Source: Felis catus (lineage: Eukaryota). From it: DNA of 64,000 nt. Positions 1 to 64,000 of the stretch are shown in pieces. A program made the position numbers and the translations under genes. The number at the start of each line of letters is the position of its first letter. Within the stretch, counting starts at the first letter, position 1. Below the pieces are notes generated by a model. That model searched no databases, was not told where the DNA came from, and worked only from the letters and a program-made list of their open reading frames with translations. The stretch lies in assembly GCF_018350175.1 (NCBI RefSeq), contig NC_058368.1, positions 33,854,001-33,918,000 of the forward strand. The letters run 5' to 3'.

Positions 1-5
1 GCAAA

Positions 6-213
6 GGGGTGCCTGGGTGACTCAGTCAATTAAGTGTCTGACTTCAGCTCAGGTCATGATCTCATAATTTGTGGGTTCGAGCCCCGGGTCGGGCTCTGTG
101 CTGACAGCTTGGAGCCTGGAGCCTGCTTCAGATTCTGTGTCTCTCTCTCTTTCTGCCCCTCCCTCACTCATGCTCTGTGTCTCTATCTTTCGAAAGCAAA
201 TAAACATTAAAAA
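6..213 (+). mobile_element. CAN-SINE (SINEC_Fc-type)
   Basis: GGGGTGCCTGGGTGACTCAGTC tRNA-like head, (CT)n linker, AATAAA/A tail; partial TSD (GCAAA). Confidence 0.95.
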
Positions 214-299
214 TGTATGCAAATGTACATATAAGAGTGAGCGGAATGTGTAAAGCTCTTTGTATCATACTAACGTTTGCCGAGGGCATCTGCTACAGG

Positions 300-2610
300 A
301 GGCTGATTATACAACCAGTTAGGATGATTCTGTCACCTGTTGATGCCAGTAAGTTTCTGTCTGTCCCTAATGTTCTAGTCTTCCTCCAGGTCCCTGAGTG
401 GTAGGCCAGGCTATTAGCCATATTCACAGGCCAGTATATATTCTCACCTCTAACCACTTTGAAACAAACTAGAGGACCAGGTATGCTGCCTTGAGAGAAT
501 TTCCTTTACAAAGTTTTCCATGTCCACCTATGAGAGAGGCTGCCACCCATTTTTGCCTTACATTCTAAGCTGACCTATCCAGGAACCAAGCTCAAGGTTC
601 TTCCTGCCTCAACAGATGAATGTGTAAAATTCTGCATACCATAGGTGTGAGTTTAGAGAGTGACAATGAGGCATGAGCTATCGGTGGCATGGGTTCTAGG
701 TTACTGGTTCATGGAACTTGGTTGTGTCCTCTTCCATGCTCATGCTTAATTCCATTTATACCACTTCCAACGGACATTGCATTATTGCTGAATCCAACCA
801 ACTATATGAAATGGTGGATTTTCCAGAACCCAGCTTATTATAGACAGCTCCGGACTCCTATCACGTGTTCCATGGCCAGACACTCCATCTCTTCTTGGGC
901 TCACTTTCTAGAGTTGTTTTCAACAGATGTAAAATTCTCTATGGCAGATGAGATGACCTTAATTTAGAACCCCAGGAGATTATTTTGTGATTCTCTCATG
1001 GGCACTTGCCATAAACTTCACTAATATATCTAATAACACAGAATATCGTCACTAATATAACACTAACACAGAATATGTCACTAATATAACACTAATAACA
1101 CAGAAATTGTCAGGTTGTTTGTTCCAAGTTGCAGGGCTGCTTATACAGGGATGCAAGAGGCTCTTCTTTTGGATGGGATATCCCAAAAAACCTCTGGCCA
1201 ATGAACCCAAAAAGCTTACTAGTATAGCAAGTCCTTGAAACTTCAAATAATTTATCGCTGACTCTTAGAATATGTGGGGCTTGCCAAGACCTTCAATTTA
1301 TTAGCTACTTTTTGTTCATCTAGCACCTTTAACAAATTGTCATATATTCAATGGATCAAGTTTTGCCAGATATCCAGATGGTCCAAATATTTTGGGGCCG
1401 TACAATTAACAGGCATAAGAGTTAACATAGACCTAAAGAAAACTGTAAATATATACCAAAGGCAACCATAGGTGAACGCAAAATGCTTCCAAAACTTTTT
1501 TTTTTTTTTACTATGGATGAAAAGTAGCACATTTGCTAAATCTATAACTGCTTCATGTACTGATGCCAGATGACTCCGCTGTAGCACAAATACCATGCCT
1601 GATAATTGCAGTTGCACTGGAGGCTGCTATTAGTTGAGTTTCCAACAATACACTATCATCTTTGAGGATCCACCTGGTTTAGCAAAATAATGATGATTCC
1701 TGGTGAACTAAATGGAGATATGAAGAGGACTAAGACTTCCCAGCCTTAAAGGTGGTACTAATTTTTGTCATCCTCTCCAAGGCTGTGATACTTTTGCTGA
1801 TAAACTATCTTGTGCATCATGGAGGTTGCAGTTGCAGGGGCTTCTACTTGGTCTTCCCCTCTGTATGGTTCTCATCTCATAGGCCAAGTACCCAATGTGG
1901 GGGTTGTACTAACAATCAAGTATATCTATCCTCACCTGACATTAGGCAGTTAGGAGGGGTCTGTAAATTTAGTATGAGGTACATACTACCCAGTGTTCCA
2001 CTTATTAACTAGCCCCCATATGCTTCACTAAAAAAAAAAAAAAAAAAAAAAAAAGAGAGACATGGTGATACTTTACATCTCTGAATACCAATGTTCATTA
2101 TTCCTCAAAATGTTTGAAAATTCTTCTTTTTTCGTTGTAAATTTTTATTGAGTAAATGACAGCGAAAAGACTGAGTGAATCATTATCTTGCACGTTGCCA
2201 TGTTACTAAAGAATCTTTTTGTCAAAGGACCTAACATTCTCCTTAACAAGTGGATCTTGAATCAATATTTCCTCAGGTCCAGAAACTAGGAAATAATTTT
2301 AAACATTTTTAGTGGACAACTTCCTTTAGCCTCCAGATCATCCATTTTTAAAAATTTCTTCTGAGAGTACAAGTTGAATAATTCCATTCTTGGGTGTTTA
2401 CTTACTTTGGCCATAACTCTTTTCCATACTTTCAAAAGTTATTCCTATTGAGTTCAAATCACCTCCTGAGATCCTCACAGGATCTTAAATTCTGCATCAT
2501 GAGTGAAGACTCCCAAACCAATAAACTCTCATTCACTTTGTTTAATATTCCAACACTCATGACCCCAGAATTTAAGTTCATCCATCACATCATGATCTAC
2601 TAATTCTCTG
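300..2610 (-). mobile_element. Decayed ERVL (class III) internal region: gag fragment, protease, RT, RNase H
   Basis: Minus-strand translation resembles the recalled HERVL polyprotein. RT: AVIDLANVLLFI..KHFAFT..YIFTV (ORF 1348-1617) vs AIDLANAFFSIP..KQFAFSW..YTFTV. Also protease AYGG.LISG, tether/RNase H at 360-1020 and gag-like sequence at 2340-2600. Many stops and frameshifts. Confidence 0.85.
1019..1110. repeat. ~30-bp tandem repeat x3 inside ERVL pol
   Basis: Three copies of CACTAATATA..(A)CTAATAACACAGAATATGT. Confidence 0.9.
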
Positions 2611-2677
2611 TGTTAAAAATATTAGAAACTTTTGGAAAACTGAAAAATATCTATAGCTTAAAAATGTTTTAATTGAG

Positions 2678-2885
2678 GGGCACCTGGGCGGGGTGCTCAG
2701 TCAGTTAAGCGTCCAACTCTGGCTCAGGTAATGATCTCATGGTTTGTAAGTTCGAGGCCCATATGGAGCTCTCGGCTGTCAGCACAGAGCCCATTTCAGA
2801 TCCTCTGTCTCCTCCCCCTCTGCCCCTCCCCTGCTTGTGTGTACACACTCTCTCTCTCTCTCAAAAATAAATATTAAAAAAAGTA
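2678..2885 (+). mobile_element. CAN-SINE
   Basis: SINE head, (CT)n, A tail; TSD AAAAAT(G/A)TTTTAA(T/C)TGA. Confidence 0.93.
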
Positions 2886-2948
2886 AAAATATTTTAACTG
2901 AAATGAATCGACTGAATTTTATTAACATCTGTAATGTCTTGAGTCTTT

Positions 2949-3058
2949 TTAAAAAAGATTTTATTTTTAAGTAATTTCTACACCTAATGTAGGGCTTGAA
3001 CTCATAACCCTGAGATCGAGAATCATGCACTCCACAGACTGAGCCAGCCAGGCACCCC
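2949..3058 (-). mobile_element. Short tRNA-derived carnivore SINE (no CT linker)
   Basis: Reverse complement of GGGGTGCCTGGCTGGCTCAGTC...GGTGTAGAAATTACTTAAAAATAAAA; TSD GAGTCTT. Confidence 0.88.
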
Positions 3059-3459
3059 ATAGAGTCTTGTGTTTATATATCTCAAATACCAATATTTTGA
3101 GTACTGGAAAGGGGATAATACATCTATATCTCCTTTACATTTGAGGCAGTAGGAGCATAAAATTCTTTTATCTTTTTATGGACATGTTAAGTTCATGCAC
3201 ATTCCCATAGCTGCTCTACACCAAAATAGAATATTACCTGCACATTAGCAGCAGTGACTGTTACTTACGTTTATCAAGGGAAAAATTATAGGTACCTAAA
3301 TATTATTTTATGAAATGGGCTCAGTTATTTCTCTCCCATTTTATTGCCCCAAATGGACCTTTTGGCATTGATGACACATAACTGTGGTCTGTTCCACACA
3401 ACTGTATACCACTAAGTGTATGGAATTTCTCCTAGAATGCTAAAAGAACCTCTGAGCTA

Positions 3460-3765
3460 TTGGCAATAATTCTATATGGTGAAACTTGTGACAACAGTTG
3501 TCCTGGGCTACTTTTCCAAGGAAAAAGCAAACAGTCTTGGAAAATGAAGGTCGTATCTTCGTGTGGCCACAGGGCAGATCTGTTTACCATCCAGAATTAT
3601 AAAGGTAATGTGTCCTTCTAAAGAGAAAGCTTAAGCAGGTTTGCTAGAAGTCCCTTACATGGATATCAGGGTTTCCTAATATCAGGGTTCATCCATTGTG
3701 ACAGGAACCCACTATGTGTGCACCATCCACCTAGGTCTGCTTCTGCTTCTGAAGACCTTCTGGGA
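3460..3765 (+). mobile_element. LTR40-like ERVL solo LTR fragment
   Basis: Resembles recalled LTR40 consensus (AACAGTCTTGGAAAAT..AGGGCAGATCTG..AGGGTTTCCTAA..AACCCACTATGTGTGCA). Confidence 0.6.
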
Positions 3766-3774
3766 CTTCAGCAG

Positions 3775-4190
3775 TGTTTTCTATACTAACATAACAAATT
3801 ATCAGAAATATAGTAGCCTAAAATAACATGCAGTTATTATTTCACACTTTCCGTGGCTCAAGGATCCAGGCAGAGCTTAAGATGGTCCTTTGCTCAGGGT
3901 CTTACAAGGCTGCAATCCCGCCAGGGTGCCTTATCATCTAGAGAAGAATCTGCTTCTACTTTCATTCAAGTTACTGGTAGATACTTGTGGTTGTATGACT
4001 GAAGATCCTAGGTTTTACATGATGTTGAATGGAGGCTATCCACAGTTCATAAAGGGCATCTGCAGTTACTTGTCAAGTGGGTTTTCCAACATGGTGATTT
4101 GCTTCATCAAGACTATCATCTGGATAAGTCCTCAGCTCCAATTTGCCAAGATAGGGTCTTACTGAAGTTAATGTAGTTACAGGGGTGACA
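3775..4190 (-). mobile_element. MLT1 (MaLR) LTR, MLT1E-like
   Basis: TAACAAATTATCAGAAATATAGTAGCCTAAAATAACA...ACAAGGCTGCAATC, typical MLT1 antisense. Confidence 0.75.
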
Positions 4191-5618
4191 TGACTCAGGA
4201 GCTACCTTCTGCCAGAATCTATGAACCTGTGGCAGGACAACTTTTTAGTTTATAAGTACAGTAAAATTCTTTATAGTTCTTAACAGGTTTTTTTTTTCTT
4301 TTCTAATCTTCTCCTGGATATTCATAGGCCACTGAGAGTATACAGTAATACTATCCTGACCTGTTCCCTCTCTTAGTGGTGGAGGACTATCCAGAGAAGA
4401 AGAGTTTCATGTAACTACATAGCATCTCTATACGCATTACTACATTCAGAAACTTTATACTTATAAGGACAAGTACATTTGGAAGCTGGTACTTGACATC
4501 TTAATCTTTACCTATGTAAAAGTTCTTTGAACTATGGCTTTACTTGTTTAAACCAATTCATCTGGAGTATAGTTACATTACCAGTTTACTTAATTTGAAT
4601 CTTTTTAGACCCCTAGAGTACAACCAAAATGACTGTGGAAAGGTAATATACCAGAACTCAGTCATGAAATTTATGGCCAGTGACCTGAATGGAATATAAT
4701 TGCTCCTTTCTAAACTTGACAGATTCTCATATTATTTTTTTAAAGTTTAACAATGTATAATGTCTTACTAGAACCAATAAATACACCATCGGGGTGGTTT
4801 TGAAATGCAGATTGCTTTTAAAATTGTGCTAAAATGGCTTCTTTTTCCACAGACTACTTAGCGATATGAGTTCAAAGATCACCAGTTGAATAGCCCATAA
4901 AAGGTCCATTATGTCATTTTACACACATCTATCTGCCAAGCACTCAAGATCTTAATAAGAAATTAAATAGTTCAAAGAAGATAAAGTTATGAAAGTTAAG
5001 TGGCGAGACAATGCAATGCTCTACTGATAGAAGTTATTTCAACAGTTTATAAAGTGTTGACAGCTCTTTTCCAGCTTGGCTTAAGCACGGTCTTGTCATA
5101 TTGCCAAAGCAATACATTGTGTAGTTCATCCAGGTATATTCTGTATCCATAATTTGAAGTTCCTCCATTCCTCTCTTGAAATTCTCCTTCTATGAGCATT
5201 CCAGAGTTTGACAATAGTAGACACTCATTACCATTATATTATAATAAAGCAGACAAATGTTTCCTTCCTCCCTCATGCTACAGGAAGCATCTTGTTGGAC
5301 CTGGGGAAAAATGAAAGTAACTCTCTTCCAGATTACCTTACTTCTTTTCAACCCCTGAAACTCTCCAGAGCACAAGGGCACTGCATCTGATTTTGAGGTT
5401 TTCCCTTTCTTTTCACTGCCTCTCTAGCAATCACTTTTAAGACTTCCCCCCAAATAGACGACCTTCTCCATTGTTTCTCAAATCACACAAAATTACTGGT
5501 TTCCTAGTCGACCAGTAACCAACCAGTAACCAACATTCCCACTACAAATCATCAGTCATCTTTCCACTTCAGAATCCTCAATGGCTTCCCATATGTTTGT
5601 CAGTGTTTCCCAAGCTTT

Positions 5619-5825
5619 TTTAAATTTAAAAAATAAAAATTAACGGTTATTCATTTTTGAGAGACAAAGACAGAGTGCAAAGGGGGAGGGAGACAGAATC
5701 CGAAGCAGGCTCCAGGCTCTGAGCCGCCAGCACCAAACCAACACGGGGCTCGAACCCACGAACCATGAGATCTCGAACTGAGTCAAAGTTGGACACTCGG
5801 CCAACTGAGCCACCCAGGTGCTCCT
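5619..5825 (-). mobile_element. CAN-SINE
   Basis: Antisense SINE; TSD CCCAAGCTTT at 5609-5618 and 5826-5835. Confidence 0.95.
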
Positions 5826-5951
5826 CCCAAGCTTTAGAGTATACAGAAACACAGACTTTCAGTCCCATGCTCATAGTGGCTCAGTCATAGTTTACATGTT
5901 TATTGCATATATGCAGTGTGTAATTCCATTAAAAACATTTTACTACCAAAG

Positions 5952-6214
5952 CAGTGGTGTCTTGGTAAATGTTTAACAACTCTCTAGGGGAAAAAAAAAG
6001 TGAGAACAAAAGACAAAGGAAGAAGGAAAGAGAGGCAGGGAAGGTAGAAAGAAGAAAAAGGACAACACTGGAAATCTGCCAGTTTCTATCAGGTGCATAC
6101 TCCCAACATTGCCTTTATCAAGTTAACAAAGTGTTATCATGGAGACGATGTTGGGAAAAGATGGACATAGTTTTTGTGAGCCAGTAGCTACCAATCAGCT
6201 CCAGCACAACATGG
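5952..6214 (-). mobile_element. MER63-like hAT-Blackjack non-autonomous DNA transposon
   Basis: Imperfect TIR ends CAGTGGTGTCTTGGTAAATGTTTAACAAC ... AGCTCCAGCACAACATG match recalled MER63 termini. Confidence 0.65.
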
Positions 6215-7571
6215 CACCTAGGTGATTCTACTTCTACTAAACTGCACTTATATGATATTATTTACTGCTAGTATCTGTGCTTTACTTGCTCCCCCTTCCC
6301 GGAATGCAGAACTTTTCTTTCTCTCTGATTATTTCATAGCAGGGATACTAATAATCCACCTGGGAAACTATTGTCCAAGTAGCAATCCCAGATACTTCCA
6401 TAGTTGAGAGTGGATATTTCATAGTATTCACTACATTTTATTGTAGTTATCTATTAAAATGTCAATTTTGATCTCCAGTTGAGTCATCAGAAACTATCTC
6501 TCATTTATCTTGGTATCACCAAATGTGTAACAAACTGTAGGGACTAAATGTTTATAAAACTTATAATTCACCATAATTAATTACTAATAATGGAGCCAGC
6601 AATTTCAATATTGATTTAGTATTGATTTAATATTGAGACAATTTAAATGCATCAAAGAAGAGATGGAATAGGGAAGTGATAAGCTGACCAATGGGTTTTA
6701 AAGGGATGGGTAACTGGAAAAAAAATAGAATTAAAAGAAATATAAACAGTGCCTTGCTCAGAGAAGTCAACTGGTGAAATTTTGAGGACAAAAAAAAAAT
6801 CACTGGTTGGTTTTATAAACAGTATGATTATATTTTATTTCTATTCATCACATAATTACACCAACCAAAAATAATGAGGATAATCAAATTTCAAGCTTTA
6901 ATACACAGGCCTGAGATCAAGGAGAAGGTATTAACCCCTTATGTAGTTTGCTAAAGAAGCTAGTCAATACTAAAATATAACTATAAAACTAAACAGAGTA
7001 TGAGAAAATATCATTATTGAATATGCTTTTATACTAAACTCACTACAGACTATTCATTGTCAGCTTTTTTTCTATATTAACTCATAAACCTAAACTTTCC
7101 TATAGAGTATATTATAAATGTTTCCCACCTTTAAATTCAAACTTTAGAATGGAGAAACTAATTCAATGGGTATTTCTTTGATAGTACGCACATCTCTTGG
7201 GATAACTTGAGAAAGCAATAGCCTGAATGTTCTCCATTCACAGGAGATATGAATTGGAGTTGCCCTGATCATTCACAATGGGAAAAGATGAAAAAACTGA
7301 GAAATGAATCAAATTTTAAACATGCCTTCAATTTTCAAAAGATACCAAAGCACAGGAAGAATAAGGGATAAGCTAGGGAAAATGAGAAGGTAACTTTTGA
7401 GACTATAAATACATTTTACTTTGTGTTCATGCTTCCTGCCACTATTTTTGTGGTTTGAGATATGGGCAATTAAGTTCAGAGATAATAAAATGAAATATCT
7501 GGAAAGAACTTTAGAAATTCTCATCAAATCCTTCATTTTACTGACGAAGATGATGAGGTTCAAGAAGAACC

Positions 7572-8099
7572 TTTTTTTCTTGGGAGGTTGGGTGATTCAC
7601 CACACTTTTATTACCCATACTCAGTGAGAAAAAAAATAAGCTTGAGATGCAGCTTCTATTTTTTTCTGTTTCTTAGTTTGTGTTTCCTCTATTCTTATTT
7701 TTCTTCTTCACGGAACATTTTTTTTTCCAATAAATAAACTTTTAGAATGTCCTTCTACATTTTTGAAGCAAAATTAGGTCTCTGCTTAGGTTTACTGATG
7801 TTCTTCAACTGGGTTTTGCAATTTTAATTTTTCTTTATTAACAGAACACATAAGTGAGTTTTCTTCCCAACATTTTAGAATCATTTAGTTTCTAGGCAAG
7901 ATGAACAGCATCTACATACCAAGAGCACATATCAAACCCTCTGCCACCTTCTGTAACTTGATCTGTCATAATCCTTACTGCTATAATACTCCCACAGTCC
8001 AAAATGTGTTCCTCAATTGCCGATTCTTTGACTTCATAAAGGAGATTCCCCATAAGTACTGATCTCTTGTCCCTAGATGAGGTCTCGGGACAAGAGATT
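7572..8099 (-). pseudogene. RBM34: 5'-truncated processed pseudogene of RBM34 (RRM2, basic C-terminus, short 3'UTR)
   Basis: ETSSRDKRSVLMGNLLYEVKESAIEEHILDCGSIIAVRI..DAVHLA*KLN..GRKL..SVNKEK..KNISKPKQ..EGHSKSLFIG matches the recalled RBM34 C-terminus. Stop at 7658-7656, AATAAA at 7612-7607, short A-run at 7578-7572; internal stops and frameshifts. Confidence 0.9.
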
Positions 8100-8220
8100 G
8101 CAAAATTAAGATCATCTACCCACATTCATGCACCAAGTTTCTGATGTATGCAAGTGCACAATCCATGTTTTCTGGGGCCAATCTAATTTTCTATTTTTAT
8201 CATATATTGTCTCACTACTC

Positions 8221-8431
8221 ATTTTTTATGACATTTATTGTCAAATTGGTTTCTATACAACACCCAGTGCTCATCCCAACAGGTGCCCTCCTCAATGCCC
8301 ATCACCCACTTTCCCCTCCCTCCCACCCCGTCATCAACCCTGTTTATTCTCAGTTTTTAAGAGTCTCTTATGGTTTGCCTCCTTCCCTCTCTGTAACTTT
8401 TTTTCCCCCCTTCCCCTCCCCCGTGGTCTTC
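8221..8431 (-). mobile_element. Felid L1 (L1_Fc-like) 3' end
   Basis: ATTTATTGTCAAATTGGTTTCTATACAACACCCAGTGCTCATCCCAACAGGTGCCCTCCTCAATGCCCATCACC, antisense of cat L1 3'UTR. Confidence 0.9.
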
Positions 8432-8464
8432 TTATTGTCAGTTGGGAATTTAAAAAATTTGTAT

Positions 8465-8545
8465 CCTTCATAAGTTAGCTTTATGACTTGGTCAAGTCAC
8501 TTTGTCTCTCCAGGTCATCTTGTTCACATCTGCAAAAGGAGGGAA
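8465..8545 (+). mobile_element. MIR fragment
   Basis: TGACTTGGTCAAGTCACTTTGTCTCTC..CACATCTGCAAAAGG core. Confidence 0.6.
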
Positions 8546-8759
8546 CATGACTTCCAGTGGTCACATTTTCTGTTTTTATGGCTCCCTGCTTATTAACTAC
8601 CAAAATTAGGAAACAGTTTTCAATTAAAGCATGCAGAAGCATATAAAAGCCAGAAAGGAAACATCACGACCATTTTCCAGTCTCCTGTGGAATGCAAATT
8701 CTGAATTACGGATGACTTAAAATTTTTCTTTTTAAAAGTCAAGCCACCGGATGGCATAA

Positions 8760-9130
8760 TGTGTAGCAGACTGGATAACTGCTCACCAAATCTATTTTCT
8801 TTTCCTCTAGGGTACATAAATAGAATTTATATCCCAGCCTCTTTTTTGAATTTGGGTATGACTCTGTTCCAGTAGCATGTGACCATAAAGGAAATGGGTC
8901 GCTTTATGCCTGACCATAAAACCTTCCAACATGATTCCCTATTCTTTTCCCCTCATGTTCAAGACTGAAATTCTGGGTCAAAAAAAGAGTAAGTAAAACA
9001 ACAACATGTAAAGATAACCATATGTAGGAATATCAGCTTCCTATTTTGGCCTCCTTCACATGAATAAGAAATAAATGTCTATTTTGTTAGAGCCCTGAGA
9101 TTTCTGGGTTTTTCTGTTAAAGAGGTAACC
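8760..9130 (+). mobile_element. MLT1 (I/J-like) LTR
   Basis: TCCCAGCCTC..CCATAAAACCTTCC..GAATAAGAAATAAATGTCTATTTTGTTAGAGCCCTGAGATTTCTGGG. Confidence 0.7.
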
Positions 9131-10220
9131 ATTGAGGACATTATATTGTCTAGTACTACAGAGTTCTTAAAATTCTATGGTTCTGATATTCTAATTTGTC
9201 AAAATACACATCTGTAATAAATACACATTCTATGTTAAAGTGGAACCAAAGGCAAACTTCCTGTTTCTATACATCAGTAATTATACTTACTTCTAAATTA
9301 ATATTTCTCAAAAATCTTATTAATTTATTATTTTAATTTAAACTGCTTTAGAAGTTGTCAAATAATTTAGCCATTTTAATTAATTACAACTTTTCTTTTT
9401 CCTTTAGGAATTTTTTTTTTTTTGCCTTAAAATTGGCATTAATATCCTGAGAGGGTAGAAATCCCTGCAGGTAACCTTAAGAGGCCTATTTCTTAATTTC
9501 AAATAGATTAAAATATGAACACTTTTAAAGAGGTTTTTTAAAATATTCTTCTTTCCCATATCACATTTGTATCTAGAAAAGATTAGCATATGTTGTTGTG
9601 ATAAACATTCTATTTTTAGAATTTTTATTGAATTTTCTATTCAATGGACACATACTGGAAGTGAGAATATAAACATTTTAACAAACAGATTTAATACATA
9701 CACTTTTTTCTACTGCTTTGTATAATACGAGCAAGCCCCCAAAAACACAAAAATTAAAAAAAAAGTCTTATTTAGAAAACCAAGCCAAAGACCAAAAGGT
9801 ATTCGTTCTAATAAAAATTGATGAAACTCATATGAATACTGTGTAGGTTAAATAATCAAGTATCCTAATAGCAATATTTTCTATAGAATATTAATTTGCC
9901 AGAGATTACCTAGCAAACTAAACTAGCTACTGCAGTGTAGCAACTAATAATACTTCAAGAAATAGTTTAAATAGGAGTCAGCAAACTTATTTTAGAATAG
10001 CAAGGGAAGAAAGCATTAGATGCCTTTGAATTTTATAGTTGTTTTCTTTTATTTAAGAAAAGTAAGGTGGTGGGATTTCCAGAACAGCAGTGGTAGGAGC
10101 TTGGCAAACACTGTTCTTATGTAAGCAATTATTTCCTGGGAAACAACCACTGAATTCCCTGTAAGGTAACCTACTGACATATAAGAAATGGACAAAATTT
10201 CATTAAAAAAAAAACAACCA

Positions 10221-10450
10221 GGGGCGTCTGGGTGGTTCAGTCAGTGGAAGGTCTCACTTCAGCTCAGGTAATGATCTCATGGTTTGTGGGTTCCAGCCCC
10301 ACATCAGGCTCTGTGCTGGCAGCAGTCTGCTTTAGATTCTGTGTCTCCCTCTCTCTCTGCCTGCCCCATGCTCATGCTCTCGCTCGCTCTCTCTCTCTCT
10401 CTCTCTTTCTCTCTGTCTCAAAAATAAATAAGCATTATTTAAAAAAAAAT
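10221..10450 (+). mobile_element. CAN-SINE in L1 5' region
   Basis: SINE head, (CT)n, A tail. Confidence 0.93.
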
Positions 10451-13133
10451 ACTAATAAATCTCAGTAAGAACACTGTGAATTTACAGCATTTGAGTTATG
10501 AGCTATTCACATCCCCAGGCACAGATCAGTATGACAGAAGCTCCACTCTATGTAGATTCTATCACAAAGGTGAGGCTCCCTTTCCCCACACCTCCCAGTC
10601 TAAGGCTATAGTTTCAATGTAGATGGGGTAGACCAGCAGCAAAAGAGTTGCTACATCTTTTGTTGCTAACAGCAACAAAAAGACCTAAGGGTTTGAGGAA
10701 GGGTATCAATGTCATGAGTTGCTAAAATGCATTGAAGCGTATTTTTCAACAAAAATGTATGATTTGCAAAGAAACAGGTAAATGTGACTCACACATAGAA
10801 AAAAAAAAGGCAGGTAATATCGTTTGCATTTGAGGGAAACAAAAATACTGGTTTAACAGACAAAACTTGCAAAGCAGATTGTATACATATGTTCAAAATA
10901 CAGAGAAAATTATGTTTGAAAATTAAAAGAAGGCATTGTGACAATGTCTCATCAAGAACAATAAAGAGATGGAAATTTTAAAAAGGAATAAAATGGAAAT
11001 TCTGGAATTGAAAAGCACAGACTCTTAAATGAAAAATTTACTAAATATGCTCCACTGAAGAAAAAGGAATTGTGGCAGAAAAAAAAGAATTTGTGAACTT
11101 GATAGATTTACAAAGATTACACATTGAAAAACAAAGAGAAAAGGGAAAGAAGGAAAATAAAAGGGCCTCCAGAAGAAGGTGGAAAACCAGTATTACATCA
11201 ACGTATCTGTAACAAGATCTGTACTTACAACGTATCTGTACTTCTAACAAGAGTGTCAGAAGTACAAGAGAGACAGTCACATAAAAGTATATTTGAAGAA
11301 ATGATAGTTGAATTCCAAATGCGATGAAAAAGTTTAAATTACACATCTCAGAGACTGAACGAACTCCAAGTAGAATAAATTCAAAGAGATGCACACCCAG
11401 ATATATCAGAATAAATATATCAACAAGTAAAAAACGAAGAAAAAATCTTGAAAGCAGCAAGATAAAATAGTTTATCATTACAATGGACTCCATCCAACAA
11501 GATCAACAGCTGATCTCTGATCAGGAAGAGAATCCAGAAGGCAGTGGGTAAAATAATCAATGCCCCCCACACACACCTGGAGAAAAAAAAAAAAAAAAGG
11601 CTGTCAAGAATGTTACGTCCAGGGAAAGTATGTTTCAAAAACGAAGGTGAAGGTGAATAGAAGACAACTGCAGAAGCAAAAGCTGAGATAGTTCATTGCT
11701 AGCTGAGCCTTCTTCCAAGAAATACTAAAGGAAGTTCTTCAGACAGAAAGCACGTAAACTCAGACAGAAATTCAAATGCACATGAAAAAAGAAACACCCC
11801 CCAGTGAAGGTAATTGTGTAATATTATAGAAGACAGTATAAATGCTTATTATTCCACCTCTTTTCTCTTATTTGAAAAGCAATTGTATGTGTATATATAG
11901 ATATACCTATATATACACAGATAGATGTGCCTATATATTACACACAGAACTGTAATTTACATATTATTATCTTGTTGGGCCTATAACATGTAGAAATGTA
12001 ATATATTTAGCACTAACAGCTTAAAGGGGGCGGGTGAAAATAAAGCTGTTTTGGAGTAAGAAAATGACACCATATGGTTACTAAATCCTCAGGAAGAAAT
12101 GAAAAGATAAGAAATGGAAAATAAGTTTAATATAACAAATATTATAAATATATACTTGTTCTCCTTTCTTAACTTCTTTAAAAGACATAAAATGATAAAA
12201 ACCAATACACAGAACAATACATTAATGGGTTTGTAAACTAATTAGATGTACTATGTATAATAATAGCATAAAAAGGGGGAAGATAGAGCTTTGTAGGAGT
12301 AATATTTCTATATTTCTCTAAAATTAAGTGAGTATAAATTTGAAGTAGATTCTGATAAATTGAGATAGGTGTAGAGCAACCATTAAAGACATAACTGAAA
12401 AAAACTACAGTGAAAAACTATTAAAGGAATTAAATATTACATTAGAAAACATTCACTTAATGCAAAAGAAAGCATTAAAAGAGGACTAGAGGAACAAATT
12501 AGATATTAGACAATTTTTTAAGTAAAAGGACAAACGTGAGTCCAAATATATCAATAATAAATTTAAATGTGAATGAGTTAAGCAATGTGATCAATAAACA
12601 GATCATCAGGCTAGATTAAAAACAATACATACTGTCTACAGGAGACACACTTTTGATGTTTTAGATGAAAAGATACAAACAGATTGAAAGGATTAAAAAA
12701 AAAAGATCATGCAAATAGTAGTCATAAGAAAGCTGAAGTACCTATACTAACATTAGATAAAATGAACTCTAAAAATAAAAATGCTCCTACAGATTATGAG
12801 CACCATTTTATAATAATAAAATGTAGACTATCAGGAAAATCATAAACACCTCATAATCATAAACACATATGCACCTCAAAATATATTAAAATAAAAGACA
12901 GAAATAAAAAGGAAAATAGACAATAGAGTTATAGTAGTTGGAGACTTCCATGCCTCACTTTTAATCATGGACAGAACAAGGAGACAGAAGATCAACATGG
13001 AAATAGACCTGACCAGCGCTATAAACCAACAAGACCTAACAGACATCTACTGGACACAGTACTCCAAACACCTAACTGCACACTCATCTCAAAAGCACAT
13101 GGAGCACTGTCTAATAAGATAGAAAATATTCTA

Positions 13134-13346
13134 ATTTCTTTAATGTTTATTTACTATTGAGAGACAGAGAGAGACAGAACATGAGCATGGGAGGTGCAGA
13201 GAGAGGGGGAGACACAGAATCTGAATTAGGCTCCAGACTCCGAGCTGTCAGCACAGAACCCGAAGCAGGGCTCGAACTCACAAACCCTGAGATCATGACC
13301 TGATCCAAAGACAGACACTTAACTCACTGAACCACCCAGGTGCCCC
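13134..13346 (-). mobile_element. CAN-SINE in L1 ORF2
   Basis: TSD AAGATAGA(A/C)AATATTCTA at 13116-13133 and 13347-13364. Confidence 0.95.
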
Positions 13347-14870
13347 AAGATAGACAATATTCTAGGGCATAAATAACCTTAATAAATTTAAAAGGATTTA
13401 AAGAATACAAAGTATGATCCCTAAACATAATGAAATAAAATTAGAAATCAACAGCAGAAAAATATTTAGAAAACTCACAAATATATGGAAATTAAGCAAT
13501 ACAAGAGAAATTATAAAATACTTTAAGATGTATGAAAATTAAAAAATTTTCAAAATTAATAGATACAGCTTATGGATACATAGCAAACTTATGGAATCAG
13601 CTAAAGCCATGCTTAGAGGGAAATTTATAGCTGTATAGGCATTTACAGCTATAAAAGTAGCTAAAAAGTAGAAAGCTAAAAAGTAATAGGCACTTACAGC
13701 TAAAAAGTAGAAAGATGCCCAATCAATAACCTAGCCTTGCACCTTAAGATGCTTGGGGGGGGGGGCGTGGGGGGAAGAGCAATCAAACAAAAAGATGGAA
13801 ATAACAAAGATTATAACTGAAGTGAATAAAATGGAGATTAAAAAATCAATTAAGAAAATAAATGAAACAAAAGCTAATGCTTTGAAATAATTAACAAATT
13901 TGGCACACTTTTCACTATATTAACAAGGAAAAAAGGAGAAGACTTAAAATACTAAAATCAGAAACTAAAGTGGGGACATTAGTACTGATCTTACAGAAAA
14001 AAAATTATAAAGGAATACTATGACAACTGTATGCCAATAAATTAGGTAACTTTGATGAAATGGATAAATTCCTGGAAAGATACAAATAACTGAAACTGAC
14101 TTAATTAGAAATAGACAATTAGGGGAACTTCTTTAACAGGATAAAAGGTATCTACCAAACAAAACAAAACAAAACACAGTTAATATCATGCTGAATGTTA
14201 GTGAAAGAGTGAAAGTTTTCCCTGAAGATATCTATTTGCAGACTTTTTTCTATCTATACACAAAACCTAATGGAATCTACAAACAAACAAACCTGCTGGA
14301 ATAAATCATTTATATACTATGCAGGCTGGAAGACCAATATATAAAAACCAATGATATTTCTATATGCTAAAAATGAATTATCCAAAAGTGAATTGAGAAA
14401 AGAATTCATTTATAACAGCATCAAAGCATAAACTACTTGGGCAACCTACCTGAACAAAAGAAGTGCAAAACATCTGCTGAAAACTATAAAATATTGTTGA
14501 AAGAAATTAATGAAGATCTAAGTAATGGAAAAACATTCAATTTTTCATGGACCAGAAGATTGAACTTTGTTAAATGGCAATATTCTCCATGTTGATATAC
14601 CCATTTAACAAAATCCCTATCAAAATCCAATGACATTTTCCAGAAATTTACAAGCTGATCCTAAAATTAATACAGAATTACAAAGGACTCTGTTTAACAA
14701 ACATAATCTTGAAATATAAATACTGAATTAGAAGACTTAGCACATCTCATTTTTAAAACTCACTACAAAGCTACACTAATCAAGAAAGACTTTTACTTAT
14801 ATAAAAATAAATGATATAAGTGAAATGAAATTATGAATTTAGCAATAAACCATTTATGGTCAATTGATTT

Positions 14871-15391
14871 ATTTTATTTTAATTCCAGTGTAGTTAACAT
14901 ACAGTATTATATTAGCTTCAGGTTTACAATATAGTGATTCAACAATTCCAAATATTATTCAGTGCTCATCAAGATAAGTGTACTCTTAACTCCCTTCACC
15001 TGTTTTACCCATCCCCTGTTCCTTTGTTCATTTGTTTATGCTTCCACATATATGTGAAATCATATGATATTTGTCTTTGAGTATTTTGCTTAACATTATA
15101 CCCTCGAGATCCATCCAAGTCATTGCAAATGGCAGTATTTCATTCTTTTTTTATGCCTGGATATAGATATATCTAGATATCCATATCTCCCACATCTTCT
15201 TTATCCATTCATCTACCAATGGATCCTTGGGCTGCTTCTGTAATTTGGCTATTGTAAATAATGCTGCAATAAACACAGGGGTGCATATATCCTTTCAAAT
15301 TAGTATTTTCATATTCTTTGGGTAAATACCTGGTAATGTGGTTACTGGATCATATGGTAGTGCTATTTTCAACTTTTTGAAGAACCTACAT
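14871..15391 (-). mobile_element. Carnivore L1 (L1_Carn-like) 3' end nested in older L1
   Basis: Antisense L1 3'UTR; perfect 11-bp TSD TCAATTGATTT at 14860-14870 and 15392-15402. Confidence 0.9.
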
Positions 15392-15806
15392 TCAATTGAT
15401 TTTTTATAAGGATGCCAAGAACAGCTTTTTCAACAAATGTTACTGGGAAACAAGATACACACATACAAAAAAAGTGAAACTGGGTCCCTTTCTGATATTA
15501 TACACTAAACACAAAAACGGACCATAGACATAACTGTGAGAACTAAAATAAAAACATAGGAGTAAATCTTTGTAAACCTTGGATCAGATAATGGTTTCTT
15601 AATACAATACCAAAACACAAGCTACAGAAGAAAATAACAGATAAGCTGCATTTCGCTGAAAGAAAGTTTTATGCTATATAACATACCTTTAAGAAAGTGA
15701 AGATACAACCTATGGAATGAGAGAAATATTTGCAAATTTTATATCTGATAAAAGACTTGTATCTAGAACATAACAATCAACTCAATAACCAAAAGATAAA
15801 TAAACT

Positions 15807-16038
15807 GGGGCGCCTGGGTGGCTCAATCAGTTGGGTGTCCGACCTCAGCTCAGGTCATGATCTCACGGTTTGTGGGTTCAAGCCCCGCATCAGGCTCTGT
15901 GCTGACACACATATTTTCTGACAGCTCGGAGCCTGGAGCCTGCTTCGGATTCTGTGTCTCCTTCTCTCTCTGCCCCTCCCCAACTTGTGCTCTGTCTCTC
16001 TATGTCTCTCAAAAAATAAATAAATGTAAAGAAAAAAA
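15807..16038 (+). mobile_element. CAN-SINE with 16-bp internal insertion
   Basis: TSD AAAAGATAAATAAAC; extra ACACATATTTTCTGAC in body. Confidence 0.95.
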
Positions 16039-16196
16039 AAAAGATAAATAAACCAATACAAAATGGGCCAAGGGGATGTGAATAGGCATTTCTCCAAAAC
16101 AGATATGTCAATGGCCAATAAGTACATGAAAAGATGCTCAGCATCATTAGTTATTAGGAAAATGGAAATCAAAGCAATAAAAAAAAATTCCACTTC

Positions 16197-16430
16197 AGGG
16201 CACCTGGGTGGCTCAGTCAGTTGAGCGAATGACTCTTGATATCAGCTAAGGTCATTATCTCACTATCCCTGAGATCAAGACTGGTGTCATCCGGGTCTGC
16301 GATGACAGAATGAAGCCTCCTTGGGATTCTCTCTCTTGTCCTCCCCCGATCTGTGCGCACTCTCTCTCTCTCTCATAATAAATAAATAAACAAACAAACA
16401 AACAAACATTAAAAAACAAAAGAAAAAAAG
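16197..16430 (+). mobile_element. Older CAN-SINE
   Basis: Head with GACTCTTGATATCAGCT variant, (CT)n, A-rich tail. Confidence 0.9.
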
Positions 16431-16692
16431 AAATTCTATTTTATAGCCACTAACGTGGTACAATTGAAAAGACACTAACAAATAATGTCAAGGATGCGGA
16501 GGAATTGGAACTCTTCACACATTGTTGGTGGGATTATAAAATGGTGCAGCTGCTTTTGGAAAGCAGTTTTGCAGTTCCTCATATTGTTAAAAAAATAGAA
16601 TTATCATATCATGTATACACAAGGTATATCTTTAAAAGAAATAAAAACCACATCGGCACAAAAACTTTGTATACAAATGTTGAAAGCAGCAC

Positions 16693-17441
16693 TGTCGTCT
16701 AAGAAAGATACATGGTCTTTGTTCTTGGTTCCTGGCACAAAAATTCCTAAAACCCTTGGAATCTCCTGAGTGATGAAGATGTTAAGAATGTCTTTTGTTC
16801 TAATGAGGTAACTCTTGATGGACCACCAGACAGTTTCAGGATGGGAGCTGGTCACCAGAAAGACGAACCCTTTACTAGAAGCTTGGAACTTTCAGCCCCA
16901 GTCCCCATGTCTGAGGAGAGAAAAGGGACTCGAGATTGAGTCAGTCACCAATGGCCAAAGATTTATTAATCTTGCCTACATAATGAATCCTCCATAAACA
17001 ACTCTAAGCAATGAGGTTTGAGAAGTTTGTGCGTTGGCAAACATCCACATTCAGGGAGAGTGACATACTCCAACTCCATAGGGACAGAAATTCCTGCACT
17101 TGGGACCCCTGTGTACCTCATCCTATTTAACTCTTCGTCTGGCTATTTATCTCTATCTTTTATAACAAACTGGTAGACATAAGTAGGATCCCTTTCTGAG
17201 TTCTGTGAGTTATTCTAGCAAATTGTTGAACCAGACAAGGATGTCAGGGGAACCCTTGATTTACAGCCAGACAGTTCAGGTGGCCAGAGACTTGCAAATG
17301 GCATCAGAAGTGGGGGCAGTCTGGTGGGACTGAGCCCTTTAATTTGTGGGATTGGAAGCTAACTCCAGATAGTGTTAGAATTGAACTTAATTGTCAGACA
17401 CCCAATTGTCCGAGAGTTAAAGCGATGTTGGAAAAATACCA
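16693..17441 (+). mobile_element. MER21-like solo LTR nested in L1 3'UTR
   Basis: TG...CA ends; GGTTCCTGGCACA..CCTAAAACCCTTGGAAT..CAGGATGGGAGCTGGTCACCAGAAAGAC..TTCTGTGAGTTATTCTAGCAAATT. Confidence 0.8.
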
Positions 17442-17442
17442 A

Positions 17443-17492
17443 CTAGTTATAGTTATAGTTATAGTTATAGTTATAGTTATAGTTATATAGTT
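17443..17492. repeat. (TAGTTA)n microsatellite
   Basis: About 8 hexamer units. Confidence 0.95.
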
Positions 17493-17533
17493 AAAAACAA
17501 AGCAAACAAAGAAACCTCTCAGATATCAATTTT

Positions 17534-17743
17534 TTAAATTTTGTTTGGATGTTTATTTATCTTTGAGAAAGACAGCAAGTGTGGGAGGGGCAGAGAGAGA
17601 GGGAGACACAGAATCCAAAGCAGGCTCCAGGCTCCAAGCTGTCAGCACAGAGCCCGACATGAGGCTTGAACTCACGAACCTTGAGATCATGACCTGAGCC
17701 GAAGTTGGCTGTCGCCCAACTGACTGAGCCACTCAGGTGCCCC
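17534..17743 (-). mobile_element. CAN-SINE
   Basis: Antisense SINE; TSD TCAGA(T/C)AT(C/T)AATTTT. Confidence 0.95.
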
Positions 17744-18734
17744 TCAGACATTAATTTTAATAAGCAAATTTTAGACTCAAACATACATCAACTAACAAAT
17801 GGAAAGTAAAATGTGGCCTGTCCAGAATAGAATATTATTTGAAAATGAAAAGAAATGAAGTGCTATTACAAATTATAAGGTGGATGAACCTTGCAAACAT
17901 TTTACTAAGTGAAAAAGCCAGTCATGAAATACCCCCACACTGTTTGATTCTATTTACACGGTATTTCCAGAGTAACTAAATAGAGACACAAAGGAGATTA
18001 GTGGTTGCATGAAACTTTTAGGACAGTGAGGGGAAATGGAAAATTACTGCTAATAAGTATGGCCTTTGGGGCTTTCTTTTTGGATTATGAAATGTTCTAA
18101 AATTGATAATGGTGATGGTTGCAGAACTCCGTGAATGTATTAAAAAAAATCACTGGATGCCCCATGTGATCAGCAGACCAAGGGTGGTTCACCCCACCTG
18201 AAAAGGCTAGCCATTCTTTTGTTTACTTGTTGCAAAGAAGAAAGGGAAGACAAAGTAGGGAGCCTCCCGGCTTTAGTTTTGTTATTTAATTCAGCTTTTA
18301 TCCAAACACTATATTAGTGATTATTAGAAGATTATCTGTCTGGTGATAAAATCTATTTAACTGTTGTTCCTTTAGCTGGTACCTCTTTGTTTCTTTATGC
18401 CTCATATGTTAATGGATGTTAATATTATTATACAGAATGCTGTTTATTCCTATAATTAATCACTTCATCATTAATACTCATGTTTCTAAATTCAAATTTA
18501 GCAAAACTATTTTAAAATCATTTGTACATGTATATTTAAAATATAATATATGTAGATATAGATTAGGCTTATATAGCTCTCTATATATATTTAGATGCAT
18601 ATATAAATAGATAGGTACATATATACATATACACCTAAACATCTTGCACATATAGAGAATTTATTTTATTATACTTACGTTGGAACAGTAACATGACCTA
18701 TAGTCTAACACTTTACAATTACCTTCAAACACAA

Positions 18735-18900
18735 TAAATGTATTCATTTATTGGGTATCTTATCTCCTACATAACAGTCTTGATCTATGTAATGTGGAAT
18801 TAAAGATTAGTAAGGCCCAAAGAGTAAGAAGATTGGTTCTCATTCTCAAAGAGCTTATGGTTTAACACAGAGACAGGCACATAAACAAATACAAACCTGG
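18735..18900 (-). mobile_element. L2 3' fragment
   Basis: ATTCATTTATTGGGTATCTTA..TCTCAAAGAGCTTATGGTTTAA..GAGACAGGCACATAAACAAAT. Confidence 0.6.
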
Positions 18901-19192
18901 ATGACACATTCCATAGAACCAGTATTTGTAAGATGGAACAACTACAGATAAGGAAGTCAAATTTGGCACATAGAGGTTATCGGGCAGATGAAGGCAGATA
19001 GGAATTTTACTCTGTACACTTACTAGGTTGTACGGTAACCAACACAGTCATATATTTGACTAAGAAAAGACTAAAATGCAATTTGGGTGGGATTCCATGA
19101 TAAACATCTCGGTGAATTTTTACAAAAAGGAAAGGGGAAAGGTCTAATAAATTTCATGTTTGCAAAAATATGTTGAAGAGACATTTTCTGAA

Positions 19193-19528
19193 AAGTCAGG
19201 TTAATTAATGCTAGATGCCACAGCAAGTTCAGAAACCTCAGTGGCTTTTACAATAAGTATTTATCTCTCACCAACTCATATTAAGTGAGAAGTCTTCCTC
19301 CAATCATGATGCTACGCTCACTGGACCATGTGCCCTCCAAAGCTGCCATGGTAGGGAAAGGGAAGAATCAAGAAGGCACATCTTCACCTTGACTCTCTGA
19401 CTGTAACAGACATGCTACTTCAAGTGGGCCATTCATCAGAGTTAAGCAAGTGGTTTCAATCTCACTGCAAGGAAGCCTGAGAATTCTAAGAATCACATAA
19501 AATAACTATAATCACTATCTCTACCACA
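19193..19528 (-). mobile_element. MLT1 (J/K-like) LTR
   Basis: AAACCTCAGTGGCTTTACAATAAGTATTTATCTCTCAC...CTGCAAGGAAGCCTGAGAAT..CTCTACCACA. Confidence 0.65.
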
Positions 19529-19561
19529 ACGAAACTTCTTTGAAAATTGTATATTTCTCTA

Positions 19562-20860
19562 TGTGTTAGGTAGTTTGCAAAAGAATGGCAACATTTTTTT
19601 TTCTCTTTTCAGTATCCATGCTCCCCTTGGAATGTGACTTCAAAGCTCTTTCCATCAAGAGATGGAATGTATTTCCCCATCTCTTAAATCTAGACCTTCC
19701 TGTGACTGCTTTGACCAACAGAGTGTGAAAGAAATATTGTACTGGTTCTCAATCTAAGTCTCAAGGAAATGTATATGCTCTGCTTGCTTCTGGAAGCCCG
19801 CGGTTGCTATGTGAACAAGCCTGGGCATGAGGAACACGTGCTATCCCTGATAACCAGCCCACAGAAAGCCAGCCTCTAGACATGTGAGTGAGAACTCCCC
19901 AGGTGAGTCAGCCCCCAGCATAGCGGTCAGGTTATTGCAGACTCATGAGCCAGTCCAGACAAGATCAGATGAACCTGGCTTGAATCTTATAAGGTGAAAC
20001 ACAAATGAAAAGTAAGAAAAGAGTTTAATTCTCCCTGATACAAAAAGAGAAAGAGCTCCTCCTTCCCTTTTTTAATAGTATTACCTTTGAAAACGTATAA
20101 TTGTAAATTCTCTGTTCTTTGAGAGGTAATATAATTTTTTTAAAAAAAGTCTACTGCTAGTTTTACCACTCAAGCATGCTTTTCTTAAGGACCTACAAGC
20201 CAACTCTTTGAAATATAATCATTAAGGAAAACAGTACATCTATCTCCTAGTCTCCAACGAGACACTGGATGGAAAGAGACTAACTAGCTTAACCTCTGCT
20301 CCTGGCTCCAAGTTGCAGAATTTAGCTCCTGTCATCATCAAGATATGAGAAGTTTATTTTTCCCTTTGGATAAAGGCAATTAACTAACACAGATGGCCAC
20401 TCCAATTACCAGGCAAATTTACAACACTCTATGAGTGACACATGGGGCTCCTCTATGAGTCCTCTTTCTTGAGGACTAGTTATAGTTAACCTTGAGAACA
20501 CAAGTGCAATTAAGCGCATCTACCCAGCTGTATAAAAGGGTGAGATTTCTGTTTTTGAAATCTTTTTAGGCAATCGCCTGTGATGCATATCTCAGTCTGG
20601 TTTAATGCTTATTCAATAATAAAACTGTTTTCTTTCTTTCCTGTATTTGTGTAGCGGAATTTCTGGATTGGCAGAAAATCTTCTAATTGTTTCTCCCCAA
20701 TAATTAGCAGAACTACCCCTCTGGCTTTAGACTCATGAACAAAAATAAATGAACAATAATGAACAACAATAATAAATGAACAAGAATAAATGAACGAGTG
20801 ATGGCTGTTTCAACTTTACAAATTCTGGATTTTTTTTCCCCCACAGTAAAAGCTAACAGG
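19562..20860 (+). mobile_element. MLT1G/H-like LTR split by a nested ERV1 LTR
   Basis: TTCCATCAAGAGATGG..TGTGACTGCTTTGACCAACAGAGTG; stops ~19988, resumes ~20703 (TAGCAGAACTACCC). Confidence 0.75.
19989..20702 (+). mobile_element. ERV1 MER4-group solo LTR (MER34/MER89/LTR48-like)
   Basis: TCTTTGAAATATAATCATTAAGGAA..AAGATATGAGAAGTTTATTTTTCC..TATAAAAGGGTGAGATTTCT (TATA) and AATAAA; interrupts MLT1. Confidence 0.7.
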
Positions 20861-20879
20861 TAAGCTCTGTGCAATTAAA

Positions 20880-21240
20880 AAAAAAAATATTATGCAGAAC
20901 TTCAAACATACACAGATATACACAAAAATGTATAATGAACTCTTACACACCAATCACCTAGTTTCAAACATTAACAACCGATGATAACTCCTGTTTAATC
21001 AGTATGTAAAACCACTTCTCTTTCATATAATTTCCAAACAAGCCACCACATCTTATTTCATCCCCTGCTGGACGACATTTGAAACTGGTGAACATCATTA
21101 AAACACATAAGCAACTACTCACGAAAGTTGCAGTCGATAAAAGAAGCCAAAACCCGAAACAAACAAGAACACGCCTGAACAATATCATCTTTACCAACGC
21201 TTTAAACTTCAGCATTCCCTTCAACATTTTTTGACTGCAG
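20880..21240 (-). mobile_element. L1MC4-like 3' fragment (strongly diverged toward the CpG island)
   Basis: TTCAAACATACAC..TATAATGAACTCTTACACACCAATCACCTAGTTTCAA..TTATTTCATCC resembles recalled L1MC4 antisense. Confidence 0.6.
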
Positions 21241-21289
21241 CAAAAAACAAAAACAAAACCATGCCCGAGGTGTTTTGTTGTTGTTGTTG

Positions 21290-21472
21290 CCCCAGTGGGG
21301 TTCTCTTCTTGTTGGAATGTGTTATGTTGGATGCACACCATTATGGACCACAGTCTCTAATGAGCGTAAAAGGGTCAGAAAAGTTGGTTGGTAAAACCTT
21401 GATTTTGTGTGGTCCTTTTTGCTAATTTATCTCAATAAAAGCCACCTGAAACTCAAAAAAAAAAAAAAAAAA
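21290..21472 (+). mobile_element. Poly(A)-tailed segment, probably an old L1M 3' terminus
   Basis: AATTTATCTCAATAAAAGCC (AATAAA at 21434-21439) followed by A18 at 21455-21472, like the L1M end ATTATACCTCAATAAAGCTG. Confidence 0.45.
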
Positions 21473-22570
21473 GAGCCAAGATATGCCACCTCCCCACCCC
21501 CCCATGGCCTGTGGGTCACCTACCTGAAAGACAACAGCACCCGCAACATCTTCATCTACCGTCGACCAGGAGGTGGTGCGCTGGGTCAGCGTTCCCCGCG
21601 GGGCCCGCTTCCACAACCTGCCGGTGTGGGTGCTCTCCAGGAACTACCTTCAGGACAACACGCAGAAAATGCGGCCGCGGCCAACGAAAAGCTTCTGGAA
21701 GCACGGGCTCACCTTGGACGACCTGAGGCTCTAGTACCTCAAACACCCCAGGACACTCTGGCCTGCGGGGAAATCTTCACTGGCAGCAGGGAGCGCGGCT
21801 ACGTCGTGCTGGAGAGGCAGGCATTGTCCACCCAGGGCCACCACTGGCCGCAAGCCACCGTCACGGTCGTGCTGAAGCAGGTTTCTGCGGGCCTGCAAAA
21901 CGTCGCCACGGGCGTGGCTGAAGGCTTTTCGGAAGATCATGCACGGGACCAGGCTAGCCAAGTGGAAGTCCACTGCCGGCATACACCCTAGCAAGAGACG
22001 GTGCTGGAGGCCCGAGGACTTGGGACTCCCTCCCCACGTCGTCGTGTGAGAAGGCGGCGGCTGGAGCTTTGAGCACCTGCGGCCAGAGAGAGCCCACTGC
22101 CCCGCCCCTGCCCTACTCTGAAGGGCAGCCTTGGGCGTGGCCCGTGAGCTTGAGCTTGAGCCGCCAGGACCCGTAGTTCTGGAAGCTCCTTGTGCGCCAG
22201 CTAGGCCTGGCATGACCTCTGACCCTGTCATGCTGCTGTCTGCCTGATATGATACCCCTACTGCGGTGTTCCCATCCCTGCCCCCTGGACCACTCTTCCT
22301 CTGAGACCCCTGCCTGGCTTCCCAGTTGAGGGAGGCCCGAAAACTCACTATCAAGCCTTGCGACCGCCCACTTGAACATGATCTAGCCTGTAGCTGGGAA
22401 GGCTGGGCTGTGGGGACAGCTGGCTGGCCTGGCCAAGGGGGTTCAGGGACCTGCCTACATTCCCCCACTCCTCCCCCCTTCCCCAGCCTATTCCATGCCT
22501 CTTTTTCCTCTTCCTTTTCCCTCCCTTTCTCCTCCTCAACAAGTATTTCCTGAGGGGGGTAAAAAAAAAA
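21473..22570 (+). pseudogene. ADAP1: 5'-truncated processed pseudogene of ADAP1 (centaurin-alpha1): end of PH1, PH2, 3'UTR
   Basis: Frameshift-corrected AKICH..PHGLWVTYLKDNSTRNIFIY..ARFH..LSRNYL..DD.RL*Y.K.P..GEIFTGSRERGY.VL..STQGHHWP..FL.AC..AF..VEVHCRHTP* vs recalled ADAP1 AKIGHPHGLQVTYLKDNSTRNIFIY..STQGHHWP..VEAHFKHKP*. Orthologous stop at 21989-21991, premature TAG at 21732-21734, several frameshifts, ~11-codon deletion, no introns. 3' boundary (A10 at 22561-22570) is tentative. Confidence 0.92.
21541..22200. promoter_or_regulatory. CpG island coinciding with the ADAP1 retrocopy
   Basis: About 47 CpG in 660 bp by manual count, GC >60%; GC box CCCCGCCCC at 22100-22108; NotI site at 21671-21678; rest of window is CpG-poor. 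Confidence 0.75.
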
Positions 22571-22611
22571 CCCTCTTCCTCCCTCCCTTCCTTCCTTCCT
22601 CCCTCCATCTC

Positions 22612-22703
<92 letters not shown>

Positions 22704-22705
22704 TC
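22612..22705. repeat. (CTTT)n microsatellite within a polypyrimidine tract
   Basis: About 23 perfect CTTT units. Confidence 0.98.
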
Positions 22706-22850
22706 GTGATCTTCAAAATATACAGCCACTTGGATGTAATTCAAAACGGAATTATCCTCAAAATAAAAATGCAAAAAATAAACAATGCCTTTACAACATT
22801 GATCACAGTGAGATCCGACTTTAAATATCCATATCCACTTTGGTTACCTT

Positions 22851-23052
22851 GTATTTATTTATTTATTGAGAGAGAGAGACAGACTGCGAGCAGGGGAGGG
22901 GCAGAGAGAGAGGGAGACACAGAATCTGAAGCAGGCTCCAGGCTCCCAGCTGACAGCAGAGAGCCTGACTTCGGCGCTTGAACTTGGGAATGGGGAGATC
23001 ATGACCTAGGCTGAAGTTGGTCGCTTAACTGACTGAGCCACCCAGGTGCCCC
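22851..23052 (-). mobile_element. CAN-SINE
   Basis: TSD CCACTT(TG/CA)GTTACCTT at 22835-22850 and 23053-23068. Confidence 0.95.
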
Positions 23053-24450
23053 CCACTTCAGTTACCTTTTAATTTTACTTTTATAATTATTTTTAAAGCA
23101 AGGAAAATAATTGGAAGTGGTTAATGCAATATTACGTTTATTAGGTTAAAAAAGAACTGTCTCATTAGATTTAGAAAATACAATGTCTTCCTGCTTTAGC
23201 TTTTTGTTTTATGCTATATAGTAAGGTAATAATATACCTGCCTAATAATTCTCCCATAGAGTTAGAGAAGATTAAAAATTAAACAAAAAACAAGCAAATG
23301 AATGAAATAGGTATGACACTTTAATTTATTTTTTCAGTTTACTTTATAATTTTTATTATATGCAAATTGATGTTATTGATGTGTTTTATGAATTCATAGA
23401 GTATAGACTAATGAAATTAAAAAGTAATAAATATTTTTTGGCTGTGCCATGTGCCACCAATATATGTATGTTTGGGGGACAGTAAATAGGAGAATTTTGT
23501 GTGGGCTACACTGAAGGGCGTCTTCAGGACACAAGCACTCATCCTCATAGATCCCATAAGGGAAAATGAGGTTGGAAAAAAGTCTCTATTAGAAAAAATT
23601 ATCAGTTTTTTAACAAACGGGACAAAGCAAGGGTCTCAAGAGGCAAATGAATCAGCCTTCAGCATATATCTTAGATTTGAGAGGTTCTTTGACTTTTGAA
23701 TTTCAGTAACATATTTTCACCCCAAGCTTCTCCTATCTACTTAATCAAAAATAAGAAAAAGATATAATCTTCTGCTTTCTCAAGTGTCCATGTGTATCTT
23801 AACCTCCTGTGCACTGCTCTGTTGTTCATGCTTCTTCCTCGATAAAATGATGGTAGAGAAATGTATAAATTCTTCCCTATCTCTTCCCCACTCCTGCCAG
23901 AGAAACAGGGAATTTGAACTTTGCCAACAACAAATGCACGGAAACACAATACATCTTACAGGGGACAGGGGGCACACAATACATCTTAGTAGTTTTAATG
24001 ATACCTAAGAATGACACTGACTAATTTAATAGCTTATTTCATATTTGTAACAGTTACTCTCTATTTTTTAAAGAATTTGAGAAAATTGGATTAGAAGTAT
24101 TTGCTTCTGTCTTATCTGAGAGAATAATAAACTGGGTTACCACAGGGTTTACTCATTCCAGGAGGTGAGATGGATTTAATTCTTTACTCATAAATGAAAG
24201 GGAAAATTGGCATTATATAGAAATATACAATTTTTAAAAATGTGTTACAAATACAGTATTCTAGATTTTTATTACTTTACCAATCATTTAGTCCCTCTCT
24301 ATAACATCTCAACCCCTAGCCATGTGATGATCTCCAGCACCTTCTATGAGAGGAATCTTTCCCACCCCCTGGATGTTTTATTTTGGCGTATGAATTTATT
24401 TGGCCAATTAAAGGTGGATGAAATGAAATTATCCTTCAGAAGTTACCAGT

Positions 24451-24838
24451 TATTTCAGAGAAAGACAAATAACCATATGACTTCACTTACATGTGGAATC
24501 TAAGAAACAGATGATTAAACAAAGAGCAGAAAGATACTTAAAAATACAGAGAACAAACTGATGGTTGCCAGAGGGGATTCGGACAAGGGGATGAGCAAAA
24601 GGGGTGAAGGGGGTGGGAGGCACAGGCTTCCAGTTATGGAATGAATAAGGCAGGTGAATAAAAGATACAGTATAAGGAATATAGTCAATGATATTGTAAT
24701 AGCAGGGTATGGTGACAGATGGTAGTTACACCTGGGGTGAACCTAGCATAACATAATGTATAGAGATATTGAATCGCTGTATTGTACACCTGAAACTAAT
24801 GTAACATTGTGTGTCAACTATAGTCAAGGTTTTTAAAA
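24451..24838 (+). mobile_element. Carnivore L1 (L1_Carn-like) 3' end
   Basis: CAGAGAAAGACAAATAACCATATG..ACAAACTGATGGTTGCCAGAGG..TGTACACCTGAAACTAATGTAAC; perfect 14-bp TSD CAGAAGTTACCAGT. Confidence 0.92.
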
Positions 24839-25866
24839 CAGAAGTTACCAGTCTTTGCATAGTTCCATCGCAAGAACATCTTATTCTAATAAACGTAGAT
24901 TCTTCCTTCTGGGCGGTGGTAAAAAGAACACACATAGAAGAGAGACTCAGACAACCTGTATCTGATAAGTTATGGCAAGCCACTGAGTGCTTTTTGTTTT
25001 GTTTTGTTTCTGTTTTTTTTTTTTAACTGAAGATAGGAAGATCAAATTGCCTGCATTTGAAAATAATCATAAAACATGAAAAATAGGCCTTTTTGTATTT
25101 TTGATAAGTGAGGACAAACAATGCCTTCCAACCATCTGTACTATATTTCTCCTCTGAGAGTATTGATAGCACCAACATCTTACAAATGAAGACTTAGTTA
25201 TTCCTAAGAAAAACAACTTCTTAATGATGCTGAGCTCTAAAACCTGAAATAAAAGTTGCAACAGAGATTTATGGTCTCATATTTAAGCAAAAGTGCAAGC
25301 CAGACTATTAACCATCTGAGCTTTCTATTGGGAAAAATGTACAGCAAAAAATAAGAAGACCTCCCTGAAGAGCTACAGGAATATGTGAAGAAATAATCTC
25401 TGCAAAGAGAACTTGAGAATAGGAACGCCCGTCAAAGTCTGAAATATGTGATGTCAACAGGCAGCATACTGAAGCAGGGTGTATATGCCAAGGAGGAAGA
25501 CAAAGGAATCTGTGAAAGTCAGTCATCATGGCTCATTTAGAAGGCAGGCAGAACAGTGAATTTTGCACCAAAACAATCATCAGCTAACTTAGTCGATAAA
25601 TTGCTAAAAATACTTTGCAGGAGCTCATTGTGAGTTCCCACTTTAGTGCCCTGAATCTTGCTGAATAAGTTGCATTTAATAGCTGACACATATTTGTCCC
25701 ATGGTATTTTCTAATATGTTTGGAATAAACAGGTGGAAAGCCTATTAGCCCCTAAAAGAAACCAGTAAAATCAAATTAAAAACAGAAGAGACCCTAGTCT
25801 GGAAATTTAACAGAAAAAAAAAATACAATGAACATAATTATGAGAAAAATAAATTTATATTCCTTC

Positions 25867-26411
25867 TGTATTAGTTTCCTATCGCTACAGTAACAAATCG
25901 CCACAAAGTGGGTGGATTAAAACAGCACAAATTTATTGTCTTACCATTCTGTAGTTCAGAAGGGTCTTGCTTTATTAAAATCAACGCGTTAGCAGGGCTG
26001 TGTTCCTTTCTGAAGGCTGTAAGGGGATAATTTGTTTCCTGCCCATTTGAGAACAGAATCCAGTTCCTTGCACTATGAATCTGAGGGCCATTCCCAGTTT
26101 CTAGGGGCCACTTTCCAATGACTTGTGGCCTCTTTCCTTTACCTTCAGAGTCAGCAACAGCAGGTCAGATTTCCAACATGCTTCCTCCTTCTTTAATCTC
26201 TTTATTCTAAGCCAGTCAAGAAAGTTCTTGGTTTTTAAGAAATCCTGTAATTGATTAAGCCTTCTCGGATAATCAATGACAATCTTACCATCTCAAGGTC
26301 TTTACCTTAATTATATCTACAAATTCCATTTTGCCATGAAACGTAATCTATTCACAGGTTCAGGTGATTAGGCGTGGACCTCCTTAGAGTGACATTATTT
26401 TGCCTACAATA
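25867..26411 (-). mobile_element. MLT1D/E-like solo LTR, complete
   Basis: TGTATTAGTTTCCTAT...ATTATTTTGCCTACAATA; 5-bp TSD CCTTC/CCTAC. Confidence 0.88.
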
Positions 26412-26744
26412 CCTACTAAATGGCTACCCCAGCATTCATGAGCAAAAAGGTAAGAGAGGAAATGGGTATAAATAAGACAACATTTAGGAGAGAGAATGGA
26501 CACTTGGCCTATATCACAGGAAACCTGAAGCACCCATATAAGGTCATGGTGATGATTTGAAAGGTAAAAAACTCCATAGCTACCTGACAGACCACCTCTG
26601 CTTTTCTCCTTCTTCCCTTGTAGCTGCTGCTTCTATATACGATCTGAAAGCCAAGAACTCGATTTTCACATAATAGTACTCAGAATTCTGAATATTTATC
26701 AGCTTCTATCCTAGTGTGTAAGTTTCATTTCTGGGTCATCTACA

Positions 26745-26900
26745 ATAGAGAGGCTTAGTGTGATTGTTAGTAATACACATCTCCTAGACTGTCCCCAACT
26801 GCTAAATATGAATAGGGGAGGGGCATGTATGGTCTGGTAAACTCTATTTTTAACAAGCTTCCAAAGTGATCCTTATTCATAAAATTTGAAAATTGCTGCT
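26745..26900. mobile_element. MER5-like hAT-Charlie fragment
   Basis: TATTTTTAACAAGCTTCCAAAGTGATCCTTAT..AAATTTGAAAATTGCTG end motif. Confidence 0.55.
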
Positions 26901-27351
26901 ATAGTAGATAGAGCTGCCTTCAGAAGTCAGTTTTTTTTTTTTTTTTTTTTTGACAAATCATTAAAAGACATTGGATAAAATAGATCAGGGGAGAGCAAAA
27001 TGCTACAGGAGGTAAGTATACAGTTATGTTTACTAATTGCCTCCTCTTTTTTTCATTAGTTCAATATCTAAGATACAAAAAAATAAACGACAACCTAACA
27101 AAGGACTCCAACAATTTCAGCTTACCTTAAATCTATCACTGAATATTTTATTTGGAGAAATTAAGTAGCCTGGCCTAATATATACTAAGATACAGTCAGT
27201 GATCTTAAGACCATTAATTGATGAAAGTCAAATGATTAATAATTTTAATTTATCCTTTTGAATTAAAGGAATCTCTTAATTTGATATTCATTTGGAGCAA
27301 TCATTAGATCTATATTTGGACATCTAGTGGGAATGTAATGCTTCAATTTTT

Positions 27352-27572
27352 TTTTTTAATTTTTATTTTCAACGTTTGTTTATTTTTGGGACAGAGAGAG
27401 ACAGAGCATGAACGGGGGAGGGGCAGAGAGAGAGGGAGACACAGAATCGGAAACAGGCTCCAGGCTCTGAGCCATCAGCCCAGAGCCTGACGCGGGGCTC
27501 GAACTCCCGGACCGCGAGATCGTGACCTGGCCGAAGTCGGACGCTTAACCGACTGCGCCACCCCGGCGCCCC
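27352..27572 (-). mobile_element. Young SINEC_Fc
   Basis: Near-consensus with CpGs intact; perfect 16-bp TSD TAATGCTTCAATTTTT. Confidence 0.97.
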
Positions 27573-28779
27573 TAATGCTTCAATTTTTACATTCATCTAA
27601 TTTCAATGCTCCTGATCCTAAATAAATAAATAATTTAAGGTGTCTGTGGGAGGTACTATTATTTTCTTTCAGATTAGTTTAAATTAGACAAAAAGTGCTC
27701 TTTCGTAGTCCTTATCTTTGTACAGTGAGGAGATGATTATGTACATAAAGATGTTTTCGAATAACTTGTTTATTTTCACTGATCTCTCAAATAATTAATG
27801 GTTATCACCAAGATCCCACTTTGGCAACAGCAAAAATATTTCACAACTATTAGAAAGTAGAGGACTGTATTTTTCAAATGTAAGTAAAACACCAAAGTAT
27901 GATGGATTATTAGGTTTACAGAAGCAACATGAACTAAATTTAGCTGCATGACAATTATTCATCTTTGTTCCACCTTCCCATACAAACAGGGAACAATTTT
28001 AAGGACATTAAAAAGCAGTAGCAAATTTCCAATATCACTTTTCTATGCTAATGGTTAAAAAAAAATCTAATTAATTCAGTCTTGCTGCAGAACCATCACA
28101 GAGAGATTCTAAACTAGGTGTTAATAAACAAATGCCTAGCCTTGTAAAAAGTGTCCGTGTGATCTATATATACACACATAGCAGGCGCAGGAAAACTGTG
28201 AAGAAGGCCACAAGCTTGGGCCTTCAGTCACCCTGTGAATCACTCCTGCTTCATTCTCCGGATAATAATGAGACCAAAATGAATGAGTGGTAGCAGAACT
28301 CGCGGAAGTTTGTGAAAGAAAGAGACAAAACTTCATAGCCTAACTATATCAGAAACAGTATGACACGATAAATTTAACATCGTACCTGGAGCAAATAGAA
28401 AATACCAAAATTATAGGTTTCTAGGGGCCGGGGATGAGAAAATAGACAATATAATCAGAATATGTTCTACATCAAAGGTAGCCAGTTTGAAACTTTTCAA
28501 GAGTTTAATGTTTGGGGGAGAGGGAGACGATGTTCAAATAAATTTGCACAATATCAAATCTGTTAAAGACTCAATTTATCTTGGGGATAAAATAATTATT
28601 TTAACCACTGGATTAAAATATATATACATAAATCTTACCTAGAAATAAAATTGTGTTACCTACATTTCCAATTCACAATGTATTGAAAATGGCATTAACC
28701 TGATATCTTCTCTATGTTGAAAATATTGAGCTGTCCATGATCAGGGAGCATGAAACGATGAGAATCAGGACACCATGTG

Positions 28780-29641
28780 AAAAACAGAAATTCCGGGGGA
28801 AAAGTGTTTGAGAACAGGGACGCTCCATGGACCCAAGGAGATAATGAGTGGTTTCTGAAACTAAATTCTCAGCCCAAAGAATTCAAGACTTATGTCAGGG
28901 ACCTATTTATAATGGCTGACAGTGACATAACTCTGAGTTTGATGGGCAGAGATTTTGGTCTTCACAGGGTGCTTAATTAATATGTACATCCCTTTGTTCC
29001 TACATATGGACATAAATCACATGGCCAAATACCTAAAAGGTATACTTTTAGGTAGCCTGAACAAAACAGAGGACTCAGAAGACTCATGCTTTAACACCTG
29101 CCCCATTACGCGTGAGACTATGGTTGTGAGGAGATCACTATTCTCTCAACGTTTTAGATTCATACCTATAAAGGCAGATGGCATTGTTCTTCAGTAATAG
29201 ACACTTGTTCCAAACAGACCATTTCGGATCCATTGTAGCATTTCTGTATTCAGTTCCTTCAGCAGTGTTGCAATTTTGGTTTTGCTTCCCATAGCCTACA
29301 TCACCCCTGGAAGATACAGTCCATCACCCCACAAGCACAATCCTAGTAGTCCTGCGTTAAGAGCCGATGAGTATAGTAAAATGAAAACCCAACTTACTGG
29401 CCTTTGGTTGAGACAGCCTCCAAGGCCTAATTTACATGCTAAAGTTTCTCTGGCATATCAGGGTTAAGCTGTGCTCCGGAAGATCTTTCCTGAAATTGTA
29501 CCCATGTTTTCTTCCTTGGCTTCTTCTTTACCTCTGTCCTGTTTCTGCCACTCTCACTGGATTTGGCTGGGATCACTTAATAAATCACTTGCACAGAAAT
29601 TCTTGCCTCAGGATCTGCTTTTGGGGTGTCCAATCTAAGAC
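28780..29641 (+). mobile_element. ERVL integrase remnant plus LTR16-like LTR
   Basis: TGTTCTTCAGTAATAGACACTTGTTCC (cf. FVLTGIDTYSG); LTR16-type end AATAAATCACTTGCACAGAAATTCTTGCCTCAGGATCTGCTTTTGGGG..CTAAGACA. Confidence 0.65.
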
Positions 29642-29904
29642 ACTTAGAACACCGATTTTCAAAACAACCACGTTTGAACATAGAATCATTTGGCACAAAA
29701 TGTGCTTCCCCAACTCAAAGATTCTATATGTACAACTTGTTCCAGATAAAGAATAAAACTTATGACTTTATACTATCTCTCTGAAAATGTGGTAACATAG
29801 TTTTCTTGTATTTGTTTGTTTTATGGACTTTTATGAGTCCTTTACCACTTATAAGACATATAAAAGCTCTTCAAAATCTAAAGCATAATTGTAAAGTATG
29901 TCTT

Positions 29905-30990
29905 TTATTTAGTAATATGCATTTTAGGATCCTCCATGTATTTTCATGGATTGACAGCTCATTTCTGTATTAAAACTGAGTAATAGTCCATTGTATGGAT
30001 GTACCAGCTTGCTTATTATTTACCTACTAAAGGACATCTTGGCTGCTTCCTTCCACCTTTCAGCAATAAATAGAACTGCTATAAATATCTCTGTGTGTTT
30101 TTAAATTTTTTTTCAACGTTTATTTATTTTGGGGACAGAGAGAGACAGAGCATGAACGGGGGAGGGGCAGAGAGAGAGGGAGACACAGGCTCAGAAACAG
30201 GCTCCAGGCTCTGAGCCATCAGCCCAGAGCCTGATGCGGGGCTCGAACTCAGGGACCGCGAGATCGTGACCTGGCTGAAGTCGGACGCTTAACCGACTGC
30301 GCCACCCAGGTGCCCCATCTCTGTGTGTTTTTAAATACATGCAAGTGTTCAACTCCTTTGTTTAAATACCATTGAGTGTGAGTGTAAGACTGAATTACAA
30401 GAAACCAACGAATTGTCTTCCAAAGTGGCTGTACTAGTTTGCTTTCCCACCTGTCATGAGTAAAAGTTCCTGGTGCTCCATATTGTCACCAGCATTTGAT
30501 GCTGTCCGTGTTCCAGATTTTGGTCATTCTAATAGGTGTTTAGTGGTATCTCTTTGTTGTTTTCATTTACATTTTTCTGGTGACATATGATGTGGGGCAT
30601 TTTTCATATGCTTTTATACCATTTGTATATCTTCTTTGGTGATGTTTCTGTTAAAGGTCTTTGACCAATTTTTTTAACAGCGTTGTTTTCTTCTTGTTAG
30701 TTTTAAGAGGTCTTTGCATATTTTGGATAGCAGTCCTTTACCAGATGTGCCTTTGCAAATAATTTTTCCAGGTCTGTGTCTTGTCTTCTCATTCTCCTGA
30801 CATTGTGTTTCATAGAGCAGAAATTTTCATCTTGATGATGTCCAGCTTATCAACTATTTCTTTTATGGATCATGCTTATGGTGTTATATCTATAAAGTCT
30901 TCTCAATGTCTAAGGTCATCTAGAATTTCTCTCAGGTTGTCTTCTAGGAGTTTTATAGTTTTGCAGCTATAATCCATTTTGACTTAACTT
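29905..30990 (-). mobile_element. L1MC1-like fragment
   Basis: ATGCATTTTAGGATCCTCCATGTATTTTCATGGATTGACAGCTC..CCTACTAAAGGACATCTTGG, continuing into the antisense ORF2 end. Confidence 0.85.
30107..30316 (-). mobile_element. Young SINEC_Fc
   Basis: Near-consensus; perfect 20-bp TSD ATCTCTGTGTGTTTTTAAAT. Confidence 0.97.
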
Positions 30991-31514
30991 TTATAAACTA
31001 AAAAATGAATTGAAGTAAGGAGCACTTAACAAAGAAGTTAAAACACACAAGAAAGAGCAGATGTTAATATTTTCTCATATAGTCCATAGCACAGAATATG
31101 TCTTTTGGATTTCAAAACAGCACATTTAATAATTAGTTTTTATTTTATTTTATTTTATTTTTTATTTTATTTTATTTATAACGACAAATCTTTATTGATC
31201 TAGAAGTCTCAAGTCCAGTAATAATTGTTGGCTTTACAAAACAGTAAGCTATAGTTCTTTCCTCTGAAGAGATCGAAATCAACAAGATATTTGAATAATT
31301 CTGTTACATATATACTGACCAAAAATAGTATGCCCTAAGAACCATAAATTATTGAGAAAGAAGTAATTTATTACTCCTGGTGAAAAGGAAGTTTAGAGAA
31401 CTCTTCTTAGAAGTGGTAAAATATATGCACCCGTTTGACTGATGAGTAGTATTGAATCATCTGGAAGAAGAAAAGAAGATTTTTCCAAAAAGAACAGATA
31501 GCATAGAGGAAAAA

Positions 31515-31524
31515 AGAGAGAGAG

Positions 31525-31563
<39 letters not shown>
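31515..31563. repeat. (GA)n microsatellite
   Basis: Direct observation. Confidence 0.97.
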
Positions 31564-31566
<3 letters not shown>

Positions 31567-32425
31567 ACAATGTATACGGAAATACTGCTATGTAGTTAAA
31601 GCATGGGAACATGAAGGAACATGGCAAAACTTTAGAAAGGCAGATTATGAATGGATATGTTTGATTTACTAGGGAGTCGTTTTATCATTTTGATAATTTG
31701 GATCATAACATATTATGGAATCAATTTTAATTCCAATAATTATGGAATCAAGTTTATATTTTAGAAAAAAAATAGAAAAATAATTCTAAAAATATTTTAT
31801 AGAATAATTAGAATGTAAAGATGCAGGCAGCAGGAAACCTTAGTAAGCTTCCTTAATAAGCCATTTAGTAGTGCAGACAAAAGATAGTGAGCATGTAAAC
31901 TATCACAGTGGCTAGTACATATAGGTACCTCGTAAGTACTTGCTGACTGACTGCTCCACTGATACTAAACAAGGGGAACGATTAAAGCTATTTTGTGGCC
32001 CTTAAGAAAATGAGAGTATCTGTTTGTAGAAAATAAGGAAAAGGACAGATTTAAAGAAGGTTCCTACATTACTGACATTGATAATTCGATAATGCTACCG
32101 CTTAGAAAAAAAAAAAAGGTGAAAGGTTTTGGGAAGAAAAGCGATGTAGTCTAATGTGGATGGTTTGCCGCAAAAAGGCATGTTCTCCAAAGCGAAGCCA
32201 ATGTATAATTGCAGATCTACCTATCACTGAAAGGACAAAGTCAAAGCTGGAGAAAAGCAGCTGATGGATGACGGGAAGCTTCATAGATGTGGATGAAGGA
32301 ATCTAGTGAATATTCTAGAGCAAGAATAGTGGAGAACTGAGGAGAGAACCATGACATAAAGTTTGTAGAGATGGGAGAATGAGTTATCTCAGAGATTGGA
32401 GAAGACTTAGAATAGAGGTCTGTCA

Positions 32426-32634
32426 GGGCACCTGGGTGGCTCTGTCGGTTGGACATTGGACTTGGGCTCAGGTTATGATCTCATGGTTTGTGGGTTCAAG
32501 CCCCACATCGGGCTCTATGTTGACAGCTCAGAGTCTGGAGCATGCTTTGGATTCTGTATCTCCCTCTGTTTCTGACCCTCCTCCCCTACTCATTCTATGT
32601 CTGTCTCCCGAAAATGAATAAATATTTTTTAAAA
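32426..32634 (+). mobile_element. CAN-SINE
   Basis: TSD TTAGAATAGAGGTCT. Confidence 0.94.
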
Positions 32635-32794
32635 TTAGAATAGAGGTCTCTAGGTACCATGTAAAAGCAAATTCAAGAAAGTCTTTTGAGGATCATTAGT
32701 CATCTTGGTGAAACATGCTTAAGACAAGTCATATAAATGTGAAGAGTGTACTAAAAGGTGAAAACTTGGTGATGATAATTTTAGAATTGTCCTT

Positions 32795-32796
<2 letters not shown>

Positions 32797-32845
<49 letters not shown>

Positions 32846-32851
32846 TGTGTG
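32797..32851. repeat. (GT)n microsatellite
   Basis: Direct observation. Confidence 0.98.
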
Positions 32852-33204
32852 AAATAAAAGAGGGAATTAAACGTCAAAAGAGAATCAGTCCCAATAGTTT
32901 TTTTTTTTTTTCTTCAGGATGAGAGTACTTACATATGTTTATAGACTAAATGGAAGGCGCCAACAGAGATAGAGAAACTGAAGATATAAGGGGTGAAGTG
33001 GAGAAGATAATATCAATGCCTTGCCCCTGAAAAGAAAGAGTTTCAATAGCAGGAACAAAAGGAGAGTACTGGGTCTGAAAAAGGAAAAAAGTGGGTATTT
33101 TTTGGCTGTAAGAAAAAAAGGAGAGAGAGTAAAGATGAAATACTTCATAAATTTATTAGTATTTTTGAAAAGACGCTTAGCAGAATCTTCCTACTGTGAT
33201 TACA

Positions 33205-33432
33205 TGAAAAAGAAGTTCTAGGAACAAACAAGTTTGAGACATACTAGATTAATGAGGGTATATAATTTTCCTAATACAGCAATACTAATGCCTTCAGTCC
33301 ATTCATTATTAATCTCTGAATTAGACATCTTTTATGCAACATTTTCCAAAATTGACAGGCCACAGAATACTGTTTTGATGAAAAATCTCATATGATTATA
33401 ATTCCAAGAGTCTCTAACGTGGAACATGCTGA
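33205..33432. mobile_element. MER103-like hAT-Charlie fragment
   Basis: AAGTTTGAGACATACT..CATTTTCCAAAATTGACAGGCCACAGAA..GGAACATGCTG. Confidence 0.4.
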
Positions 33433-34492
33433 TTTATATGCTATAACCTTGTCTTTTGTCCTCTATCTTCAGAGTCTATCAGTCACTTATATTATGCAGC
33501 ATAAGTATTAAATATCTAGGTAATGAATAAGGATGTGTGGGCTCTTGAGAAAATATACAAGCCATGGTTTCTATGGCTAAATTGCTTACTCCAATAACTG
33601 TGGATATTTCCAAAACAAAATAGTACAAGGAGGTTTGAGAATAAAGTCCTGAATTATATGATACAAACAATAATTCTCATAATTACTCAAAGACATAATG
33701 ATGCTTGGCATTCAAGAAAAAGTTGTCATCTATCTGTTCACTAAGTAATTACACAGAGAATAGAGAACTGATCTTCTCGAATTTTACCCAGTTCTGCCTT
33801 TAAATTATTTTAAAGGAACTTTTAGCTTTCTGAAACTTTGGTGTATAAATTACTATAATCCACGAAGTTGTATACAAAGAACTAAACCATTAATAGATCA
33901 TACTTGGGATAACACTGTTCTATTACAGTCACCAATCTTAAAATAAAATTACTAAGACAAGTTTAAAATGTATTATAAAATAAATGGAACTGATGTGTAC
34001 AAAAGCACAGAGATCTAGGAAAAAAATCTCCAAAAATATAATATTGTCTCAAATTACTATTGTTGGATAATAAAAGTCTGGGATATATTTCTATTTGACT
34101 CCTAATGAGTATCCCCAGTAATTTATACAAAATGATATGTATTTTTCTTTTTGGAAATAAAGTTGTTTTTAATAATCCCTTCCAGATAAAATGAAGAATC
34201 TTGGAAATAGCATTCATCAGTTCAATTTGGGCTTTTAAAAACAATTGCAAAGACTTTAAATAAAGTTCTGTGATGTGCTAATACTAACATCCAGTCACTG
34301 AGAGGGCAAAGGCAGAATCTTACAGCACAGAAATTACTTGTTTTATTAAATAAATCCTTTTAAATTGAGTAATAATTGAAAATAAACTCTATTGAAATGG
34401 TGATAAATTACTAAAACAATAAGGCTATACATTGCCAACTGGCCTATTCTCCAAATATAAGTACATATGGCTACATTAAGAAAATGATTGGT

Positions 34493-34719
34493 GGGGCGCC
34501 TGGGTGACTCAGTCAGTTAAGTGTCCAGTTTCAGCTCAGGTCATGATCTCGTGGTCCGTGAGGTCAAGCCCCGCATCAGGCTCTGTGCTGACAGCTCAGA
34601 GCCTGGAGCGTGCTTCAGATTCTGTCTCCATCTCTCTGCCTCTCCCCAGCTCATATTCTGTCTTCTGTCTCTCTCCCTCTCAAAAATAAACATTAAAATA
34701 ATAATAAAAAAAAAAAAAC
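34493..34719 (+). mobile_element. CAN-SINE
   Basis: TSD GAAAATGA(T/C)TGG. Confidence 0.95.
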
Positions 34720-36626
34720 GAAAATGACTGGCTATGAGTAATACTAGTTCAGTGTATACAAAAAGTACATTTCTACTTAAACAAAATCTTTTTTTATTGT
34801 TTTTCTCCTTATATTTCAGTGAAATAGTACAATGTTTATGCAAGTAAATTCAGTTAATACGCTATTACTCAAATGATCCTAATTAACACATTGTGTGACT
34901 TAGAATGCACTGACAAGTCTGACTATGAATTTTCTAGCTTTGTATGTTTAAGTTAGAACCTTCCCTAATTATTATAATTTATGAAACACTCTAATAAAGT
35001 AAAAATAGAGCAAGAATTATCTATTTGAAGATTATGAAGAACTTTCTCATTTCAGCTAGCCATATCATAAATATGCATTCTAAAAAGAAAATAAAACTGT
35101 TGTCATTTAATGATCACTTGGAATAAGAATTATACGTTAAGAAAAACGCCAAGTCTGTTCAGTTGACTAATACTAATACAACTCTGAGAAAACATGGGAA
35201 GCAAAATTGTATAAAGCCACATACCCTTCAAAAATGACAATAAACATGAATATGTGTAATTTGCAAAACTTTATGTTATGATTAAAAAGAAGAGTCCCAC
35301 AGTGTCTCAGTACATAAGATTTTGTGGTTTGTAGGTACCAAATAACCAATTTTGATTATTTAAAAAAGGGAAAATAAGTTTCAACTTCTAAAATAGCAAA
35401 ATAATTTTTAAAAATCACTGTACTTAACAGAAGATTGATTGTTTCAAAAAGATTTCCCTGATACCATATTCATTCGTTTTCTATTGTCCATAATATCTTC
35501 ATTCAAGTGTTACTCAGAATTCCATAAAAAGTATAGAGCCCTAAATACGCAGGTTCTTATTCCTACAAGTCTGTTTTGTTTTCCTTTGATTCTTGTTTGT
35601 GCATCCCCTTCTAGAAACCCTGTACCGACCAGTTTGGATTTGGTGGAAAAGTAGATAGAATATATAAAAACGGATACTGCAGATATACATCACTTGCTAT
35701 ACGTTGCCCAGGTCAAAAATAACGATTTTCCTGAGCCCCACTTCCCACTCGAGTATTTACTTTTTGAAACTAAGAAAATCTTACAGTTTCCATAATTTCC
35801 AGTTAAGGAATTAAGAAAGCAAATGCTTTGGGAGGGATGGATCAGGTAGAAGATCACTCCAAACCATGCTCATGGACGATACTTCATATCAGCAAACATT
35901 TGTAAATTATAACTGAACTTACAGAGGTGAGAGGGAGAGAAAACCTAACCTTGAGTGGAAAGCATAGTTATAACCATAAATTTAAAAATTATTTATTCTC
36001 AGGGACAATGCCTTCTAAAACTTACTACATGACATTTATCCCTTTAACTGCCCTCCTCAATCTGACTGGCTTCTAAAGAGACCAAATTTATGTGGTTTCA
36101 TGCAAGGCCTTTAATAAATAAATCTTAAGAATAGAGTAGTGTATGAATTGCATAGAAATGTCAGCCCTGAAGAGTGATCAGTGACTGGGAGAATGGAATA
36201 ATGAAGGGTATGAGGGCTAAATTTTGACATAACTTCAATGCCACTATCCACTTGCATCTTTCCTCCTTCAAGTATCGCTTTTATATGTTGAATTATAGCT
36301 AATGAAGCAGTATGTAAAATAATAATTATTTCAATTATCATTATTAATGCTCAATGAGTCTATGTATCTCAAGTCACTTGCAACTACAATTACCCCGTTC
36401 TTTAAGGTTGCTAAATCTCCCTATAGTTAATCTGGAGATAATTTACTATTTAACAATCTAATTCAAGACCCTAATTACTTTTGACTCTCAAATAAACTAT
36501 ACTTTCCTAGAGGCAATCCATGATTTATAAGGAGTTGTTTTTGTATCTTCTGTGGTACTTACAGCACTTGAAAATAGTTTAGATGTTTAAAATAATACAT
36601 ATTGAAAAAAAAAATTTAAAGGAGGG

Positions 36627-36828
36627 GGGCATCTGGGTGGCTCAGTCAGTTAAACATCAGACTTGGGCTCAGGTCATGATCTCCCAGTGAGTTGGAGCCC
36701 CGCATCAGCTCTCTGCCGACAGCTCAGAGCCTGGAGCCTGCTTCGGATTCTGTGTCTCCTTCTCTCTCTGCCCCTCCCCTGCTCACACTCTGTCTCTCTC
36801 TATACATAAAGAAGAAGAAGAAGAAGAA

Positions 36829-36859
<31 letters not shown>

Positions 36860-36876
36860 AAGAAGAAAATACATTT
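36627..36876 (+). mobile_element. CAN-SINE with (GAA)n tail (36808-36866)
   Basis: SINE body followed by ~19 AAG units. Confidence 0.94.
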
Positions 36877-37919
36877 AAAATAAAACATATTGGGATCACA
36901 GCATAAATAAATGGCTCCCTTTGTTCATTTGACATGTTTTATCAAATAATATACTTATTAAAATTTTTAATGTCTACACAGCCAACAAAAATAATGTGTG
37001 CTTAGTAAAGGCAACTTCTGCCCATATACATAAGGATATACATATATATATATGTACCATGAAAGCCTCAAAATAACGTCATTAGAGACCATCATATGGG
37101 CTTTTAAAATCAGGGAAATAAAGATGGAAGAAGTGAAATAGTTAACTATTGAAACCTACAGTGCTATTTGAGGCCAGGTTTGTCAATCTCCAATGACAAT
37201 TCTTGCCCACAAACTCTGATTCAAGAGCAACTTCCTGCTCTATTGGCATGATATCTACCTTTCTAATCTCCTCCTTCATACCTATGTCATGTATTGCCTT
37301 CCATCATGACGAATGGTGATCAAACTAGATGTATGTTTTTGACAACTTCCCCTTACATATACAACCACAAAACTTTCCATGGTTCATAATAACCAAACTA
37401 TTGAGAGAACTTGAAAGCAGTGGATCATTAGTGGAAAAAAGTGAATTGTTAGAAGCATGACTAACCTCTCTGATTTGTAGTTAAAGGAAAAAGCCCATAT
37501 TTTCTCCCCAAATCACACAGACAGTGACAAAGCAAAAATGAGTGTGCTTGATTCTCAACTTCCTGTTTTGAATTCTTTCACCTATATTGTGTTGAGACAT
37601 CTATCTTAAAATCAGTATAATTTTGCTACTAGAAAAGCATAAAATCACAGGGAATTGGGCTCACTTTGAGGAAGTTTGATATATTTAAAACTTGTTACAT
37701 AAAATTATGTAAGCTCAGACTGGTGTTGGTTACCACAGAAGTGACTTGCTTCACTTTTCCTTAAATATTCCTTACCTTCTCTGTGTACATGTATTAAAGT
37801 TATTTTGAAGTACCCTAAAGGGTAAACAAGGTATTCGAAAATTATTCCAATATGGTGAAGATATTATATTTTCATCTTTAACCAATATATGAGAAACAAT
37901 ATGGTATATAACTATATAA

Positions 37920-37922
<3 letters not shown>

Positions 37923-37957
<35 letters not shown>
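37923..37957. repeat. (TA)n microsatellite
   Basis: Direct observation. Confidence 0.97.
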
Positions 37958-37960
<3 letters not shown>

Positions 37961-38869
37961 AAACAGCTACATAGCTACTAAGCTCATAGTTGTGATCAAA
38001 TATAAATGTATGGATAAAATATATAATTTAGAATATGACTCATTAAAATTTGCCTAAGTTGAATTTCTTTAACACATTTTAGAGAAAGCTTTCGAGAACT
38101 TGTCACAATAGCCTCTCAAAATTCCTGACAGCAAGAAATGGTAGGTTGTATCCTTAAGCAGTTTTTATTACTTAGATATAATGAAAATATATCAAAATAA
38201 AACTTTCTATATGCAATTTTCTCACATCAGCAACTGATTCAGTAATCTATTTTGATATTCTTTTGCATGGCATGGATGATTTATCTAGTCCCTGAAACAA
38301 AGATAGAATTGGGTTTTGTTTGTAATTTTGAAAATATAGGATAGTTAAAAATGGATATGTTAACATGTTTTTATGAGTTTTAGAGTAATCAGGAAGATAA
38401 CAATACAGTCTTTGGAGCACCAAGAAATAAAACCACTTTTGTTACAACACTGTGTAAAGATTCTGTAACCTTTGTAATACAAGAGGGATTACATTTTCTC
38501 ACAAATGAGTTATTTCTATACAATCTCCACAAAATATAGGATTAAGATAACCACCTCTTTGAACTTATAGGCCTATTCTCCCAAGCTTATTTTTTTCTTG
38601 ACACATTTTTGAAGCTAATATTAAGGAGCATATAATTATCCTGTCATATTTTGTTTTCTGTATACATTTTCTCAAAATTTTACCTCCAGATCTTCAAAAT
38701 TTGGGGACACATACCTTTAGTGTCTGCTATTTGTGTCTTCTATTCAGCTATAAGAAGAGATGACAGAAAATTCACAAACGTTAGAACAATGGTAATAAAA
38801 ATACTTAACTCAGGAGACGGCTGGTTTTTGCAAAATGTTAAAAAAAAAAACTGGTTTATGTTGCTTTAT

Positions 38870-39070
38870 GTTTGCTTAGAACTTGACAGTTCCTAAGAAT
38901 GTGCAAAGTATATCTCATTTAATTCTTATATACACTGAATGGCATATTCAATAATCACTTTTTTCCTGTTTAATGTACGAGAAAAGTGAGGCTCACAAGA
39001 GTTAAACAAATTGACCAAGGTCAAGACACTCTAGCGAGTGAAAAAAATTAGCTCATCTCCAGCTGCTTAA
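38870..39070 (-). mobile_element. MIR
   Basis: ATCTCATTTAATTCTTA..GAAAAGTGAGGCTCACAAGAGTTAAACAAATTGACCAAGGTCA. Confidence 0.75.
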
Positions 39071-39249
39071 ATTTTCATTCAGCCTTATCAAACAATTACG
39101 AGCTTCCAAAGATATGTCTTTTAATAATTTACGTGAAGGAACAAACGTATGTGTAACGTATTAAGACCATATTTAATATTATCCTACTTTACTGCATTCC
39201 AGGAAAAGACAGTCAAATGCATAAAGGAATTAGTGAAATAGAGTCAGAT

Positions 39250-39420
39250 GCATTTATTTACTTAATCATTCACGTAATAAACATAGGTGTGGTTCCAATC
39301 GTAAGTCAAACACTTACTAATAACTGGGTATCACGGAGTAAACAAAGCAGAGGTGGTTCCTGTCCCTACTGACCACAAAATCTAGTAGGGGAGACACATA
39401 CAAATAAAAAGCATGTATAA
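39250..39420 (-). mobile_element. L2 3' end
   Basis: CATTTATTTACTTAATCATTCA..GAGTAAACAAAGCAGAGGTGGTTCCTGTCC..TCTAGTAGGGGAGACAC. Confidence 0.7.
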
Positions 39421-39427
39421 AACTCCG

Positions 39428-40050
39428 TATCAGAATAACCTGGTTTATGCTGGCATAACAAACATCTCTATCATTTTGTTAGCTTAACCCAGTAAAAAGT
39501 ATTTCTTTGTTCGTACTACATGTCCAATAAATTTAGAAGTGAGATTCTGCTCATCATAGTGGCTCAAGGATCCAGGCTGACAGATCCATTTCGTGTTATG
39601 CTTCCATGATCACCAAGGCAAAGGGAAAGAAGCAAAGTAAATCACTTACTGCTTTTAAATCTTCTATTTGCATATAACACAATACCTTCCACTCACATTT
39701 CACGGGTCAAAGAAAGTCACGTGAACCTTTCTAACTTTAAACAGGACCAGAAAGAAGCCTTTGGGTGGCTCAGTCAGTTAAGCATCTAACTCTTGGTATT
39801 GGCTCAAGTTATGATCTCATGGTTCATGGGATTGAGCTCCACACTGGGCTCTGCGTTGACAGCAAAGAGTCTGCTTGGGATTCCCTCTCTCCTCTCTCTC
39901 TGCTCCTCACTGTCTCCCCCCTCAAAACAAAGAAAGAAACATTAAAAAATAAATAATAATAAATTAATAAACAGGGCCAGAAAGAACAAGTTTATCATGT
40001 TCTGAGAAGCACCATGGGAATATATATGAATAGTTTTAACGATTACCATT
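39428..40050 (-). mobile_element. MLT1 (K/L-like) LTR with nested SINE
   Basis: TTATGCTGGCATAACAAACATCTC..CTCAAGGATCCAGGCTGACAGA..CACTCACATTTCA. Confidence 0.7.
39757..39967 (+). mobile_element. Older CAN-SINE
   Basis: 19-bp TSD TAAACAGG(A/G)CCAGAAAGAA. Confidence 0.93.
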
Positions 40051-40106
40051 GGTCCTAAAGCAGGATGTATGCATAATAGAGTAACACAAAGTGAAAAAGA
40101 GGGCTG

Positions 40107-41090
40107 GTATACAGATTCTAATGTTGCTTTCATGATCCCCACCTCCTGGTCTTCATAATTGTGTAAATTCCCTCTGTTTGAGTATGGGTAGGACCTCTGG
40201 CTTGGTTCTAACCAAAAGAATATTCTAAAGGTCTTTGGTCAGTATGTACTATTATAACAACAACAACAAAACCAAATAGACTGGATGGTTTAAGCAACAA
40301 AAACTTATTTCTTTCATTCCTAGAGGCTGGGGAGTCCATCATCAAGATTCTGGCCCATTTGGTTTCTGGTGAGGATTCTCCTCCTGGCCTGTAGATGGGC
40401 TTCTTCTTGTTACATACTCACATGGCCTTTCTGCATGTGTGCAGAGGAAATATGGGCGCAAGCTCTCTGTCTCTTCTTAGAAGGAAGCTAGTTCTATGAA
40501 ATTAGGGCTCTGTCCTTATGACGTCACTTAACTTTAATTACTTATTAGTGACCCTATCTCAGATACCATTCACACTAGGGGTTACGGCTTCAATATATGA
40601 ATTGGTGTGTCGAGGGAGGTACAAATATTTAGTCCATAATAGTGATGGATATCAGTTACTGATAACACTACATAAGATTGTAATTATCTGTGTAACTGAG
40701 ACTCTCTTCCTTGCTGTCTTTGAAGCAGCAAGGTGCATGTTGTAAGCTCGCCTACGAAAAAGGCCAGATAATAAGCAATGAGGGTGACTTCTAGACATCG
40801 AGCAAGAAAGAAACCGTAGTTCTCAGTCCAACAGCCTGAGAGGAGCTGAATGAATACTATCAACAGTCATATGTGCTTGAAAGCACATCTCCCCCCTCCC
40901 CCCACTAGCAAAGACAAGGTTAGTTACAACCATGGTTAATACCTTAATTTCAACTTTATGTGATCCTGAAGCAGAGAATCCTGCTGTACTCAGAGGCCAG
41001 ATTTACAGAAACTGGGAGGCAATAAATGTGTGTTGTTTCAAACCACTATGCTTTTGGTGATGTTGTTTCACAGTAATAGATAATGATACA
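40107..41090 (+). mobile_element. MLT1E/F-like LTR split by MLT1A
   Basis: ATGATCCCCACCTCCTGG..TTCTAACCAAAAGAATA; resumes ~40641 and ends AATAAATGTGTGTTGTTTCAAACCACTA..AATAGATAATGATACA. Confidence 0.8.
40230..40641 (-). mobile_element. MLT1A-like solo LTR
   Basis: ATAGACTGGATGGTTTAAGCAAC..TAGAGGCTGGGGAGTCCA..TTTCTGGTGAGG..TTTAGTCCATAATA. Confidence 0.85.
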
Positions 41091-42175
41091 AGTACAGATA
41101 ATGAAGTAATTAATTTCTTGATAGGTGATGTCATAGAAAGCTGGACCTAAGTACAATTTTTGAGAATAAGTAGAAATATTTAAGAAAGCCAAGAATGGAA
41201 GAGAAGGGAGTTAAAATAAAGCATAGAAAAATGAAAATATGTGTTTGGAAAGAAATAGAAGTAGTCAACATTGGTAGAAAAAAAAAAAAAAAGGAATCCA
41301 TATAAGGAAATGTGAGAGGATCTGTCTAAAATCCAAGCTAAAGAGACATAGAAGGATTGGGAGTAAATAAATGTGTGACATATTTATAATCATGGATTAA
41401 ATATAAAAAAACATTATTTTACTCTGTTTCTTTAAATAAAAAGCATATTCTTCCAGGTTTCATTTAAATAGAAAGAATATTTTTAAATGTTTAAGTCAAC
41501 TATGTAAAAACTAAAAAATCATTCTTTATATAGCTATATATATTTTTTTCCATCATCGCATAGTGATTTATTCTCCTAAGTCTCCATCAGCAGGTGGAAT
41601 AGAAGAGCCCTCCCACCCAACACCCTGGGCAGCCAAGCTCTGTCTGGATGACCCACACACCAGTTCCTTGTGTTTTGAGATACTCCCTAGTTGATGGAGG
41701 CACCTTCAAGACCTCACCCATCCCTTGGTCAATCGCAAGCATCTGCACATCCTTCTTGATAACTTCCTCCACACCTGCAGGTAGCATACAAGGATAATGC
41801 TCAGATTTTTTTGTTTCTCTCCAATCCCAAGCCTGACTTTCCCCTGGCAACACTCTGCAGTACTTCTGGGGTTTAGAGGAGCTTCGTGCTTTCATTTGCC
41901 CCCTTGATAGGGAAGCAATTTCAGGGGAGGACATAGGAACTTAACTGACTCCAATTCCCTCTCTTTACAACGTTTGAGATCCCAAACAGCTCCAAGCTTT
42001 CTCTCTCATTAAATCGCTTTAAAAAGAACTTGCGGACCCATAATACATATATTGATAACAACATGAAATAAATCAACTATCTTGCTGAATAACCAAAATA
42101 AGCTTTTCGTTTCATTCTGTTTAAATAACAAGTCCCTATATATAAAGATCATTTAAACTGTATATATTTAATAGA

Positions 42176-42682
42176 TGTTTCAATTATCTATTGTTGCAGA
42201 ACAAGTTATTCCAAAATTTAATGGCTTGAAACAATAACAGTTTGCTATTTCTAACCCTTCTATGAGTGACTAGGCTCTACTGAAGGGCTCTTCTCCATGA
42301 GGCATCAGCTGAGTTCACTCACTTGCTGCACAAATCAGGGAAGCAGGCTGCATTTAAGATCCAAAACAGCTTTGCACACATGTCTGGCACCTCAGTGCTT
42401 TTCCACAGGGCCTCTCTACATGACAATTTTGAGCTTTCCTACAGCACAGTGATCTCATGGTGGTCATTCTTACAGGAGGCCTCATTTACCCAGAGAATAC
42501 ATCGATGCAAGCTTCCAGGCCTCTTAAAGACTAGGTGCAGAGGGACTAAAACCATCAGTTTTGCCACATTTTTTAAGTCAAAACAAGATCAGTTCGTATT
42601 CAAAGTTAGAAATGACAACTTCACATTCAGATAGGGGAAGAAAATATTGATATTGGGTATCCTTGGTCATTACCTACTACAA
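42176..42682 (-). mobile_element. MLT1G/H-like LTR
   Basis: TATCTATTGTTGCAGAACAAGTTATTCCAAAATTTAATGGCTTGAAACAATAAC...CCTACTACA. Confidence 0.78.
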
Positions 42683-43449
42683 TAGGTGTATAATAGGCAG
42701 AATTTATTTCCAATGAAATTAAGAATCCTCCATCCATAGCTTAATAGCAGAATCTGAAGTATTAGATAACTCTTTTTGAAGATTACTGACAGAACTGGAC
42801 ACGTAAGTTGTAGCAGCCAGTGATAAGGTCTCAGAAGTCGAGTTTAAATGTAAAATTAGGCTCACCCCAGTCAATGCTATGTCCCACTCATACCCCCAAC
42901 TGTCTAGCCTTTTTTTTTTAATGAAGCTACTCCGATTAGACAGCCCATGAATTTATAATTTGGTGTTCCAATTGTTTTGAAAAATAATGAAAAGTATTTA
43001 TATTCTCCTTTTAAAGACTTGACAACATATATTAAAATAAGAACTTTCTGATTGAGGCTAAGCTTCCATCAGAAAGGAGCAATTTCTAGAACTGGGGTTT
43101 TTAACCTCAGAGAGTCAGTAAAATTTTGAGGTTTATGCAAAATTTTGCATATATACATCTTTCTGGGTAGATGGTTCATTAGATCTCTTCTAGGTTTGGG
43201 TCTCCCCATCTTTTACATGTATCATTATCCAATCAGAAGAGTTATATTTGAACCATGATTTGATCAATTGTAACCATGTATCTCATTTGTCTAATGAAAA
43301 TAATACTACCTGTTCTGCCTCAAAACTAATGCTGTCACAATGGGTTATCACTTGTAAAATAACTATTAAAATATTAGTTATTTTAGAAACCATAGTATTT
43401 AAATTACAGTTTTTCTTATATACTATCTGAGCAACTAAAAACCACTAAT

Positions 43450-44050
43450 TAACCACTTGTCATGTGCTGCTAAATATCTTAAGTGCTTTAAAAGTGTTTG
43501 TTATCTGGTCCCCACAGTAGCGCTATGAAATAGGTTTTATGATTCTCTATCTTACTGTTCAGAAAGGTCAAGAGATGAAAATGTCACTTGTTGCTACATA
43601 GTCACCCAATATGATAGACTGTCATATTCTTTCATTAATATATGAACCTCTCTCTTCGGAAGAATGATGTATCTTCTTCTTGGGACATTCAGAAATGGTG
43701 ACGTAATTTGGCTTATTCGGGTAGAAGTACCTGTCACTTCTGGGCATAAGCTTTCAGAATGAGTATAAAATTCACCACGTTCTCTTTCACTCGCTGCTAT
43801 CATCATGAAGGATGTGTCAAGTGGAAGCCTGGGTCAGGAGTGAGGAAGACATGGAGAAGATTATCTTAGCAACCAATAATGATAAATGAGGTGAGAAATG
43901 AGAAACAGACAGTTACCTTAAATCAAGACAAAAATTGGCATGTGTTTGCTATCACAGCCACACCTACCCTATCCTGACTGATATACACACCCAGTAAAAA
44001 GGGGAGTCCATCCAGTCTGGCTCCTAAGCCTGAAATTTGAACTGCTCTGT
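43450..44050 (-). mobile_element. MIR interrupted by a plus-strand MLT1J-like LTR (~43595-43986)
   Basis: MIR halves flank an MLT1 ending CACAGCCACACCTACCCTATCCTGACTGATATA. Confidence 0.6.
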
Positions 44051-44084
44051 TCTCCTACCTTTCTTATTTTTGCAAATAACAGTT

Positions 44085-44128
44085 GTTTGTTTTGTCTTGT
44101 TTTGTTTTGTTTTGTTTTGTTTTGTTTT
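44085..44128. repeat. (TTTTG)n microsatellite
   Basis: Direct observation. Confidence 0.95.
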
Positions 44129-44440
44129 AACACACATTCATTCATTAAATTCGTATGTTTTCTGAGGAAACGCTTTATTGTACCCTTGAAGGAATCATTT
44201 TGTCCTTCATGGTGCTAGTTTTCAGTGAACAATGATGGGATGTAAGCCTGCCAAACTTCCCCAAGGAACTATTCTTAAGTTTGGGGTAATCTCCAGCACT
44301 AGAATGGGAAATCTATTAGAGGTGCTAAAAATATTTTTGCTAAGCTAATTGAGGGAAATAAGAAAGAAATTTGGACCATAGGCTGTCCATGGCACCTCGA
44401 CTGTTAAATTGGTGCTACCCTCTTAAAAATAATTAAAACG

Positions 44441-44655
44441 AGGAGCACCTGGGCAGCTCAGTCGGTTAAGTGTCGGACTCTTGGTCTCAGTTCGGGTCAC
44501 GATCTCACGGTTCATGGGTTTGAGCCCCACATCAGGCTCTGTGCTGACAGCACAAGCCTACCTGGGATTCTCTCTCTCATCACTCTCTGCTCCTCCCCTG
44601 CTCGCTCTCTCTCTCTCTCTGTCTCTCTCTCTCAAAATAAATAAACTTAAAAACT
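44441..44655 (+). mobile_element. CAN-SINE
   Basis: TSD AATAATTAAAAC. Confidence 0.94.
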
Positions 44656-44874
44656 AATAATTAAAACTCAGAAAAACTTTAATACATGAATTTTTTATAG
44701 ACTTTTTGTGAAAGTACTTATACCAGTGAAATCCTTTCTACTTGTAACTGCCAAGTCACTAAAAAGAGCTGAGATGGTCAACAAGAACTTTTTCCTGAAC
44801 TAAAGTGGCTAAGAATTGCTTTGATGAAGATGAGCATGGTTACAATGATGATGATGATAATGATGTTGAAGATC

Positions 44875-45068
44875 CCAGCTAACATTTATCAAGGACTTAC
44901 TGTGTGCCAGGCCATGTACTAAGTGATTTTCCTTTTGCAACATTACATGGTGGGCATGATTACAACCTCCATTATACAGAGGAAAAGCTAATATAACTAA
45001 AGAGAGTGTGCTGAAATGGGGCCCACACAAACTGGATTCAGAGCTCCGATGCTCAACCACTCTGGTAT
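44875..45068 (-). mobile_element. MIR
   Basis: CAGCTAACATTTATCAAGGACTTACTGTGTGCCAGGC..CCATTATACAGAGGAAAA..CTCAACCACT. Confidence 0.8.
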
Positions 45069-46068
45069 ATTTGCCCCGTGCAACCGGGATAAAATCTGTT
45101 TCTTTTCAGGTAAAGTTTTCCTAAAACGCTGGATCATAGACTGAAGTTCTTCATCAGAAACTCATTTGTATTATTCGTGACAAAAACAAGCAAACTTGTA
45201 ATTAAAAATGAGCAGAGCCGAACGGTCCTCCAGTTAGGGGAAAACGCAAAATCGAGGGTCACCTGTCTTCACACCAAGGACTCAACACTTTTATATTCGG
45301 AACAAAGACAGTATTTTTTCATTTGTATGCTGTTGTTTTATTTCAGTTGTAAATTGAGACTACTGCCCTATTCAGTATACAATAGTCTCCAAAATGTTTA
45401 TTAACATGTAACATAGAACATAAAATCCTTCCACAAATAAGCTGATTTTGGCTACTATTGTATCAGAAATCAACCTCATCTAAAAAGGGGTTGAGAGGAG
45501 CAAATTATTGCTTTGAATTAGGCATAGGAGAAAAAAAAGGACTAGAGAGAAAGGGGAAACATTTCTGTGAAATTCTACATCTTTGATTTATTTCCTTTCT
45601 TCGGTTTGTTTTTTTTAAGTCTGAGTTTAAGGTCAATCAAGCATTTGTTTAATTTTGCGGAAATAACACACGAAATTTCAAACTATGGCTAGTAGACATT
45701 TAAAGGTTTATTTTATTAATATACATAAGGTTTTGTGTACAATATGTGTTACTATTAGAAAATAAATAAAATCAACTAGAATTGTATTTGTTCAAAGCTT
45801 TATTTTGCTTTAGAAATTACTTGTGAAAACAGAGTATTTGTAAGACTAAATTAGTATATGTGGGTTTTTTCTTTTTTTTTTCCTCCAGTTTCTCCCCCAG
45901 TCTTCTAGGGGGTGTACTTATCTTTCAAAAAGAAGTATTAATTAAAAAAAGAGTCTACACAGATGGATTTGAAAGCTTTAATTTAGGTAAATCAGGAAAA
46001 TGCAAATATAGTATTTGTCATAGCAGACTGGCTTAGCTTTGCTCTCTGATGTCTTTCATACATTTCTA

Positions 46069-46082
46069 GTTGCCATGGCTTC
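46069..46082. promoter_or_regulatory. RFX X-box-like motif
   Basis: GTTGCCATGGCTTC, 12/14 to GTTGCCATGGCAAC, in non-repeat DNA. Confidence 0.35.
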
Positions 46083-46329
46083 CTGCCTATCACGTTCATG
46101 ACAAGCATTCAAAGCAGAAATATTGTAGGAGGATTTCTTGTCTGAGAATACACATACTACTTAAGGCCTTTATTTCTGGCTCACTGACACTATTCACCTA
46201 AACATAAAGAGTGAGTGGTCAAACAGGCAATAGTTATCTTTATTCTCGCTTTGTCACTGTCAGGACCCTTTAACCTGGCAGGTTTATTTTAGAGTGGCTT
46301 TTCTTTGTGCTCTTTACGTGCTATCAAAT

Positions 46330-46348
46330 CAGTGCCTCCTAGTGGTCA
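46330..46348 (-). promoter_or_regulatory. CTCF motif
   Basis: Minus strand TGACCACTAGGAGGCACTG matches the core CCAC(C/T)AG(G/A)(G/T)GGC(A/G)C with one tolerated variant. Confidence 0.55.
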
Positions 46349-46799
46349 GGAAAGGTGATAACACCATTTCTGGCATTGTCTTGCTAAAGTAGTCTTGATG
46401 ATCCTTCTAACGTAGTTTAGATCTGCATGACTGATCTGGGACCCACAATATTTTACTCACTTGATAGTTTCTTGGGTATGTGAGTCAGTTTTCTTGTTTT
46501 CGTTGCAATTACAATGTCTACATTTGTCTTAGAAAAGGTCTATGCATGTGCTATCCAATACAGTAGCCACAAGCCACATGTAGATTTTTATATTAAAATA
46601 AAAAGTAAATTAAATTAAGGTGAGAATAGCAGAAAATTCTACTGCACAGTGCTGGTTTCTGAGGCAAAGATAAAATCTGTAGAATATATATTAATGCAAT
46701 AACTTATTAATATTTTTAATTAAACACTTTATATTACTCACAATATGATCTCTATACTTATAAAACTCTACTCTGTTTTAAAATATTGTCTTGCTGCTT

Positions 46800-47023
46800 G
46801 GGTGCCTGGGTGGCTCAGTCAGTTAATTATCCGACACTTGATTTCAGCTCAGGTCATGATCTCGTGGTTGGTGCGTTCAAGCCCTGCACCCCACTCTGCA
46901 CTGACAGGGCAGACTGACAGAGCTGAGCCTGCTTGGGATTCTCTCTCCCACCCTCTTTATGCCCCTCACTTGCTCGTGCTCGCTCTTTCTCTCAAAAATA
47001 AATAAATAAACATTAAAATCAAA
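46800..47023 (+). mobile_element. CAN-SINE
   Basis: 21-bp TSD TAAAATATTGTCTTG(C/T)TGCTT; internal CTGACAG duplication. Confidence 0.94.
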
Positions 47024-47597
47024 TAAAATATTGTCTTGTTGCTTTCAAACATATTTTTAATTTTGCAAAGCCCATGTTCTACATTGAAAATCTGGTCATT
47101 TGACTATAAGTAGATTTTTTTCTTAGCCTTTCTCCAGAAGACATACAGTATTTTGACTTGGAAATCGCAAGCAGGAAGAACCAATTTTTCTTATTGGAAT
47201 TTCCCATTATAACCCATTTTCACTAATATAATCTTTCACCTAAATATAGATTATATTCACTAATATAATCTCATTCACCTGCCTGTAGGATATTTCTAAA
47301 ATATGCATATCATAGATTTTAATATTACATGTATTTATATTTCTTACTATCACACTTTTTCTTTGAAATTGATGATATGTATACACATATACATACACAT
47401 CCAATCTATTATATATACATCTCTCCTTTTAGCTTAAATACTAGTTTTCCTGTCATAAAAGTTTACCTCTATATTTAAAAATGCAATTTATAGTTCCTCT
47501 AACATCCTGTGCAATTAAAGTAATACTTAAGTCTTTATTAATATTTTATATTTATATAAAACCCATAAATATACATGCAGACATATGACCCAAAACC

Positions 47598-47630
<33 letters not shown>
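47598..47630. repeat. (TTA)n microsatellite
   Basis: Direct observation. Confidence 0.96.
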
Positions 47631-47840
47631 GTTTTATGAACAAGAAAGGAGCAGCAAGAAATACAGTGAATTTATAGTTAGTTCAACTTACACAATTTAT
47701 AGTTTTGAACATAGAATTCCACTATCAATATACCAATAGCTGTCTATAGCAAGCCATTGCTTTTTTAATATGTGAAAGTCGTTGTCTTTATTTTAAAGTC
47801 TGAACTTCAAATAATATACACCTAAAAAATCATCTTCCAG

Positions 47841-48069
47841 GGTGGTTCAGTCGGTTAAGCATGGAACTTCAGCCCAGGCCATAATCTCATGGTTCGTGAG
47901 TTCAAGCCCCACGTCGGGCCCTATGCTGACAGCTCAGAGCCTGGAGCCTGCTTCAGATTCTGTGTCTCCCTCTCTCTCTGCCCTTCCACCACTTGCACTC
48001 TGTCTCTCTCTCTCTCTCTCTCGCTCTTTCTCTCTCTCAAAAATAAATAATTTTTTTTCTAAAAAAAGG
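47841..48069 (+). mobile_element. CAN-SINE, 5'-truncated by ~9 nt
   Basis: TSD AAT(C/T)ATCTTCCAG. Confidence 0.94.
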
Positions 48070-48270
48070 AATTATCTTCCAGTCATGACAACAGTATTGT
48101 TAATATTTTCATTAATTTACTTCCTTCTTGTTACTATTAGTCTAATATGAATCAGAGCTTCCCAAGTAGAAGAGCTTTGAATACACACTTCCTTATCTAT
48201 CTACCTATCTACCTATCCATGTGGTGTATGTGATGAGGTTGCCTTCTGGAGCGTGCATCTTAGCCCTGAC

Positions 48271-48385
48271 TTTTTTTTCCTAAGATTTTATTTTTAAGTT
48301 ATCTCTACAACCAACGTGGGGCTTGAACTCACAACCCCAAGGTCAAAAATCACATGCTTTACTGACTCAGCCAACCAGGCACCCA
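48271..48385 (-). mobile_element. Short tRNA-derived carnivore SINE
   Basis: Same type as 2949-3058. Confidence 0.85.
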
Positions 48386-48389
48386 AAAG

Positions 48390-48750
48390 AACAGTCCTGC
48401 TTTCTTCCCTTCTCTTGCAAAGGTGGTGATCTCATGAACACTTTCATTTTTTTTTCAAGTTTATTTCATTATTTATTTTTGAGAGAGAGAGAGAGAGAGA
48501 GAGAGAGCATAGGCACCTGCTGGGTAGGGGCAGAGGGAGCAGGAGAGAGAATCCCAAGCAGGGTCTGCACTGTCAGTGCAGAGCCAGCAGGGCTCAACAG
48601 TGGAGGGGAGGGGGCTCTGAGCTGAAATGAAGAGTTGGTGACTTAAGGAACTGAGCCACCCAGGCGCCCCTCACGAACACCTTTCTAGTTAACTTCTTGC
48701 CTACTGATCTGCCTCAGAGCCTACTTCCTGAGGTACCTAACATATGATAA
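48390..48750 (+). mobile_element. LTR16/LTR33-like LTR 3' remnant (split by SINE)
   Basis: TCCTGCTTTCTTCCCTTCTCTT..GGTGATCTC..AACTTCTTGCCTACTGATCTGCCTCAGAGCCTACTTCCTG. Confidence 0.5.
48445..48670 (-). mobile_element. CAN-SINE
   Basis: TSD TCA(T/C)GAACAC. Confidence 0.92.
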
Positions 48751-48887
48751 TGAATATAACTATTCACATTTCCTTAAAATTTGACGTTTTTACAGGTACT
48801 GTCTTGTGTGAACTTGGCTGGATTGCCTAACTTCCCTTCATTCAGCCTCAGTTTTCTCATTCTTAGCTTAGGCTATTAATCCTATTT

Positions 48888-49090
48888 TTTTAAAATACTT
48901 ATTTTTGAGAGAGAGAGACAGAGTGCGAGTGGGGAAGGGGCAGATAGAGAGGGAGACACGGAATCTGAAGCAGGCTGCTAACTCTGAGCTGTCGGCACAG
49001 AGCCTGACATGGGGCTCGAACTCATGGACCGCAAGATCATGACCCGAGCCCAAGTGGAACACTTAACCGACTAAGCCACCCAGGCGCCCC
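48888..49090 (-). mobile_element. CAN-SINE inserted in a plus-strand MIR (~48800-49190)
   Basis: Perfect TSD TATTAATCCTATTT; MIR core CAGCCTCAGTTTTCTCAT upstream. Confidence 0.95.
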
Positions 49091-51591
49091 TATTAATCCT
49101 ATTTCTTAAGGTAACTGGAAGGATTGAATGAAAAGGTGCATATAAGATAGTTAACTCAATTTCTGATGACTAGAGAACACTTAACAAATACTGTTAAGAA
49201 AATCAGACAAGTTTTGACTTATCCTCCCACATGTAGAAAATAATATTTATGACTGAATTGTGCCATTTATGCACAAGCTAAATAATTACTCATGTAAATT
49301 GATCGTTACCAGGTAAATTCTCTGTTTCTATTAGGTTATTCAAATCTTATTAGGAAAATTAGAATCCCTATATACCTTTTGTTGTGAATATACTTCAAGA
49401 ACGATAGTACTGCATGTTGAAGTCTACAACAGCTAACATTTCCACCAATTCATTGACAATTGAAAAATCCTCAAGAAAAAAAAATGCGTAACAATCTGTA
49501 ATTTACATCTCTCAGGGGAAACCAATATTATGTTTATATTATAGCACAGATAACATTATTAGCAGAATAATCGAGCCAAATGAATCATGACTGAAAATCT
49601 CATTACCAGAAGGCACCATGCTGATATCAGAGACCTCATATGCTTTCTTCTTTCATCTTGTTGCAATATCACATTTCTCCTGCTATTTAGTAGGTAGGCT
49701 TTGGTCTCTGTTTCTGGTTTTCTGTAACTATTGCTTTGATATTATAATACATTTCTTGTGAACGATGAGCCTTAAGTTAATTTACTCTTTCAAAGGAGAA
49801 TCTACAAACATGGACAACCATTTCTAATAAATTTATTTACTGCAAACTAATGTGCAATTTGTTGCTTGTCAAAACATTGGAAATTATGTTTTTGTTTCAT
49901 GTAAAATATAATTAGCTGATACTTTCAGTAGGATGTACAAGCAGAGGAAGTATTACCAAATTGAGACTCCATAATCTATATTTATTCTGTCTTTGACTTT
50001 AAAAAGAATTAGAAGCCTTATCGTCTATTCAAATGAAATCAAATAAGATAATTTAGCACACTCTCTTCATGTCGGCTGTATCATTTCTGATTTTATGACA
50101 AGCAATGCAAACAAGATCTGTAAAAAAAACAAAAACTCCTTGGAATCTACTAACTAATCGTTCGTAATAAATATTCCATTCTGATATATATGCATATAGA
50201 TACAGTTTGGCTCAACTCCAGTGTTTCTTAAAAAGAAAATAGCTTATTTTAATGTTTTCGTAATGGAAAATAAAAGTAAACATACTCTAAAATCTTAGGG
50301 TGCAGATCTTTTCTTATATTATCCATGCTTTACCTATAGCCTTTGTGCTTCGTTCCTTTCCCCTTTTAAATTTTTAGTGTTCACCTATTCACAAGATCCC
50401 TTTGATAAGCAACCAGAAGGAAAAGTGGTGTCAAAATAAAATTCCAAATTACATGAAACCATCAACATGTGACCAAAGCTTGCATTACCATCATTGGTTA
50501 GCATTTATTAAGGATATGGAGATCTATACACAGTCCTACCACGCAGATTTTCTTTTTAGATATAGGATCCGCCTAAACATTATTCTTGGGTCATAAATAA
50601 GATATTTCAAAAATAAGCACACTGAAAAAAATTTACAATCAAAAAAATAATTGTAACATAGAATAGACAAAGCGTTCTATAATGCAGAGTGAAACAGGTA
50701 ATTTTGCAATAATTTAGGACAGTTCTATTCTGCGTATATAGTTTCCATTCTTTATTGAGCTTAGGTCAAAGCAATTTCTGTGCTGTCTAGTATACGGTAG
50801 ATTCCCTTACCTACTTTTCAGTCCCTTCCCATTTCTAGTCTTCATCTATCATTTTCTCCCCACACACTAAACAGTTCCTCTTTCTTCTGCCTTCTGTTCA
50901 TCAATACTCCTCCTCCCCTCTGTCAGATGAAGCCTCATGTAAGAGCTCTCTGCTCGGCACTTAGTTCTGTCCTCGATATGGTTAAGTTTCTTCTAGTCTC
51001 ATTTTTCCACATCACCTCACCTAGAAGAGAACAAATTCGCCTCATCTGACCATTTTCATACTCAGGTGGGATGAACAGAAGTGCAATATTGAGTCGACAG
51101 AATTTATTTGCCTGGACTACATAGGACTGAACCACTTTTTGATAGGCCCATTCCCAACTCAGGCAGCATGGTATTATTGGTAATGGAACAGATTTAGAAA
51201 GAAAACCAACCACCAATTTGTTGTAGACCCAAACAAGTCACTTAACCTTTCAGACTTCCGTTTCTTTGTACATAATATCGTGTTGATGGTACCAGACAGA
51301 CTCTCTGAAAATAAAATAATACCTTGTATGCAAATGTCTGTGGTATGGTGATGGAATGAGGAACCCAGGCACCCAAGTCAGTCACATGGTATTTCAAACT
51401 TGTTACTTTCAAACTGCTTGATAGCATATGACCTTGAAAAAGTCACCTTAAATCTAGATTTATGCCTCTGAAGATGGGAATAACCCTGACACCTAACACA
51501 TAGAATGGGGATGATAATTAAACAGGATTTTTTTAAAAATAGTACCAGGAAGTGGGAGAGAAAGTAGGAAGAGATAAGCTTATCTTATCTT

Positions 51592-51805
51592 TTAAAAAAA
51601 TTTTTTTAAAAGTTTATTTATTTTTGAGACAGAGAGAGACAGAGCATGAACAGGGGAGGGTCAGAGAGAGGGAGACACAGAATCTGAAACAGGCTCCAGG
51701 CTCTGAGCTGTCAGCACAGAGCCCGACGCGGGGCTCGAACTCATGGACCGTGAGATCATGACCTGAGCCAAAGTCGGACGCTCAACCGAGCCACCCAGGT
51801 GCCCC
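51592..51805 (-). mobile_element. CAN-SINE
   Basis: TSD TTATCTTATCTT; right copy expanded to (TTATC)7 at 51806-51840. Confidence 0.95.
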
Positions 51806-52105
51806 TTATCTTATCTTATCTTATCTTATCTTATCTTATTCATTTACCTAGTACTTACTAATTTTTTCATCCCAGACATGCATTTGCTGTCTCATGGAGG
51901 TTTCATTATGGTGATCATTTTGGAAGGTTGGAAGGTCCAAGAATGGATGTGTGAATAGGAAATGTGAGACCTGTTTTTTCATGTGAAATTGTGTGAATGC
52001 AACAACACGATCCCCTCAGAAAATATTCTACAGGCCATCGCAAGAAAAGAGGACTCATGGACAGACTTGCATTGACATGCAGTGATTTTAAAAATGTATA
52101 CAAGC

Positions 52106-52314
52106 AGGGAGCCTGGGTGGCTCAGTCGGTTGGGCAGCGGACTTCAGCTCGGGTCATGATCTCGCGATCTGAGTTCCAGCCCCGCGTCAGGCTCTGTGCT
52201 GACAGCTCAGAGCCTGGAGCCTGTTTCAGATTCTTTGTCTCCCTCTCTCTGACCCTCCCCTGTTCATTCTCTGTCTCTGTCTCAAAAATAAACAAATGTT
52301 AAAAAAATTTTTTT
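52106..52314 (+). mobile_element. CAN-SINE
   Basis: TSD AAAAA(T)GTATACAAG. Confidence 0.95.
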
Positions 52315-52670
52315 AAAAAGTATACAAGTATATCTTATATTTTTCTGTTTTTCTATACACTTGAAATACTTTTTAGTTAAAAGTGATTTTTTAAACTATA
52401 TCTTTTTCTGTTTTTCTATACATTTGATATGCTTTTCAGTTAAAAATAATTTTGAAAAACTCGATTATTCCTTGAGGAACAGGAAATAATTAGATGGTCA
52501 AGCTGCAGAGAGGACTCAAGCTGACATCACAATATGGCTCTTCCCACGTGGGGCTCTGAACAACAATCAGACTGCTTGGTGCAGTCACATATTGATCTCT
52601 CAGGATTCGGGGAAAAGGCAAGGGGCAGAGACAAAGGAAAACGGGAATGGGAGTTCTTCAAGCTTTTTTC

Positions 52671-52680
52671 TGATTGACAG
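52671..52680 (+). promoter_or_regulatory. PBX-PREP/MEIS decamer motif
   Basis: Exact TGATTGACAG in a non-repeat block that also has an E-box CACGTG (52545-52550). Confidence 0.35.
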
Positions 52681-53259
52681 CAGATTTGCTTTAAGAATGA
52701 TCTTGCCTGATGGCACATCAACCCAGTTTTAGAGAAAATGTAGTTATTCTGTGTGGCTTTTAGGAAACATAACTGCAGACTTGGGCAAAAGTCAGCCACG
52801 TCCCAGGAAACAATTGGCTCAATTCTGATCAATAAAACTGATGCACATCCAACAGAAGAACTGCCCATTTCATAGCCTATCTCTTCAAGGTGACAGAGAC
52901 CACTATTGTACATATTCATAAAAAAGAGAAGACACAAGCCATCCTTGGCAATGGACTTCAGGTAGCAATAAATTTCAGTCCTTAATTTTACTAACAATTG
53001 ATTTCCCATGTTTCCCTACATTGCCCTTTTGGCCAAACTACTCTAAGTTATGTAATCTTGCTAATCTTGCGATAAGCACAAAGTCTCAGAAAGAAGTTGA
53101 GGGTCAAAAGTAAGCCCTAAGTCGAGGCTTGCCTGAAGTCGAAACAGACAAGAGAGCAGTTTTCTGCTCACTCATCCGTATACAGTTTGCTCACTTGGAC
53201 TATCAAGTAGTAATAAAGAAGTTTTTGGAGAGGGTTACAGAAGGCACAGTCAAAAGACT

Positions 53260-54480
53260 GGGAAAGAGGCATGAGAGCTCTAAGTTCAGAAATTTTGATT
53301 TTGAAGACTCACTGATGCCAGAGGAATAAAAAAGGGATGATGAAGGAAAAGTGTGCACTAGGAGCAAAGTGTTCTGCCTTCTGGAATGGGAAGTGAAATG
53401 AGCAGCATGGGATATTTGAAGGGCGATTAGTAAACAATCCAGAAGACCTACAGGCCTGTGACCAATGATTTAAGAGAAATATTAGGGAAGCATTAATTTA
53501 TGGTGCTATATCCTCTTGTCAGAGTCTGTATGCATTTCTGACTGTGGCAGTGCTTTAAAAGTCTAGAATATTAGAATCCATGTCAATTAAATAATACTAA
53601 ACAAAGAGCAATATTCTGATCCCCAAATACAGAAAGCCTTGAATTGTCTGGTCAGAGTTAGACTTCAGGAGATGAATAGTAGCAGGCATCCTATTGTGGA
53701 GAAGGAAAGCGGAAATTGCCTTCACTTGGCCAGTTGGGTCATAACAATAGAGAAAATGCTTGGGTCATCTGCTAGAGGAAACCATCTTCTAACATTTGGG
53801 AAATGAACTATTTTGAGGCACTGAATGTGGGCAATATTGTGTTTGAAAGGACTTTGGAGAAATGTGATAAATGACTGCTTAAAGTAATTATGAATCTGAA
53901 GGAGGCAGAGTTGAAACTCTCAGTGGACAAGTGACAGTGTTTTCTGAGTTAGGCATGTAGAACATAACATCTTCAAGGGATGAGTGGCAGGTCCAAAAAG
54001 ATGCTCATTTTCACCTACTGAACTTATCCTGTCAACCTTGGAGTATTAAGGTTACTGCTATTACCTGCTGAATTTATCTTATCAACTTTGGAATATTAAG
54101 ATTACTGCTATTAAGAAAAATGAAGGCAATAGATGGTGACAGAGAGTACTATAGAAAATAATTTGGCCACAGAAAGTATCATTGAGGGAATGACATTTAA
54201 GGAGACACATGACTACAGTGATGGATTGAATCATTCAATTTTGGGGAGGAAAAGAAAGCTGGACCTAGAAAACAGTAAATGCAATATAGGAATATGCTTA
54301 CAGCAAGGAGTTCAGGTGGATTTATAAAAGATTATACCTGTGCAACCAAACTTTATTAATGTGGCTTAAATCTATCCATTCAGCACTAGATCAACAGGGA
54401 ACTAGCCAGGAGTTGCAGTGAATGCAGGGAACATGATGTACCTAGCCTTTGGCAGTGATCAGTGATATACAGAGAAGCTT
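53260..54480 (+). mobile_element. Possible ancient CR1/L3 LINE ORF2 remnant
   Basis: Weak blocks resembling LDFRKADF (~53280-53310) and DRVT..GNAVD.VYLDFSKAFD (~54395-54470). Confidence 0.35.
54013..54112. repeat. 50-bp tandem duplication
   Basis: Two copies differing at 7 positions, all transitions. Confidence 0.95.
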
Positions 54481-55009
54481 GCATATAACCATTCAGAATT
54501 CAGGAAGCTTATCTGCATATGCTTCTGGATTAAATGTTATGGATGGTAACAAGACTTTCAAACCCAAGGATGCAAGTTTGGAATACTTATGGTTAGATGC
54601 TTTCTGGGAAAGAAATTGGTGACCATTACCAGTTGCGCCTGTAAGAATTGAATACACATTACCCTGTTCTTATACACAAGTATATGGTTCTGAATTAGGT
54701 TTCCATGAGAATGTGATAGCCTTCCAGGTGTGAATTGATATGAATTTATATATATAATATTAAAAAATATATATGCGTCTATAAAATCAGACTGCACAGT
54801 GCAGTAGCTTTAGCCAGAAATAGAAAAAAAAAAATAGTAAATCCATGAGTCACATAGAAGAGCACATTGCTGTTGTTATTTAATAACCACCTATGATAAG
54901 AACAAGCTATGATAAGAGGAGATGGAGGCTTTCTATGAGCACAGAGCTTAAGCCACTTAGGCACTCACAGAGTTTCCTAGAAATAGTGATATCAGAAGGA
55001 TTAGTTGAA

Positions 55010-55207
55010 TCACAAGCATACTCTTACTCTACTTTCATCCTGGTTAACTCCTACTAATCCCTCAATTCTAAATTTAGCTGACACTTTTGCAGATGTTGTT
55101 TTGTGTTATCGTCTAATAAAAATTATTTACCCTTTGTTATATTTCATTGGATCCTATTTTTCATAATATTTGTCAAAAATTGTAATTCTATATCTACATG
55201 CATGTCT

Positions 55208-55240
<33 letters not shown>

Positions 55241-55335
55241 TCTCCACAGATAGAATATAAGTTCTGAAAATTGGACACCGATTCTATTTTGATCAATATA
55301 ACCCTGAAAGAACATTGGTTGAACGAGCTGAGTAA
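55010..55335 (+). mobile_element. L2 3' end with (CTTT)n
   Basis: CCTGGTTAACTCCTACTAATCCCTCAA..CTCCACAGATAGAATATAAGTTC..TGGTTGAACGA. Confidence 0.65.
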
Positions 55336-55730
55336 GACATAACTTGGTAAGAGATCAAGGTGAGTATTGAAAAGAAAATTATCAGGAAGGTATGAAAAGC
55401 CTCAAAAGAGAGAGTTTATTGAATTCATGAAAGTAAAAGACATTCCATTTGGGTAAAGAGAAATAGGCAAACAGACTAGTGCTGGAAAATAGTTACAACG
55501 TTCAGCAGGCAACCACAAAGGGCATGAGAAAAAGTGTGCCTATGCATCAGAAAACCAATAAAGATTTTAAGGATCAAGGCAGAATGAACAGATCAAGTCA
55601 CCTGAAGCATGGAGAATGGACTGAAAGAGATAAAACCCGGAGCCTGAGAAAACAATGGGGTAAGTGATGCAATAATCTATGAGGTAATCTATAGCAGTTG
55701 ACTAATGCGCTACAGTGCAGAATGGATGGA

Positions 55731-56230
55731 CAGAAGTACCCCCTTACCTGTGGTTTCCCTTTATGAAGTTTCAGTTACCTGTGGGCATCCATCACCCTGA
55801 AGCAGGTGATCCTCTTTGTGGTGAATGGTCAGAAGTTCATTAGTAGCCTAACGCAATGTCATAGTGCCTATTCACTCACCTCACTTCATCTCGTCACACA
55901 GGCATTTTACCATCTCACATCATCACAAGAAGCTGGGTGACTATGGGACAATTGGACATTTTGAGAGTGAGCAAGAGACAACATTCAAATAACTTTTTTT
56001 TTCAACTAACCTTCACTATAGTATATTGTTATAATTGTTCTACTTTACGATTAGTTACTGTTGTTAATCTTAATGTGCCTCACATAAATTAAACTTTATC
56101 ATAGGTATGTATGTATGTATGTGAAAAAACATAATAAATGTAGGGTTCAGTACTATCTGTACTGTCTGCAAATTTAGGCACCCATCGAAGATCTTAGAAT
56201 GTATCCTCCTTGGATAAAGTAAGACGACTG
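55731..56230 (+). mobile_element. MER44-like (Tigger7-derived) DNA transposon
   Basis: TIRs CAGAAGTACCCCCTTACCTGTGG ... TGGATAAAGTAAGACGACTG|TA; internal TTAAACTTTATCATAGGTATGTATG. Confidence 0.88.
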
Positions 56231-57060
56231 TAAATGCACTTGAAGTAGCCAAGAGCTATAATCAGCAACACTTGGAAAGAATTAAGCTAAAAAAAAAAAG
56301 GAAAAAGAAAGAAAACTGTAATTATATTTTTATAAATTGTGAATGGAAAAAGAACAAATTTTTCAAAAGGATAAAAAATATCAGAAAGAAAAATACTGGT
56401 AGGTTTTACTTCTACCTAATTTAAAACATTCAAGCCAAACTAAAAAGGCAAAAAAAAAATCAAAAATACAATAAAAACAGCAAGGAAGAGTGTTAATTCT
56501 TTTATAGTATAAAAATTCCATGTAAATTATACATATATCAGTAAAATCCAACTTATAAATAGCTAAGTGTGAGACAGAATTTCACCAAAGAGGATACACA
56601 AATATTTGATAAACATGAATAAATACTCAACATGTTATTATCAAAGATACATCTAAAATCACAAAATGTGTCTGTTATATTCTTTGGAATCGTCAGTCAC
56701 TAACATGATAAAAATTTCACCATATCACAGAAATAGAAAGGATTTGTTACATGTAAGGTGCTGTAAGAAATACTGATGAGGCAAAAGCATCATAGACAAT
56801 GATCTATTATAAATGTGATTCATTTTTAGAAACCACATGCTGGTTCCTAGTGATTTTCTCTTTGTACTCTAAATTCCTATAAACATTATACCGTTATAAT
56901 ATTGTCCCTATAAATAAGTATGATGTTCATTTGAATTCTTCTAAATCTTTTTTCTTTCACTTCTTTATTATGATGGTAAAGATGAAATATTTCAGAGACA
57001 GAAAATGTGTACAGCCTTCATTTTTTTCAAGTACTAATTTCTTATAAAGAATTTATAACA

Positions 57061-57156
57061 GGGGTGCCTGGGTGGTTAAGCCTCCAGCTTTGGCTCAGGT
57101 CATGATCTCATGGTTCATGGGTTTGAGCCCCACATAAGGCTTAAAGCCCTGTTTGG

Positions 57157-57205
<49 letters not shown>

Positions 57206-57263
57206 TCTCTCTGCCCCTTCCCCACTTGCACTCTCTCCCTCAAAATAAATAAATTAAAAAAAA
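57061..57263 (+). mobile_element. CAN-SINE with internal deletions
   Basis: TSD GAATTTATAACA; long (CT)n. Confidence 0.92.
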
Positions 57264-58096
57264 ATGAATTTATAACATGTATATTGGTACCTGTAATATT
57301 AGTCCTGTTTTTTCAGTTTCAGAAAACAGAATACTTATAAATGTCTTGACTGAAAAGATAAACAAAGCAAAATAGAAGTTATGGTGTAGTCTCTCATATT
57401 TAAAGTCAATATTTAAGATAATTCAATTGCTTCCTTGTGTGTATGAAGAGAATATTCTCTCCAGTGTAGATTAAGAAAATAAATGCATTTTCACTTAAGT
57501 TATATTCCTTTCCGCGTGCTACTTCTACCTGAGATTTAAAGTTTAGCCAACCAAAACCCAAGCCTCAATTATAACATAATTAGAATGTCAAATCAAACAC
57601 ATTTACTTGTTTGGATTCCCCTTAAAGACCTTGAGTGCAGCAGGTGATGGTAAACGTTTTGCAGATGTTTACCAAGAGCAAACACTAAAACAATGGTCAT
57701 CCATAATTAATCAAAATTATTCTAAAGAGGGTATTTTATTTGCTCACAGTTAAGACAAAATATGCCCAATATCCTTTTTAAATGAAAAAAAAAAGATCAT
57801 TTCTATGAGATTCTTGCAGAGTCTAATTCTTATACCTTTGTAACAATAGAATTATCAGAATGGAGTTTCCCAGTTATAAAATTGGGTGATTATTCAAACT
57901 TGTTTCACCAATTTCGGCTCCTCTTCTGTGAAGAGACAGATTGCATCATTTTCTTCATCCCAAAATATCCCAGCGATTATGAAGGCCTTCATTTTGTGTG
58001 ACACTGTAACAAAGAAGATATAAGATCTCAAACACTGACCCTACATACATCCTTGGTGCTTCTTTGCACAACCCGTCAGAAACACTGGACAAAACT

Positions 58097-58097
<1 letters not shown>

Positions 58098-58137
<40 letters not shown>
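58098..58137. repeat. (TG)n microsatellite
   Basis: Direct observation. Confidence 0.98.
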
Positions 58138-58139
<2 letters not shown>

Positions 58140-59231
58140 TTAAGATAGACAGATCCCACCTTCTCTGGGAGTTTATAAGAAACTGTGTTGATGATAAAAT
58201 ATTATAAGAAATGTCTCAGCAGGGAGAAAAGTATTATGCTTCAAAATGATCAAAACAGTGAGAAACCACGGAATGGAAAATATACTGCAGTACAACAGAA
58301 CAGGCTAAACCTACAGATCAGGCACTCAGTGAGGTGTAGAAATCCTAAGAAAGCTAATATGAAGTCTCACTGCACCAGTGGCTATCATTCAGTACAACAA
58401 AAGCAATCTTCTGAATAATGGGAATAACATTAAGGAAAAGTCATAATTACATGGGTGGATACCTCTCACTACAAATTCTACCAGGCCATCCAGTTCTTCT
58501 GCGATGCATAGTAGATGCACTATGGAAGAATGTCTTCCTTACAAATAAATATACAACCAGGGTGCAGAAAAAGAAGACACAATGAATAGTATTGAAATAT
58601 TCAGTTCCTCACTACCTTGTATCTGGCAAGTGACTAGGATGCTTGAGGTAGCAGTAAACAATTTAATGTTAGGAGGTGGCAATGGATGAATGTGTTTTGG
58701 TTGACTCATTTAATATGGTAATGAAAACTAGATTGCTATCGATAACATCTGTAAAGTAGTATAAAAGACCCCAAAGTGGCTAAAAACAATGACAAAAAGT
58801 AGATTTATTCTTGTTCCAAGATGATGAAGTTACTATTAAACAGCCTCTCTGTCTCACTTTATAGGATTAAAATTAATGCCCATCACTAATGTTATGACAA
58901 TTATTCTTAGTTATTGACCAGACAATGTTGTCATCACATTAGCCAATCAAAATTACATAATTACAATGTGTTTTCTCAAGGAAGTCAGAAATTATCACAA
59001 CAGTTTAATAATGTTGTATATGACCCACAAAATGTAGATTAACCTGAAGTTATATTTTTCCCACACTTACTATAGATCTAAATACAATAAGAAAGCAAGA
59101 GCAAGTTGTAGACTTTAAAATAAGCACACATTATTTTAGGTTAATTTTATTTTATAATAAATCAAAGCACGTATTAAATTGATGCTCATTAGCTACTTCC
59201 TTGATGTAAGAATATATTTGAGTTTTACTTT

Positions 59232-59501
59232 GTTCTTTTTTTTAATGTTGACATCTCTCTGCCTTCTTTTTTTTAAAAACAATTTTAATGTTTATTTATT
59301 TTTGAGAGAGAAAGAAATATATAGAGAGAAACAGAGCATGAAGGGGAAGGGCAGAGAGAGAGCGAGACAGAGAATCTGAAGCAGGCTCCAGGCTCCAAGC
59401 TGTCAGCACAGAGCCTGACACGGGGTTCCAACTCATGAGCCATGAGATCATGACCTGAGCCAAAGTTGGATGCTTAACTGACTGAGCCACCCAGGCACCC
59501 C
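59232..59501 (-). mobile_element. CAN-SINE with extra 3' sequence and second A-run
   Basis: TSD T(T/C)GA(G/A)TTTTACTTT at 59218-59231 and 59502-59515. Confidence 0.92.
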
Positions 59502-59639
59502 TCGAATTTTACTTTAATTGGGAAAGTATATTTTCAGATCAACTTGTATATCATGCTATTGTTCTCTTCCCTGTTTTCATAAATTCCAGCTTATTCGGAT
59601 GAGTAGTATAAAATCAAATTCCATCACGTTGTGGTGACT

Positions 59640-60950
59640 CCTTTTCTCTTCTACCTTCTGGCATTAGATTTTCATTTCAAAACTCTGATAAAGTTGCCTT
59701 CTGAAGGATTATCAAATTACTTACTTGATGTTTAATCAACTCTTTTGTGAGTTTACCTGTTTGACACCCACCACATCTTACCATGACCCAGTTTTTTTTC
59801 CTCTTTCCTGGTCTCTGTAATGCAGGTCTTATAGTATGTCTCTATACTCCCCACAAGCTTATGATTGATTCCTTCAGTTGAATGTTTTTCTCTCTCCACT
59901 AACGGAGAACATTTTAAGTCCAGCAATGTCCATTTTCACTCCTGAGTCCTCAAACTCTACCAAGTCACTTTCATCCTGTCACATGACTTCCATGCCAATG
60001 CTTTCGTAAGTGATTTGCAAACATGTGTGGTTTCCCTCCCAAACCCCATATGCCAGTTACACAGAATACACAGTTACCTAATCTCAATATGTCCCAATGA
60101 AAACTCAGCATTTTCCCCTGCAGACTTGAGTTCCATTTCTTAGTTAATAGTTTTACATGATTTTTTCATATTGCTTAAATTTGAATATTTTACATTCTCA
60201 GTAAGTCCTCTCCTTTTCACAACCCTAATTCCCAGTACTTTAAATTCTATGCTTGTTATCTCTGTTCTGGATTGTACAATAATTCCCTAACTGGACTTTG
60301 TAATTCCCAACAATTCATTCTGGTTTTATCAATATTTTCTTTCTAAAACCTAAATCTGAAAGTGCCACACCTCTACTAAAAATCTAAATGTAGTGCAAAT
60401 TAAGGATAAAATTTTCCAGATTTCCATCACCTGATTTTGGTTTTTATTACAGCTTTATCTCAAGGGATTAAACCCAATGTTCCTTGATTTTTAGCATAGC
60501 TAAACTAAATATTGTTTTTTCTGGTGGCTCTTTCTTTCGGAACACTTTTTATTTCATATAAAATATAGGATATATTGTATATAAATATAATATAATATAT
60601 ATATACCTATATATATACCTATATATATATATATATGCCTATATATATATATATATATAGGTATATATATACCTATTGAAGTTTTTCCCATGGCTCAGCC
60701 TTTAAGGTTCAGCTCTTTAATATTGTCAGGGAAACCTCTACTGAGAGGATTAGTTAGATTAAAGCCTTCCATTCCTATCTTTCTATATCCCTTTTAAACA
60801 TATATCTTATTTATAGCATTGGTAAAATAATAGAATATACAAATCTTATGACTTTAATGGGTCTAAGTTCTCACTAAATTGTTACCTATCATTTATTAAC
60901 TATGGGTAGCAGATACTCAATAAATACTTTTAATTGTGTAAATGAATGTG
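59640..60950 (+). mobile_element. Degraded L2
   Basis: ATCTCAATATGTCCCAATGAAAACTC..CAATAATTCCCTAACTGG..TTTCTAAAACCTAAATCTGA..GTAGCAGATACTCAATAAATAC..AATGAATG. Confidence 0.65.
60575..60675. repeat. (TA)n / TATATACC low-complexity repeat
   Basis: Direct observation. Confidence 0.95.
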
Positions 60951-62663
60951 TGGGTTCCAGTCTTAATGGCAGTAAAGAAACTAATAAGCAGTAGATATAT
61001 AATTTTTAAACATCCTCTTATTTCTAATATACCGTAATACTCTACTATGTATTAACTAGTATTGCTGTGTATATTTCCACTGTATTTAACTGATCTACCC
61101 CTTTTGCTCAATAGTGTTTGTTTCTTCAATGATTGTTCACTGTCTATGAGGTCTAATGTTCAACTCCATCCCCAGCTTTGTTGTTATATGTATGAAAAGG
61201 TAAGGGTAGTAGTGATATTCACATGAATTTAATAAAATGTAACTGACTTGAACAACTAACATTCACATTACAACACCTAAGAATATTATGCAGAAAAAAA
61301 AGAACATTATGCAGTGGAAAATTGGAGAAAATATAATTTTATTTCCTGTATGTCAAGAAAAATAAAAAAGATTTCAAGTTGAAATGCTATATAGCCAAAC
61401 TCTATGATTTAAACCATGTTTTATAATATTGCCTAGAAGTACAACTTTCTTCCAAAATGCATATATTACCTTGTTCACTGGATGAAATTTTAGGTACCTA
61501 CCCAGAAAGAATAGAACTGTCATTACAGTGAATGGAATACCATTTGGCAACTCTACTTAGTGTTACCTTTTCTTATACTACTTTTTTACCGTGATGCATT
61601 GTTTCTTCTTCTGTAATTGTTCAGCATTTCAGCATGTAAGTCTGAATTGTGGGAAAATGTCAGAGTGTGAAAGTGTGACTGTCTCTGTACATTATTAGTC
61701 TGCATCTATTACACAGATGTCGATCATGCTGTCATCCCACAGGGGCACGCCAACTGAAAATTTCCCTCTGCTTCAGTTTTTATGTAAGAAAAAGTATGTT
61801 ATGCAAAATGAAGAACTGGCAGTCAAGAGGTAAATGCTGCTAAATGTCAATTGACAATATCATGAGCTCTTGCACATGGGAGGGAAACTATACATTTTTC
61901 CTCTATGACAACATATTAACTGGAAGAACAGCTTTCTATACTCTGATTTCTAGGAAGCAAGATTTTTTTAGGAGAACAGAAATTGATTGCATGCAATTTT
62001 TTCTCACACTAGTGAGGGAGAGTTGTCTAAGTTTTAATAATATGACCCAAGATTATTGCTAAATCATCACATTGATACATTTTTGGGAGAAACATTCATA
62101 CTTAGAAGAAAGTATGAAATTTTTCATGAAAAATATTCAACTATGATAATCACTGTGAGAGATTTTAAAAGACAAATATGATTTCTGCCCACAAAGAATT
62201 TGTAGCTTAGAAAGTTAAAAGGCAGGAATAAACATGCTTTTTAAATAATTATGAAAATTCCAAGCTGATATCCAGCCCTATTTTATTCTAGTTCTTTTGG
62301 ATTCCAGTTTTGTTCAATTTAGAAATGCTTATCACATGCACAGTGCTATATAGGATCCTTTATGAAAGAATTATTCACCCATGACAAATTTTTCATAAAA
62401 TCAAGTATGTAAACTGAAATCTCTTTCTGCATTTTTGGTTTAAGTCTATTGCTCTGGCTGTCTTTTATAGCACCAGTATCATACTCTCCTAAATTATTAA
62501 AATGTAGAATATATTTTATTAGTCTTAATTTTCTTTTACAATATTGTTTTATTTGGATTTCACATGAGTTTTTTTTTTATGTAAGACATTTCCATTAGTT
62601 AAAAAATGGGATTTTATTGAAGTTGCACAAAAAATGGGGCACTCATTTAAAGATAATTTTGTT

Positions 62664-64000
62664 CTGGTTACCAATTAAAGTATAACAGACCACCCCAAAA
62701 CTTAGTGACTTAGAAAGACAAACATTTTATCATATTCTATGATTTTTTGGGTCAAGAATGTAGACAAGGCTTGGCTAGGCAATTCTGCTTGACACAGGTT
62801 TGACCAGAGTCACTTGGTAATATGGTAAAATCTTTGACTGCAAGTAACTTGTCTGTGAGTGTTTCACAAGAGGAGTAAATATTTCTAATAAATGTTAACT
62901 TGATCAATGAGCAATTTCTTGCAATGCGAGTCATGCAACACCAAATGTGACATGTGACATGTGACATGTGTAATGTGACACCAAATGCCACATGATCACA
63001 ACTGAGCCAATGGTCCTCTCTCTGTCATGGCAGGATTGTAGATGATCTCCCATGCTCAGAAACTTGGTCTCAGGCTACAGTGTTTGGCAGAAATCCGTGA
63101 TTTTTCAGAAAGTTGGAAGGTGCCCACTACAGGCACCTAGCATATATTTTGTCATTTCAAAGCACCTACGGACAGTCTTTTGCTTTTCCGTAGAAGAGTA
63201 AGCTTAGGAATGAAGCTTTGCTTCATTCTAGGTCAGGCTGCCTGCAGATATAGACCCTTTCCTTATTGCCATTTACATTAAATACAGTATATGACAAGAG
63301 TTTATTAATACTCTAGTATAGTCAACATCTGTGAGACCGTATGCAATGGCCCTATGCAGAAAAAGATTCCATTGAACCAGTAGATAGTAGTAATTCCATT
63401 AGTGATCGTGAAAGTCGTCCTACACAATAACCTTCCTCTCTCTTGTCTCCCAGCCACAAACGTTTTCAAAGGTAGTGCAGGTTAATTTGCTTATTTTTTT
63501 ATATTTTGTATTTTCATTATTATTTTGTATTATATTACAGAATTGTAATCATTTTTATATGGATATTTTTGGGTTGTGGAACAAATCACCTGTGTTTCCA
63601 TTATTTCTTATGGGGAAGTTTGTTTTGATATACAAGTGCTTTGGATTACAAGCATGTTTCTGGAATGAATTATGCTCACAAGCCAAGGTTTTACTGTATT
63701 TGACTCTGATTGGGCTGCTCTGAAGGTTCCAAGATGGTTTTATTTACATACCTAATGCTTAACAATACACAAATTTAATAATTTATATAACCACAATTCG
63801 AACATGGATGGCTGCGAAGTTCCTTCTCCAGTTAGTCTCTGGGCCTCTCCATATCATTTCTTTGTGAGGGTTTTCAAACCTCATGAAAGCCGTATCAGGA
63901 GGCCAAGAGACTGAGGCTGAAACTTCCAGCTTCTTAAAGATCTGGACTGGCAAGGAGTCACTTTTGGCACACTCTGCTGGTCAAAGCAGTCACAGGCCAG
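62664..64000 (-). mobile_element. MLT1G/H-like LTR split by a Tigger element
   Basis: ATAACAGACCACCCCAAAACTTAGTGACTTAG..; resumes after 63698 with GGTTCCAAGATGG..TGGTCAAAGCAGTCACAGGCCAG. Confidence 0.75.
62823..63696 (+). mobile_element. TcMar-Tigger-type non-autonomous DNA transposon, both ends intact
   Basis: TA|TGGTAAAATCTTTGACTGCAAGTA ... TGCTCACAAGCCAAGGTTTTACTG|TA: imperfect TIRs with TA duplication. Confidence 0.85.

Follow-up and report, generated by a model that had tools for sequence, protein, structure and literature searches.

Several CpG islands are already known to have been born from pseudogenes and retrocopies, and the ADAP1 retrocopy of the cat is a real further example. In the human cases described by Rademacher et al. 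2014 (PMC4122923), a retrotransposed piece of mRNA formed a new CpG island within an intron. Among 104 lineage-specific human islands in that study about 15% were unmethylated, and five intermediate islands were almost unmethylated in sperm. The human retrocopy islands are of primate age and intronic, and three of four derive from the 5' island of the parent, whereas the cat copy is older, has no host gene that was seen, comes from the 3' coding half of its parent and has had most of its CpGs rebuilt. A second counterpart is PPP1R26P1 in intron 2 of human RB1, likewise a dead retrocopy truncated at its 5' end, in which the CpG-rich part derived from coding sequence remained an island at the new site (CpG85; Kanber et al. 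2013, PMC3839921). The human island lies in an intron, is imprinted and drives a transcript, none of which is apparent at the cat copy.

Two further systems bear on how such an island could persist. About 1 kb of G+C- and CpG-rich DNA is unmethylated by default without RNA polymerase II, and promoter-less CpG-island-like DNA in a gene desert was unmethylated in ES cells (Wachter et al. 2014, PMC4204011), so that the simplest mechanism needs no function. The cat copy resembles a natural version of these synthetic islands, although the constructs had 65% GC and 1 CpG per 10 bp and were studied in mouse ES cells, while in the copy the values are 62% and 1 per 14 bp, and it is the germ line to which the conclusions refer. 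In many mammals, loci that are hypomethylated in sperm bear the mark of GC-biased gene conversion, with some felids showing a deficit (Joseph et al. 2024, PMC11161765). Like these PRDM9-independent hotspots, the cat copy has a raised non-CpG equilibrium GC in a putatively hypomethylated island, but the hotspots are conserved, promoter-like and measured in bulk, whereas here a single insertion-born locus is read from about 50 substitutions. No paper on this ADAP1 copy surfaced among the top-ranked matches of a literature search, and the main text of bioRxiv 10.64898/2026.06.26.734816 makes no mention of CpG or methylation.

The window is the whole stretch of 64,000 nucleotides of Felis catus DNA that was analysed, and its positions ~21476-22570 are a 5'-truncated processed ADAP1 copy that spans the last six parental exons and is 23% diverged (Table 1). 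When window 21473-22570 was searched against the genome (2.43 Gb) at the DNA level, the matches were the copy itself, one gene on contig C41 hit in two stretches, and a short sequence on C42. The C41 gene is ADAP1, as its translation matches carnivore ADAP1 proteins, and the window frame 21528-21731 matches solved human ADAP1 structures. The six parental exons are bounded by GT-AG and were spliced by script for comparison. The copy aligns through four of the five exon junctions, the fifth falling inside a 33-nt deletion; its 5' end lies inside the first of the six exons, and its 3' end is that of the parent followed by a short A tail. An earlier, sequence-only reading had described an intronless ADAP1 copy with a premature stop, several frameshifts and roughly 50% amino-acid identity, and all of this holds: the parent is multi-exon, the stop is a TAG, the shifts are -5, -1, net -2 and -10, and the residue is kept in 89 of 157 ungapped codons (57%), or 49% of the 183 parental codons. 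Features beyond that account are the 5' truncation, a DDX6 fragment directly upstream, the pairwise compensation of the frameshifts and the absence of the stop in one relative. In the coding part, 112 of 490 aligned bases differ from the parent (K2P 0.275), and divergence is evenly spread along the copy at 20-34% per segment. The 0-fold sites differ at 76 of 316 and the 4-fold sites at 15 of 77; coding constraint has been lost, with the stop and the frameshifts.

Table 1. Features of the ADAP1 retrocopy and its immediate surroundings (positions within the window)
Feature	Position	Strand	Remarks
LTR-like interspersed repeat	19986..20704	+	Old; oriented toward the copy; TATAAAA at 20531, AATAAA at 20618
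Possible left target-site duplication of the DDX6+ADAP1 composite	21249..21262	+	Weak; 12/14 match to 22561-22574, mostly A
DDX6 mRNA 3'-end retro-fragment	21269..21472	+	5'-truncated; AATAAA and A17 tail; directly upstream of the ADAP1 copy
Stop-free frame of 198 codons	21395..21991	+	No ATG; reaches the native ADAP1 stop via compensating frameshifts
CpG island	21408..22198		791 bp, GC 0.61, 47 CpG, O/E 0.65
ADAP1 coding-derived part	21476..21991	+	End of PH1 through PH2 to the native stop
Antisense open frame of 370 codons	21731..22843	-	Partly microsatellite
Premature TAG in the ADAP1 frame	21732..21734	+	Absent in relative P0026
ADAP1 3'-UTR-derived part	21992..22560	+	Proximal ~200 bp CpG-rich (14 CpG), distal part CpG-poor (4)
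GC box	22100..22108	-	CCCCGCCCC (GGGGCGGGG on the minus strand)
Remnant poly(A) tail	22561..22570	+	Overlaps the right copy of a possible A-rich target-site duplication (22561-22574)

Elsewhere in the genome, a second ADAP1 retrocopy is found on the minus strand at C42:37.84 Mb (L004:1354-1600), made up of 3' UTR only, with an A tail and the same 3' end. This UTR-only copy has many ancestral UTR states in common with the window copy against the parent. A protein search of the genome gave only ADAP1, an ADAP2-like gene and the window copy among its best-scoring candidates. A near-identical CpG-rich copy elsewhere, which the sequence-only reading had named as the mark of a recent duplication, was looked for genome-wide by DNA and protein search and was not found. 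Recent duplication from a GC-rich locus was rejected, as the DNA search gave, besides the copy, only the two parental stretches and one 3'-UTR-only retrocopy; with no second copy of CpG-rich sequence in either search, no CpG-rich intermediate was found.

The copy lies directly behind another mRNA remnant. The gene upstream of this fragment's source locus ends in a DEAD-box helicase C-terminus, and from the C-terminal peptide we take it to be DDX6; two more DDX6 3'-end fragments are found elsewhere in the genome (L012, L013). An A-rich repeat brackets the DDX6 and ADAP1 pieces together, so that the pair may have arisen in one template-switch event or by insertion into the A tail. Chimeras from L1 template switching, and sequential insertions, likewise consist of two RNA-derived pieces in tandem, possibly with one target-site duplication (Doucet et al. 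2015, PMC4476161). The chimeras reported there are mostly U6/U6atac joined to L1 or mRNA, whereas both pieces here are mRNA 3' ends, and the cat duplication is too A-rich to separate one from two events. The upstream LTR-like repeat, which ends about 770 bp before the copy, has at least 40 related copies at 66-78% identity, and its label rests on element anatomy rather than on a repeat library. On the other side, a pyrimidine tract and a long (CTTT)n microsatellite (22571-22706) directly follow the A tail. A SINE in reverse orientation occupies 22835-23070, with a recognisable target-site duplication (22835, 23053) and decayed CpGs. Downstream on the same strand, at a distance of about 93 kb, begins the open reading frame of PCDH17, identified by a match of 986 bits to a solved structure; a formin gene, presumably DIAPH3 from its synteny, lies 2 Mb beyond PCDH17.

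Base composition sets this locus apart from its surroundings. The sequence-only reading had counted ~47 CpGs in 660 bp and called this the window's only GC-rich stretch, and both statements are borne out: the richest 660 bp (start 21542) hold 47 CpGs, the maximum, and 21408-22198 is the only region that passes 500-bp island criteria in 84 kb (the window and 10 kb on each side). Judged by a GC of at least 0.5-0.55, an O/E of at least 0.6-0.65 and a length of 200-500 bp or more, the stretch is a CpG island by sequence definition, passing the stricter values only just. Its O/E of 0.65 compares with 0.25 for the whole window. The whole 1098-bp interval has an O/E of only 0.50, since CpGs are few in the distal UTR beyond ~22200, and for the most part few there in the parent as well. 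CpGs are also raised in the AT-rich left flank (21001..21300), which has 7 CpGs in 300 bp at an O/E of about 0.65, a number reached in 1 of 222 other non-SINE bins. This suggests that the unmethylated zone extends past the copy. On the right, the adjacent SINE at 22854, 300 bp from the copy, shows normal decay, with 3 CpGs in its head versus 11-15 in young copies. From the excess on the left and the normally decayed SINE on the right, the affected zone would measure about 21000-22200. The non-SINE bin at 28101-28400 also holds 7 CpGs; searches with 27600-29300 and with 23055-24300 matched only themselves in the genome. The other small CpG peaks in the window are only young CpG-rich SINEs at 27361-27575 and 30106-30316.

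The sequence-only reading had proposed aligning the copy to ADAP1 and sorting the substitutions, and this revealed that the retrocopy has a deficit of CpG decay, new CpGs and an excess of A/T to G/C (W>S) changes. Among 32 parental CpGs aligned ungapped, 13 are intact and 10 carry a transition (7 of them plain TG/CA), and 20 of the 33 CpGs in the coding part of the copy are non-parental, that is, new. A control is provided by a 5'-truncated processed RBM34 pseudogene 14 kb away (about 7560-8090, minus strand), which differs from its parent exons on C22 at 81 of 433 aligned bases (identity about 81%) and shows ordinary AT-ward decay. There, 9 of 11 aligned parental CpGs carry a transition, against 10 of 32 in the ADAP1 copy (p=0.005), and 2 CpGs are present in 7580-8060 versus 12 in the parent exons, so that this pseudogene is indeed nearly CpG-free, as had been stated. 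By the substitution counts, CpG deamination at the ADAP1 copy has been reduced over evolutionary time, as in the orphan-island class; its CpG sites still show a transition rate about twice that of other C/G sites.

The polarity of changes is known at 0-fold sites, because the parent protein is conserved. At these sites W>S changes number 32/161 and non-CpG S>W changes 16/117, giving an equilibrium GC (GC*) of 0.59. The RBM34 control, which is unpolarised, gives 17/261 and 35/150, respectively, and a GC* of 0.22 (p=0.001 against the ADAP1 copy on event counts), so that non-CpG sites of the copy have a W>S excess relative to the surroundings. The value of 0.59 differs from AT-biased nulls of 0.35 (p=0.0006), 0.38 (p=0.003) and 0.45 (p=0.04), but the two rates do not depart significantly from equality (p=0.20), and the excess reaches significance only when the null is AT-biased. 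Parental changes inflate the all-site GC* of 0.655-0.72, and the use of synonymous or all sites for polarity was rejected since the parent's own changes raise W>S there. In the parent 3' UTR (L002/L005-L006, C41:870.2-870.5 kb) a three-way comparison counts W>S 16/66 versus S>W 9/107 (GC* 0.74), a drift toward G/C as expected near a chromosome end. The distal CpG-poor UTR of the copy has a GC* of 0.44, with no GC bias. The adjoining DDX6 piece has 0.49 versus 0.35-0.36 in two other DDX6 copies, a difference that is not significant, and the substitution rate of 0.29 in the ADAP1 copy versus 0.19 in the DDX6 piece (p=0.11) does not establish acceleration. GC-changing transversions are W>S in 18/196 and S>W in 11/294 and are thus also raised toward G/C; the process is therefore not editing of one base type. 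ADAR- or APOBEC-like editing was rejected on these grounds and on the symmetry of A>G (16) and T>C (14). SINE copies were discarded as a control for local GC bias, as subfamily structure confounds the 75 copies (pooled GC* 0.51).

Simulations with rates set by us, starting from the parent as a stand-in for the ancestor and with 200 runs each, give an idea of which processes are needed. A methylated, AT-biased copy (10-fold CpG rate, GC* 0.38) retains 5-6 CpGs with a maximum of 13, and a methylated, GC-biased copy (10-fold, GC* 0.65) 15-16 with a maximum of 26. An unmethylated copy at GC* 0.38 keeps 29 CpGs, but gains 18 new ones in 1% of runs and reaches a GC of only 0.53. A CpG factor of 2-3 with a GC* of 0.65 reproduces the divergence, the GC (0.62) and the CpG counts. 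The sequence-only reading had proposed that the copy is germline-unmethylated or under GC-biased conversion; the substitution spectrum supports both, and the simulation fits only with both acting. It could be argued that the copy is methylated like its surroundings and that its CpGs were refilled by very strong GC-biased conversion alone, or that it came recently from a GC-rich intermediate. The share of new CpGs and the twofold transition rate at CpG sites would fit refilling, but we consider this very unlikely: at GC* 0.65, the highest modelled, the methylated model never gave 33 CpGs in 400 runs, the neighbouring SINE and RBM34 copy decay normally, recent changes run AT-ward (see below) and yet CpG transitions are scarce, and neither search yielded an intermediate.

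The copy is probably a self-maintained, germline-hypomethylated orphan CpG island that was formerly under GC-biased gene conversion, with methylation state, recombination and timing read from the pattern of substitutions. In this account the 3' half of the ADAP1 mRNA, rich in GC and CpG, would have been copied by the L1 machinery into a 5'-truncated cDNA and inserted in an AT-rich setting 93 kb upstream of PCDH17, either at the same time as the DDX6 3'-end fragment or immediately behind it. About 700 bp at 62% GC, with 7 CpGs per 100 bp, would have satisfied the sequence rules of a CpG island, and for that reason the stretch may have stayed largely unmethylated in the germ line, no function being needed. 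With little methylation, CpGs would have decayed at only about 2-3 times the background rate. The island, being open, may then have served as a PRDM9-independent recombination site, where GC-biased gene conversion would fix A/T>G/C changes and create new CpGs in a self-reinforcing loop.

The age of the insertion can be approached through relatives of the copy. In an alignment of 20 proteins, the copy carries residues common to nearly all Laurasiatherian ADAP1 as opposed to those of primate, rodent and sloth (R in GSRE, R and an L-derived codon in RFLL, A in RAW and R in AFRK), and at one position it keeps the ancestral V, which is replaced by I in the cat parent. A profile-free protein search of 1.84 billion representatives returned 22 matches. 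P0038, a 908-bp contig, is intronless across an ADAP1 junction, and over 51 codons it has 11 derived residues in common with the window, with 9 found in the window only, 8 in P0038 only and 4 different in all. Independent copies would have 2.3 common derived residues on average, with a maximum of 9 in 20,000 trials, and P0038 is therefore an orthologue or sister copy from a distant relative, with about half of the divergence predating the split. At least the -1 and net -2 frameshifts are absent from P0038, which has frame changes of its own; a search with P0038 found no further homologue. The insertion would thus be younger than the Laurasiatherian residues and older than the divergence from the P0038 host. 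Attempts to find outgroup ADAP1 DNA in metagenome contigs gave 278 pattern matches, none of them confirmed. Closer relatives were found because the antisense open frame served as a query: P0026 and two cluster members differ from the window by 7 (besides the start codon), 4 and 13 residues, and P0028 is also frameshifted. From distance alone, the three are presumably other cat-family animals. P0026 does not have the premature TAG, which would make that stop recent.

These relatives allow the changes to be placed on branches, with the branching order assumed from distances and the counts covering residue-changing differences only. Over the first and second positions of the 51-codon segment, the stem has 7 W>S, 3 S>W and 2 CpG transitions, the P0038 branch 4, 1 and 2, and the window branch 1, 3 and 1, respectively. 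The close relatives yield 24 inferred single-base differences; 7 of these were ambiguous and were omitted, and the 17 that could be given a direction include 3 W>S and 9 S>W (GC* 0.35), which suggests that no conversion bias acts at present. W>S:S>W is 11:4 early and 4:8 recently (p=0.057). Recent CpG transitions number 1-2 against 5-7 other C>T/G>A changes among the three relatives, a scarcity with P=0.006-0.04 under a 10-fold CpG rate and P=0.08-0.20, hence not excluded, under a 5-fold rate. Small as the counts are, they suggest that the GC bias was early and has faded in felids while CpG protection continues, and a bias that faded in the recent cat-family lineage agrees with the deficit reported for PRDM9-independent hotspots in some felids (PMC11161765).

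An open reading frame across the dead gene brings up a different reason for CpG retention. The 198-codon frame runs stop-free to the native stop, an event with P=0.02-0.03 under the fitted neutral model, and non-CpG S>W changes are 16/117 at 0-fold versus 6/113 at synonymous sites (p=0.04), a contrast at G/C sites that the neutral model under-predicts (P=0.01-0.03 in simulations). Both oddities were spotted after viewing the data, and they keep alive a minor rival in which a PH-domain fragment, spliced to an upstream exon, was translated early under positive or relaxed selection, codon constraint keeping the CpGs until the gene later died. The residue changes common with P0038, which are stem-born, the absence of at least the -1 and net -2 shifts from P0038 and the recent TAG would fit such a phase. 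We regard it as unlikely, as the frame has no in-frame ATG and no sign of purifying selection (dN/dS 0.88, with no third-position excess among 14, 12 and 14 differences), is almost open in the parent too when shifted, and is changed independently in P0038. No annotated protein from the copy was found among the protein-search matches, and CpG retention in the proximal UTR (14 CpG) and the left flank would be left unexplained. The 370-codon antisense frame is probably a by-product of base composition. A coding function for it was rejected, with a dN/dS of about 0.9-0.95 and a frameshift in P0028, and among Markov shuffles of its UTR part 4% leave one given frame open and 11% at least one of the six. 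The frame with the lowest dN/dS of the six (0.53) is not an open one.

The sequence-only reading had also suggested an exapted promoter, enhancer or differentially methylated region (DMR), a role for which the sequence appears to offer no support. An island taken up for distal regulation, as a promoter or an enhancer with PCDH17 as the most plausible target, would be unmethylated because it is bound and used. PCDH17 lies on the same strand, the CpG excess reaches into the left flank, and RB1 transcript 2B, which derives from PPP1R26P1, is a precedent (PMC3839921). The GC box noted in the sequence-only reading is present at 22100, but says little in 65% GC DNA and has a similar run at the same spot in the parent. 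Such a role is unlikely: there is no sign of sequence constraint, as divergence is even, 4-13 residues differ even between close relatives and turnover is at or above the neutral rate, and no TATA or CCAAT motif occurs within 21000-22800. An unmethylated state requires no transcription (PMC4204011), and although 20 of 24 listed sequencing runs contain the stretch, with 12 as possible origins of this DNA, the RNA ones are mostly metatranscriptomes stored as contigs and carry no weight for expression.

Alternatively, the copy may be a maternally methylated germline DMR like that of RB1/PPP1R26P1, unmethylated in sperm and methylated in the oocyte by transcription that starts in the LTR-like repeat upstream. 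A CpG decay that is slow yet not absent, by a factor of 2-3, would fit methylation in one germ line, an argument also made for PPP1R26P1 (PMC3839921), and LTR-initiated oocyte transcription sets maternal DMRs (PMC8168557), here with a sense-oriented repeat close by. Against this, the repeat is about 30% diverged from its sister copies, and its own AATAAA and the DDX6 poly(A) signal stand between its TATA and the island. No host exon was noticed in the window ORF list, unlike the situation of PPP1R26P1; the nearest identified gene is PCDH17, and the stretch between, partly covered, leaves room for non-coding hosts. The motif TGCCGC, which we take to be the ZFP57 site, is absent from the copy and has its single match in the window at 32166. 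ZFP57 motifs of this form are a feature of most imprinting control regions. Taken together, we hold a DMR to be highly improbable. A longer chain can be imagined in which a new germline-unmethylated island became a recombination hotspot, was switched off as such in felids and was then recruited, in carnivores only, as a distal promoter or maternal DMR for PCDH17, perhaps following a brief phase as a fast-evolving PH-domain retrogene, but this scenario is a long shot. If the link to PCDH17 were true, a lineage-specific regulator would have been added to a neural cadherin gene.

Read as a hypomethylated orphan island, the ADAP1 copy is a natural and datable counterpart, tens of millions of years long, of the experiment with a promoter-less island in a gene desert. 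Its ancestral sequence is known from the conserved parent, so that substitutions can be read on each branch. Across carnivores the locus could serve as a direct test of three points: whether the sequence by itself suffices to hold an island free of germline methylation, whether PRDM9-independent recombination is drawn to a new island, and whether PRDM9-less canids differ from felids in this attraction. It also teaches caution, as CpG retention in a pseudogene is by itself no sign of function.

Several minor observations concern the wider region. The promoter island of PCDH17 itself measures at least 6 kb (L051, C1:33.966-33.972 Mb), and the first cadherin repeat of the gene has a long glycine run. 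Within the window, a young 3' end resembling that of L1, which we assume it to be, is found at about 8322-8532 on the minus strand, with thousands of candidates in the genome and best copies 92-96% identical. A long, A-rich, degraded element, labelled L1-like by eye, extends over about 11000-18100 and is broken by several SINEs, also labelled by eye, and a second repeat, again labelled by eye, lies inside it at about 16690-17390.
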